64,000 bases of DNA from Podarcis melisellensis (lineage: Eukaryota). A program made the translations under genes and the position numbers. Under the pieces are notes generated by a model. It worked only from the letters and a program-made list of their open reading frames with translations. It was not told the origin of the DNA and searched no databases. The stretch is from assembly GCA_964234715.1 (NCBI GenBank), contig OZ174276.1. One strand, written 5' to 3'. Below, piece by piece: positions 1 to 64,000 of this stretch. Each line of letters opens with the position of its first letter. The first letter of the stretch is position 1.

Positions 1-1439
1 GTGCTTTAGTCAGGCTGACTCACACTGTGTCCACGTTCAGCCGAGAAATTATAGTGAAGCATTACGTATAAAAGAGGTTAAACTCCAGGCAGCTGCTGCT
101 GATGCACTACTTACTGTTTCCTGAAAGCAGCAAATGAGCAACTTGGCAGCTGTGGGGGAAATCGTTTCAGGAGGGGAATGGAGTCTGCTGTTCTGTTTTG
201 GGAAGTCTGCTGGCCTTTGTTGTTCATCAGACTGCTTTTGTTTAACTCTGGGTGGGAGTGGGAGAACAGCTTTAGTCGAGTCTTAGGTTGCAAAAATGTG
301 GGCATGTAGATTTATGTATTTTTTAATTTAAATAGGAGCATTGCAAATGGTGTAGCTATACTTTAAGCTTTGTAAACATAAGAAATATAGAAAACATTGG
401 ACCTACAACGAAATATTGCCATGTGAAATGCTCTTGTCCGTAATACGAGTCGGCCATTCCTTTTTCTGGGATGCTTCATTTCATTTGAGCATGCTAAAAT
501 CTTCATTGGTTTGTTCTGGGGGTCTCCTTTTAGGTTTTTCCTAACCCTTGTTTTTCATACTTTTGCAAACCTGTCAAGAGGGTTCTTTCCTACTAGGCAT
601 AGATGGAGTCCTTTCTAGCTTCAGAAGGAACTACACTTAAGAGAATGAGTTCGCTATTGATGTATAGGATTTGCTGTGTCAACGTGTTGCTGCTACACCT
701 GTCTTCTTGCTGTACTTCAGTTGCTGTGTGTGAGAGAGAAATCAGGTACAGTGTAGTATAAATATACAGCGAATACTCTTATTAGTCCCAATAATGATCA
801 TAGAGAAAGATTTGCTCCGTTTGTTGGAAGCACACCTTGAAACTCTTAAACCACGCCTATTCAGAAGTATCAGGCTGTTTCACATTGCTTTTAATGAGAC
901 TTATTTCCAGTTAAGTTTATGTTCAATATATCGCTCTGTGAACTCCTATACTGATCTACCACTGAGAGTGTCAAAGGAGAGTGTCAAAGGAGAAGATTGA
1001 CACGGAACCTGATGGCTGCCGCTTAATGGTTATATATATTGCCTATATGTAACAAGAGGGAATAAGTTGCCTAGGTGACCGCAGACCTGTTAGTTTAATT
1101 TAAGAGGTAAACAAGGCCTGGACCAAATTGTAAAAGCGAGAATTCTAAAGGTGATAGAGTAGATTCTATGTGAGTGTTAGAATGCTTTTGGTAGGTAACG
1201 GAATATAGAATGGAGCGGTGCACCCTAATCTGATATCTTTTAAAAATTGCTGCTGATTTCCCTTAATTAGGGAAATGTGTTCCGAACCAATTCTCTGGAT
1301 TTCAGTAAATTAAAACTTGGGTTCAGCAACGAGAACATCAGTTGGTCAAATAAAACCTATGCCTCTCTGGTTCAGCAAACCATTGATACGATAAGGCACA
1401 GGAAGCTCATATTATCCTCCTTTAACTTAATGTTTTGTG

Positions 1440-1700
1440 CAGGTATCATGCAGTGGGTAAGGAATTACTGGCGAGAACAAAGCGCTTCCATGCTAGAGAT
1501 AAGTACCAAGTAGCATTCCTCAAGGGTGAGTCATGGGACCCATGTTAGGAAATACTTTGGGTAGTAACCTGGGTAATGGCAGTAGGAGTGTTTTTAATTA
1601 AGTTTGCTGATGGCGCCACAGTCGCAGGCATTGTCAATACAGATAAGGATCAGGCACGTTATGCAGCTTGACCTGGCTGACGTTATAGACTGGCAGGGAT
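1440..1700 (+). mobile_element. Old CR1-type LINE RT fragment
   Basis: Degenerate IPQG..GP and KFAD(G)ATVAGIVNT..DQ, resembling CR1 PQGSVLGP...KFADDTKL. Confidence 0.65.
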
Positions 1701-1877
1701 AAAGTGTACAGACCTAGTGCTTTGGGTGCCCTAATCAGGATTGATTCTGTATGTTAATTTGAAGTAAAAGTTGTTGGCAGCTAGATCTTGCAACACAAAA
1801 ACTGCTTCTAGATTTGTTGACTCATGCTGTAGGAGGAGCACTGTTTGGGCACAGAGAAACATAGTCCAAAGCTAAGA

Positions 1878-2075
1878 GGTGGTGCCATGTAGTGGTTAAG
1901 CAACTGAGCAGAGAGCCAGGAAGTTCTCTACTCAAATCTATCTGACCCGACCTCAGTAGGTGCCTTGTTGTGCAAGGGTGGTGGTGGTATTGACTCACCT
2001 TTTTCAAGATTCTTACATAGGGGTTCCTGAGAAGATAAGAGAAGTGCTTCGACTTCTAAAGTGCTACAAAGCACA
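1878..2075 (+). mobile_element. Old tRNA/CORE-type SINE remnant
   Basis: tgtagtggttaagca...agagccagga..ttc..ctcaaatc.., ggttcctgagaagataa..aagtgcttcgac. Confidence 0.5.
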
Positions 2076-4646
2076 CATGTGATTCAATTGTTGCTTTCAT
2101 CATCTGGGACTGGGACAGACCACCAGTTTGTGTGGGGTTTTCGCATGCCACAACTGCGAAAGGGTTGCTTCAGAAGTAGGCGATCGGGGGTTTCCCCCCA
2201 GAATGCCTGGCCGTAGTCGCAGTAAGCTTGATAGCTTTGTGGTTTGGAGAAAAGCTTGCTGTTTTTCTTCCAGTAGTAACTGAAGCTGCCTTGAATGCTG
2301 TAATGTTGTTAAAAACCTTGGCTGTGTTACACTTACCAAATCTTGCACAAAGGCAGAGAGAGAAGCTGAACAATAACAAACTAATGTCTTGGCTGTGCTT
2401 TGGGAACAAATCCGAAAATAGCCTTGCAGAATGTCAACCAATGGGAAGCTGGAGAAGGGTGAAGCAACCAGTGACTTAAGTGATGGAGCCAGTGACACTG
2501 TTGACTGTTGTCACCAAATGCTATCACTTCCACAGGACCTCAGAAACCCAGTCCTAGTTGGCTGGGGTAGCCTAGGGATCTGGTGTCATCCCTGCTTGGC
2601 AGGTGCTGCTGTCTGTGCCCTTTTATGAGCGAGAGTTGCCCTCTTGCGTAAGCCTCCCCACCGGGTTGTGTGCACTCCTCTCTTCTTGCAACACGTGGCA
2701 GATTCCTGGAAATGCACATGAATTCGCTTCCTTGCACCAGGCAAATGGGTTCAGTGGTTTGAGTTTATATCTTATCCTCTATCAGAGATTTAAAGTCAGT
2801 AACAATGCTGATTAAAAAAGAGCAAATGATTTTTTAAAAATCCACACCCACCCCTAATTAACCATCAAAAATGTCTTCTCAATTTATAATGTTTCTTTTC
2901 TGCAGAAAGATGCTGAAGCTGGGGCTCTGGTGAAGCTGCAGGAGGAGCAAACCTCCATGAAATGGCTTTTAAAAGCTGGGGATTAGACAAATGCAGGAAG
3001 GAACCCATAAGAATCAGCCATGATAACTAAATGATAACCAGAGGCAGTATAATGGGGGGGAAAGCAAAAGAGGAAGATTCCATGCCCTGTTTGTGAGCTC
3101 CCAAGGAGCATCTAACTGCAAGAAACAAAACTTTGGACTAAACAGACCCTTAGTCTTGTCAGGCACGTTGACTGTGCTTTTTAAGCTTGCTGCTATCATT
3201 AATGCTTTGACTGTACATGCCTGTTTTGCATTAGTTTGCCTGCTGCTTCTAGTTATGGACATGGACAAAAAGACTATGCTGTGTACAGAATCTTACCCTC
3301 CCTGAGCATTGCAAAGGGATTCAGCCTGCCTGCCTGTTTTGTTATTTTCTTCACACCTGTAAGGGCAACCTGCGGCTCTCCAGATGTTGCTGGACTCCAA
3401 CTCCCATCAGCCCCAGTTAACATGGCCCCAATGGTCACAGGTTCCCCATTCCTATGTTAGATAGGCTCTTCTAAATACCGGTAATGGTTGAAGCAATTAT
3501 ATATATCTGCTGCTCATTGTGTGTGCCACAGGAACATGTGGTAAGGTAATGTCAGTATGCAGTGCACTAAGAGACAGAATAAGCCACATGCTGAATGTTT
3601 AGCATCTAACGACTTCTGCTGTAGCTTGAAGCCATCGTTCTGCTGAAGGAAGATGCATTGTGTACTTGGCCACAGAATCTGTATTTTGCACAGTGTGACG
3701 CTGAAGGTTTAGAATGCCCAAAGCTCTAAACAACGGTTTCCCCCCTCTGTCTACATTTATGGGAACTACTCATTAGGCTCTAAACTACGTGTTACTTCAT
3801 CTCCCTGCCCACCCCACCCTTGACCCTCCAATCGAATATCTCTCATTAGTATTGGTTCACACATGCAAGTTTGAAACTAAACACTACAGAGGCTGATTCT
3901 CCCCAAACACTATGCCGGGCAATGAATCCATATACATTCAGCTGTGAGTTATCAGTGAACCAAGTGTACATCTTTCCTTTGATTAACTGAAATCTGGAGA
4001 GGCAGATTTATCTGAGTACTGAATTAGATGAACCAGTGGTCTTCTTCCTATGTTCCGCTGTGTACTTTGCATTAGTCAAAACTTGCCATAGTTGGACCCT
4101 ACCCCTCCCACCTCCAGTTTCATGCAATGGCAGCAACAAAGCTTTTTGCTCCTTAAACGCCTTAGCATTCTGGCAGCTGGCATGCAAATTGTGCGATAAT
4201 TCAGTCGCCTGGTATGCTGTTCTGAATTCCCACTTGTAGAATTTCAGGCACATCAGCTATTACTATAGCAAACTGGGACACATAATGGATGAGACTTGCA
4301 GCTAACACATGAATCTGAGCAAACACAAGGGACTGCTCTGTAGAATGTGGTTAAGAATCATGGCCCCATTTATGGGGGGCCCTGTGCCATCTCCAGTACT
4401 AACAGCTTTCTTCCTCTCTATGTGCGTGACATAAAGGCTGGTGGTCAGCTAAGTTTTATTCAGAATAGACCCATTGAAATTAATGGACCTAACTTAGTCA
4501 TGATCTTTAATTTGAGTGTGATTGCTGTGAGTAAAGCTTGGATGAATACCACCCCAAGTTTTTTCCGCCTACTGTAGAAGAAGAGTTACATGCATTGGCC
4601 CTGGTTCTTACATCACATTAAACCAAAGTTTTGAAACAAACTATGG

Positions 4647-4647
<1 letters not shown>

Positions 4648-4692
<45 letters not shown>
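4648..4692. repeat. (TAA)n microsatellite
   Basis: About 15 consecutive taa units. Confidence 0.95.
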
Positions 4693-6699
4693 TAATTTTA
4701 CTTATACCCCACCCTCCCCATCCAAGACTGGGCTCAGGGTGGCCAACACCAAATACAAAAACAACTGATTGAAATACAGCTAAAAAACCAAGATTAAAAT
4801 ACAACATTAATGTGAATGTGCAGCAAGTTCTTGCTCCCAACCCATAAGCGCTGCTCCTGATGTTGTTGCACCACTGGGAAACTAGGTAGAGTCTGGCTTA
4901 TTGTGGTATCTGGCTTGTGGTTCATTGTTCTTCAAACCAGCCACAAGCAGTAACCATGCTTTATTCTTGACTTACGGCTTGTTGCATGTTTAGAGGAAAC
5001 AAACCCACAAGCCCAGATTTGAACATCACAACAAAGTAGACGCCAGCTTGTTTTGTTGACAGCGTAGAAGCAAAAGGAGTGGGAGGAGCTATTTGAGCAG
5101 CATGCATGAGCACACTGCTTGTTCACATTCAACCATATTTTTTTAATAAAAAAACCCTATAGTTTAATATGGCATGCGGACTAGGCCATTCTCTGTACCC
5201 ACTCAAGCCTGGAAGGATTCATCCTATTCCTAAGTAGCAACCCCCTTTCCCATGCATCAACACCTTGCCGTCTCACAAACTTTTGCTTTTTAAGTTTGTG
5301 TTTCAGTCTTTTCGAAAGCTGTACTATTTTCCCTCCCTCCCCGCCTCCAGCACACATTCAGGTCATTGTGTAAAATGAATTGCCCGCCCACCCCTCCAAA
5401 ATATGTTCTCATCTTTAAATAGAGGTCTGTTGCATGAATGCTGAAATTTCTTTGGGGGCATGTATTCACTGGTAGTTTGGATACGCCCACAGAATAAACT
5501 TAAGATCCCTGGACATGTAGTAGCAGCAGCAGCAGTAGCATGGATAAACTGCAGCCATTCATCCACATTGCTAAGAAATAATTTATACAAACACGCACGT
5601 ATGGAAAGCATTTGCTGCTCTCATCCTAGCAGGGAGGCCCAACAGCTCCAGGCCTGCTTGGTTGGCCTTTCATTGGCTAGAATTTGTTTTGACTCTACGG
5701 TGCCTATTCTTTTCTCTCGCTTCAGGACTGAATGTGCTCATGTATTTAATGTACCGACACTGTGGGAAATATGGAGAGCTGCAATGAATAGGCTAGTTCA
5801 CAGGGCTCCTTTGCCCCCTTTCCACCCGCAACATACTGAATGCTTGCTCTGTTCAGGGAGCAATGGAGGCTGACAGCAGGAAGGGCCAGAGCGCTGTGCT
5901 CATTCATAAGCGCTGTGTGTGTTGACAACAGATTAACCCATATGCAGTCGACTCCACACCACCCCTCTGCAGCGGCCATTTTATTGGGTCTGTCTTGTTC
6001 ATAGCATTAAGGCCTTAAGAGTAGGAATGAGGTGTATCTTCGGCCTTGCTGTCTGCAGTGCAGGTCTTCTTGGATATAAAAGCTGTCTGGGGTAGGTAGC
6101 GAAGCTGTACTCCTTTATATTCAATTAGGGTTGATTTATACAGTATCACCATTTTTTTAGTTGCCCTGTGCAGACTTTTAGTTAGACTGAGGCTCTCGTG
6201 CAACTGCCAATTGGAAATGGAAGTACTTTACTTTATGTAGACCATGTTATGGCACTAACACGCGCGCGCGCGCACACACACACACAGTCAGATACACAGG
6301 ACTTTTATTCCTTGCTTTCTCTTTGGAGGCTAGTTAGGCCAAATATTGTAGGCAGCTACCTATGGTTTGCATACTCATGTATTAAAGGGAGTTGAAACAG
6401 CAGTCCCTGTAAGAAGCCAAGAATGCCTTCTCTCAGACCACCAGAGGGGGCAGTAGGGTTTACACCGTAATGTAAATTAAAGTACAGTACCGGAAAGCTG
6501 AATAAACAGTGTTGCAAAGGGAAGATGGTGCCCACCTGCTATACCTCTGGTCACTCAACAGAGTCCTGATACAGTAATTAAAGATGAATGCATTTTTTTT
6601 TAATGACTCAAAACTTTCATAGCCTAGAGGCCATCAGCTTCATGAAGTGTTACCTCAGTTGGCAGGTATATGAGGTCAGTCAAGCAACTTGCACATTTC

Positions 6700-6760
6700 A
6701 TGGCTCTGATGAAGTGAACTCTAGGCCACAAAAGCTTATGCTATAATAAATTAGTTTAAG
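6700..6760 (+). mobile_element. Penelope-like terminal fragment with degenerate hammerhead motif
   Basis: ctgatgaagtgaactctaggccacaaaagcttatgctataataaattagt. Confidence 0.7.
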
Positions 6761-6780
6761 CGGTCCCTAAACTGCAACCA

Positions 6781-6958
6781 GCTGTTCAGCAGTGGAACAG
6801 GCTCCCATGAGAGGTGGTGGACTCTCCTTCCTTGGAGGTTTCTAAGCAGAGGTTGGAAGGCCCTCTGTCATGGAGGCTTTAGCTGAGATTCCTGCATTGC
6901 AGGGGGTTGGACTAGATGACCCTTGGATCCCTTTCAACTCTACGATTCTGTTATTCTG
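6781..6958 (+). mobile_element. CR1 LINE 3' end
   Basis: cagtggaacaggctccc..gaggtggtggactctccttccttggagg..gggggttggactagatgacc..tcccttt caactctacgattctgttattctg. Confidence 0.88.
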
Positions 6959-7657
6959 AATTAACTGTCCATTAATCACCCTGCAGTATTCTGTCAGGGT
7001 GGTTAAACTGGATCTCCCTGCTGCCACCACGCATACCCTGGCAGGTTTTTGTGCTTCCTCATGGATGACAGGAATTCTGAATTAGTTTTTAAAGTCTGTT
7101 GATATTTCAGTCACAGAACCAGGGTGTGCATTAAAGCTGGCTGCGGGGCAAATTGTCTGATTGCTCTGTCAGAGGGCCAGCTCTAAAGCCTTAAATGAGT
7201 TGTATGGGGGAAAGTTCCTCATTAAAAATTGAAAATCAATCTAGTCCTGCACTCTGTGGCTCCCTGAACCTGAGGCACACCTGACTTCTCAACTGGTTCA
7301 AGCTGCATTTTGGCATTGCGGCCAAGGAAAACGCAGCAAACACCGCAAACTCAACAACACAAAATACTTCAGGGACTCCAAATGCAGGTTTCATAAGTGC
7401 TTCTTCATGTTGTGCATAGAAGCTGTACTCCCCACCCCCCCCCCCAATATGGAAAAAAGCTGCACTACTTTTCTGTGTGTTCCTTCAGCCAGTCAGGAGC
7501 TTTATCTGTATCACATGTTTTTGAACACTGCCTCTTTTATATTGTTGTTGTTGTGAAATTTATTAGCCGGCCTTCACCTTGTGGTCCCAGGGTGGGTTTA
7601 AACCATTAGAAACAATTTAAAACAACCCACAACCACAAAAAACAAGGCGTTTTTAGC

Positions 7658-8999
7658 TAGGGTTGCCATATTTTAAAATGTGAAAATCCAGACACAAAAG
7701 TTATTTTTTGGCCAAAGTTGTTGAGCTACAATCAAGTTTTTTTACCAGCACCTTTTCCCCCCTAGAGTAAAAGCACTGGTAGCATTTCACAGTTCTGCCT
7801 CCTTTCCCTTCCACCCCTTACGGGTGAAACAGGAGGCTGGGTTCCTCGATTAATTCATGGCGAACCAAGGCTGCAAAACAAAGGCTAAAGACTGGCCTTG
7901 TTACTGATAACTGTACCCGCTGGCTGCTCAAAACAATTCCTGTTCTAGGAGTGCAAGCACATTCTTGCTTCACTCAGGACTGAGGCCTTCCACACCCGCT
8001 AAACTTCCCTTAAAGGTCCCCTATGTATGTATACAAAACCATTCTTTTGCAATAGGCTTATTTTAACACTCTCAACCAATGTTGTTGGACGGAGGCCAAG
8101 TCAGGGCAGGGAAGCCATAGGGAGAGCCAATGCAATATTCCCGTACGTGTTGCGCAGCAAGTGGCTTCAAGGAAGCGTCTTATCTCCTTTCATCCACAAG
8201 ACAAGCAAGTGGCTTGGTTTCTGGAATAAAAATACCTCTCCAACTTTGCTGCCTTTGCTGGAACTGTGGGTTGTGGGGAGTGTGTTTCCTCCTGGCATTC
8301 CCTGCTACACTCTGCCCAGACTTGGATTTCCTCCCACTCCTGTGTTGTTTAAGACATAAAGCGTGGGGCGGGAGAGAGAGAAGAAGAGGTGGTTTCGAGA
8401 AGTACTTGAAGGCTTGCCAGAAGTATGATGAAAAAGCAGTTTTCCCCCTCACACACATTGGTTGTACAAAAAAAATGCCAACAGCGTGGTGGTCTGAGAC
8501 CAGAGTTAGACTTGTTCATCATTTGTAAACAGTGACTGCTATGAAGCACCATATGTAGCTTAGATCTTTTTATATCTGGGCACTAAGAGACTGATAAGAC
8601 CAAGTGCCTCCCTTCCTGAGCAATTCTGCTAATTTGCTTTGATTTAGGTACCAGGTACAACAGTCAGCTGGTCAACTGTGATCAAGTTGTGTTTTTAAAA
8701 GGTTTCCGAAACATTTCTTTGCCGCCATAGCACCAGCTTTACAGTGTGCACAACCATGCTGCAAACCTTCCTTGAGAGTCTGTGTGGATCATATGTTGAG
8801 TGCAAATGACTCCTTCTTTTTTTTTTGCAATATTATATCAGTTACATTTATGTGCTGATTGTTTTATTGGGCTAGTTTGCTAGCAAAGCGCAACCACATA
8901 CCTGGGAAGTCAGCCTCAAAAGCTTTGGAGTTTGTCTAAAAATGACTCAACAACTTTCAGGGTGTCCTGGTTTTCACTTTTTGAAATATGGCAACCCTA
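7658..8999. mobile_element. Non-autonomous DNA transposon (about 1.34 kb) with about 38-bp imperfect TIRs
   Basis: tagggttgccatattttaaaatgtgaaaatccagacac versus reverse complement of the 3' end tagggttgccatatttcaaaaagtgaaaaccaggacac; subterminal aaagttgttgag at both ends; no TSD recognised. Confidence 0.65.
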
Positions 9000-9084
9000 A
9001 CATGTTGAGCCCACCAAAAGAATTCTAAAAGGTTGGAGAATCAGGACTTGGCAGAAGTTCTGCTGACACTTCCTCAGCAAGGCT

Positions 9085-9480
9085 TGATCTTCTTCATTCT
9101 GGCTTTTATTATGCTTTCCAACATCTCCGCCGCATTGTGTTTCTTTTTGCTTGTCTTATCAGCTTATATTTATTTTGTCAGTATCTGCGCTCTTTCATGT
9201 TTTATCTCGTTTGGGCAGGACTTCCACTTTTTAAAGGAAGTTGTCTCGTGGTGTTTCCTTTTATAGTTTCTTTGACTCAACTCGTCTACCACAGTGCTGC
9301 ATTCTTTGGATTGTTGTAACTTTCCAATTTTAAGATAAACGTTCTGTTTTCGAGTCCCTAATATGACGTTTTTAACTAACCTTTGAGCATCTTCAATATA
9401 TCTGACCGTTTTTGAATCTCCCATTGCAAGTAATCTTCTATTACAGAGTTCATTTTTCATGGTTAAATGTATTGAATTTT
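9085..9480 (-). mobile_element. Degenerate CR1 ORF2 fragment
   Basis: SFKKWKSCPNE..., frameshifted IRQAKKK...; typical CR1 EN-RT linker region. Confidence 0.6.
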
Positions 9481-10392
9481 TGGAGCATCTTACCACTCAT
9501 ATAAATGTGTGGCTGTCCCCAAGCAGTTCAGTAACACAAGTCTCCCTTACCATTATACACATTGTCAAGGAGGGGGTCACTTTCCTGAGTCTTCCCTCCA
9601 AGCTACTAACCAATACTTGCTCACAGGATCACTACTTCATGACACAAATTAATAAGTATCTGCGAGTATAAAGGGAAGCAAAATCTTGCCACTGGCACTC
9701 CAATTGATGTTGCATGACCCCCTGCCACCCACACCCTGCGTGTAGATATTAGGGGCTTGAAAGGGGGAGGCACACAAGGGTGCACCCCTGCTTCACCTTC
9801 TCATAAACTCCTCTTTGTGTGCATGACACGTAAAGGAGCAAATAACATGCCCCAGATCTGAGCGCCTTCGTTGTTAAGTCAGGGGTTGCCTCCCCTCTAG
9901 TTAGCTGTGTGAGTTTGACCTGCTTCTCTGGGTCACAGTAATTTATCACATCGAGAAATTTTGTCTCCTCAACATGAACACTCAAGTCGATGTGAGAGTA
10001 AGCTAAAATCACTTATTAAAACATTTTCGCTTTAGAATGCCGCCTTGATGTCTCTCCCCTTTGAAAATTTATCGTCAGAGCGCTAAGTGCAAGAGGGAAT
10101 AGTGTGCACTCAGTTATTCATCTATTTCTTAGGCTTAGGGTTCTATACAAACTGGATCAGTGCAGGAAATTGACCAGACCCCTTTCAATCCAATCTACAG
10201 TCCTTTTAAAAGTAACTCTGTATAACAGGCCAAGTAGCTCACTACATGCTAGGAAGTTCTTTTGTGTGTGGTATGCAGTACAGTAAGCGCACATCTTACA
10301 TACATTTAACTTCTGCACCTTCAGCTTTGCATGCTTTGCGGAAAGCCCAGGGGAAAAATCTGGGCGCCATTGTACCCAGTGTGTTTAGATTA

Positions 10393-10634
10393 CAGTGGTA
10401 CCTCGGGTTACATATGTTTCAAGTTACATGCGCTTCAGGTTACAGACTCCACTAACCCAGAAATAGTGCTTCAGGTTAAGAACTTTGCTTCAGGATGAGA
10501 AGAGAAATCGTTCTCCGGCGGCGTGGCGGCAGCAGTAGGCCTTATTAGCTAAAGTGGTGCTTCAGGTTAAGAACAGTTTCAGGTTAAGAACAGACCCCCA
10601 GAACGAATTAAGTTCTTAACCTGAAGTACCACTG
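10393..10634. mobile_element. Tc1/mariner (Tigger-like) MITE
   Basis: TA|cagtggtacctcgg...gaagtaccactg|TA. Confidence 0.88.
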
Positions 10635-10800
10635 TACATGGCTTTTCTTTAGTCCAGTGTTAGAAGGTACAGCTAAAGCATCTTCGCCGGCTTTGTTTTG
10701 CAGGAGGCTGGACAGAGAACTGTCATCACAATATTCCTCAAACTCATGTTGCACATTGCAGGAGGTGATGAAAGATGATGCACCACATGCTTTATTATAT

Positions 10801-10950
10801 TGTGTAGTGTAGTTGACCCAGGGAGACCTAGGTTCAAATCCTTGTTGAGCCATGAAGTTCACTGGGGTTGGCCTTAGGTAATTCTCTTCTCGAGTCTAGC
10901 CTAATTTCCATTCAGAGCTATATTGTGAAGTTCGTGAGATAAAACCCATG
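10801..10950 (+). mobile_element. Old Squam3/MIR-like SINE remnant
   Basis: gggagacctaggttcaaatcc..gagccatgaagttcactggggttggccttagg. Confidence 0.6.
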
Positions 10951-13900
10951 TAGCCTTTTCCTTCTACCTTACATTTTCCATGCAGATACAAGGGCAGGCA
11001 TCACTTGCACTGTATATTATGGCTCTTTACATGACAAGACAAAACAAAAGAATTGAAAACAAGTCCTATGGCCCATCCCATTTCCATTTGTAGCCCATAT
11101 TTATGTTGGCCTGAAGTCCTTGAAAGAAAGATGTGCTGCATAACAACATGGAGAGGGGAGATTTGTGGGTCTCTTCCCCAGTTCCAGATGTGGGCCTAGC
11201 CCCTACGCCTCTCAGTGCAGGGTGGTGCAAACAAGGGAGTTTCTCCCTTCACAATGTCTAAAAGAAAGCACAAGCTGCTGTTGCAACTTCCTTTTTAATG
11301 TGCAAATAAAAAGCCCTAAGGTCTCTGTGGTTTCCCCTCAGTGACACGGTGTTCCAGTCTTGAGTGTTGCAACAGCCCCTCAAGAGCTCTTTTGAAATGA
11401 GTGGAAAGGGCCGTTGGTGAATGGGAAGCAGCTTGTGAGGGCAAAGAAGAGGCGAGGAGGAGGGTATATGGAAGTGATAGTGTCTCCGGCTCTTGCTGTT
11501 CTATCTCCAGTCCCAGAGAACAGGCCAAGGAAGGGGTTATGAATGATGCTTCTGCTTCCGGAGACAGGATACCATATTGTGAAAGGCAGATGACTTTGTA
11601 GGCCACAGGCCACAGCTCTGGTCGTTCTGAGAAGATAGATAACTCACTTTTGAAACCGAAGGAGCTTCTGCTTAGAGATGCCACAATATGGAGGGAGGAG
11701 GATGAGAGAGCTTGTAATTTCTTGCTGCTTAACATGCTGGGCTGGCCCTACTGTTAGATGGGGCGGAGATGACTGCCTCAGGCAGCAGCTGCTGGGTGGG
11801 GGTGACCATTCCTTTCTCTTGGAAGCAGAGCTCTGTGTGCCATACTGCCTGTGCAGGTCCCCCTAAACTATCATATTACCTCTGGTATGATGGTGGACAC
11901 CAACACGTCTTCTTTGTCACAGCATTCTTAGACTGCAATTCTGTACACACCTGGGGGAAGGTCCCACTAAATTCACTAGAAGTGCGTTTTGAGGAGCCAA
12001 GCACAGTAGGAAGTGGTGGTGAAATGCATTTTCCTCCTCCACTTTCATCACATGGAATATAAAATGTGGATGGTTGTCCACAGCTTGGCTGTTTGTTACC
12101 TCACTTCAACACTCCAAGCATGCAAGCTACTGGCTTAGGTTCTGCCCATAGTACAAAGAACTGGAGATAGGGTTGCAGTGGGGACATGTTCTGAGTGTAA
12201 AGGGGGTGACCCTGGGGTGTAAGTAGCTGAGGACCGACCACAAGTGCCCTGGGCATTCTGCCTCCCTTGTTGCATTTCTGTCGGACCAGGGTGTTGTTTT
12301 AAGCTAGGCTGTGCTATGCTAGAAGGATCCCTTTCATTGGCATGTGGGCATGTGTTCTGTTTGACTTGCAATATGATGGAGCCCAAACTCTGGAGGGCAG
12401 CACATTAAGAACCATTTGACAGAGTATAGCAAAAGCAGGCAGGATGCAGCATTGGAGGGAAAGAAAGCCTTATGGTTTGGGGTTTTTTGGAGGGGGGAGG
12501 GAGAAGTACAGGAGGCATTTTGGGGGGATGTAGAGATGAGGGGATGTGTGTGCTGCCCAAATGCATGCTAGGGATGGAGAAAGTGCTACAAATAAAAAGG
12601 AGCATGCATAAAATACAACAGCCCATGCTTGCTTCTGGGGGGAATGCATAGTAGACTGCGCAGTCTCTTTATACTTTCTCCAGTGAATTTTGAAGGCTAT
12701 CTTGACCAAATACTAAATCTGGTCTCGAGGGATCATGTATACCTATGGTTTTTGGATCTTTGACGACTTAATACAAATGGTATTGGCAGGAGCAGTTGAA
12801 ATGGGCAGAGTTCTTTGGGTCCAGGAATGCGTCAGGGGAGTAGCAGCATGTTTTTCTGTTGTTTGTAACCAAATGTAAAAGATTTTCTGAATCACAAACA
12901 CAATAGGATGGATTGCAGCAAAAAAGCCTGAGGACTATTATGTCAAACATCTCTTGGTGTGCATCTCCTGCATGCCTCCTGTACATACATGGAAGGTACT
13001 TTATTGATACTTCACATTTTCAATTGATAATATATAAACTGTTCAGAGGTTTTTCTACAGTCAAGCCACATATAAATTTTATTAAATAAATTAAAATAAA
13101 CTGGCAATGTTTTTGAGAGAGACTTTTGTCAAAAGACTGACCATTCTGGTTTGGGGAGGATTGAATACTAAACCCCTCCCAAGTATGCTGTATGTTAGAT
13201 GGATTGCTTTGAAACAGCTTGACATTGAGGAATGTTTGTCTCACACACCTTTCTTTAGTTCGTTGACAGCATCATGGTATTTTAACTCCACAGCCTCAGG
13301 TGTAGCCTATATTTGATGAGTCCTAATTTCAGCCCTATGGGTGGTTCTTGCACAAACTAATGTAACTCTGTCACATTTATTCACAAATTCCTAAGTTAAA
13401 TCCCCCCACATGATGGTGGAAAAAAGCAGGGGTAGGGTGGGGAGCCCATGAGGTTACTGGACTCCAGCTCCCATCATCCCTGGTCAGCATGGCAAGTGGT
13501 CAGGGAAGAAGGGAATTGTATTTCAGCAACATCTGGAGGGTCACAAGTTCCCCACCTCTGGATTAATGATTCTCCCATCTGTAAGGATTCTACTTGTATT
13601 ATATTATGCCCATTTAGAGGGAGCTGGCACATGGACTGATAACCTACCTGCCATGGTCACCAAGAGTTCCAAGGTGTGACTCCCACAAGCACTCAGTCCC
13701 TATGAAGCATTTCCCAGTAATTTACATTGGGGAGACACCTGTGATCTACAGTGGGCAGAAAATATTGTGACATTGCAGGCCTTGGTGTGACACAAGAGAT
13801 CAATCCTATCTCCTCTGGTCCTTCAGAGAACTCTGGAGGAAGGGTAGGTAAAGCCTCTTGCTTTGTGTGGTGTGTTTAGGCAGGAGAGTGTTTTTTCTTT

Positions 13901-15511
13901 CTCACTGCTACTTAAGCTTCTTCAATGTCCTGCATAAAATAAAAGACAGCAAGAACGTTGATGCAGTGGCCCTGCTACTGTTCTCTGAGCCCTTGCAAAT
14001 GCCTGACACTGTCATTCTTTGGTGCCAGCCGTGCTGTCATGGGAAGACTGAATAGGTGCAAATATGTTGCTAAAACACAGTTCTTGGTAACTTACCCATG
14101 CTGACCTCCAAGAACAATTCGGCCAACATCCCTCTCATTCTACTGTGTGTTAGCACCTCCGCGTGAACAGTTCGATATCGCCCTTCTGTTGTCTTATGAG
14201 ACAGCCTGTGATATTTTCCCAGTCTGCTTGCATTCTGCATGATGTAACTAGGCACTGAAAGATCCGCAGCCATACTGGGGAACCAAATGTTATGTTTTCC
14301 ACCCAAAGCTTATTTGGTTTGGAAAGCTTTTGGAATTCCAAAGTGATGATTTAAGATTTGCAAGGGGGTGAAAGTTTTGGCCACACAGAAGTGGAATTTA
14401 GTTAGCGGCTTGCTCAACTCACTGATCAGTTCAAACCCATACTTGAGACGAAGAAAATAAATGTTCACCTTGTGAAACCCACATGTATTTCCCCATAGTT
14501 CCTCTGCTATTTTGGGGTTGTATGAAGTTTCTATTTTACTTGCCCAGTCATATCACAGGACTAAGATGACCACGGCATGCCAGCCAACAACATAAACCCA
14601 TTTAAATTTTACATTGGTTGCCAAATAACTGAACACATATCATCTTTTCATACTACATACATTCCAATTAGCATGGCCTGACCAGTTTAAGAGGTAGACA
14701 TTTTAAGCAGGAACCTGCTGAGCATGTTCAATCTCTAGTGAGAACTAGTTTTTTGCTCACAGGTATCCTTACTGGTGTGCACTGCATCAAAACAAACAAA
14801 AATGGCCATCTAAATTTTGAACAGTAAATAGTTCCACTCTGGAAACAGATCTGAATTACTGACTCTGGTGAAAGCTATGAATTCCATATTTATTAATGAA
14901 CGCAGGAGTGATAAATTTTGTCATGAGTTATACGTGCTGAACCCAAAAGCAACTGTATTAACTTCCTAAGATAAAACTGCAACAACTAAAGAATACATAG
15001 CCCAACATGCAGTGCTCCACTCAGCCACTGCAGTCTTGTATCTTTCCCCCCACCTTCCCTAAAGTCAACAGGGGCAGCAATTAGCTGGACCCCAAACCGG
15101 ATTGCCCCTCTATGTCACAGCAACTTTTTTTATTTCAGTGGCCAATGTGTGCCTGGCTCTGGAATAAGAAACAACAAGAGGAAAAGGAGGAAGTTGAAGA
15201 TGTTGAGACTTGAAATCAGCTGTCTCTTTAACTGGTTTGAACAGAAGAATTTGTATTGAAGAACCAATTTCCTTGGACAAATAAAATGAATGGCCACAGA
15301 CCCAGTAAAACTGGTTTCTACAGAAGGATATGTTGCTACCCCCCCAAACACATTTGGTCCCAAGCCCAGCCCAGCCCAGCCCAGCCCTTGCGAACATCAC
15401 TGTATGGAAGAACCACAGAGACTGCACCTGCTGTAGGCAAAGCACAGCAAGGAGGCTGTGTTCCTGTGGCAGCAGTATGTCTGCATGATCTTCTTCATAT
15501 TTTGTTCACTC

Positions 15512-15517
15512 TTTATT
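15512..15517 (-). terminator. Putative polyadenylation signal (AATAAA) of QRICH2
   Basis: tttatt on + strand just downstream of the predicted stop; a second copy at 15129-15134. Confidence 0.55.
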
Positions 15518-15578
15518 GTCTTTCTTTCATCTGTAAGAACCATGCTTTCATTGGGGCACAAAGCTGGTGGGTCTCTGC

Positions 15579-15706
15579 TTATGCTGACTGCTCATCTGAG
15601 TGTCTTGAGGGAATCGTCATTCGTAGCTCAATGGTTTCTCTGTCATGCATTCCAGGCTCTTCCGTGATCCGCAAATGGGTTGTGGATTTGTCCCCTGCAG
15701 ACTTAG
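15579..15706 (-). CDS. QRICH2: QRICH2 putative terminal coding exon 20
   Basis: ttctgtgttgcag|(A)KSAGDKSTTHLRITEEPGMHDRETIELRMTIPSRHSDEQSA-TAA; phase 1 compatible; AATAAA about 60 nt downstream. Poorly conserved, so less certain. Confidence 0.65.
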
Positions 15707-15834
15707 CTGCAACACAGAACAGCCGCCATAGACAGAATCATAGAATTGTAGAACTGGAATGGACTACAAGCCCAGATCTAATTATTATGAGTATAAGAAA
15801 CTGATTAACCAATATTTTATCCATTGGACTACAG

Positions 15835-15970
15835 CAGGCATAGGCAAACTTGGCCCTCCAGATGTTTTGGGACTACAACTCCTACCATCCCTAGCTAACA
15901 GGACCAGTGGTCAGGGATGATGGGAATTGTAGTCTCAAAACATCTGGAGGGCTGAGTTTGCCTATGCCTG
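15835..15970. mobile_element. Short palindromic hAT-type MITE
   Basis: caggcataggcaaact...agtttgcctatgcctg; flanks gactacag/gacttacag. Related degenerate copies at about 3360-3460, 13440-13560, 18650-18790, 19430-19540, 41385-41515 and 63880-63975. Confidence 0.85.
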
Positions 15971-18315
15971 GACTTACAGCTACCATCTGCCCCAGCTAAC
16001 ATGGTTGGGGATAATGAGGTTTGCATTCCAATAACATCTAGCAGGCACCAGGTTCACAATTCTTTACATATATGGTTGTGCCAGCTTATTTTATAATGTG
16101 GGAAGTAGCCTTGAGAGCTTCAGATCACCTTGTTAAGAATGGAAGAAGAGGCTGCTGGATCAGGCCAATAGCCTATTTCATCCAGCATTCTGTGCTCACA
16201 GTAACCAACCAGATACCTGTGGAAAGCCCCAAAGTAGGAGCTGAGTGCAGTAGCACTCTCCCCATTTGTTGTCTTGCACGACAGCAGCAGGGCAGTGGAT
16301 AAGAGGTCTGCTCAGCACTATGACCTTGAATGCAAATTTATTAGTTTTTTACATGGCTTTGTTTCTGCTAGAAAAGTGAAGATGTAGCTCCCATGCAGAA
16401 AGCCTGATGCTTCACCTAGCCAGACTTTGACTGCTAGAAGCATAAATTTTCACCAACAGAAGGCTCAAGACCCATGCCTCCTTGCATGGAGTTTGAAGGC
16501 TTCCAATTTTATTTTTTTTAATTATTTTGCAAGTGAAAGTGATGCACAAAATTGGCATATTATGTGCACTGGCCCATTTACCGTGACAAACATTTTAGAC
16601 TCATGGGGTTGTGACGATTGATCTAGGTTTTAAAAAGATAGCAGCATCTCAAACAGTCAGTAGTTGGAATGGAGGCAGGGTTAATTTGACAGGAGCATTT
16701 AACCCCAGGATTTGGTTTCAGTGCTAGAAGTCACTATGGAAAATGAAATATGGCATTTGCAATTCTCTATCTCCTGCTAAAGAGGAGAGGAATTATCTTC
16801 CAGATCCTGTTAGCAACTTTTCTATTGTTATGCACAGAACAGAATATACCTGCTGCATCATATGTACTCCACCCAAGGAAACACATCACCCCCACACACC
16901 CACACCCACACCCACATCCCTACACCTTTAAGGCTGTGGAGAGCCTTTATTGGTCCAGTCTTCTCACAATGTATACTTGTTTTCCCACATTCAGTTTAAA
17001 AAAGTATATTTGCGTTTCATGTGTTACAGACTACTTCACGGGTACACTTAGTGTACTGCCAATTTTGTAACATGTAAAGCAGTCCTCAAGCCGAGGTGTA
17101 ATGGGGTTGAGCATCAAGCCCTTCTTGTCATTCCTATATGCAAAATGACTGCCGGCTTTGAGCAGAGAGATAATTTTATCCAGGTGGTTAAAATTTCTCC
17201 AGCAGCCACTGGCTCTTTCCTTTCCCTTTCACCCTCAGCCTTGCTCCTTCCACTCTTCCCCCACATTCGCCGCACAGGGCAGGCAAAGTTCACCGACGGG
17301 TTCTGTACATTTCCACAAGTTAGGTGCACTGCTTAGTAAACAGTGCTCTTGGTCTATGCTAAGCAGCTCCATGATTTCCTGCACTGCTCTTCAATCAGTC
17401 TGGCACACAGTCCAATTGTTCTAACTGACTGTGTTTGCAATTACATCTCAGATGTGAGCGTTCAGCACCACGGTGCTACCAGAAGGGAGCTCTCTATAAT
17501 GGACAGATGGATTGGCAGGCGTGGAGATTGCAAGCAGACCTAGAATCAGTGAACCAGTGACAGTCCTCTCACTAGAAGCCTTTGCTGGCCCTTTTTTTTA
17601 TTAATTTAAAGAACCAGCATGAAGCTACTTCCCTGAGCACAAAATCTGCAAAGATGTACAATGGAACTTGCCTATAGAACGCACAGAGGAAATACCCACT
17701 CTATAAAGCCTTAAAACTGGCTTAACTGAAATCTCCCCTGCTCAAGGGATTCTGGGAAACATAGTTCTGCAAAGAGTGTGCGCAAACTACAGCTCTCTTA
17801 ACAAGATTCCCTCTATAAACTCCAATTCCCAGGATGATTTGGGAAAGCCACAACAGTTTTAAGGCCGACCAGACTAGTGGGTTTTGGTTTTTTTGCAGGT
17901 GCAATTAACAATGGATTAGTAGTGTATTTAAACTTGACCATCCATCACCACCCCAAACATTCTGGGCATGAAAAGTTACCAGATTTCAGCAGGAGATTAT
18001 GGGACATGCAACGTTTGGAAACAAAACTGTATGTCCAATGTAGATGCCAATGATAACGGAAATCACATATAACTGTGCCAATGTCATCATTAGCACAAAT
18101 AATCATGAATGCATAAAAAGGATGTCTGCAGGGGCCCTAGGTACAGTATAAAACCAATATAAAAGCAGAGTTTGTCTCACAGACGCTCCACTTGTGTGGA
18201 CTGTCCTATTCTATATTAATCCCAGAATGAGTATATAAATTAAGGAAACCTCACTATCTTATCTGAGTGGGTCTCATCTCATCTTTTCTGGATCCTGACC
18301 TGGCTCGGAACTTAC

Positions 18316-18441
18316 CTGACATGCTGCGCAAAGACACTTTGGCAGTGTGGGGACGAGCTGGAAGATTGGCAATGTCACTCAGCGTGGGATGATGCCTTTG
18401 TGAGGACGACCGAATGAGCTTGTTTCTCGGTTTTAAAACAC
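18316..18441 (-). CDS. QRICH2: QRICH2 exon 19
   Basis: tcccaccag|(G)VLKPRNKLIRSSSQRHHPTLSDIANLPARPHTAKVSLRSMS|gtaagt; 126 nt, phase 1/1; LP.RP..A motif. Confidence 0.87.
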
Positions 18442-18560
18442 CTGGTGGGAGAAGCACAGAGGGTGGAAGGACACTTCAGTATTTCTGTTACACACATACA
18501 AATAGTGATGTAGTGATTTAAAGAAGCCAAACAAGAGCCATCCTTTTACATGCATCAGGT

Positions 18561-18614
18561 CATAGAATCATAGAGTTGGAAGAGACCACAAAGGCCATCG
18601 AGTCCAACCCCCTG
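18561..18614 (-). mobile_element. Very short CR1-type 3' tail
   Basis: catagaatcatagagttggaagagaccacaaaggccatcgagtccaaccccctg. Confidence 0.75.
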
Positions 18615-19082
18615 TAAGGTCTCTTACAGATGTGCTTATTCAGTAAACCAGGGGCGAGGATCCTGTGATCTGATCTGCCAAGATGTTGCTCAACTGCAAC
18701 TCTCATCAACCAAAGTCAGCCTGCCAATGGTCAGAGGTGACAGAGATGGTAGACAGGGAACAACTGAAGGGTCACAGGTTCCCCATCTGTGCAGTAAACC
18801 ATTTGGCAATTGCTGTACATCTCCCAGCTCTGAGACTGGAGTAAGGGTCAATCAAGAGATGGACTAGAGCTCTTTTCTTTTTCTTAAATCACCCCTAGCC
18901 ATAGAAACCGGCAGCAGGAAAACGGTGCTGGCTTTGCATTCTGCAGCTGAAGGCAAATGTTTCACATTTTCCATGCAAGGTAAAGGCAGCTCTGCATATT
19001 AACACTTAATAACCTGAACAGTGTTCATGAAAGGGTTAATAAAATCTACCCAAAGCATCTGCACATGGAATATAACACTTAC

Positions 19083-19170
19083 CGTCCTTTCCAGTTATTG
19101 ATGGGAGTTGTGCGTCCATCCGTCCTTTGTAGATATGACCATCAAGACCCAGTATATCTACCTCTTCATG
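19083..19170 (-). CDS. QRICH2: QRICH2 exon 18
   Basis: gattcctag|HEEVDILGLDGHIYKGRMDAQLPSITGKD(G)|gtaagt; 88 nt, phase 0/1. Confidence 0.94.
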
Positions 19171-19678
19171 CTAGGAATCAATGCAAGCACAGGGCAGATT
19201 TCAATTTAGCCCCAAGGGCAAACATTAAAAATCCATTACAAGCCAGTCCTGCAGTTTCACTCTATCAGTCTCAACACTTACGGTGGAGCTTGAAAAGCTT
19301 TCTCATTTTGACAGTACGGTGGCCAGGCTGGAACCTAGTAATCCCTGGTTTGCCTTTTAGATTCCCTGATCCAGTGACAGCTTCCCTGCCCATCTCTGCC
19401 TTAGTCCTGTTGTCCACTCACACCTGTTTGCATGTTACCTCCAACCTCCAGATTTTGTCGGACTCTAACTCCCATCAGCCCTAACCACTGGCCATTCTGA
19501 CTGCAGCTGATGGGAGTCCAAAAACATCTGGAGGGCATACATTGTTGCAGAAGGCTGCCCTACTCTACCAAGGAGGTTACAAAAGTAGACACTTCATCTC
19601 TAGGTTGCAACCTGTTGGTGGTTCCATTGACTGAGAAAGAGTGGGAAACGCTGGAATCCCCTCTGCAGTAAACAGATA

Positions 19679-19904
19679 CAGTGGTACCTCGGGTTAAGTA
19701 CTTAATTCATTCCGGAGGTCCGTACTTAACCTGAAACTGTTCTTAACATGAAGCACCACTTTAGCTAATGGGGCCTCCTGCTGTTGCTGTGCTGCCAGAG
19801 CACAATTTCTGTTCTCATCCTGAAGCAAAGTTCTTAACCTGAAGCATTATTTCTGGGTTACTGGAGTCTGTAACCTGAAGCGTATGTAACCCGAGGTACC
19901 ACTG
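19679..19904. mobile_element. Tc1/mariner (Tigger-like) MITE, opposite orientation to 10393 and 28453
   Basis: TA|cagtggtacctcggg...cccgaggtaccactg|TA. Confidence 0.9.
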
Positions 19905-22189
19905 TACAGACTTTCAATGATGTAACAGGCAACTTGGATTTTAAGCTGAATTTGTCCCAACGCTTTATCACATTTATTTCCATCTACTGGTTTAAAACTC
20001 TGAGATCCGAAGTAGTCTCCCAGTGCATATATTTGTAAGATTTCAGCCCGAGCGGAAGATAAGCTCTCATCTTCTAGACTGGCAGCTTTCATGTAAATCC
20101 AACACGTCATGGTTGTCAACTTAAAAATGCAACAATATAATATTGTCCTAAAAACCTCAAGAATTAGAAAAGTTAATGAAAGAGCCCAGTTGCAGCCACT
20201 GGTGAGGAAATCTATACTTTGCCCCCAGAAAAGGGAGAAGAACAGGAACTAATGGTCTGTAACCCACAACTGTACTGGGCTCTGTACTATGGTAAGGTCA
20301 GACCAAGAGAGTTATATGTTTACATTTTTCTAAGCAGAGGGAATAAAAGATGAACAAGTATGTCTTAAATTAAAGCAGGTCCATCATGCAGGTTTGGATT
20401 ACAGGTAGGATGACTACTTGAATACTGTATTGTTTATGTGTGGCATTTAAATTTCCAACCAGGAGGAGGAGCTTGGGCAAAAATTTTTTGGGTGGGTGGG
20501 GGATAATTGAAAGCTGGAGAAGGGAGAATTCTGTTCAATATTTTTACTTTCCAGTTGTTTTAATTTCTTGTGGTTAATTATTTTGAGTGCCATTCATGGG
20601 AGAGAGGTGGGATGCATGTTTTATGTCAGGGAAATATGGAAGGGAAGGAAAGGAGGCCAAGGCTGTGGAAACTAAGACAGAGGCTGCAGTTTGGATGGTG
20701 GGCATCTGATTGGGTATCTGGGGGAGAAGAACATCTGAGATAAAAAAAGGAACTAAACAAATATATGGCTTTTTGAGCCCCCACAATCAGGACATGTATC
20801 CTGATACACAAGAAGCCTCCAAACCTTTTAGTCATTGTATTTCTTGCATGGCTTCTAGCAACAAGCACTATGAGAGTTGGGATACTGGCCTAGAACTAGC
20901 ACTGGTTTGAGCTAGCAAGGATGAACAAAACATTTTGCAATCTAAATTAACTTTTTGCTAACAAAAGATAATAAAAAAAAAGAAATCAGGAGAGTGTGGT
21001 CAAAAGGAAATTTGTTTTTCAGTTATCTTTATGTTACATAATTCAGAGAGAGATAAGCTGCTGGCAGGTGAAATGTGTATCACAGGAACAATACCAAGCC
21101 ATTAGTCCTGCCATTAAGAGAAAATTGTAATGTCAGCTAGAAAGGAGCATTTTCTACACACGGCGATCTTGTTCTCATTCTCATTTAGATAATACATTAT
21201 TCCCTTTTTGCAGGGTCTGAAATAAGCCTATACAGCAACTTCCTCAAGGTCAACAAGTGTGTCCAGACCAATAATTGTGTTGCCTTCCATTTATTGTTGC
21301 CGTTCCAGTACTCAGCCTTTATACACTACTCAGAATTGTGGGCTTGGGTTTTATAACTTTTGTGTTTCTGAAAACCAGCTTAAATGTGTGTCCCCCGCCC
21401 ACATACAAGAGTAGAAGAGCCTTGAAATGGGAACCTAAAATAGGCCCGTTTCATTTTCTACTAAAATAAATTAGCAGAAAATAGTAGCAAACAGCCTATG
21501 TGAATGAGCACAAGTTTATGAAGGGAAGGAAAGTCTCTAATACTGAAAGAAGGGTTCAGCCATGGTCAGGAAAAAGAAAGTATGTGGTTTCTCTTAAGAC
21601 CAAGAGCAGTAAAATTTGTTTCGCTTCCATTTCCTATATGAACCTGCCTGACTATTAAGTTCAGTAGGGAAGCTCATATAACCCCTCTCCCCAATGTTAA
21701 AAAGGACACGGGAATGGGGTTCTGGGGCTCTTTCCATCGACAACCACAGTCATATCTGCTGCTGACAGCAAGCAGGAAGGAAATGCTCCCTCACCCTCTA
21801 TTCACACATTCAGACAATGTGGGAAAGGGCTCTCCACAGGCACTGATGCACGCAGGTACTGTGTGTGCAGGTGGCAATGGGTCAACTTCCTTATTGGCTG
21901 AGGCGAAAGGATCTTTCCAAATGGGGTAGGTAGGCAACAAAATGGGAGGTGGAACCTCAGTGTACATAAAGATGCACCTTGGGGCAAAAGTAAAAGTAAT
22001 CCCAACTTCAGATATAGTTTGATCAGCCTGAACTGGCGGTGACATGGAAGAGGTCTCCGGATCTTGGAAGAAAAAGCTCAGTATCAAACTAGTTTGTGGC
22101 AGCTGCGAAGGAGGCAAATTCCTTACTAGGGATTAATAGGGAAGAGACTGAAAACAAGCCTGTAGATATCACAGGGCCTTCATATCAAT

Positions 22190-22450
22190 CTAGTTGAGAT
22201 GCTATGTAGAAGTATGGCTGCCACATCTCCAAAAGGATATTGTAGAGGTGGAAAAGGTGCAGGAAATGAAGGGGCTGCAGCACTTCCCTTGTGACAAAAG
22301 AAAGCACTGGAGCTTTTTGGGGGGGGGGGGCAGGGAGCAGACCAGGAAAAACATGCCTGAGGTTTATAAAATTAGGCATAGTATTGCCAAAACTGACGAG
22401 GGAAGTTTTTCTCTGTGTTATTACTAGTGCTAGGGCTCATCCAATGCAAA
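22190..22450 (+). mobile_element. CR1 ORF2 C-terminal fragment
   Basis: YVEVWLPHLQKDIVEVEKVQ..MKGLQHFP..EVYKI, resembling CR1 YCVQFWSPHLKKDI.ELEKVQ. Confidence 0.8.
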
Positions 22451-22715
22451 GTGCAGTAGTGTTTTCTTTTTAAAAAAATCTAATCAATTTGATGAGGTTC
22501 AAAGTTACATGTGAAGAAACCAAATGGACAGAGGGTGAGCAAAAACTCAGTGCAATCCAGACTGAATTTCTCCCTCTTATGTGAAGTGGATCATGCAAAG
22601 CAAGTGCAGGCCTGTGCATCCCTTGTAGGCTCCAAAACCTACAGGTCAGCTCTGAGTCCAGCCTGACTTCCAAGCCCCACCTTCTGTCTTCCTCCCCACC
22701 CCCAGTTCTTATTAC

Positions 22716-22884
22716 CTTCATCACCGCCAACATGGCGTTTTCGTCCGGTTGGACTGGTGCCATAGACTGTGCAAACTGCTGCAGCCGTCCATAACGCCGG
22801 TATGGGTAAGTGAGGGTGTGGCTGCCCCCGCAGTGCCGAGGAACGCTTATGTAGCTGAAGTCTGACATATCAGCAAGCCTGTCG
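22716..22884 (-). CDS. QRICH2: QRICH2 exon 17
   Basis: cctaacag|DRLADMSDFSYISVPRHCGGSHTLTYPYRR...LAVMK|gtaata; 169 nt, phase 2/0. Confidence 0.93.
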
Positions 22885-25800
22885 CTGTTAGGAATCAAGG
22901 GTCAACAGGTCAAAGGGGGGGAAACCCGGTGTGTAAGGGGCCCGAATGCAAAAGAGCAGGCTCTTGAACCTTGAATGGTTTGTAGGTGGTGGAGTTTCAG
23001 CAAGTATAGCTTGTAACACAAACTGCACCATCTTTTACACAACTGTCAAAGGCACAGGTGCTCTGTCTTCTTGCTCCCCTGGCTCCCCACTACCAGTGAG
23101 TCTGAAGCTGAACTGACTACACTAACCTGGTTTCTGGAGGACAACACCCCAAACCATACATGGGTACCTGGGGGATTGTGACAAAATCTGTATACTCGTC
23201 CAACTGCTAGTGCTGGCTTTGCTTCTCCATGCTGCACCAATTCTTTAACAGACCAGCTGTCCCAACACACAGCCACAACTCCTCCTGCCTTATTCTTCAT
23301 TTTCTCACTTCACTACAGTGGCCAGGTGAAAAGGGGGACCAGGGTGGGCTACCACATCTTTAAACTGTGCAGAAGACGAGAATCTCAGCCGGTAAGCCTT
23401 GCATGTGGAAATCCCGTCTTCTAAGCAGCTCATAAAAGTACAGCACCCACCCAACCTGTCCTCTTACTCAACTGGGGATCCCATCCATCAGTCACAATCA
23501 TGGCTTACTAGCTAGACCAGTGATAACCAACAGGATGCTGTTGGCCTGCAGCTCCATTAAAGACCGATGGCCATGTTGGCTGGGGCTGAAGGGAGTTGGA
23601 GTCCAGCTTCTTCTGGAGGCTACCCTTGAGCTAGACCAGGCAGGACTTTCCTTTTGGATGTTATAGCTGGGGAGAAGGTGGTCAAGAGGGGAACGGGAAA
23701 TGAGCAAGGTGGAAGGTCTGTGGCACCACCTTTTGTTGTGGCTGCTGAGAGGTTAAAGGGAACAGGAAAGGTCTTATTTCCAGGTGCAATAGTAATTTGG
23801 TTTCGGTGCCGAATGTTAAAAAAAGTTAGGTTGCAATCCTACACTTGCTTACTCCACAGTAAGCCCCATTGAACTCGGTGGGGCTTGCGTTGAGTGTATA
23901 TGTGTAATATGCCACAGTAATGCTGTGCTTGATTTTTCATGGTACACTTTAGCAGCTACCTTGAGTCTCCTTTTGGAGGGAGAAAGGTGGGAACAGACAA
24001 GTAAATAAGATAAATATGAGAGAGCAAGCCAAATGCCGCTCCCAGGTTGTTTAGGGTCAAGTCCTGCCCAAGGATATTTTGAAATGCTAACTTCAGAAAG
24101 CACTTTTGGGGGTGGGTGGGTTTACATTTCTTTATCACAATTTAGCACCGCTGTCCTTAATTATCCCACAAAACACCACTCACAATTACACTGAACATTT
24201 TCAGAATGTCAAAACTGATTCATTTCCCAAATAAAGCAGAAAACACTAAGCCGCTCCAGAGAGGTCACGGTGGAAGGGAAAACTGAAATATTAGGTACAC
24301 ACTCAGTGTACAACAACAACAACCTGTTCCTGGCTTTGTCTCCCTGGCATCAAGCAGCAACACACACACACACACAACAGAATGAAAGAGTAGATCTTGT
24401 CACAAGTCAGCATGTAGACAAGGAGGGAGCTTCCTAGACAGAAAGTAGAATTTCAGGCATGGAAGCAATAGGTGGAGCAGCAACTAGCAAGCTAACAATG
24501 AAGCAGAAATAAAAATGCAAGCTACATTGCCAGTTTTGATGGGAGGGGTTTCTGAAGTCTTGGTGGAACTTTGCTGTTGGGAACTGGGGTGGCATACCTG
24601 ACCTGCAGTACAAGGTTAATGTTTGTTTGCATGTTACTTCTTTGGTTCTGCAGGTAAAGGAGTTGTCCTGCAGACATCAGTAAATATATTGTGAAGCTGT
24701 AGCAGTCAGGTCTGACTTGTTCAACAGACATCTCAAGCTCAGAGTTTGCTTTGGAATTCCAGATTTTATTACCGTGCAGCAGCAGCAGCAAGTCTGACCA
24801 CTAAATATGTGCATTCTTTCCATTCACAGAGCTATATGTACGCTAAGGAGAAGCACCTTAAGGGGTTGCTTCAGGCATGACGAAATTCCTACACTGAAGT
24901 TGGTTCTACATAAGAATCTGCATAAATCCTGCATGCTAGTTATCTAAGAGCACATGAGGAGTTTGTTGCTTCTTATCACACAGAAACTTGTTCCAAAAAG
25001 TGGCTTCTGTGAATAGGAATTTTCACCCATGTGTGAAACAAAGTGAAGAAGTTCCACATTGGTAAGTGAGAAGGCTCAGCAAATAGTTAGCTGCTCCTGC
25101 TCTTCTCGTGGCTGATTTCTTGCAAAGCTGATATTGTTCACAACCTATTTGGAATATCCACCTGGATAAAAATAATTAACCAGGAGCTCGACCCAGAGAT
25201 TTAGCTAAGTATTAATGACTGTTTCATAAATCTGACTTTCAGGGATTTCTGGAGTTCTGTTGTGTCCATGCCTTGAAATCCCTAGGATGGCTGTGTAATG
25301 AAGCATTACTTCAAGCCCAGCATCAGCACCTGAAATGATGGGTTAAATGTCTGGGCCCAGAACCCCCAGACAGCCCACTGGAGCTGACTCTGCTGCCCTC
25401 TCCTTTTGATTTTGATTTTTTAAAATGTAGCTTACCCAATTCCATACTCATCAAAGAAGCACTGAGCAAAGTGGCCTGAGCCACCAACATATTTTATTCC
25501 TCCAGACTCATTCTGGGATAATAAAATGGAGGCTGATGCAGCAACCACCCAGAGCCGGCTCGCCTGTGATGCAGGGAACAGTGCCTGCCTTGGGTGGTGG
25601 TAATGCAAGAGGCAGCACTCTGCCCTCTCCACCACTCCTGCCACCGAGGAGGAGGCATTCCAGTGTGCAGCGTTGCTGCTCGTCTTCCCCGCATCCAGGT
25701 GGAGAAGCCAAGGAAGCAGCAATATTTGGGTGAATGCCCTGGCTCCTGCCATGTTTGGTAAGAGCCAGGGTGTTCCTGTGTGCTGGCTTCTGCTTGGTTT

Positions 25801-26029
25801 TCCCCTGGGGGAGCAACACTCAGAGGAGCACCCTGGCTCGCACCAGGTTCAGCAAAAACTGGGGCGTGGCGGCAGAAGTGGGGTACGGTGGGTGAGGCCA
25901 GGAAGCTGCAATTGGGTGGGGCGTGGAGTTTGATCTGTCCCGGGTGCCTTCAAACTGAGTGCCAGCCCTACTTTGCTTCTCGTTGCTTTGGAGCTATGAA
26001 CTTCAACTGCTCGAGACCTTTTCTCCTAC

Positions 26030-26233
26030 CGTTTGCCATACGGGGTTGAGCCAAGACACTGGGCCTGCAGCATCTCCCTGATCATCTGAGCGTTGACCTT
26101 CGCTGCTCCACCACTGTAATGGCTCTGCACCTTCTGTATATCCATGAGCATCTTGGAATGGATGCGGCGCAGCTTATTGAGACTCGCACTCTTCTCCAGT
26201 GCATCAAAACGAACACCAGGTCCTAACTTCAGA
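26030..26233 (-). CDS. QRICH2: QRICH2 exon 16
   Basis: accctag|LKLGPGVRFD...LRRIHSKMLMDIQKVQSHY...QMIREMLQAQCLGSTPYGK(R)|gtagga; 204 nt, phase 2/2. Confidence 0.92.
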
Positions 26234-27275
26234 CTAGGGTGGGGTACAATAGGATGGGAAGGGGAAAGGTGGGGTGCAGCAGCACAAGCCAGAGAGCAAG
26301 GAGACGGCAAACAGCCACAGAAAGAGAATGGAAAAGAGAAATCATACTGTTAAGCAGGCCTGTTGCTTCCAGCATGCCTTGCTTGCATTTTACACGCCTT
26401 TTGTGAGAAAGCAGGAACTAGTGAGAACATTTACGTGGAGCTAGGCTACCCGGGAGGACCTAACCAGGTTCACTCAAACTGACAGCTATGAAGAATCTAA
26501 AAGGCAAAGGACACATGTTCAATGGGACACATTTTCTACAGAAGATCCTCTGGGTGTAACAAATGGAGGGGTTGCTGAGGTCTACTGGCCCATCCAGTGA
26601 CACTTCTATCTAAGGATGTGTTGAGAGATTGCCCAAAGGAAACTTTCAGCCAATTTTTGAGAGGGATGGTTGGAGGAAAGGGAGGGATTCACCCCCACCT
26701 ACCCCCTTATATCCCCATCCTCCTTCCACCACCGGTTTCCTAACTTTGGCACTGGGGTTATTTCTTTTAGCCTCTGGTTAACAGATGCCACTGTAATTTT
26801 TTGCTACACGGTGACAGAATATTGTTTGCAAGAGAACTGTAGGAAACAAACAATGGCATCCACTAGCTGCCAGGAAAAGGCTTGCCACACCAACAGAGAC
26901 TAATTCCCTGCCCTGCTCCCCTACCTGCCAGTTTGCTGAAACGATTGCCCCATTCTCATCACATGCAAATGGGGCAGAGGAAATGGGGGAGCTCCCTCTG
27001 TCCAACCTGTCAGTGAAAAATCTTGTTTTGCTAGGCAGGAGTATTTGGGCTGCAAGCTATTTTCCTGCCACTCCTGCCTTCCCCCAACAGAATGATAGCA
27101 ATATCACCAAGGCCAGAGGCACTTTGCATCTGTTCTCTTCTCAGTTTCATTCTCCCCAGCAGGCCCCCTATTTCCAAATCTGTGCCCCGTCCAATTCCCA
27201 CCTGACCTGCCTCTTAAAATACACACAAACTAAGAACCAGAAAAACCCCTCCGAAGCCCCTTGTCCTCTGCGTAC

Positions 27276-27377
27276 CTGCGGTTCAGCTGCCTGATTTGTT
27301 CCAATTCATAAACCATGTATGGCCGGAGGGATTGGTGAGCAGGTAAACCTGGCACAGCAGGGAGTGTAGTGATGTGT
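27276..27377 (-). CDS. QRICH2: QRICH2 exon 15
   Basis: cttggcag|HITTLPAVPGLPAHQSLRPYMVYELEQIRQLNR(S)|gtacgc; 102 nt, phase 2/2. Confidence 0.93.
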
Positions 27378-27756
27378 CTGCCAAGACAATAAGCAGGCAG
27401 GTTAAGCAAAGGGAGGGGTGGGAGAACGAAGCAGCTACAGGACAAGGAAGTCGTCCCTGGTTCAGCTGCTGACATCTGCTTGGCACGGAAGGGCAGGCCA
27501 TGCAGGACCCTGGGCTGGCTGATGGGATGTGTTTTTCCCAAGCTACCAGTTGGAGGCTGTGGTTTCCCCATCATGGCTGAGCAAGGAGCACTCAAATCCA
27601 AATCACCCAGCTTCCAAGTCCTGTACTGCACCTATTTTTAAACCACCACATACCCCTATAAATATTTATTGTTAATTTTCTGTCCTTTCTCCCGAAGGCG
27701 CCCAGGACAGCAGCATAAGCACACAAGCACCATAAGAGTTCCACACATGGACTTAC

Positions 27757-27822
27757 GGGCCAGGAACAACCATTTCCAAAGGTCGGTCGCAAGAGATGCA
27801 GTGGAAATGGGCCAGGAGTCTC
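27757..27822 (-). CDS. QRICH2: QRICH2 exon 14
   Basis: ccaaacag|RLLAHFHCISCDRPLEMVVPG(P)|gtaagt; 66 nt, phase 2/2; conserved CxSCDRP motif. Confidence 0.95.
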
Positions 27823-28452
27823 CTGTTTGGGTAGAAAAAGAGATGCTTAGGCCAAATGAAGGAATTACGGCAATGGGCAGGTGCCAGGGGGGGGGGTTGA
27901 TACAGGATATGCAGGATATGCAAATGTCTGCCTGAACGGTCCGTGCGAAGGAGAGTAAAATGATAGTTTGTACACACATTTTCATGAAGGGGGAGATGCC
28001 CTGAAGTTGAAAGGTTTGTGGACTCACAACAGCAGCAGCAGAAGAAGCAGCAACACAAGTTGTGTCTAGGGAGCTCCTTATGTGCTTGGTAACACCAGGC
28101 ACTCACAGATCTCTCCGTGGATGAGGAGGAGATGCAGAAGGCCCTTTTCGCACACTGCAGCACAAGCAGGCCAGGCACATTCACCTGCTGCCTTCTCGCT
28201 CCTTTCCTATGTAGTTTCTGACTGCCTGGGTAGCAACATAACAGTGTGGAATTAACTTGGGCATCCTAACACTCAGCATGGGTGCTTCCTATTTAAAACT
28301 GACCACCTGGGGAGCTGTCGGAGAGCAACAGGAGATCATTCTCGATATTTTAGAACAACACATTTTCAAAATCTAAATGTCAAATTGCATGCGAAAACGT
28401 TGGGAGTTGTTTTTAAAAAAGAACGTCAACAACCTGCTTTAGAAAACAAGTA

Positions 28453-28695
28453 CAGTGGTACCTCGGGTTACATACGCTTCAGGTTACAGATGCTTCAGGT
28501 TACAGACTCCGCTAACCCAGAAATAGTACCTCAGGTTATGAACTTTGCTTCAGGATGAGAACAGAAATCGTGCAGCAGCGGCATAGCAGCAGCAGGAGGC
28601 CCCATTAGCTAAAGTGGTGCTTCTGGTTAAGAACAGTTTCAGATTAAGAACGGACCCCCAGAACGATTTAAGTTCTTAACCCCGAGGTACCACTG
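28453..28695. mobile_element. Tc1/mariner (Tigger-like) MITE
   Basis: TA|cagtggtacctcggg...cccgaggtaccactg|TA; body very similar to 10393-10634. Confidence 0.9.
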
Positions 28696-29915
28696 TACTC
28701 CCCTCTTCAAAACTGCACGTCGGTTGCACTTTGTACTGTACTTCTATTCCCAACCCCTTTTTCCCTTCTTCGAGGGAAGCAGATTCCTCCGGTGGAGATC
28801 AGGTAGCTATGGAGATCCTTCCCTCCCAAACATGACACACCTTTACCTAATCCCAACTGACTGACGTTAAGGAAGCAGAGGTGAGCGGGGTTATGAGTCA
28901 GGAATTGGCACCACCAGCTACTGCTGGGAAAGAGTACTTGGTGCATGGGGCAGGATTTAAGTAGCTTCAAGCCTCTCTGTTCCTTGAAGATCGCCCTGGA
29001 GGAAGAGCTGGAATTAACTGCGCACACACAACTTCGCCTGGGGATACCATGCTTCTTGTCGGAAAGCATTTGCTGGCGCCTTATTCCTCCACTCTTTCAA
29101 GTACAGTCACTGTTTCGTTCCGTCAAAGGATGTGGAGGGAAGCAGAGAGCAAGGCCTGGGAGGCGGCTTGCCTGGCTGTTGGATCCAGTCTCTATCTTCT
29201 TACATAACGGGCACACAGTATGGGGGCTGCTGACTGTGCCACCACCCTCCGCCCAGCAGAATGCATTCGTAATTGCCAGTTTCCATCGCTGAGGCTATTC
29301 GCTCTCCCTTCTTTGAGGTGAGTGAGCTGTGCCCCATGTCCCCATGCGTCGCAAGCACCACCACCCTCTGGTGGTGACACATGGGTGATGCAGCTTGCAG
29401 CAATGAAGTAAAGAGTATCCATTGAGAACAACGTGGAGGGATGAGACAGTGCCAGCTGGCCAACGGGGCCACTCCTTCCAAAAGACTTCAAAAAAACCCA
29501 AAACAAAAAACACAGCTATGCAGCAGAGTGCGATTGAGATGCCTATAGGCAGGGGAACGTCCAAGATTCAGAGAGAGCCCCATCTGAACAAAATTATCAA
29601 TTTCGGGTTCTCACTTTTCCAGTCTTAAAATTCAGTTTGCCCCTTTTCCACATTAGTTTGCATTAAAAAGGGGGGGGGAGGGGGGAAAGGTCCAGGCAAA
29701 AAATTGTTTGCAATTTTGTGTACATTTCTCTGTAGATGTGCACGTTATATGTAATTTTACCTAACACACACATTTCTGCTGGCAATTTTCCATAACACAA
29801 TGCATTTTTGTACTCTAACACACACAATTTTGTGTGTGTGTGTGTGTGTGTTTTTTTTACTGAAGACATGCATTGCAAAAACACTGAAGGAGGACCAGCA
29901 GACTAGGGGGGGGCT

Positions 29916-30319
29916 GAATCATAGAACTGTAGTGTTGGAAGGGACCCTGAGGATCATTTAGTCCAGGGGTCAGCAAACTTTTTCAGCAGGGGGCCAGTCC
30001 ACTCTCCCTCAGATCTTGTGGGGGGGCAGACTATATTTTTTGGGGGGGGGATGAACAAATGCCTATGCCCCACAAATAACCCAGAGATGCATTTTAAATA
30101 AAAGCACACGTTCTACTAATGTAAAAACACGCTGATTCCCAGACTGTCTGCGGGCCGGATTTAGAAGGCAATTGGGCCGGATCCGGCCTCTGAGCCTTAG
30201 TTTGCTACCCATGATTTAGTCCAACCCCCCGCAATGCAGGAATATGCCACTGTCCCATAGGGGGATCGAACCTGCAACCTTGGTGTTATTAGCACCATAC
30301 TCTAACCAACTGAGCTATC
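29916..30319 (-). mobile_element. tRNA-Ile(AAT)-derived SINE with CR1-type tail (Squam2/POM-like), interrupted by a MITE
   Basis: Minus strand gatagctcagttggttagagtatggtgctaataacaccaaggttgcaggttcgatcccc (tRNA-Ile-like), then ggggggttggactaaat..gtcccttccaac..ttctatgattc (CR1 3' end). Confidence 0.85.
29964..30213. mobile_element. hAT MITE inserted in the SINE
   Basis: TIRs caggggtcagcaaact / agtttgctacccatg; perfect 8-bp TSD atttagtc (29956-29963, 30214-30221). Confidence 0.9.
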
Positions 30320-30725
30320 AATTCCACCACTCCTTTGACTTGCCTGGAACCAGGGAGAAGAGAGGGTGTACTCTGGGGAGAGTAAAGAGAGTAAGTCAGA
30401 GAGGCTTGGAGGGACACACTTGACCCCAGGCCTACTCTAATCATACTGCAATAGTAAACGTGAAAGGCTTCCAGTCTTCCAAAGCAGTTTTTTTTTTAAG
30501 CACCCCTCCCCCAAATCATAACTTCTACTCTTTGAAAGCAGAGGTTTCTAGGCAACCTAATGGCATGGGAGAATAGATATATAGGCAGGTAGGCAAGGTA
30601 TACTCCTTCAAGCCAAAGCCAAGGGTGTATTGTTTCACAAGCTGCTAACTATGCCTAGAAGCAGCAAACACTTCTGAAAAGAGCTTGAGCAGAGAGAACT
30701 AAGAAAAGCCAAGGATGGTGTAGAG

Positions 30726-31044
30726 CAGGGGTCAGCAACCTTTTTCAGCCATGGGCCGGTCCACCGTCCCTCAGACCATGTGGTGGGCCGGACTGTATTT
30801 TGAGGAAAAATATGAACAAATTCCTTTGCCCCACAAATAACCCAGTGGTGCATTTTAAATAAAATCACACATTCCACTCATGTAAAAACACCAGGCAGGC
30901 CCCACAAGTAAACCAGAGATGCATTTTAAATAAAAGGTCAGAGTCTACTCATGTAAAAACATGCTGATTCCTGGACCGTCTGTGGGCCGGATTGAGAAGG
31001 TAATTGGGCTGCATCCGGCCCACGGGCCTTAGGTTGCCTACCTG
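30726..31044. mobile_element. hAT MITE, same family as 29964-30213, with internal duplication
   Basis: TIRs caggggtcagcaacct / aggttgcctacctg; perfect 8-bp TSD gtgtagag (30718-30725, 31045-31052). Confidence 0.9.
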
Positions 31045-31568
31045 GTGTAGAGAAAGCATCTTTGGCAAGGCTTTCGGTGTTGGAACAGGGCTCACTGTTC
31101 CCAGCGTAAGTGTCAAAAACAAATACCCGGAGCCCAAAGAGTGCAGTAGAGAAGTAGGACGTATGGACCCCAGCTTGCTGGAGAATAACCATTCTCTTCA
31201 AAGTGCTAGGTTAGGGTGCAAGCTACTCCAAAGTCCTTTCTTTCAGGAACTTATACCAGATATATAAAGTGCGCTGAGGTCAGGCCAGACCAAAGGGCCA
31301 TAGTCCATCCAACACATCTTATCCTGACAGGCAGTGTCTCAGCATTCTGATCCTCTACTTAAGACCCTTCAACTATAAAACCAGCACACGGTTCCAAGGA
31401 GCATGTTGTAGGCAGTGTGCATTGGCATGCTGGAGGCTTTCGTTTTCGCACAACACCCACAAACGTGAGACACGTGTGGCAACGTGCATCAGATTTGGCT
31501 TGACATCTGCCCGCTGTTCTCATACGTCTACCGGAAGATAAGAGTTGTCTGTCTTCAGACCTTCTTAC

Positions 31569-31690
31569 CTCCTGATCCCAGCAGCTTCGTCTCCTATTTC
31601 TTGTGGCATCCTCTCCTTCAGCTGTTTCCGGATATCCTTCCAGCGCTCCTCCAGCTGCTGTCGGAAGGGGTCCAGTTCCAAGCGGTCCAG
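31569..31690 (-). CDS. QRICH2: QRICH2 exon 13
   Basis: ctgtgcag|LDRLELDPFRQQLEERWKDIRKQLKERMPQEIGDEAAGIR(R)|gtaaga; 122 nt, phase 0/2. Confidence 0.95.
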
Positions 31691-33182
31691 CTGCACAGAA
31701 AGGGACAGAGAGAGTTCTGGAGAGAGCTGCATATTCAAGGCACTGCAACGCTACCATCCTGCAACGCTACCATCCTGGAAGCGGCACCGCTGCAAAGCTA
31801 GCACTGAAGCTCTGCCCCATTGAGTGAGTCACTGCCATTCAAAATATTGTTCAGCCCACCTTTCTGGTGCTCAAGGCAGCTTACGGCAGAAAAGTCGTGC
31901 ATCCATTTCAACACAAGCTGGGAAAATGGCATAGTCATTAATCAGTGCCTAAGTGGTAAAGGCCTAGATATGGAGGAGATACCCCGGGGGAGTGTTTCAA
32001 AAGGCGAGGTGCCACCACAAGGTAGACCCTGTGATGAGCGGGGGGAGGGGGAGAGACAGAGAAAGGAACAAATTGAAATATTTTGTTCCCCCTTTACCAA
32101 TTAAATGAAGCAAAGATTTAACTGAGGGTCATTTAACGCTTTCTGACTGCTGAAATGAGGTACTTTGAAAACAATATGAAAGACCATAAAAGCTATATTA
32201 AATAATTAATGGCTGGATGGCAAGATTAGCATACAAAAACGCATATTAACTTACACTGCATTGTTTTAGAGAGGGCGTGAGTTAGAACATTTAAGATAAT
32301 TGTATGGTGTGTAAAGAATGGAAATGTTCATATGTTTAAATTAAAATAAACTTAAAAGGGAAAGAAGAAAAAAGTGCAGGTTCTGAAGGCAGGTTAGCAG
32401 AGAAGAGCCTCAGATGACAATTGGTATGAACAGGCAGGTTTCTATAGGAGAAGGCATGCCTTTGGCCTAGGGGTGCTCAACTATTTCACTTGGCCTTTCA
32501 TTTTCAAGTGACCTGGTCTGATTTGCATTCCTGGACAGCAGATTAGAACACAATTATCCTCCACTTTTTGCACCCTTATAATTTTTGCAATATAGTTCTC
32601 AGGTAAAAGATAATAAAAATACTAAAATGCATTCAAAAATGTGTATTTAAGGACAAAGTTCATACACAAATATGTATTTTATGTGATCAAACACATTAAA
32701 CATTTTAAAAAATGCATTAAAAAGATTGATGCAGAAATGGGATAGAATGGGACCCACAAGTAAACACATGTAAAACACGCATTGGTTGACAATTAGACTG
32801 GCCTGTCCATCCCTACTTCAGACATCCTGTTTATAGAGATTTACTGGTAAAAGCTGACATTTCAAATTGTGTCCAGAAACAAACTAGAAGCTAGTATTTA
32901 GAGGCAGGAATCATGTGTATTCCTACCCTTCAGCCTACCCTGGCTCACCTGATTGGCAGGGTCAGGCACGAGCAATGAGACATGCATGGCTGGCTCACCA
33001 GCATAAACACTTACAGTAAGTGTTGGGAACAGGGCAGAAAGGGATGTGCTTCTGCATGAGTCACTGGGTACTCCCAGCCACATTCCACAGCACTGAACCG
33101 CAAACATGGGAAGCTCTCGGCACTTTGGGATGCCCTCATTGGCCTGGCTGTGAATCATGGGCAAGGCAAGAGCCTTGCTTAC

Positions 33183-33347
33183 CTTGGAGTCCATTTCAAT
33201 CAAGAGTTTGTCAAGCATCTTCTGCCAATCTTGTTCTTGCCCAGCCATCTTGTTCAACAGCTCCTGCATCATCTTATGCAACTGCTCCGTGGTGGCATCG
33301 AACTGGCTACGGCTGACCTTCGCAGCAAGGGCAGCCTTATCTGCTTT
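33183..33347 (-). CDS. QRICH2: QRICH2 exon 12
   Basis: ttttccag|KADKAALAAKVSRSQFDATTEQLHKMMQELLNKMAGQEQDWQKMLDKLLIEMDSK|gtaagc; 165 nt, phase 0/0. Confidence 0.95.
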
Positions 33348-33671
33348 CTGGAAAAGTAGGGGGAAAGATGGGGGCATATCCTTGGTCGGATCTGTATCGC
33401 AAAGAACACCCCCGCCCTTCCCATCAGTAGCTCTGAGTGTGCATGTCCAGAGAGCATCTCCCTCCAATCTATAAGGATGGCAAGCACCAGAATCCCCGTT
33501 CAAACTGCTAATGACTGCCCTGCAGGTTGGCTGCAGAGCTGGGAGCAGAATCCAGGCCCCATCTACTTCATACGCTAGCTCCCTCTGCAAGCAGAGCTTA
33601 TGCAGGAGCACCAAGCCATGGCTCGATGCGCATGGGATAACTGTGATGTGTTATCAAGTACAACTCCTCAC

Positions 33672-33746
33672 CACATCGATTTCCATCACAAGGCTGTCTT
33701 TGTCTGCTTTTACATTTTCTAGTCTCTCCAAGGACTTGAACAACAT
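33672..33746 (-). CDS. QRICH2: QRICH2 exon 11
   Basis: ctttacag|MLFKSLERLENVKADKDSLVMEIDV|gtgagg; 75 nt, phase 0/0. Confidence 0.93.
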
Positions 33747-33809
33747 CTGTAAAGAACACAAAGCAAAGTAATCAAAGGTGGTTACCCAGAGACTCACATT
33801 CCTACTCAG

Positions 33810-34354
33810 CAGGGCAGAGGAATCTGGTGCCCTTCAGATGTTTCCAACTTCATCTCCCATCAGTCCCAGGCAGCATGGCCTATGATCAGAGATGATCACT
33901 CAGAGACTTTGAGCGAGTGGAGAATGAAACTTATGGATTATGCAGAATTGGACAAAATGACTGGAAAAATTAGATATCAGAAAGATCACAAATTCATTGA
34001 GGACTGGGGAAAGTTTACGGAATATCTGAAAACTATATGTGATGAACAGACAACGCTAGTGGGTTTTAAAGAGGCTTTGTGATAATATAAGGTATATTGT
34101 AAGAATGGAACTGAGATGGAAGGTTAATTTCAAATCGGCAATATTACATAGAAAATGCGTAAAGATATGAAAAATGGATGATTGAGGGAGGTGCTGGTGG
34201 AAGTTCAAAAAATCGTAAATTTGTAAACACGGTTGTCAAAATTATTTGTAAAAGAAAACTTAATAAAAATTTATGGGGAAAAAAAAAGATCAGAGATGAT
34301 GGGATTTGTGTGTAGTCCAACATCATCTGGAAGGCCACAGAGTTCTTCATTCCC
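33810..34354. mobile_element. Palindromic hAT-type MITE interrupted by the truncated L1
   Basis: Rejoined halves give the cagatg..ctcccatcagtccc..gatgatggga..gtagtccaaca..tctgga pattern shared with 15835-15970. Confidence 0.7.
33897..34287 (+). mobile_element. 5'-truncated L1 (ORF2 C-terminus + 3'UTR + A tail)
   Basis: EWRMKLMDYAELDKMTGKIR..DWGKFTEYL aligns by eye with the end of ORF2 at 57170-57329; AATAAA and A tail; 13-bp TSD gatcagagatgat at 33884-33896 and 34288-34300. Confidence 0.9.
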
Positions 34355-35168
34355 ACTACACTTTTATTTAAAATTATATATATATATTCATTTACTAGCA
34401 CATGTTCTGCAAGGTCTCATTGCGTCCAAATACTGCAAATCACACAACTCTCATTCCAAAGTGAGCCATCTTGTGCTTCTATCTCTCGAGTGATACTGAT
34501 AACAGATTGTAGGCTAGTGTATTGACAAAGCATGCTTTAGGTTAACTAGCTCAACATTTTGGGAATCGATACTGGGGGCAGAGTGGGGGTGGGAGGACGC
34601 TCACTTGCCAAGAAGGGCAACAGGGTGATTTGATGGGGCCCCTGGCAACCCTACCAAAGTTTAGTGAACATCAGGTAGAACTCTTACCCACTTGTAAGAA
34701 AAAACAAAGTTGTTTTCAACAGCAGCAAGGAGCCAAAATACTGCACATCTTAGCATCACACCTTTTTCTTTGGACAATCTGGCTGGCAGCTACTTGGTGG
34801 CTTATTATACAGCTGGTTCTCCCATGAGGGGTCTGGTGGCAGGGAACATGATGGCCCCTGGAGAACAGGCTCCCCCCCCCCCGCCCGAATACCAAACATC
34901 TGCTATAAGAGGTGATTTGCTGATGCTGATGCTGATTGATTTGTAGCTGCTTGGACCAAATGCCAACAAACCCAGCTGGATATCCAGTACTGTTACCACT
35001 GCTATAGTCTCATGGCCTCAGTCACCTGCTTTGTCTCTCGACAGTAAACAGAGGGAGGAGAGCCAGCTGCTTCCCTCTGGAGGAAGCACCACCAAATCCT
35101 TGTGAAGCAACAACACTGGGAATGTCCCATGTCATTTGACCCTGTAACCTGGCGTCAAGATCACCTAC

Positions 35169-35291
35169 ACTGATCTCCTTCTGCTTCTGGCGATGATCTT
35201 CTACAAGAGTGCCTGCAGTGGCGTTCAGCTTCTCACAGTCATCCTGAACTTGCAGGATGGTGCTTTGGATCTGGTTGAGCATCTCTTCATC
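35169..35291 (-). CDS. QRICH2: QRICH2 exon 10 (start of DUF4795 region)
   Basis: caaccag|DEEMLNQIQSTILQVQDDCEKLNATAGTLVEDHRQKQKEIS|gtaggt; 123 nt, phase 0/0. Confidence 0.93.
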
Positions 35292-36129
35292 CTGGTTGCA
35301 AAAGCAACAAAGTAATGAAAGCCAACATTGACATGGGTCTCCTTAATTAAATCCCTCCCCAAGTGTGTTAATTCCCTTTCGTTTTGGTGCAATGCGTATT
35401 TTATCTACATTGGATCAGAACTACAGCCTGAAGATGACAGTACACCATCAAGCAAAAACTTTGTACTTAGGAGCAGACACCCATGGGTTCTGCCTTTGCA
35501 TGTGTCTCCTCTCTGGATGGAAACACGTGTGTTGTTCTCACGCCTGCCCCTAGTTATCATTGATGTTGCACTGTACTTCCATTCTGCCCCTAGGTGCTGA
35601 TATTAATGCACTTTCAGCATACAAAAGCAAGCACAAATCCTGGCACTTTGTTACAGAGCACAAAGAACAAAAAGATGCCATATGAGAAAACAGAATCACA
35701 AAAAAGCCATGGACATAACCATTATCTATGGTATGGTGGCTTGTTCAATCCTCCTTAATTCCTTGCTTATGTTACCTAGGACAAGAATCTCTCTATCCCA
35801 CTTTGGAGGATGGGAGAGGGATTCAGAGATCCCGTCTCTAAGGATGGGCAGGATAATAAATGATATGAATATATGCAGCTGCACCCATAATGCCATCTGA
35901 GGACAGCAGGTTGACTCATGCATTTGGAGAACCCTTCTACAATTCTGTAGCTTCTGCTTCCAAGCCTCAGTGTCCCGCAGCTTCCCACCACGTAACTCCC
36001 AAAATGAGCCTTCTTTAGGCCTTACCACTAAGTCTCAGATCAGGCCTCAGCATCCACACAGAGCCCCCTGAACTCCCCCCTCTGCCCTCCTCCTGGAAAC
36101 CTGAGGTCACGTTCTTGCGCCGGCCTTAC

Positions 36130-36378
36130 CTGGCGGTGCTTGGGTTTCTTGGCTAGTTTGCCTTCTGCCTGCCTTAACATGAAGTTGTTAATCAAGTCCT
36201 GCAGCTGCTCATAGCGCTTGAACAGCTGGCTAACCTTCTCACTGACATCTAAGCTGCAAGCTGCACATGTGCTCTGGACCTGAGCCACCCCAGGCTCCGG
36301 GGTAGGCGGCATGCTCATGGACAGCAGTGTGGACGAGGAAGCCATCATGTTCTCTATGACACCTCTAAGCTTGTCTAA
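36130..36378 (-). CDS. QRICH2: QRICH2 exon 9
   Basis: cccacag|LDKLRGVIENMMASSSTLLSMSM...CSLDVSEKVSQLFKRYEQLQDL...KHRQ|gtaagg; 249 nt, phase 0/0. Confidence 0.93.
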
Positions 36379-36707
36379 CTGTGGGCAAGGGAGAGAAGGA
36401 GGAGTCCAGCTTTAGACAAGGGAGTCAGACGACAAAATGTTTCCTATTTTCCACAGAACTGGGGTCGAGTACGGGTGGCGGCAGCTATATCGTGCTGCTC
36501 TAATTGGCCCACTCCATTGTCTCTCAAGACACCAACAACAATTTATTACATTATTTTCAGGCAGGAGCAGGAAGGGTCTGGCAACGCAACCATAATGCCA
36601 AGAATCCCAGTGGCATCTTAAGAGATAAAAGTTTCTAGAGCTCATAACTAGAGACGGGGTGGAAGTTTTAGAAAGCAGGGTCTGCTAAACTCTCACGGAC
36701 CAATATG

Positions 36708-36962
36708 AAGAGAAGAGTAGAAGAGTTTGGATTTGATATCCCGCCTTTCACTACCCTTCAGGAGTCTCAAAGCGGCTAACATTCTCCTTTCCCTTCCTCC
36801 CCCATAACAAATACTCTGTGAGGTGAGCGGGGCTGAGAGACTTCAAAGAAGTGTGACTGGCCCAAGGTCACCCAGCAGCTGCATGTGGAGGAGCGGAGAC
36901 GCAAACCCGGTTCCCCAGATTATGTGACTACCGCTCTTAACCACTACACCACACTGGCTCTC
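36708..36962 (-). mobile_element. tRNA-derived CORE-type SINE (Squam3-like)
   Basis: Head gagccagtgtggtgtagtggttaagagcgg, core gggtgaccttgggccagtcac, cctcacagagtatttgttatgggg, (TTC)-type tail. Confidence 0.85.
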
Positions 36963-39322
36963 TATATATTGACATGACATATACCCTAGAAGCCAAAGTT
37001 TCTATTCACTCTGGAAGGGAAGCTTTCATTGGTGCCAGTAGGAGCTCTTCCACACACAGTTAATAGCAAGATTTGTGAAAATGATTTTTGTTAGGACTAT
37101 GGGGGTTTGTAAGAGCTAAGCCAGTCTTCTGCACGTTCTGCAGCCCAATGAAAATTGGTCCTTGGCCCCTTGCAATTTGAACAGATGCATTTAGCGCAAT
37201 CTCTGGTTTAGCTCTCAGGTTGTCAAAGGGGAGGGGATGGAGGTTTCAGTGGCCAAGGAGTGGCACTTATTTCATCATGTGCCGGTTCACTGCCCAACAC
37301 AAGACACTCAACAGTCCCCTCCCTTTCCCCCTGCCTCTACACAGTCGCTCACAAATATCTCTTACTGCCAAGGGCATTTGCCTGGGATTTCTGTGCCACT
37401 GTTGATGTCATTTTAGCTAACACGGACCCCTTTAGGATCAGGCTGTGGCTACACTGCCACCCTTCTGCACTTCACTCATTCCCATCTGGTGTGGCTCATG
37501 GCAAAGTTGCATCTGTTTACAAATGGGTATCATAAAGGTGTCAGAAACGTGAGGCCCTTGGCTGCTGCAGCTGCTCTGAAGCTCCCTGAGAATGCATGGC
37601 AGGAGTGGGTTCCCTGGGGAGTGCGGCAGGAACCTGCCCAAAGATCTCCTTCTGAAGCCCTTCCCTGGGTATTCCTGACTTTAGAAGTGAAGGTGGCTGG
37701 CTGGGGAAAGAGCCTTTTTTGTGGTGGCACCCCATCTGTGGAATGCTTGCTCCACCGAGGATCTATTCCTGCCGAACCTTTCTGTTCCCCAAGCAAATAC
37801 CGTTTTACTAGTCCATGCCTCTTCAATCTGCTTAATGCAGTGGATGTTTTAGTAATTATTTGGTAACTTTTTTACAGTTTCATTGTTGCAATCGCTAATG
37901 GGAAGCAACCCGGGGCATTTTAGCACCTTGCCCTTCAGTTTTAAAAGTAACTCAGGTTGTCTTAAGCCAACAGCGTGAAATGTAGGGAGCACCACTGGGT
38001 CTGAGCTCCCACAGCTTCCTCAAATGTGGAAGTGTGCAGGAGCAGACAGAGGCTTAGAGAACCCCATTTCTCTTTGGGGAAAACCTCCTTTGGGATTTGG
38101 CCTGTTGACGACATGGTTCCTCCATCACTTTATTTGGGAATTCCCACATTTGGGCTTGCATAGATGATTTAGGGGATGCTTGGTGGGGGAGGGGGGGACA
38201 CAAATGAACTAATCTCATCACCTTTGATGCTGCGTGGTCAAAAGTCAGGCTACTCATCTGACTGTCAGTGGGAAGCCAATAAGAGGTTATGGGTGGGTAG
38301 GACTTCCCTTACAAATCCACAACAGCAGAAAGTGAGCATTCCAAAAAACTAAGCTGGATGGCTATGGGAAAGAAACAGGGTTACCATTGGGGGAGAGGAA
38401 CAGGACAGTGTGGCCTCCTTCTCTATACCTCTAGAAGAGGTTCGGTATGTGGGAAACAGCAGGTGATGCTTTACACAACATGGAGCCAAAGATTAATACC
38501 TGCTCATAGCTGCAAAACAAATGGCTGTTAAAAGCAGAAAGCCACAGGGGCTGGTTCAAAACACTGGCAACTCCAGAGCAAAAGGCCCTGCAAGGCAGCA
38601 GGAAAGCAAGGCAACCAGAGTCTGACCCACTGAGCAGAAGCGGCCAGAGCTTTATCTGGAGGATTAGGAAGAGAGCTTTTCATTAAAAATAAAAACAGAC
38701 AGCTGTCCATGTACCAACTGTGGGGTTCCTGCAGGGACATGTATCCTAAGCCAGCCCAGAGAACTCTCAGCTACCTATCTACTTGTAAAAGTGGAATCAG
38801 TCCTCCCAAATTAGATCAAAACTGTTCCTAGGGTTGTGGGCTTCCCCACATCACAGCAGGGCATGCTTATTAAATCGAGGATAGCATCATTGAAAACTCC
38901 TGCTTAGCAAACCCAATGACACAGCTGAACCCAATAGTACAAGAAAGTTACAATTTTAGGAGTGTACTTCTTCAGGGCAAGCTGAAGAAGCATGTCTGGC
39001 AAGCTGATCACTGGCAAGGGATTCTTACTCCCTCTTTACTGTTACTCCTCCTGGCTAACTACAAGGTGGCTGTCAGCTTAAGGAGTCAGCAGAAGAACTT
39101 AGACCAATCTTCTTTCCTAGAATTTCCAAGCAGATTTGGCCCTGTCTGGCTCTTGCCTTAGAAAGTGTCATGCTTTTCTTCTCACTGTGAAAGAGCCACC
39201 TCTACAGAGCCTTTGCAAAGCACATATGTTTCAAGAGGAGATCTGAAACCAAATCACAGGGGAAACCATGTGACTGATTCTTGGCAGCCAGGAAGAAAGA
39301 CCTCACATTTCCACTCGCTGAC

Positions 39323-39437
39323 CTGTTCTTGCAGGTAGATGGCAGTGTCGGTCACTGACTGCTCCAGCTTGGCTTTCCCCGTATCCTGCTTGTTTCTGAG
39401 CTCCTTTAGCTCTTTCTCTATATCCTGCACTGTTGCT
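39323..39437 (-). CDS. QRICH2: QRICH2 exon 8
   Basis: ttgcggtacag|ATVQDIEKELKELRNKQDTGKAKLEQSVTDTAIYLQEQ|gtcagc; 115 nt, phase 2/0. Confidence 0.9.
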
Positions 39438-40994
39438 CTGTACCGCAAAGCCAACAACAATAGAGAGGAGTTACTCACCAAACAGGAAAAAGAAAGTCGT
39501 TTTTGGAGTGTGGGTCTCTAGGAAATCAGAAACACTCACAACACAGTTCTGGGGTAAACTGGGGTCACTGAAACTAGACCACAACCAACTCCCTAAATGC
39601 ACCTTCTTGGCCAGCTTTTGAGGGTAGGGGGTTCGCTTTGGCATATTTATTTGTAATCAAGTCACATTGCACTGCAAAATGCCCCAACAATATGTGAAAT
39701 CATCCTGGCAATTTGACTTCTAGCTACTTTTTTCCAGAAATGTAGAATCAATTTGAGGAAGACAGACCACTTGCAGGGGCCTTCATGGCTGTGAATTAGA
39801 GAACTTTAAGTTTGGGGGTGTGGAGCTTAAAATATCTCTTTCTAAGGTTTACAAATGACAACTGTCTCCTAGGAATGCCAGGTGTTTCTTATGGCAATTG
39901 TCCCTTAGAAAACTGCAAGTTCACTCTCCACATTCTACTTGTTCTGTTTGTAGTTGTTATCTTATTGCATTGTGAAAAACTTTTAATACTTTTAAAAATT
40001 AACATGAGAAAACTGTGAGTACAATAGAACATAAAAGATGTTCCATATTTCAGAACACGGCGAATCCATCAAAATTTATAAGACTCACAATATATCTACA
40101 CAGTGTTCCTTCTTTCAGAGATTCTGACCCAGGAGTGCTGGGCTCCTCAGCACATTCACACTTACAATAAGAGGCATGGGGGCCATTTCCCACACAATTG
40201 TAATTAAGCTCCTGCCGAGAGGAACAACATGGATCGAGTCCATCATTTGAGTCTTTCCTTCCTTCCTTCCTTCCTGGCACCCAAGCGATAGATGCAGACA
40301 CTGCCAAACCATAACTGAGTCATCCTAGTTACATGTGGGGGCAGAGTGAAGTGAGGTGATCGTTTTTCCTGCCCTCAGAAGGTGCCAGTCAATAAAACAA
40401 AGGAAGCCCCAAAAACAATGAAGTCACATCACACTTCCTCACACCCAGAGACATACTATTGGAGGGACTGCATGTCAGTAGCATCCATGATCTTCTCACA
40501 AGCACTCATATACTGGTCGCTGATGTTTATTAAGAGAGTGCTGGAACTGTGGCTGTGCGAGCGGTAGGCTCACAACTCACAGCACTCTTAGCAAACTACA
40601 ACCCCCATGATTCCTTGGGAGAAGCCTGCCACTACGGTTAAAGTGGTATACTGGTGCTTTAAATGTATGGTGTGCTTTTATAGGAGGGATGCCAGAACTG
40701 GAAAAGGGGCTTCCACGCTGACCTCTGCCAAGCCTCAGCTCCATCTACTGGGTCCAATCTTAAGCAGCTGCTTAGGCCTCCCTATCTCCCCACACATGAT
40801 TTATTTGGGGGATGCAAGACCTTTCTGTGGTGTACTCACACCTTTTAAGAGTTTGGCCTTGTCACAATACCTCTCAAAACTCATTTCTGCACATTCACAT
40901 ATACATGGCAGCATAAAAATGTTTTAAGTAATTTCTAACTATGTTACAAATTAACAGGTTTGGGTGGTTGTGTTTGAAATCTCTTCTGTGTGTA

Positions 40995-41334
40995 AAGGTA
41001 AAGGGTCCCTTAGGTCCGGTCGTGGCCGACTCTGGGGTTGCGGCGCTCATCTCTTATTGGCCAAGGGAGCCGGTGTACAGCTTCCAGGTCATGTGGCCAG
41101 CATGACTAAGCCGCTTCTGGCGAACCAGAGCAGCACACCGAAACGCCGTTTATCTTCCCGCTGGAGTGGTACCTATTTATCTACTTGCACTTTGACGTGC
41201 TTTCGAACTGCTAGGTTGGCAGGAGCAGAGACTGAGCAACAGGAGCTCACCCTGTCGTGGGGATTCGAACTGCCGACCTTCTGATCGGCAAGTCCTAGGC
41301 TCTGTGGTTTAACCCACAGCGCCACCCGCATCCC
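40995..41334 (-). mobile_element. Sauria SINE (Squam1), near full length
   Basis: Minus-strand head gggatgcgggtggcgctgtgggttaaaccacagagcctagg, B-box gttcgaatccc, (ACCTTT)n tail; 13-bp TSD tcttctgtgtgta at 40982-40994 and 41336-41348. Confidence 0.92.
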
Positions 41335-41916
41335 TTCTTCTGTGTGTACATTGGTGCTATAAAGCGAAGGAGCTACTTTGCCAACCTTCTGCCTTCCAGA
41401 TGTTGCTGGACTATGACTCCCATCGTTGGAAGTTGATCATTGGCCATTCTAGCTGGGGCTAGTGGAAGTTATAGTCCAAAACATCTGGAGGACACCAGGT
41501 CCGAAAAAGCTGCTCCACACACAGAGTTTTCTATTTAATCTGCCTGGGGGGAAAGAATACTGATGACATTCCAAAATATGATTGAAAAAAATTCAGTTGA
41601 ATTCTTCTTCCTTTTTTTAGTGTGTATATGCTAGAAAGCCAGTGAAATTTCAAACCACTTCTAATTTTCACTGAGCAATTCTTTGTGGCATCTTATTTCA
41701 GCTGCACTTTTGAGAAAGACCCCTCAACTTCCATGGAACTATTAACTGGTAAAGATCCCATTCTGGCTTCCTACTGTACAGCAAACAATTATGTAACTCC
41801 ACAATTAAGCTGGTTGTGGTGACACCAAACATGACAGGCCAATGTTTTAGCTGATAAGACTGAGACTGGACTCGCCTACTAGGTGGCTTCCTTCAGTATA
41901 GTGGCTACTTATTTAC

Positions 41917-42014
41917 CTCAGAAAACCTATCTGCATGTTGATCTGACCAGCTCCTTCCAGTTTGTCATCTGTTTCTGCCAGCTCTCCTTCAAGTACATTC
42001 TGGATCTTGTTTAA
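41917..42014 (-). CDS. QRICH2: QRICH2 exon 7
   Basis: gattctag|LNKIQNVLEGELAETDDKLEGAGQINMQIGFL(R)|gtaaat; 98 nt, phase 0/2. Confidence 0.87.
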
Positions 42015-42479
42015 CTAGAATCACAATTGGGGTAGGGGGATCAAAAGCCATTCTTGCCTTGAAGAACTTTGGTCATGAAACACTAATTTTCCTTTATGGA
42101 GAGTCCCTGGGAGAAAGGGGCACATCCTCACCTCCCCATGTTGTAAACAATAGATAGTTTACATCCACATATATCAGAGCTAAGGTTCAGGTCTAGAAAT
42201 TAAGAAAGTGCTTCCTATGAGGAATGTTAAACTGATTCATTGGTAACTGGAGCATCATCATTATTCACAACATTGGGGTTCTACTGGCTGAGTTTCAAGT
42301 TTAGAGTCACAAAATCAGGCTGAAGATTAACCACCACCCATAATATCTCAAATAAAACAGAGCACGTCTTTTAAAGACCCTTAAAGACACCTCAACAACA
42401 GCAACAAAAAGTAAACTGTATGACTACATTGTGAATATACTAAAAAGGTTATATGTTTCTTAAATGAAGATCATGAGCA

Positions 42480-42670
42480 ATAGTAATGTTGTAAAGGGAA
42501 AATAGTAGAGCGATGAATTCCCCTGTTAAAGGAACTAAGAATTGCAAAAAAGGAGAGAAAGCTTAAGCTTGACATTGGGAATACTGTCATCATATTCAGG
42601 AAAAAAGGGGGGCAATTATAATTAAATAACAATCCCCTCTAACGATCCTGAAGGCAGATTTATTTTCAGC
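42480..42670 (+). mobile_element. Degraded L1 ORF2 endonuclease remnant
   Basis: Frameshifted MNSPVK, SSYSGKKG, AIIIK, DPEGRF motifs in the expected order. Confidence 0.5.
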
Positions 42671-43162
42671 ACATGTTTACTGCTACAACCAAGCAAAACT
42701 AGACCCTGAGCAATTGACAAAGCGTCAGCAGGAGACTCAAGGAAATGACAACAGCAGGATGCAGGATCAAACTAAGCCTGGTGAAGTTAGGTGGTCACTG
42801 TGACCCAGACAGACAGGGGAACCACACTGGGACCACCCAAATACACCACTGAGCTTCAAGCAGCTAGTGCACATTCTATTTTAAATTGCAGTTTGCAGAA
42901 GCACAGAAAAAAACAAAAACTAAAGTGCATCTCACTGATCTCATCCATGGTAGGAATTGTGAGCACCTGGTACCTCCTGTAGCTAACAAACATCACTGTA
43001 ATTCAGAAATGATGAATTGCAGGAAATCAGAAATATAAAATCATTTCTACAAGTTCTGCCGTCAAATTAGCATGCAAACCAGCTTACAGTTCTCAAAATC
43101 TCAGCTTTCAATTTAAGTGGCTTGGATTTCTGATACTCAGAAGCTTGTTTCAAGTAGTAGGG

Positions 43163-43298
43163 CAGGCATCCCCAAACTTGGCCCGCCAGATGTTTTGGGA
43201 TTACAATTCCCATCAACCCTGACCACCGGTCCTGTTAGCTAGGGATGATGGGAGTTGTAGTCCCAAAACATCTGGAGGGCTGGGTTTGGGGGTGCTTG
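43163..43298. mobile_element. Short palindromic hAT-type MITE
   Basis: caggcatccccaaact...gggtttgggggtgcttg; body is the reverse-complement type of 15835-15970. Confidence 0.8.
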
Positions 43299-43556
43299 TC
43301 AATGATGGTCAATTGACTGCGCAACTTCAAGAAAGTCCCCCCCCACACCTTGGTGTTTAGGAAGTTGGTCAAAATATATTCCATTCATAACGCTTTAAAG
43401 GTTGAGTGCTGATACAATGAACTTTATGTTTTGGATATGCTTTGATGGCTTCTAAGAACAGGATGCTTCTTGGGACATACCTCTTATATGAAAACCTGAT
43501 TGAAAACATTCTTGCTGCAAATAAGGCAGCATAGTCTCTCCCTGACAGTCCCCTAC

Positions 43557-43651
43557 CTTCTCTTTCTCAGTTTTCATGTCTTCTTCCATGGCCTGGAGTG
43601 CAGCAAGCTTTTCAGGAAGATCAGGTGGGATGAGAGCAATGTTCCGGTAAA
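43557..43651 (-). CDS. QRICH2: QRICH2 exon 6
   Basis: tttgctggatag|(L)YRNIALIPPDLPEKLAALQAMEEDMKTEKEK|gtaggg; 95 nt, phase 1/0. Confidence 0.88.
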
Positions 43652-43996
43652 CTATCCAGCAAAAACACAGTAGAATTATAAATATATACAAGTGAGCCAT
43701 CAGGTGACAAAACACTGTAGTGTCCAATTCAGGGCTCCAGTCAAACAGCCATGCCCTGTGTAGCGATAGTCCATCCCATTCCCCCCACTTCTTTAGGGAC
43801 AGTCCATTCCAACTGCATTGAACAGTATCAGTGCACACTGTTTGGGGGTTTCAGTTTTTGTTGTTGTTGTTGCAAACTTTGGGGTTCCCCCCTCTCCCCA
43901 CAAACAAGCCTATAGCTCCCTCTTGTGGGTGGATGATGCCAGTTTAGTTAAATAAGATTCAGCACTCACAGAACGAAAGTTCGCTGTTAGTACATA

Positions 43997-44237
43997 CAGT
44001 TGTCCCTTGGTTCTCGAATGCCTTGGTACTCATCTGTTTTGGCTCCCGTACACCACAAACCCGGAATAAGTGTTCTGGTTTGCAAATGTTTTTTAGAAGC
44101 CGAACGTCTGACGCAGCTTCCGATTGAGTGCAGGAAGCTCCTGCAGCCAATGGGAAGTCGAGCCTTGGTTTTCTAATGTTTTTGGAAGTCAAATGGACTT
44201 CCAGAATGGATTACGTTCGAGAACCAAGGTATGACTG
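43997..44237. mobile_element. Tc1/mariner (Tigger-like) MITE, second family
   Basis: TA|cagttgtcccttggttctcgaa...ttcgagaaccaaggtatgactg|TA. Confidence 0.82.
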
Positions 44238-44610
44238 TATACAAGTAGGAATTAAAACATGGAAAGCTCCTGTTCCTGCCAAGCCTCCTTCCAGATTCTC
44301 CATTTAGCCTCCCTGCAGTGTGCCCACTGAACATGCTCATTCCTCATATGGATGGGTGACCTTTGACCCTCCAGACATTATGCCCATCATCACTGGCCAT
44401 ACTGTCCAAGAAATGCTGCCAGGAAACGTCCAAAAGGTTAGCTCTAACCCCCAAATCAACCCTCCAAACATTTGGGTGGGCTAACATTTTTAGATTTTCC
44501 TTCCCAGAAAAAAATGGTTGCCCAACCTGTTGGAAATTTGCCGAAGCAGGTTCCAGATATTTGCCATTTAAAACAGAAACCCAGGAAACCGATACACACG
44601 TGATACATAC

Positions 44611-46012
44611 GTGCATCTGTGAGGAAGTCTTGCAGCCTGCGGAGATCGGCATAGCCACACTTGAATTGATCTAGGAGGCTGATCTGGTCTCGCAGAGCAT
44701 AGTACAAGTCCGTCAGTTGAGCGAGAGACCGCAGGGCATCCACAGTCTCAGAGTAGCGGGCTGGGGCCAAAGTGGAGCCAGACTCGGACAGTGGCATGGG
44801 GGTTGGGGCGGAGAGCAGCGGAGATGCTGGAGGTGTAGCTCCAAGGACAGGCCCAGGGGGCAATACAAGCTGCATTCCAGGCTGCGCACCAGCCCCCTCA
44901 CCAGGCTGGTAACCAAGAGGACTGGGCCAAAGAATCCCAGGCTGACCAAGGTACCCAGCTTGGGCATCAGGAGAACCAGGATAGAATGGAGGGGGTCCGG
45001 GAAATCCAGTTTGTATCCATGGAATGACAGCGCCTCCAGGGAAGGCTTCACCAGGCTGGGCGCCAAGGACTCCAGGATAGGCTCCGGGATAGGCTCCGGC
45101 ATAGGGTGCCAGGCCTCCAGGATAGGCTGTTTCATCTCCAGGTGCGCCAGGCTGGGCCCCAGGTGCTCCAGGTTGAGCCCCAGGTGCCCCAGGGTATGGA
45201 GCTTGGGCTCCAGGTGCACCAGGCTGGGCTCCAGGGGCTCCGGGATAGGCCCCGGGTGCCCCAGGGTAGGGTGCTTGGGTTCCAGGAGCACCAGGTTGGG
45301 CTCCGGGAGCACCAGGCTGGGCTCCAGGAGCCCCAGGATAGGCCCCAGGTGCTCCGGGATAGGGTGCTTGGGCTCCAGGGGCTCCGGGATAGGCCCCGGG
45401 TGCCCCAGGGTAGGGTGCTTGGGTTCCAGGAGCACCAGGCTGGGCTCCAGGAGCACCAGGCTGGGCTCCAGGAGCCCCAGGATAGGCCCCAGGAGCCCCA
45501 GGATAGGCCCCAGGTGCTCCAGGATAAGCCCCAGGTGCTCCAGGATAAGCCCCAGGTGCTCCAGGATAGGCTGCTTGGGCTCCAGGGGCTCCAGGATAGG
45601 CTCCAGGAGCACCAGGATAGGCCCCAGGTGCCCCAGGGTAGGGTGCTCCAGGATAGGCCCCGGGTGCCCCAGGATAGGGTGCTTGGGCTCCAGGGGCTCC
45701 GGGATAGGCCCCAGGAGCCCCAGGATAGGGTGCTTGGGCTCCAGGGGTTCCAGGATAGGCCCCAGGTGTCCCGGGATAGGGTGCCTGGGCCCCAGGAGCT
45801 CCTGGCTGGGTCCCTGGAGCACCAGCAACACCAGGCTGGCCTGGCTGAGCTCCAGGAATGCCTGCTGGAGCACTTCTTGGAGCCCCTGGTGCACCAGCCG
45901 GTGTTCCTTCTCTTCTGTGAGTGCCAGGCAAAGTTCCTGGAGATCCAGGAGTGGCTCTGCTTTCTGGAGAGGTCGCAGAATCAGTTGGGGAGTGTTGGAC
46001 TGGACTTGTCAC
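44611..46012 (-). CDS. QRICH2: QRICH2 exon 5 (large repeat exon, PGAPGAY/Q array)
   Basis: gtttctag|VTSPVQ...(PGAPGAY/Q)n...[49 protein letters not shown]+C|gtatgt; 1402 nt, phase 0/1. Confidence 0.9.
45060..45830 (-). repeat. Coding minisatellite, about 30 units of 21/30 nt ([24 protein letters not shown])
   Basis: Repeated ccaggatagg/ccccaggtgct units on + strand; translation in ORF 44456..46012. Confidence 0.95.
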
Positions 46013-47929
46013 CTAGAAACATATAGAGAGGAGTGACAAAAGCAGGGGTGGCTTTAGCTTGGGGCATTATCACAGGCATCTCACATCTTGCAGTTGACTT
46101 CATAAGAACATCTCATGTCCACTGTGTATCAGGAACACTACCACCACCTTCAACTGCAGGGCTGCACCAGAGCAAATCCAAGATGGCGGCCAGCACCCAT
46201 GCCACAACCCCTCAGCAAATCCAAGGGCGTTGTCACTTTGGGAGCAGGTCAAGTGGTTTTGTATCATCCTTAATTCAAACCAACAATACATGCTGCACAA
46301 TCTGAGGTGTTGACTGGATTGCCCTTAGTTGGGTAAGGCCACAAGAAATGGCCTTTTGAAGTTTCCTAAGTGTCCAAGGACAGCGTGGTGCAACAGGTAA
46401 GATTGCTGGATTCAGATCTAGGAGGCCTTTGATAGGAAATGGCATTCTGAGTGTCACAAGGCGCTGCTGAAATGTGAATGATCCAAGTCCGCCCCAGTGT
46501 CGCTACTGAAAAGCTCATAAACCCTCCTTTGTATAGGAGCAGCAGCTGGGCAATTTCATTCATAAGCTTCAGTGCTTCTCCTTTGTCCACAATGGGAGTT
46601 AACTGTGGTTAACTCACTGATGAGAGGAAGACAATCTGCATGTGCTCAGAGGCAACCTTTCATTACTATTACTTGCCATGTTCAAGGGGTCTAGGCTGGT
46701 ATTGAAAATAAAGACTAGAACTGAATGGCATAAACCAGTCCTTTCCCCTCAAATACTTGAATCCCTAGCCTGTATCCCTCTGGTTCTGCAGTTGTTAGCT
46801 TATGCTACCTCTGTCCAAGATCTACAGGGAAATTATGCAGGAATGCATAAGAGCCATCATACACTCAGTCAGAACTACTTTTTGTTCCTGAAATATTATT
46901 GCTGCTCAGATCAAAAAGCAGAAACTGACACCTGATCCTACACTTAATAAGAAAAAGGAAAAAAGCAGGAGCCCATGGATTACAGCTGATTCTCCATCAT
47001 GAAGACTTGCTTTTAGACATAGAAACATCCTGAAAAGTAACACTCTGCTTCACTCAATTATACCATGTTGACTGAGAGACTGGAAAGACTCACTCATGGA
47101 ATCAGAGTACATATAAACCAAGAGGGAATATTTCACTGCAGTGAATTCCTTCTATTGAGATTCTGATGTAGAACAAAGAATTACACTGGCCAGAAACAAT
47201 TTCTATGCACATTTCAGAATAGACCAACCAAGTGCTGATTTTCCCAAAAGGTTAGAAAGCAAGTAGCTGGGTAAATTTTCTAGAATTCCTGCTATTGTAC
47301 CTTTGTCAGGAATCCTAAATATTTCATTTTGCTGCTCACTGAATTCTTTTAAGTCTGGAGGTAAGAAATGGCTGGGCCCAGAGCCCAAAGCCTGGCCTCA
47401 AACCAATCATTAAGCCATGGAAAGATGCTACAGTAAAGTGGTATCTTTTTTAGATCTGTACTTTGCACATGCACAAATGATCTACAGTAATGAATCTATC
47501 ATACCACTTTAAAACAGTTCATTATTTTGTGGAAACTGGCTATATATCCAAATGCGGGCATTTAACACGCATGCAAGTTTTGCCCTATCTGGCCTTATGG
47601 GACACTAGCTGCTCTATGACTCTATGGAAATGTGAAATTAATGATGCTTACAACAATTCTAAATGGGTGCTTTGGAGCTGCACTGTTTTAAATGTTCTTC
47701 AGGGGCCGAAACAATAGCCCTGAGGTGTTCTCACATTGTTGTTTAGGTGCTACATTGCTTTTCTCTTTCTCAAACTCCTGCATGCCTTTGCTCTCAAGTG
47801 AAAGAAATGCAAACTTGCATAGTCTTTATAACACTGCAACACGGTTATGCTCAGGACACAGATTTTTCTTCAAGATCCAGGAAATGCAGTATGCACAGGA
47901 GAACCAAGTGCAAATCAAAACAACAAAGA

Positions 47930-48007
47930 GCCTTGTGACACCTTAATAACTAACAAATTTATTATGGCACAAGCTTTTACGGACTAGAGTTCGCTTCATC
48001 AGACTCT
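47930..48007 (-). mobile_element. Penelope-like terminal fragment with degenerate hammerhead motif
   Basis: Minus strand ctgatgaagcgaactctagtccgtaaaagcttgtgccataataaatttgttagttattaaggtgtcacaag. Confidence 0.75.
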
Positions 48008-49797
48008 TCATGGGGCAAGACGACCTAAGCATTTAACACCAATTATGGCATGACTACACTAGCTACCAATTAGTTTCCGGGCTCAACTCTGATTTTGTTG
48101 AGTGCTGATTTTGACCTAATTAAGCCTTATGCAGCTAAGGACTCCAATACCTTTTGGACTGCCTCTTCACACATGAACCTACCAGGGCACAGCAATCATC
48201 AGAAAAACTTTGTTGTGTGCCTTCAACAAGAGAGGTGCGGAGGGTGGCAACATGAGAATGGGCCTTATGAGAAGGGTGGCTCCCCATTTGAGGAATGTTC
48301 TCTCCACACCTGGTACTATCACTGTCTGCTCCAGGTTCCAGGCTAAAAACATACACAAGATAAATACTGACCTTGACCAGTGGGGGAAAGCATTGTTTGT
48401 TGTTCTGCCTCAGGCAGAAAAATGTCTGGAGATGGCCTTGTGCAAACAGCTTTGTGCTTCTAACATAGGACCCTTTCTAAACACTTACCTTCTTTTGGTG
48501 GCAGTGGGAGATTAAGCACCCCTCTTAGTCACACATTCATTTCAGCCATGGGATGCAGTCAAAGGGGAGGGGGTAGAACTAGCATTGTTCAAGGAGATGG
48601 GTTGGTTTCTGAGGTTTTAGAAGAGGCATGTGCTCAAGCACTGGAGAGTATAAGCAAAGCCAACCTCCTATGAGGAAAATGGAGATACCCTCCACCTCCC
48701 ACACTGTCCCCAATTTAAAACCATGTGGATACAGGCTTCACCATGATGCACCAGAAAACGATGACATGGCCACCTTCCAATTGGCAATTACCAACTTCAC
48801 AGAAAATACCTATATTGGGGTATAATATTTGCTATTTTTCAGCAAGTACGATTAGCTTTCTGAATGCTATATGGACAAACAGGCTGCCAGGCTGAGATGA
48901 TGTCACCAGGATTGATTAGTGATGCCTGCCAGGAAAACAGATAATGTCCAGGAAGACCAATCTTTGAACACTTGTAGCTAGATTAACTTGTGATTTCCAT
49001 CCTTATGAGAGTACTCTGTATCTGCCCATTTTTATGCTTAAAAAGTGGCATTTTTATGTCATGCGTTCAGCGCTTCATTTTTTATTTTTTTAAAAGGGAG
49101 ATGTTGGGGCTCAAGTCTGTTTGGAAACATCACTTTCTGTTCCAAAAGCTTTCCTTGCACCCCGCCCAACAATATTCCTGATGTGTGAAAATACTCTGCA
49201 GTTATTCAGTAGCAAGGGAAATGCACCCTGCATCTGGCTTAAGGGCACTTTCATTTAGCTTTACTTTTTGTATTCTGGGCTTGAAACTGTAGCTGAGCTG
49301 CTGGCGGATGCTGTGGCTGAGTCCTGGCAGAACAAATAAAGCCCTGTACAGTAGTATCTTCATCCAGCATCTGCCAAGATAGTGACCAGACAGATGGCAA
49401 GCAGTGGAGGTGAATGGAAAGGTCCAGAACAATCTATGTGAGCCATACACTAGCTTGTCATCAACTTTGTTGCATGCTTATTAAATACAAAAGGCAGAAA
49501 ACGAAGACCCACATTGGGCTGATCAGAGGCCACTGAAAATTAGCACAGAATAAATGTTTCCCCCACCCCTGGAACTGGCCATAAGATGATGAAGAAATGT
49601 GCTTCATGGTGCACAGACTGTACGTAGAAAACTCTTTTTGTACACAATAATATAGGTCTAAGTGAAGGGGATAAATAGGACGTGAGATTCAACATATAAA
49701 GGATGCATGCATTGTCTTGGTATTTTTCATGAAGAAAACGTTCATGTGCAAACCTTTTATCCTCCAATCTTCATTTTGCTACACAAATCATACTCAC

Positions 49798-49911
49798 AGG
49801 AGATGGGCTCCTCTTCCCTTTCACAAGGACATCCTCTAGAACGTCCCACCGCACCATATTGCTCATCTCCTCTGGGGAAGGAAACTGGCTCAGCCTCTTC
49901 TCTAAGTCTTT
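49798..49911 (-). CDS. QRICH2: QRICH2 exon 4
   Basis: tttgtctgtag|KDLEKRLSQFPSPEEMSNMVRWDVLEDVLVKGKRSPSP|gtgagt; 114 nt, phase 0/0; EE..MV.W..LE motif. Confidence 0.88.
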
Positions 49912-50141
49912 CTACAGACAAACAAAAACATTAAAGAGGTCACACTTTATTCCCAATGAATAGTATGGAAGAGGCCATTGCAGCCACCTTCATTTATTCT
50001 TCATTAGGAACCCTGGCTGTGGAGAGGTATCAGATGACTAGGATACATACCAGCGAAGAGCTAGTGGGTACATCAAACTATGGGACAACCCTTTTTGGAG
50101 AAGTGTCAACAGGGCGGGGATGGGAAGGTACTGAATGTTGC

Positions 50142-50142
<1 letters not shown>

Positions 50143-50178
<36 letters not shown>
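50143..50178. repeat. (CA)n microsatellite
   Basis: Pure ac run. Confidence 0.95.
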
Positions 50179-50180
<2 letters not shown>

Positions 50181-50559
50181 GGATTAGCAGGTGCTGCTTG
50201 AACTAACCAGTGAGGGTACATCTTCAAGGCAGCTTCGGATGCTATGAATCTGATACATTAGCACAAAGCTGGGAGTACAGAAAATGAACAAATCATGTGC
50301 CAGCAAGTGGCTGGGTTCCCCTCTATGGACAAATTGAACACTGTATGCTAGTCTGAGACTGCAGATGTGCTGGAACTGGCAGGGTGGGGAAGTAGGCTTG
50401 GGACCAGTGTGGACAGAATTTGCCAATGCCTATTGACCATGGCAATCTGATAGGTCACTGAATTTACATCTGGTCCTCTGCAAAACTAGCACACAGCAGG
50501 GAGAGGTTGTTATCTGCATGGAGACTGGTGTTCTGTAGAGGAGCTGTGTGGGAACATAC

Positions 50560-50631
50560 CACTTCATTATCCAAACTTATCTGATCACTTAAGCAAGTCT
50601 TCAGTCGATCGTCAAATGCATGGGGGTCCAA
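50560..50631 (-). CDS. QRICH2: QRICH2 exon 3
   Basis: ttcttcctttcgcag|LDPHAFDDRLKTCLSDQISLDNEV|gtatgt; 72 nt, phase 0/0. Confidence 0.8.
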
Positions 50632-51356
50632 CTGCGAAAGGAAGAAAAATATAATTTAGGATTTCCCCAGGCTGCTCAGGAATAATGTATGAGTGCAAAC
50701 ATGTTCTAATATTGTAAAAGGAGCACTGCAAAAGTGAACTTGTTTTCCCCACACTTTTAGAATACAAGAGGTGAGCACCTGGGGAAAAGCCTTGTAGGGA
50801 AAATAAAACTCAAGCACCTTTATGCATGCCCAGTTCACAGCAAATGCATAGCGCAGCAGGCCATTTTTCCTCCCAACAAGCCTTTGGGGACAGGAGCAAA
50901 CATCACGTTTCCAAGAGAACAAAGAAACAAAAGCATAGCCCAGAAACCTGAATTGCTCTCATGGGATAGCATCTGGGGATGTATCTGGGTATTCAATATT
51001 GCTCAAAAATACACAGTATTAAGCATAGCATCCCAGTGGCTGCTAGGAATATGCCAGGTTGAGTTTTGGATTGCCAAGGCTGAGAATGACTTCTTCCAAC
51101 ACTTCCAGACCTATGGCTAGGCCTGGGGCAAATAATACACAATGACAATCAGCCCATTTCTTTAACAGTAGGTCTCCCCAATCATATATCAAAATGGGAG
51201 CGAAGTTCCACTTTGACAAACACATTGAACATGTGGGTCAGACTGCTGAACCTCTCATCCTCTCAGTGTTGCTTTCCTCCTGAACTCAGGAGGGGTTAGG
51301 TGGACCCAACAGGAAAAGTGGTTAAATAGAAGGAAATAAGGCGTGGACTAGTTTAC

Positions 51357-51461
51357 CAATGCTAAGTGATCCTTGATTTTTTGTACTTCATCCTCTAAAT
51401 TGGCTGTGGCTGCCTTCATTTTGCCAGCCTCATCTATTACATCCTGCAACAAAGATATGGC
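51357..51461 (-). CDS. QRICH2: QRICH2 exon 2
   Basis: ttttgtattctag|AISLLQDVIDEAGKMKAATANLEDEVQKIKDHLAL|gtaaac; 105 nt, phase 0/0. Confidence 0.85.
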
Positions 51462-52483
51462 CTAGAATACAAAAAGAGATACAATATCAGTGAAAGGAAT
51501 GAATGAATGCATGCATGGACTCCTCTAAATATCAGCCTAAATATAATTTCCAACTGACAAGAAGCTACCATGTGTTTCCTAATGTCTCTGACTGCCAAAG
51601 ACAGAAAACATAGGAAACCTATTTTCAGGTCTTACAGAGCCCATTCCTACTTTACTCTAAGTAGCCTACGCTGGAGAGGAGCTGTTTCCCCAGGATAAAC
51701 TACATCCAAGAGAGGAAAAGAGGGAACAGCATCAATATAGCCCCCCAAAAGCTCACCACCTACTGCAAGGTGGTAGGATAGAACATATTGAGCAAGGGCA
51801 AGGGGGACCTCCAACAATTTTTTGATGCCCAATATGTTTTAACCATTCGCTTTGCTGCAGAGGCAACAATATTTTTCTAAACTTCAGTATAAGAAAGTCA
51901 ACTATCTTCAAGCAGGTACAAACTCTTTATCTTGAAATTCAGATATTATTGCCTTTGAAAGAGTGCTGATGCACAGGAACACCTTAGGCGTCTAAAATAG
52001 GGCTACCATACATCTGGGATTTAAAAGGCAGAATTGACATCCAGGGGGATTTCTGAAAGGCGGCGCTTTGTTCTGGCAAGTCATTAAAAAAAGATTGCGT
52101 TGAGGACCTTGGTGAACTGAATCTCCGAGACGCTGTATTAGCAAAGCGTGGGTGGGAACTCCGTCCCCCTTTGAACCAACACATACTAAGGCGTCGTCGT
52201 GGGGCTATTATATCGCACCTTCACACGAGCCCCCCAACCCCCCCTAGTGGGTGGGAGCGCCCCCCTTCTGGTGCCTCTTCTGGGTTTTTCCTACTGCCTC
52301 TGGGTCTTTTGCCCACGGCTCTCCCCTGGTCGCAAACCAGTCCCCGCCCCCGCTACCCCCTTTTTTTTTTTCTCTTCCTAACTCTTATCTCCCCTACCCC
52401 TTTATTGTATTTGACTACCACGGAAACAAACCACGCAGAATTGTAAGAACAAGAGTGTAAGCCCCACAGGGAGAGACCTAGTA

Positions 52484-53524
52484 ATGTGGGGGAGGGACGG
52501 GAAAAGAGGAGGGGGGACTCAAGGGGATAGGAGACTATCAAAACAAGAAGAAATAAGAGACTTGGAGAGCCTTTGGGCAAGAATTAAGGAGGAATTTAAG
52601 CAAAATGAATTACATATGGAAAGTAAATTGGAAGAAATGCAGGGGATGATTGACAAAAAAATAGAAGGTGCAGTAGGAGAACTCTCAATTAAGATCCAAG
52701 AGTTATCCACCAAATCCAAAATAATTGAGGACTCTAACAAAAGAATGCAGAAAGAGATGAGGGAACAGAAAAAAGAATCAGTAAGGATGAAGGAAGATCT
52801 GAGAGAATTAAATAGAACACAAGAAAAGATTTGGGATAACTTAGCCATGACAGAACTGAGACAAAAACAACTACACCTAAAATTTAGGGGAGTGGAAGAG
52901 GAAAGGAATGAGGACATAAAAGGAAAGATGGCTAAGGAATTATCAAAGTGGCTGGGATTAAGAGAAGATGAGGTGACCCAAACTATTGAAAATGCATTTA
53001 GAATTAAAACGAGACCTCAACACTTGAAGCCAAATAAATTCCTGGGTGACTGTCTAGTGATCTTCAATTCAATGGAAATGAAAAATTTGATCCTAAAAAC
53101 AAGCTATCGAAATAAACTGAAAATCGGTGGGAGGCCCATCATTATCTATAAAGAAATACCGACAAGACTGCTACGTAAAAGAGAGGGGTTTAGGCAAGTG
53201 GTAGGGGTCTTAAAAAGAAATGACATACAGTATAGATGGGAATTCCCTGAAGGAATCACCTTTTTCTACAAAGATAAAAAGTTTAGGTTACTGGATCCTC
53301 AAGAAGCTGAGAAATTTTTGAGAAGATATGAGAAGGAATTGGGCAGGATAGAGAACAGGCCAATGGAGGTGGAGCTGGATGAGAAACAGGAGAGATGGAG
53401 GGGGAGAGGGCCGGGAAAGGAAGGAAGAGACGCTGAGGAAGAAAATGAGGAGAGTGATGCCGCGGTGGGAGAAGAGGCGGCAGGAGAGGAGGAGGTCCTA
53501 GGGAACAAGGACTCTAGATTTTAA
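52484..53524 (+). CDS. L1 ORF1p (coiled coil + RRM + CTD, acidic tail), 346 aa
   Basis: ATG start; E/K-rich coiled coil; RQKQLHLKFRGVEE resembles the L1 RRxNIRIxGxPE motif; YRWEFPEGITF resembles the YPAKL region; position upstream of ORF2. Confidence 0.92.
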   Translation: MWGRDGKRGGGTQGDRRLSKQEEIRDLESLWARIKEEFKQNELHMESKLEEMQGMIDKKIEGAVGELSIKIQELSTKSKIIEDSNKRMQKEMREQKKESVRMKEDLRELNRTQEKIWDNLAMTELRQKQLHLKFRGVEEERNEDIKGKMAKELSKWLGLREDEVTQTIENAFRIKTRPQHLKPNKFLGDCLVIFNSMEMKNLILKTSYRNKLKIGGRPIIIYKEIPTRLLRKREGFRQVVGVLKRNDIQYRWEFPEGITFFYKDKKFRLLDPQEAEKFLRRYEKELGRIENRPMEVELDEKQERWRGRGPGKEGRDAEEENEESDAAVGEEAAGEEEVLGNKDSRF

Positions 53525-53570
53525 ACTTGTAAAACTGAACTGAGTGCTTAATACACTTAAGAGTTAAACA

Positions 53571-56500
53571 ATAGCCGTTACACTGAAGCTCTTATCCTGG
53601 AATGTGAATGGGTTGAACGAAAAATTGAAAAGGAATAAAATTGAGAAAGCTTTAAAAAATAAGAACTATGATGTAATCTGTTTCCAAGAGACGCACATAG
53701 CAAAAAAACATAGACATATCCTAGTAAATAAGAAGTTAGGGGTAGAATTTGTTAACTCGGGTATAAATAAGAAAAGGGGAGTAGTGATATATGTTAAAGA
53801 AAAGTGGGACCCGGTACTAATCTGTAAAGACGATGAGGGGAGAATACTAGGAATTCAACTTAACTGTCAGGGAGAGAAACTCAACGTGGTAACGGTTTAT
53901 GCCCCCAACACAAATAAAGCTGAATTTTTTGAGAAGTTGGAACAAATACTACTAGAATTGGAAGACCATAAATTAATCTTACTTGGGGATCTCAACGGGG
54001 TCCCAGCACCGGAATGGGATAGAAATGTAAAGAAGGGTAAAGTGAATCAAGGGAAGCTGCCAAAATCCTTTAGTAATTTGGTGGAGAATTTTGATTTAAT
54101 TGATATATGGAGGCACAAAAACCCTATAACAAGGCAATTTACTCATTTCTCAGAACCCCACCAGAGCTGGGGCAGAATAGACCAGATCTGGGTCTCAAGA
54201 ACAATTTTGACAAAAGTAAGGGAATGTGAAATACAACCCAGAACCTTATCAGATCACTGCCCAATAGCTTTGGAAATAAAAAAGGAAACATCAGGTCCGT
54301 ACAGGTGGAGGATGAATGAGTACCTCTTAGAAATCGAGGAGGTGATAGATAAAGCCAAAGCCACCCTCAAGAATTATTTTGATTTAAACTGGAATAAGGG
54401 TACGTCCCCTGACGTAGTCTGGGACGCCGGTAAAGCAGTCCTAAGAGGCCTCTTGATACAACAAAATAGCCATAGGAGAAAACTGAGAAACCAAAAGAAA
54501 GAAGAGATCCTTACCCAACTAAAAGATTGTGAAAAAAAATTAGCAATAAGACCAGGAGATGATAGACTTAAACAAACCTCCAGTATGCTGCAGGCACAAT
54601 ATTCCGCACTACTAAATCAAGAGGTAGAGTGGAAAATTAAATTCATGAAGCAGAAATATTTCGAATCGGCGAACAAATCTGGGAAGTTGCTGGCATGGCA
54701 GCTAAGGAGGAGGAAAAAGCAAAACGTGATAAATAAACTTATAGTAGAGGATAAGATAGTGGAAGAAACAACCGAAATAGAAAGAAGGTTTACCCAATTT
54801 TACGGAAAGTTGTATGAGAAGGGAGAAGAGGAAGAAGTAGAAATAGAAAAATACCTGACAGAGTGTGGAGGGATCCATGTAACGGATGAGGAAAAAAAAC
54901 ACCTAAATAAAAGTATTACAGTAGAAGAGGTGAGGGAAGCCATTAAGAGAATGAAAAACGGGAAGGCACCCGGCCCCGATGGATTAACTGCTAAATATTA
55001 TAAAATATTAGGAGATCATATAGCCCCAGTGCTCAGCGAGGTTATTAACAACATCCTCCAGGGAGGAAGGATTCCAGATTCATGGAGGGAGGCACATATT
55101 ACGTTAATACCAAAAACAGAAACAGAGAAAACGGATATAAGAAACTATAGACCAATTTCCCTGCTCAACAATGATTATAAGATCTTTGCAGATATTATGG
55201 CGAGCAGGCTTAAGAAGTACTTAATGAGAGCCATCCATAAAGACCAAGTGGGTTTTTTACCGAATAGGCAGTTAAAAGATAACGTCAGACACTTAGTGAA
55301 TATTATCGAATATCTGGATATGAAGATAGATATCCCGGCAGCATTAATTTTTATTGATGCTGAGAAAGCATTCGATAATGTTTCTTGGAACTTTTTGTTA
55401 CGGTGTATAAAAACAGTAGGAATAGAGGGCCCCTTTTTAGAAGGGATAAAGGCAATATACTCAGGGCAAAGGGCAAGGCTGATTATAAATGATAGCCTCT
55501 CCAGCCCTTTTACAATAGCGAAAGGCACAAGACAAGGCTGCCCGTTATCCCCCCTTCTCTTTATTATGGTTCTAGAGATATTGGCAAATAAAATAAGGGA
55601 GTCATCAAGAATAAAGGGGATAAAAGTCGGAGAGAAAGAGTACAAGCTAAAGGCATATGCCGATGACGTGGTGCTAACTTTAGAGGAACCAATGAACAGC
55701 GTTAGTAATACTGTAAAGATCTTAGAAGAATTTGGCAAATTGGCGGGGTTTAAATTAAACAAGGGGAAAACTAAAATTCTAGTGAAGAATTTAGATGAAG
55801 TGGCAAAGATCCAGTTGGAGCAAATGATCGGCATTAAAGTAGTAAAAAAAGTTAAGTACCTGGGAATATGGATATCGCCAAAGAATATAAACTTATTAGA
55901 AGATAATTACACCAAGGTCTGGCAAGAAATTAAGAGAGATCTGGACATTTGGAATAGGCTAAAACTGTCTTGGTCAGGAAGGATGGCTGCGATCAAAATG
56001 AGTATTTTACCAAAACTACTGTTTTTATTCCAGAATATCCCTATAATAAGAGGAACATCATGTTTTAAGACCTGGCAAAAAATTCTGACGAAATTCATAT
56101 GGCAGGGGAAAAGGGCCAGAATTAAATTCAAACTGCTGACGGATGCGAGAGAGAGGGGGGGCTTCGCAGTCCCAGATTTAAGGCTCTATTACGATGCTGC
56201 CTGCCTCTGTTGGATAAAAGACTGGGCGACTTTAAAAAACCCAGACCTACTGGACCTTGAAGGCTTTGATGCCAGGTTTGGCTGGCACGCTTATTTATGG
56301 CAAGATAAAGGTAAAGCCCACAAAAGCTTCTCAAATCATATTATCAGAGGCCCTCTACTAGAAGCCTGGAACAGAAATAAAAAAGTAATTGAAAGCGGTA
56401 CGCCTTGGTGGATCTCCCCAATAGATATTATAACGCTCAAAAAAACAAACCAAGAGGGGGAGAGATGGACGTATGAGGACCTCCTAGTCAAACTGGAGGG

Positions 56501-57329
56501 TGGATGGAAAATCAGACCTTATGAGGAGTTAAAAGGAAAACTAAACAGCTGGCTTCAATATCATCAGATTAATGCGTTGTGGCTCGAGCATAAAAAAACA
56601 GGGATAAGTGAAAAAAAATCGAAATATCAGGTAGAGATATTGGAATCTAATAGCAAACTCCTCTCTAAAATGTATAAACAATTGTTAAGCTGGGAAACCA
56701 GAGATGAGGCAGTCAAGGGGGTCATGGTTAAATGGGCCAGAGATCTGGGACATAATTTGGAACAGGAGAAATGGCAGAAACTATGGAAAAAGGGTATGAA
56801 GTTCTCGGCATGTGCTACTCTCCGAGAAAATCTAGAGAAGATGATGTACCGATGGTACATCACCCCGGCAAGTCTGGGGAAGATGTATAAAACCGGTGAT
56901 AGCACATGCTGGAGATGTAAAAACAAGGTGGGGAACTTCTTTCATATGTGGTGGACCTGTGAGGTGGTGAGAGGATTCTGGGACCAAATTTATGAGGAAC
57001 TAAAGAAAATTTTAAAATACAACTTCCCTAAGATACCGGAAGCGTTTCTTTTAGGAATGGTAGGAGAAGAGATTAAAAGAGAAGATGAAAACTTCTTCCA
57101 ATACGCCACGGCGGCGGCCAGGATCGCGTTGGCGCAGAATTGGAAAACATCTAACACCCCCACAGTTAAAGAATGGCAGACGAAACTATTCCAATATATA
57201 GAACTAGCGAGGCTGACACAAAGAATTAGATCTCAAAATAATACTAAATTAAAAAATGACTGGAGTAAATTTCTGGGCTATGTTGAAGTGACTTATGGAA
57301 TGTTGAAAATCTCAGTGGATGGAATTTAA
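53571..57329 (+). CDS. L1 ORF2p (APE endonuclease + reverse transcriptase + CCHC), about 1252 aa; non-ATG (ATA) start
   Basis: LKLLSWNVNG, CFQETH, GDLN, SDH (EN); KAPGPDG, YRPISLLN, DAEKAFD, GTRQGCPLSP, YADD (RT); CWRC..HMWWTC. Open from just after TAA 53565 to 57329 with no stop or frameshift. Confidence 0.95.
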   Translation: MAVTLKLLSWNVNGLNEKLKRNKIEKALKNKNYDVICFQETHIAKKHRHILVNKKLGVEFVNSGINKKRGVVIYVKEKWDPVLICKDDEGRILGIQLNCQGEKLNVVTVYAPNTNKAEFFEKLEQILLELEDHKLILLGDLNGVPAPEWDRNVKKGKVNQGKLPKSFSNLVENFDLIDIWRHKNPITRQFTHFSEPHQSWGRIDQIWVSRTILTKVRECEIQPRTLSDHCPIALEIKKETSGPYRWRMNEYLLEIEEVIDKAKATLKNYFDLNWNKGTSPDVVWDAGKAVLRGLLIQQNSHRRKLRNQKKEEILTQLKDCEKKLAIRPGDDRLKQTSSMLQAQYSALLNQEVEWKIKFMKQKYFESANKSGKLLAWQLRRRKKQNVINKLIVEDKIVEETTEIERRFTQFYGKLYEKGEEEEVEIEKYLTECGGIHVTDEEKKHLNKSITVEEVREAIKRMKNGKAPGPDGLTAKYYKILGDHIAPVLSEVINNILQGGRIPDSWREAHITLIPKTETEKTDIRNYRPISLLNNDYKIFADIMASRLKKYLMRAIHKDQVGFLPNRQLKDNVRHLVNIIEYLDMKIDIPAALIFIDAEKAFDNVSWNFLLRCIKTVGIEGPFLEGIKAIYSGQRARLIINDSLSSPFTIAKGTRQGCPLSPLLFIMVLEILANKIRESSRIKGIKVGEKEYKLKAYADDVVLTLEEPMNSVSNTVKILEEFGKLAGFKLNKGKTKILVKNLDEVAKIQLEQMIGIKVVKKVKYLGIWISPKNINLLEDNYTKVWQEIKRDLDIWNRLKLSWSGRMAAIKMSILPKLLFLFQNIPIIRGTSCFKTWQKILTKFIWQGKRARIKFKLLTDARERGGFAVPDLRLYYDAACLCWIKDWATLKNPDLLDLEGFDARFGWHAYLWQDKGKAHKSFSNHIIRGPLLEAWNRNKKVIESGTPWWISPIDIITLKKTNQEGERWTYEDLLVKLEGGWKIRPYEELKGKLNSWLQYHQINALWLEHKKTGISEKKSKYQVEILESNSKLLSKMYKQLLSWETRDEAVKGVMVKWARDLGHNLEQEKWQKLWKKGMKFSACATLRENLEKMMYRWYITPASLGKMYKTGDSTCWRCKNKVGNFFHMWWTCEVVRGFWDQIYEELKKILKYNFPKIPEAFLLGMVGEEIKREDENFFQYATAAARIALAQNWKTSNTPTVKEWQTKLFQYIELARLTQRIRSQNNTKLKNDWSKFLGYVEVTYGMLKISVDGI

Positions 57330-59602
57330 AACCTGTAATGTTTGAACATTGGTAATGATAATGTAATCAGCGAGTAAACTATAAGGATTGTACAACCCAA
57401 ACCGGGAAGGATGGAAGTCACAGTGTACGGAACGATGTTTTATTATCCTTTTTTGGTTTTGTTTTTCTTCTTTCCTCTTTCTTTTTCTGTTTTTCTTGTG
57501 CTTTTTCTCTTTTTTATTTTTATTTTTATCTTTTTTATTTTTTTTCTGTTCTCCTTTTTTTTTTTTTCTTTCCTCTTTGCTTTTTTGATCCCCTATTGTA
57601 TGTTCTGCTGCGGTTTGTAGATGATTGTATGATTGTGTAAAAAATTTAATAAACAGAGAATTAAAAAAAAAAAAAAAAAAAAAAGATTGCGTTTCTTTGG
57701 CGTTTTTGTAGGAAAACAACTTTCAGGGGGACCTGGTTCTTACTTTTTGAAATATGGGAACCCTGTCTATAACACTTGTCAGATCCTATCCCAGCACCTT
57801 CAGATTTGCACACAAACACCCAGACTAGATCTGTACTCCAGGAGTATCATAGGGGATTGGCATTAGACATCTGACTATAGTCTGGAGCCTTCTGGTCCTG
57901 ACCACTACTGCCCATTCAGCCTTGCTCTCCAAGTGAGTAAAGTAAGGAGAAGGAGCAGTAACTTCCACAAGCTTTCTCTTGTCCCTCTGGGAAGTGGTGC
58001 AGATTAGGTTCCAGAGGAAGAGACAAGTGAATGGGCAGTGGTAAGCAGGAAGTGGCTGTCGCCAGAGATCTTGCCCAAGCCCTTCCAAAAATAAAACCTA
58101 GAACCAGGACAGCTTTCCAGCAGGACTGCTACACTTCCCTTAAACAGCTTATTAGCCTCATAGGGATGATGTGGTGGTTGCGGAATAAAGATACTGGTTT
58201 TCTTCAACCCTGCTTCCTCCCTAAATAGTTTATCTGCCTCAAGTTGTATGCGCCTCTTGATTCTGGTGTTATGAAGAGTCAAATTTAGCTATTCCCTATG
58301 TACTTCCATGTATATAAGGAAAACAGCATAGCTTTCAGTTGCACCACAGGAGATACATGGTAATTCTTAGAAAGTTGGTTTGGAGCCAGAAGAAAACCCA
58401 GCAGAGCAGTCTTAAGATTCCAGTAGGATTATGTGGATGGGGGGCGGGGGGAATAGTCAGCTAGCTTGCTCACCAGGACATGAACAGAATAAAGGCAACA
58501 TTCTCAAAGTAAGTTTCTAGTTCTCCTGTTGGCTACAAAAACAAACCAACCATAAAATGTGCTTGCAATATGTGCTGTCATTAATGTCCTTCAAGTTCAT
58601 TCACACACATGTCCACGGTGAGGAGTTTTTCTGTCATGGTATTGGTTGTCTTGACTAATCTGATAAGGCCTAGGCAATGAATCATCTACTAAAGGAAATA
58701 ATCAAGTCTCTGTCTTGCTTTGTTGTGGAAGCCTCCCCAAATAGGAAACCAGGAAACAGTAGTTCAAATTCACTAAATGATTACATTTCCTACCACCCTC
58801 TTCAATGCACTAGACACCAGGAGGTTAGTTGAAAATCAGAACAGCAGCTATCTCACTAAGAATTCAAGTACAGACTTGTCCCAGGCCTTTGCCAGATGCG
58901 ACTGGACATAACAATTTGCTGCTCATTAACTCATAGGCAGTTTCACACAGAGCTTGCCCTGTCATCACTATCCACTCCGAATCTGGAGTACTTATGAGCA
59001 TGTACTTATTGCTATAGCTCCCCTCACAGACTAGTAGGGGTATGTTGTCTGGGGGGACTCTATACTGCAAAATGATTCTGTTCCTCTTATCTAATGAAAC
59101 ATAGAAATCTGATAAATATTATATACACTGATTAATTCAATTTAATATACCACTTTTCAGTTGACTCTCACAAAGCAGTTTACGTTAAAATCTTAAAACA
59201 AGAGGCAGCAATTAAATCTATAGAATAAGCCAGCCAAGATAATCTACAAGAGGGATATTTTTTGAAAGCCACATCTCCCCTTCCCACAGGTAAAGAGGTT
59301 CTTTGAGTAGCCCTGGGGTGGCGATTAAGGGAGCGAGAGGCCACCTCAACTCCACTACTGGGAACCAGGTTGTAGGCAGCTCTCCAGGCCAGTTTGTCTT
59401 TAGTCTCTCCTCCCTTCAGGGCAAGATGGTCCTCAGAAGGCCCCATAGTGGAGGATAGTAGAGATGGAAACCACCTCACTCACTCTCAAATGTCTGTATG
59501 TGAGTGTATGTCCATGTCCAGAAGGACTGGAATTCAGTCCCAGATGGCGAAAATGGAAAGTGGAGCCTTCAGGGCTCCCAGCGGAGACTGGAGCTCATCA
59601 CA

Positions 59603-59604
<2 letters not shown>

Positions 59605-59643
<39 letters not shown>
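59605..59643. repeat. (CA)n microsatellite
   Basis: Pure ca run. Confidence 0.95.
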
Positions 59644-59644
<1 letters not shown>

Positions 59645-61567
59645 ACGTATCCTACCAAAACTGCATTCATATTAATTTGTTATCAACACTCTACAAATGA
59701 TAACCAGACCTAACTAACTGGAAGGCTACCTGATTTAAGACATCCTGGTGTGCATCAAGATATGGCTAGAACTAACAGGCCAAAGCCAGGCCAAGACATT
59801 TTGTTGCCTGAGGTGAGGGAGAAGATGGTGCTCCCCTTTTCCACATACAAAGGCTATTCAACTGGCGGCTGAAACTTACTCCAGTGCTGGTTGACAGAGA
59901 CAGCAGCAGCATCCTGAGAGCAGCAGGTTAGCTTAGGGGGCACAGGGCAGACTGAATGGCAGGACTGGGGGTGTCGTTACTGCCCCCAACAGCTCCCTCA
60001 CTCTGCCACAGAGGTGGAGAAGCTCAGGCTCAGGGACTAAATATGGCCTTCTAGAATTCACTGTCTGGTCCTCAGGACTCTCTCCATGCCACACCCTTTC
60101 TCCCTAGGCACCAACCCTCCCTGCCCCTGCCGTGCTCCTTCCTTGACTGTTTTTGCCTTGCTGGTCTGTGTCCTTGAACTCTGATAATGCCTCTTGCTTG
60201 CCTGGATAGAAAGGATAGAGAAGAGTGTGGGAGCATGTGTAGAAACTAGTCTACTGTACAAAGATAAGATTTACATGAATTGCTCCACCAACATTTTGTT
60301 CTGGACTGGTCCCACCCACTAGTGGCATGTGGCTCCTGGAAGACTGCCCAGATAGGAATGTGGCCCTCAGGCTGAAAAATATTCCATGTCTCTGCTCTAT
60401 TTAATGTTATTCCTATGCACGGAATACAGGGAACGGACTCCTGCCCACCCAGCTGGGGTCTCAGCACAAGCCAGAATAAGCCAGCTTCTAAATAGCAAGA
60501 GATGAGTCTCTACATGTCCAGCTCACTGGAGCATCTAGAACTAATGGAAACTTAAGGAATGCAAGATATTTCAACTGCTCCTGCAGTTGCCTGTTGCAAA
60601 GCTTAGCTCTGCTGGGAGCCAATCTTGGCATAGCATACCTCACAGTTCACAAACTGAGCTGCCTTTGGTTCACCAATTCTAATGCAGGGGGAAATGTTGA
60701 GGGCAGAGGGTGGGGGCACACAGTGTTACTGGCATCCATCCAGTTTTCCACTTTAGCCAGTCCCAGTGCTCCTTTGACAGGTAAATCAATGCCTGTCTGG
60801 TGTAACTTAGCAAATCCTCTGGATTTCTCAGAACTTTAGCAAAACAGTGATTTCTCTGTTGCCAATGACTTTACGAAGCACTACAAGTAACAAAAGCTTT
60901 GGCATGCACTGTTTTTGAAATGTATGAACCAGCATTTGACTAATCAGTTGCTTGAAAGAGTATTCAAACTCTTAAGTCAAAAACGTAAAACAGGAATTAA
61001 TACTAATTCTGGAAATTTGGAGGAGGTGAAGCTTGTATTGACAAGGTACCTAGATGTAAATACCAAGTGCATATTTGATGCATTTTCTTAAGGGTTAAGA
61101 AATGATTCCATGGGGAAACATTTATTTATGCTTCTGTTCATTATTCCAGGAGGCATCACCTCCAAGGAGGAATACGTGTGAAGCTTCAGGTACTGCCGAG
61201 ATCTGCACAACAGATCTAGAATCACGGTGCAGCAGATTATGGTGTTTGCCAACACAACATAACAATGCATAATAGTTCCCTTTGTCTCTTCACTCCAACA
61301 CAAGTTGACAGTTAAACATCTTTGGGGCGGGGTGGAACTTTCAGAAAGGAATGATTGACAGCTTGCTGTACTGTATCCCTGCAGCGAGCTAGGCCTTTAA
61401 AGGAAAAAAACCAAGCCAAAACAGTCCGCATGCCCTTCATGCCTCCTTCAAAAACTAGTCTAAAATTAATTGCTATAAAGGGCACTCTTAACTCAATTCC
61501 GATGTAACCTTTGCATGCCCCTAAAATTTCAACAATCTGGGTGTTGTTTTTTTAATCATTCACATAC

Positions 61568-62317
61568 CTTGTTGATGCCCTCTTCGTTGGCTTCAACTTT
61601 CTTCTGCAACTGCATCGCTTGCCATAGATCGGCCACAGAGCCACTCCTGGCTTTATCCATCAAGTCGGTACCAGAAGGCAGCTTCTCTAGGCCAGACATT
61701 TGCTGTTCAAACCCTTTGACCCGCTTTCCCAACCCCTGCACTTTCCCCTGGACTCCCTGCACTTGATCTTGCATTCCTTGGACCTGATCTTCCACCCCTT
61801 GCACCTGATCTGCCATCCCTTGGAGGTTCGCCTGCAGCGCAAACATTTTATTTTCCAAGTCGTCAAGGCGAGATTCTATGTCTTTGTCTGAAACCCCCTT
61901 TTCCTTCCTGGGCCTGCCTTCTTTGCCTTCTTTGCCCTCCAGGCCTTCTTTGCCTTCCTTGCCCTCCAGGCCTTCTTTGCCTTCTTTGCCTTCCTTGCCC
62001 ACCAAGCCTTCCTTGCCTTCCTTGCCTGCCCTGCCTGCCTTGCCTTCCCGGCCCTCCTTGCCTGCCCTGCCATCCTTGCCCTTCAGTAACTCTTCATCGG
62101 ACAGTATCTCCCCAACCCCCGTCTCAATAGCCTCCGGCATGTCTGGCTTGGGTGGCGGGCCCCGATCCACCTTGACCTCCGCCATGGCATCCTGGATTTT
62201 GAGGTACCTGAGGATGGCATGGAGGAGGGTGTGGAGGGCATTGAAATTGACATGGCCAACCTCAGGAGTCCCTATGGAGATGTCCGCCAACTCGTACAAG
62301 GTGACTTTCAGAGACAT
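61568..62317 (-). CDS. QRICH2: QRICH2 coding exon 1 (250 codons; conserved N-terminus, Gly-X-Y repeat, heptads)
   Basis: gacATG start; MSLKVTLYELADISIGTPEVGHVNFNALHTLLHAIL...VADLWQAMQLQKKVEANEEGINK; donor AAG|gtatgt, phase 0. Confidence 0.92.
61700..61825 (-). repeat. Coding 21-nt heptad repeat (VQG.xDQ) x6
   Basis: LQGMADQ VQGVEDQ VQGMQDQ VQGVQGK VQGLGKR VKGFEQQ. Confidence 0.85.
61910..62080 (-). repeat. Coding 9-nt-unit repeat: 19 Gly-X-Y triplets (GKE/GRA/GLE)
   Basis: GKD GRA GKE GRE GKA GRA GKE GKE GLV GKE GKE GKE GLE GKE GKE GLE GKE GKE GRP. Confidence 0.9.
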
Positions 62318-62589
62318 GTCTGCACCCCTTTCGACCCACCCTTTTCTTTGCGACAACTGCCAGCTGCCTTATTTAAGAAAAATAAAATAAAATCTTCTTT
62401 TAAGAAATAACAAAAAAACAACCCCGTCCTAATCTTTTATTAACCCCTATGAAAATATAACGCTGGGATGGGAAGGCAGTTCAATAAATAAAAGCTCTTC
62501 CCTTTTTTTTTTTAACAAGGAATATCTGTCTGGAGTATTTTTATTTTTTAAGCCTAATTTATTGTAAGCCCATTCCTAAAAGTGAGCAG

Positions 62590-63095
62590 GCTCGCGCCCT
62601 GAAGGGATGAGCAGCGCTTCTATCTCGCATTATCTTTTTGCTCTATTTGCCTATCCTTCTCCCACCCGCCCCCTCAAAACGACCACCCCTATTTAAAGGG
62701 CTTTTTCAAAGCTCCCCTCAGCCTAAGCAGCTCCCGCCCCCAACGCAGCTCGCAGCTCGGGCGAGCGACGGACTGAAGAGCAGCTCCCCGCCGAAGCTCG
62801 GAAGAGACACCGCCTCCGCCGCGGACAATCCGGCCCCGTTCGAATCCTTGCGTTCCATTGGTTGCCTCACAAACCTTCTCGTTCCAGGATTGGCTTCCAG
62901 AACTGCTCATGTGCTTTTGTTTATCTCGCCGGCTGCCGGCTGATTGCGAGCCGGCGTTTGTGGTTGCTACGCGACAGGGGTGACCGCCCTCCGCCGTTCC
63001 GGGACTCGCGGCGCCGCGCGAATTATGACTCCGCGCGCTCCCTCCGCCCTTGCTAGGCAGAGAGGAATGGGCGGGAGCCGAAGGAATCGGGGAGG
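62590..63095 (-). promoter_or_regulatory. CpG-island promoter of QRICH2
   Basis: Sharp CpG/GC enrichment upstream of the ATG exon; CCAAT boxes (ATTGG 62857 and 62889), GC boxes, X-box-like motifs at 62861-62874, 62963-62975 and 63049-63061. Confidence 0.75.
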
Positions 63096-64000
63096 TTTGT
63101 TAGCCAGTTTAATAGATTTCCACTTTAATTAAGCTATTTCTTTCCTATGAGTTTCCGAGCAGCAGATTCAAAAAGTATAAAATAAAATTTAGACGCTACA
63201 CACAGTGATTTTTTTAAAGGGGGGGCTGTCCCCCTATATCTGTTGGTGGCATTCGTAGATCTGTTTACTTTAAACATTTAAATTGCCCCGTAGGTTTTAC
63301 AGGAAAAAGGGGGAAAGTGCTGAAATACTGCGCAGAACCACGTGAGCGTGATTTAGCCCTAAGGTCATCGTTTGCCAGAAGCAAGACCCCTGCAAAAGCT
63401 CTCCTTGCAACCAAAGGCCTAGGATGGTGGAAAGCGACCTGTCTCAGGTACGGCTTAGTTTGCAACAGCGCTGTTTTCAGTGTTCAAGATACTGGGAACA
63501 GATAAACTGTGGACAGCGGCAAGTGGGGGAAATTGGAGTGGTGAGAAAAACAGGCTCTGTGTATCATAGAATCGTAAAGTTGGAAGGGATCTCAAGGTTC
63601 ATCTCGCCAAACTCCATACACTCTATTTAACGGTTAGTTTTGCATTGATTTGTGAAATCTAAATATTATTATTATTTATTAAATTTATATAATTCTATTT
63701 TTTTATATATCTATAGATACAGTTATAAAACCCATGCACATTTCATGCAGATTTATGTCCAATGGGCTTGTGGCCCAGGTCTTTTAAATATGTAGTGATG
63801 CCCTCTACTCCAAAGCATGTTTCCTCCAACAATGGGCAACTACAAAGTTCCCATGCGACAGTGAGTACAGCAGACAGGGGGGCTTTGTGCGGTTGGACTC
63901 CCATCAGTGCCAAGCCGGCACAGGAAGAGAGTTGCAGTCCAACATCATCTGGAGGACCACATGGTCCTCATCCCTGGAGCCCTGATCTCTCTCTTGCTCT

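Follow-up and report, generated by a model that had tools for sequence, protein, structure and literature searches.

The large repeat exon of the QRICH2 (glutamine-rich protein 2) gene of the wall lizard Podarcis melisellensis encodes a tandem array of Pro/Gly/Ala-rich units with regularly placed Tyr and no charged residues. The composition and patterning of this array, the central low-complexity domain of a sperm-flagellum protein, favour on balance its reading as a disordered aromatic sticker-spacer module through which QRICH2 would associate with itself. Formation of the sperm flagellum depends on QRICH2 in man and mouse (PMC6347614), and its repeat domain has been called mammal-specific (PMC11006759). 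In lizards and snakes, this exon encodes a domain of quite another kind, equally large and, judging from its substitution pattern, selectively maintained. What is known of the gene's identity stays as it was, and the sequences were already public as predicted protein models.

The QRICH2 gene and its repeat exon

About 20 collinear tblastn blocks, running from 62317 down to 15582 against the QRICH2 proteins of P. lilfordi and P. raffonei, identify the minus-strand gene as the QRICH2 orthologue of this Podarcis wall lizard. The entire coding sequence (about 20 coding exons, 15582-62317) lies inside the window, i.e. the whole stretch of 64,000 nucleotides of contig OZ174276.1 that was analysed. 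The first-pass annotation had named the gene correctly, as is evident from the collinear exon matches, the DUF4795 domain encoded downstream and the more than 100 orthologues, from gar to mammals, that bear the name glutamine-rich protein 2. Comparisons drew on non-human sequences, the primate QRICH2 entries among these orthologues being set aside. C16orf96 is a paralogue of QRICH2; some turtle fragments with the legacy name 'C16orf96 homolog' cluster with named QRICH2, in a set without bona fide C16orf96. Judging by the human locus, UBALD2 and PRPSAP1 would be the expected neighbours of the gene.

Each exon was searched separately, the exons not being joined into one protein. Coding exon 1 (61568-62317, minus strand) encodes a conserved N-terminal domain (LADLSIGTPE.G.VNFNALHTLLHA type), a collagen-like charged Gly-X-Y run (Pfam Collagen, E 9.8e-9) and a coiled coil. 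It is 98.4% identical to residues 1-250 of P. lilfordi QRICH2 and alignable with QRICH2 of turtle, alligator, platypus, newt, coelacanth and gar. Its profile search yielded about 20 true relatives among the 150 matches listed, which are dominated by collagens matching the Gly-X-Y run; these relatives sufficed to name the gene. Coding exon 4 (49798-49911, minus strand, ends approximate), located by tblastn with P0282 residues 310-349 and turtle P0019 as queries, lies directly upstream of the repeat exon. Further downstream, minus-strand exons at 35166-35294, 33672-33752 and 33135-33347 (ends approximate, from Pfam and the tblastn map) encode DUF4795 (PF16043; E 2.3e-8 and 4.1e-20), and the last coding exon mapped (15582-15713, minus strand) was placed by tblastn of P0282 residues 1389-1432.

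Coding exon 5 (44611-46012, minus strand), within which the array falls as originally annotated, was delimited by its splice sites and by Podarcis, Lacerta and Zootoca models. It comprises 467 codons, open in frame from 46012 downwards, and one base of a split codon, between an acceptor (ttctag/GTG, ag at 46014-46013) and a donor (GCAC/gtatgt, gt at 44610-44609); its terminal residues (VTSPVQ... and ...DFLTDA) are the same in the published QRICH2 models of the three genera. The N-terminal flank (aa 1-52; 45857-46012, minus strand) is Ser/Thr/Pro-rich, has a few charges (charged residues at aa 11-46), is near-identical across five lacertid orthologues and grades into the array. On the other side of the array stands a degenerate tail (aa 291-415; 44768-45142, minus strand), rich in Pro and Gly, with Tyr, Phe and Trp scattered through it and a few acidic residues, which is conserved among lacertids and aligns collinearly by tblastn with turtle QRICH2 P0002. 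The exon is anchored across vertebrates by a conserved helical segment (RY.ETV.ALR helix; aa 416-467, ending DFLTDA; 44612-44767, minus strand), which matches turtle P0002 and P0019 and has many invariant columns over 15 sauropsid sequences.

Units, composition and reading frame of the array

In translation, the core array (45143-45856, minus strand; aa 53-290 of exon 5) parses into 31 tandem units, close to the 30 or so first estimated, on a strand that the first-pass annotation did not name. PGAPGAY occurs 11 times and PGAPGAQ seven times, and the remainder includes eight decamers, one type of which occurs four times and another twice, and single variants. The 238 residues consist of P (29%), A (27%), G (26%), Y (9%) and Q (8%), with 0% Asp/Glu and 21 Tyr; this Tyr density of 8.8% is below that of classic phase-separating domains. 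D, E, K and R are absent from aa 47 to 292 of the exon 5 translation, and the resulting charge-free run of 246 aa agrees with the uncharged stretch of about 230 aa reported initially. The range given for it at that stage (45060-45830) covers most of the array but overruns into the degenerate tail (D293, E294) and omits the first three units. Tyr-to-Tyr distances in the core array are mostly 7 or 10 residues, more even than in same-residue shuffles (z = -2.5; 0 of 2000 shuffles as even), and 21 [YFW]PG motifs lie inside the charge-free run.

At the DNA level, the interval 45070-45802 contains overlapping Tandem Repeats Finder arrays whose periods are 21, 30, 51, 72 and 144 nt, for example a period of 21 at 45426-45571 (7.0 copies, 93% matches). 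The period of 144 at 45225-45647 (minus strand; 3.0 copies, 84% matches, score 566), also found by self-comparison, represents a higher-order repeat, with about three copies of a six-unit block of 144 nt (48 aa). Local GC is 0.59 at the array vs about 0.44 around it.

The repeat is crossed by open frames on both strands (all three on the minus strand, two on the plus strand), and in a Naja naja model (P0296, probably misannotated) the array is missing and the beginning of the exon is translated in a different frame; both observations could suggest that the array is not translated as read, whether through exon skipping, removal of the array as an internal intron or use of another frame. Since picking units by the pattern PGAPGA[YQ] fixes codon positions 1 and 2 and renders a frame test circular, DNA-only comparisons were used instead. 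Array mismatches by codon position were 8/0/36 against P. lilfordi (p 2.6e-11), 12/6/71 against Zootoca and 4/1/21 in self-comparison at offset 144; the third-position bias also holds between paralogous units at offsets of 21 to 144 nt, and all indels in the array alignments are multiples of three. Therefore, the pattern of third-position mismatches and multiple-of-three indels indicates that the array is translated in the PGAPGAY frame and that its peptide is under purifying selection. Mismatches are so concentrated in the PGA frame only, the conserved flanks on both sides share this open frame, and the array is kept in all isoform sets examined (six squamate species), against which loss or misreading of the array is extremely improbable. 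Going by the predicted gene models and the selection signature, exon 5 would be included in the mRNA. Array pN/pS is about 0.11 (replacement changes about ten times rarer than silent ones), an approximate value, as the repeat alignment mixes orthologous and paralogous units and thereby inflates array pS (0.26-0.34).

AlphaFold2, run on a 15-sequence alignment, predicts a disordered core array (pLDDT about 41-53, no secondary structure), low pLDDT being expected for any repeat and weak evidence of disorder; helices are predicted at aa 416-466 (pLDDT about 66).

Distribution across vertebrates and likeness to galectin-3

Apart from the one cobra model, the array is present in all 27 squamate QRICH2 models with a delimitable exon-5 segment, which represent 21 species from geckos to snakes. 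Charge-free runs in these models span 108-369 aa, with 5-11% Tyr and YPGAPGA and PGAPGAQ as the top heptads. Total aromatic content is about 6-11% across squamates, Phe making up the balance in vipers, and in every species tested the aromatic residues are placed more evenly than in shuffled sequences (z -2.0 to -3.4). By this distribution, a Tyr-bearing array is common to all major squamate clades and is old rather than a recent local change. The array is not peculiar to this species; the repeat turnover that the first-pass annotation proposed is seen as whole-unit indels between Podarcis species, i.e. as DNA turnover by gain and loss of 7- and 10-residue units.

In turtle QRICH2, the repeat in the same exon is PGFPGAQ, with Phe. 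Testudinoid turtles have PGFPGAQPGAQ units (8% Phe, evenly spaced, in Gopherus) and the alligator has Trp-containing PPGAW units, in both cases at a position homologous to the squamate array. The combination of aromatic residues with PG therefore recurs in turtles and crocodilians, but with Phe or Trp instead of Tyr and in arrays that are shorter than the squamate one or broken up by charges. Trionychian turtles have few aromatic residues, the long ratite repeat (unit GAQPGSPGTGTTVT) has none, the newt repeat is PGTAGTA, and placental mammals have charged QPG decamers in the same exon (e.g. DQHGLVQPGA in elephant), in line with the Gln-rich mammalian decamers described at the outset. Given the ratite and trionychian repeats, aromatic stickers are not a general requirement of QRICH2. 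The proposed link to ectothermy and temperature is rejected, as the ectothermic turtles, alligator, newt and frog have no Tyr array. 'Replaced', the word originally chosen for the fate of the QRICH2 repeat domain, is too strong: every lineage has a P/G/A/Q repeat in the exon, and a QPG(A) core is common to the units of turtles and mammals, which is more simply explained by divergence in place.

The best database matches of the array are the N-terminal tails of sauropsid galectin-3 (up to 86% identity over 26% of the query), in keeping with the likeness first noticed, and the PGAPGAY heptad is identical in the two proteins. Such identity, together with the top rank of these matches, is what would be expected if the array were borrowed DNA, copied from LGALS3 by exon shuffling or gene conversion. 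However, the silent-site signatures of the Podarcis genes differ: LGALS3 units read CCA GGR GCM CCY GGC GCA TAY and QRICH2 units CCT GGR GCA CCT GGG GCC TAT, with no common allele at two of the seven silent sites, and the DNA identity of the units (70-80%) is near the level enforced by identical peptides. Turtles and birds, moreover, have PGAPGAY in galectin-3 and none in QRICH2, and the related PGFPGAQ and PGAQPGAQ units at the same place in turtle QRICH2 fit evolution in place. Capture from LGALS3 was rejected on the silent-site signatures, and borrowing by either route is rated very improbable. Because different synonymous codons encode the same heptad, the galectin-3 resemblance of the array is convergent and of independent origin. 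Pfam gave no match to the galectin carbohydrate-recognition domain (Gal-bind_lectin, PF00337) in exon 5, and the downstream exons map to QRICH2. A wider scenario can be put forward tentatively: squamate QRICH2 may have independently evolved the PGAPGAY sticker-spacer heptad of galectin-3 and kept it under selection since early squamates, while sister lineages used Phe (testudinoids), Trp (crocodilians) or no aromatic residue (ratites).

Proposed role and comparison with known systems

In the proposed mechanism, evenly spaced Tyr would make many weak aromatic contacts and the Pro/Gly/Ala spacers would keep the chain disordered and non-aggregating; while the sperm tail is being assembled, QRICH2 might then associate with itself or form joint assemblies with flagellar partners. 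The squamate array would take the part presumably played by a differently composed repeat domain in other vertebrates, and the number of repeats would determine how strongly it associates. Experiments on galectin tails have shown this dependence: association strength there is set by repeat number and not by aromatic type (PMC12979664).

A passive role is rather unlikely. The array would then be a long, flexible and soluble linker from the N-terminal domain to the coiled-coil/DUF4795 region, its Tyr pattern a by-product of the amplification of founder units in which Tyr was present by chance. In favour of such a spacer, each vertebrate lineage has its own exon-5 repeat, some of them aromatic-free (ratites, newt); squamate lengths range from 344 to 781 aa, and Podarcis species differ by gains and losses of units. 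Against a mere spacer, Tyr units persist in every squamate clade despite constant turnover, the aromatic content stays within about 6-11% with Phe filling in for vipers, and replacement changes are rare relative to silent ones. Alternatively, YPGAPGA could serve as a short linear motif for a specific partner or as a tyrosine kinase substrate, phosphorylation switching flagellar interactions. Exon 5 has 12 overlapping YP-x5-YP motifs, and AKAP3, ROPN1 and CABYR are among the flagellar proteins through which mammalian QRICH2 reportedly acts; yet the array offers no charged or Ser/Thr context typical of kinase sites and, in searches with regular expressions, no match to ALG-2 type 1 (PxYPx4YP), ALG-2 type 2 (PxPGF), PPxY or SH3 classes, which makes docking or modification quite unlikely. 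The TSG101 motif P[ST]AP is likewise absent from exon 5, and the two ALIX-type YPx(1-3)L matches (aa 297 and 312) lie only in the degenerate tail (motif definitions: PMC3397542, PMC4346919). The YP pairs of the array are five residues apart, not four as in the ALG-2 motif. Motifs for the ALIX/TSG101-type binding initially described for galectin-3 are absent from the array, and an ESCRT/ALG-2 docking region was rejected.

Still less probable is an elastomer, with which the array would form an elastic network of the resilin, elastin or glutenin type in the sperm tail, perhaps with dityrosine cross-links. Pro, Gly and Tyr are abundant as in resilin and HMW glutenin, and the mammalian domain is labelled Glutenin_hmw in NCBI CDD (PMC6347614). 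On the other hand, regular expressions for VPGXG/GVGVP, resilin YGAP/SYG and Lys-Ala cross-linking domains gave zero matches, Pfam has no family for the array, and the early 'elastin-like' label fails for want of VPGXG-type units. Since QRICH2 is a cytoplasmic protein whose N-terminus shows no evident signal peptide, oxidative cross-linking is unlikely.

If Tyr-dependent self-association is the true role of the array, QRICH2 is a natural experiment on how aromatic type and number tune intracellular assembly, and would also inform the lineage diversification of sperm-tail proteins. For the QRICH2 repeat domain generally, the hypothesis would be one of multivalent weak self-association tuned by repeat number.

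Among known systems, collagen (Gly-X-Y) is likewise built of triplets, but the PGA triplets of the array are broken every second or third by Tyr or QAPY. Gly spacing is 3 (30 times), 4 (21 times) or 7 (8 times), the longest Gly-X-Y run is four triplets and Pfam Collagen has no match in exon 5. The only notable solved-structure match, recombinant collagen 8zxl, needs a gap at each Tyr; the match is compositional, and a collagen triple helix was rejected. FUS/hnRNPA1-type Tyr-rich prion-like domains share with the array evenly patterned aromatics on a disordered, near-uncharged chain. Their spacers between aromatic stickers are Gly/Ser/Gln/Asn, whereas those of the array are Pro/Gly/Ala, at a lower aromatic density and outside any RNA-binding context. 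The placental-mammal QRICH2 repeat ('Glutenin_hmw'-like) resembles that of the lizard in its exon and conserved flanks, its QPG(A) core and its rapid tandem-unit turnover. Its units (DQHGLVQPGA, LVQPGAAQPG) contain Leu/Val, His and Asp and are rich in charges and poor in Tyr, while the lizard array has 8% Gln, zero charge and regular Tyr.

The galectin-3 tail, which phase-separates via its aromatic residues (PMC7060198), is uncharged, about 9% aromatic with even spacing, predicted to be disordered and evolving by repeat number, and so is the array. The definition of galectin-3-like aromatic regions in PMC12979664 asks for disorder over more than 75 aa, with >8% aromatic residues, <3% Asp+Glu and repeated aromatic motifs, and the array lies within these bounds with its 238 aa, 8.8% Tyr, 0% Asp/Glu and low pLDDT. 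It differs in being about twice as long, in its admixture of Gln-ending units and decamers, in having no conserved galectin N-terminal segment and in belonging to an intracellular flagellar protein. The array thus provides studies of how such regions evolve with a second, independent instance of a PGAPGAY-type disordered module, and its chemistry matches that of a tail in which aromatic-driven self-association is demonstrated.

Identity of the gene and layout of the repeat exon

The first-pass annotation assigned the repeat to exon 5 of QRICH2 (glutamine-rich protein 2), and both parts of that assignment hold. Downstream minus-strand ORFs carry DUF4795 (PF16043; E 4.1e-20 and 2.3e-8), exon 1 is 98.4, 94.9 and 89.9% identical to that of P. 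lilfordi, P. raffonei and P. muralis QRICH2, respectively, and the P. lilfordi protein maps onto ~20 collinear exons (62317 to 15582), of which the repeat exon is coding exon 5. The adjoining intron shares 95.4% identity with the P. lilfordi locus, which places the window in another Podarcis species. The upstream ORF comprises a conserved N-terminal domain, a collagen-like run and a coiled coil. Exons were used as separate single queries rather than as a joined spliced protein, and the whole-library match list for exon 1 was largely swamped by collagens because of its Gly-X-Y run. Relatives named glutamine-rich protein 2 in that search came from turtle, alligator, platypus, marsupial, newt, frog, coelacanth and gar; the conserved portion of the turtle protein, used as a word-search query, added proteins named QRICH2 in 21 squamate species and in many mammals.

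The exon-1 run (61700-62080, minus strand) is charged and nearly Pro-free (GKEGKEGLE type), scores above the curated Pfam Collagen cut-off (E 9.8e-9) and precedes a Q/V-rich heptad coiled coil. The PF01391 flag is limited to Podarcis models among the orthologues listed, and the insertion may be specific to the genus. A LINE-1-like element, antisense to the gene (52415-57326, plus strand), lies in the intron separating coding exons 1 and 2 and has open frames of 369 and 1253 aa, the latter starting with an endonuclease-like segment. Turtle QRICH2 fragments stand in public records as 'apelin receptor A-like' (Platysternon) and 'uncharacterized protein C16orf96 homolog' (Chelonoidis, Chelonia) (P0002, P0019, P0094); one misnamed fragment clusters at 90% with a named QRICH2.

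Exon 5 (44611-46012, minus strand; 1402 nt) lies between an acceptor ag at 46014-46013, with a pyrimidine tract ahead of it, and a donor gt at 44610-44609 (GCAC followed by gtatgt), and one frame from 46012 downwards is open over 467 codons. The core array (45143-45856, minus strand; residues 53-290) parses into 31 units: PGAPGAY (x11), PGAPGAQ (x7), two decamer types (x4 and x2) and single variants. It consists of P (29%), A (27%), G (26%), Y (9%) and Q (8%), with Tyr residues mostly 7 or 10 apart, and residues 47-292 of the translated exon contain no charged residue. Tandem Repeats Finder reports nested arrays at 45070-45802 (periods 21, 30, 51, 72 and 144 nt) and a higher-order six-unit block of 48 residues in ~3 copies; GC is 0.59 at the repeat versus ~0.44 in the surroundings. 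Thus, the first-pass description was correct in units and composition, while it left the strand unnamed and slightly misplaced the ends.

Coding frame, selection and predicted structure

Every minus frame and two of the plus frames read through the repeat without a stop, so openness alone is no proof of translation. Over 44456-46036 on both strands, five of six frames stay open for 280-518 codons each, from which ORF-based gene callers could produce spurious proteins (for example, Leu/Pro/Glu-rich or Arg/Ser/Gly-rich translations). The frame was therefore examined by aligning exon 5 as DNA, without protein information, to QRICH2 of P. lilfordi (locus L002) and of Zootoca vivipara (locus L003). 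Array mismatches at codon positions 1/2/3 number 8/0/36 against P. lilfordi (p 2.6e-11) and 12/6/71 against Zootoca (p 1.3e-19), and self-comparison of the array at 21-, 30-, 51-, 72- and 144-nt offsets likewise yields a third-position excess. Gaps are all multiples of three (30, 9, 9, 36, 21, 30 and 12 for P. lilfordi; similar for Zootoca), the PGAPGAY frame is common to both conserved exon-5 flanks, and published lacertid models have the same boundaries and frame, differing only by whole-unit indels. Together, these observations indicate that the array is coding in the PGAPGAY frame, its peptide conserved while its DNA turns over; non-translation, a minor alternative, is at odds with the third-position excess and the common frame of both flanks. 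Exon 5 encodes 467 aa in the window and 444, 429 and 445 aa in three Podarcis species. A codon-based count gives pN/pS ~0.11, an approximate value, as paralogous units are aligned along with orthologous ones in such repeats.

AlphaFold2, run with a 15-sequence sauropsid alignment, predicts no secondary structure in the core array (ten-residue block pLDDT ~41-53) or the degenerate tail (residues 291-415; 30-42), and helices only at residues 416-466, within the conserved segment. No Pfam family was found in exon 5. A collagen helix was rejected, as Gly residues recur at alternating spacings of 3 and 4 and no Gly-X-Y run exceeds four triplets; the sole strong solved-structure match, the recombinant collagen 8zxl, requires an alignment gap at every Tyr.

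Distribution and origin of the array

With anchors taken from exons 4 and 5 of the window, homologous segments were excised from orthologues, in a 21-species squamate sample (five geckos, a skink, five lacertids, an amphisbaenian, an anguid, five iguanians and five snakes). Apart from one cobra model, every one of the 27 models with an excisable segment carries an array like that of the window, which is kept in all isoform sets examined (six species). YPGAPGA and PGAPGAQ are the commonest heptads, and runs free of charge span 108-369 aa with 5-11% Tyr. Viper arrays (Crotalus P0294, Protobothrops P0299) contain ~5% Phe and ~5% Tyr, while Tyr makes up nearly all aromatic residues in most other squamates; total aromatic content is ~6-11%, vipers included. 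Compared with shuffled sequences, aromatic spacing is more even both in the window (z -2.5) and in ten of ten other squamates (z -2.0 to -3.4). In the exception, a Naja naja hypothetical protein (P0296, residues 298-384), the array is missing and the start of the homologous exon is read in another frame: its TQVQSNT... matches QVQSNTPQL... of the window's second minus frame. This loss is probably an annotation artefact, enabled by all frames being open across the repeat.

Elsewhere, the homologous exon carries PGFPGAQPGAQ in testudinoid turtles (Gopherus; 8% Phe, likewise spaced more evenly than shuffles), PGAQ-type units with few aromatic residues in soft-shelled and pig-nosed turtles, 14-mers containing PPGAW and some Glu in alligator, GAQPGSPGTGTTVT without aromatic residues in ostrich and rhea, PGTAGTA in newt and QQVGQAPGQFPA in coelacanth. 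Placental mammals have charged QPG decamers (DQHGLVQPGA in elephant, LVQPGAAQPG in cat), which bears out, for non-human mammals, the Gln-rich decamers described in the first pass; a 'Glutenin_hmw' domain is confined to mammalian QRICH2 (PMC11006759). Three features argue that the domain diverged in place, rather than being 'replaced' as first proposed: a recurrent QPG(A) core, common flanks and a degenerate tail alignable with turtle QRICH2. By these comparisons, the array is an old variant, shared across squamates, of a repeat domain that evolves rapidly. A targeted, poorly framed search found no literature description of it; it lies within public predicted proteins yet is, as far as found, undescribed.

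The proposed likeness to galectin-3 is borne out: an exon-5 word search (candidates of 257-817 aa) matched almost only N-terminal tails of sauropsid galectin-3, at 60-90% identity, besides two turtle QRICH2 fragments. The two proteins share the PGAPGAY heptad but use different synonymous codons. Four units in P. raffonei LGALS3 (L001, 8972-9394) read CCA GGR GCM CCY GGC GCA TAY, against CCT GGR GCA CCT GGG GCC TAT for the eleven in the window. Capture of the array from LGALS3, a minor alternative, sits poorly with two of seven silent sites lacking a common allele and with a DNA identity (70-80%) little above the level enforced by identical peptides. Since silent sites differ and turtles and birds have PGAPGAY in galectin-3 and not in QRICH2, the likeness is convergent, or too old to trace.

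Putative role and comparison with known modules

On the evidence so far, the array is translated and maintained by selection: an uncharged Pro/Gly/Ala chain, predicted to be disordered, with evenly spaced Tyr. In the protein, which mammals require for sperm flagellum construction (PMC6347614), the N-terminal domain precedes the array and the coiled-coil/DUF4795 part follows it. By analogy with the galectin-3 tail, the reading given a somewhat better than even chance is that the array would supply many weak Tyr-mediated contacts for QRICH2 self-association or co-assembly during flagellum formation, their strength being tuned by unit number.

Its main rival, a passive flexible spacer with incidental Tyr content, gains from the aromatic-free ratite repeats; it is considered rather unlikely, as squamate aromatic residues have persisted long at constant density. 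Docking or phosphorylation and a cross-linked elastomer are minor alternatives. Elastin and resilin units, P[ST]AP, PPxY and ALG-2 type 1 and type 2 motifs are absent from the array, and two YPxxL-like matches are confined to the degenerate tail; this weighs against the elastomer, and neither the elastin-like character initially suggested nor ALIX/TSG101-type docking finds support. The suggested temperature link in an ectotherm is likewise unsupported because other ectotherms lack the Tyr array.

Tyr-mediated association offers a testable idea for the role of the QRICH2 repeat domain. Two published findings back the analogy with the galectin-3 tail: its aromatic residues drive phase separation (PMC7060198), and its association strength is set by aromatic repeat number, not aromatic type (PMC12979664). 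The array satisfies the composition criteria of the latter study. The array belongs with the known aromatic, Pro/Gly-rich disordered modules, and squamate QRICH2 provides a second natural series for their evolution.
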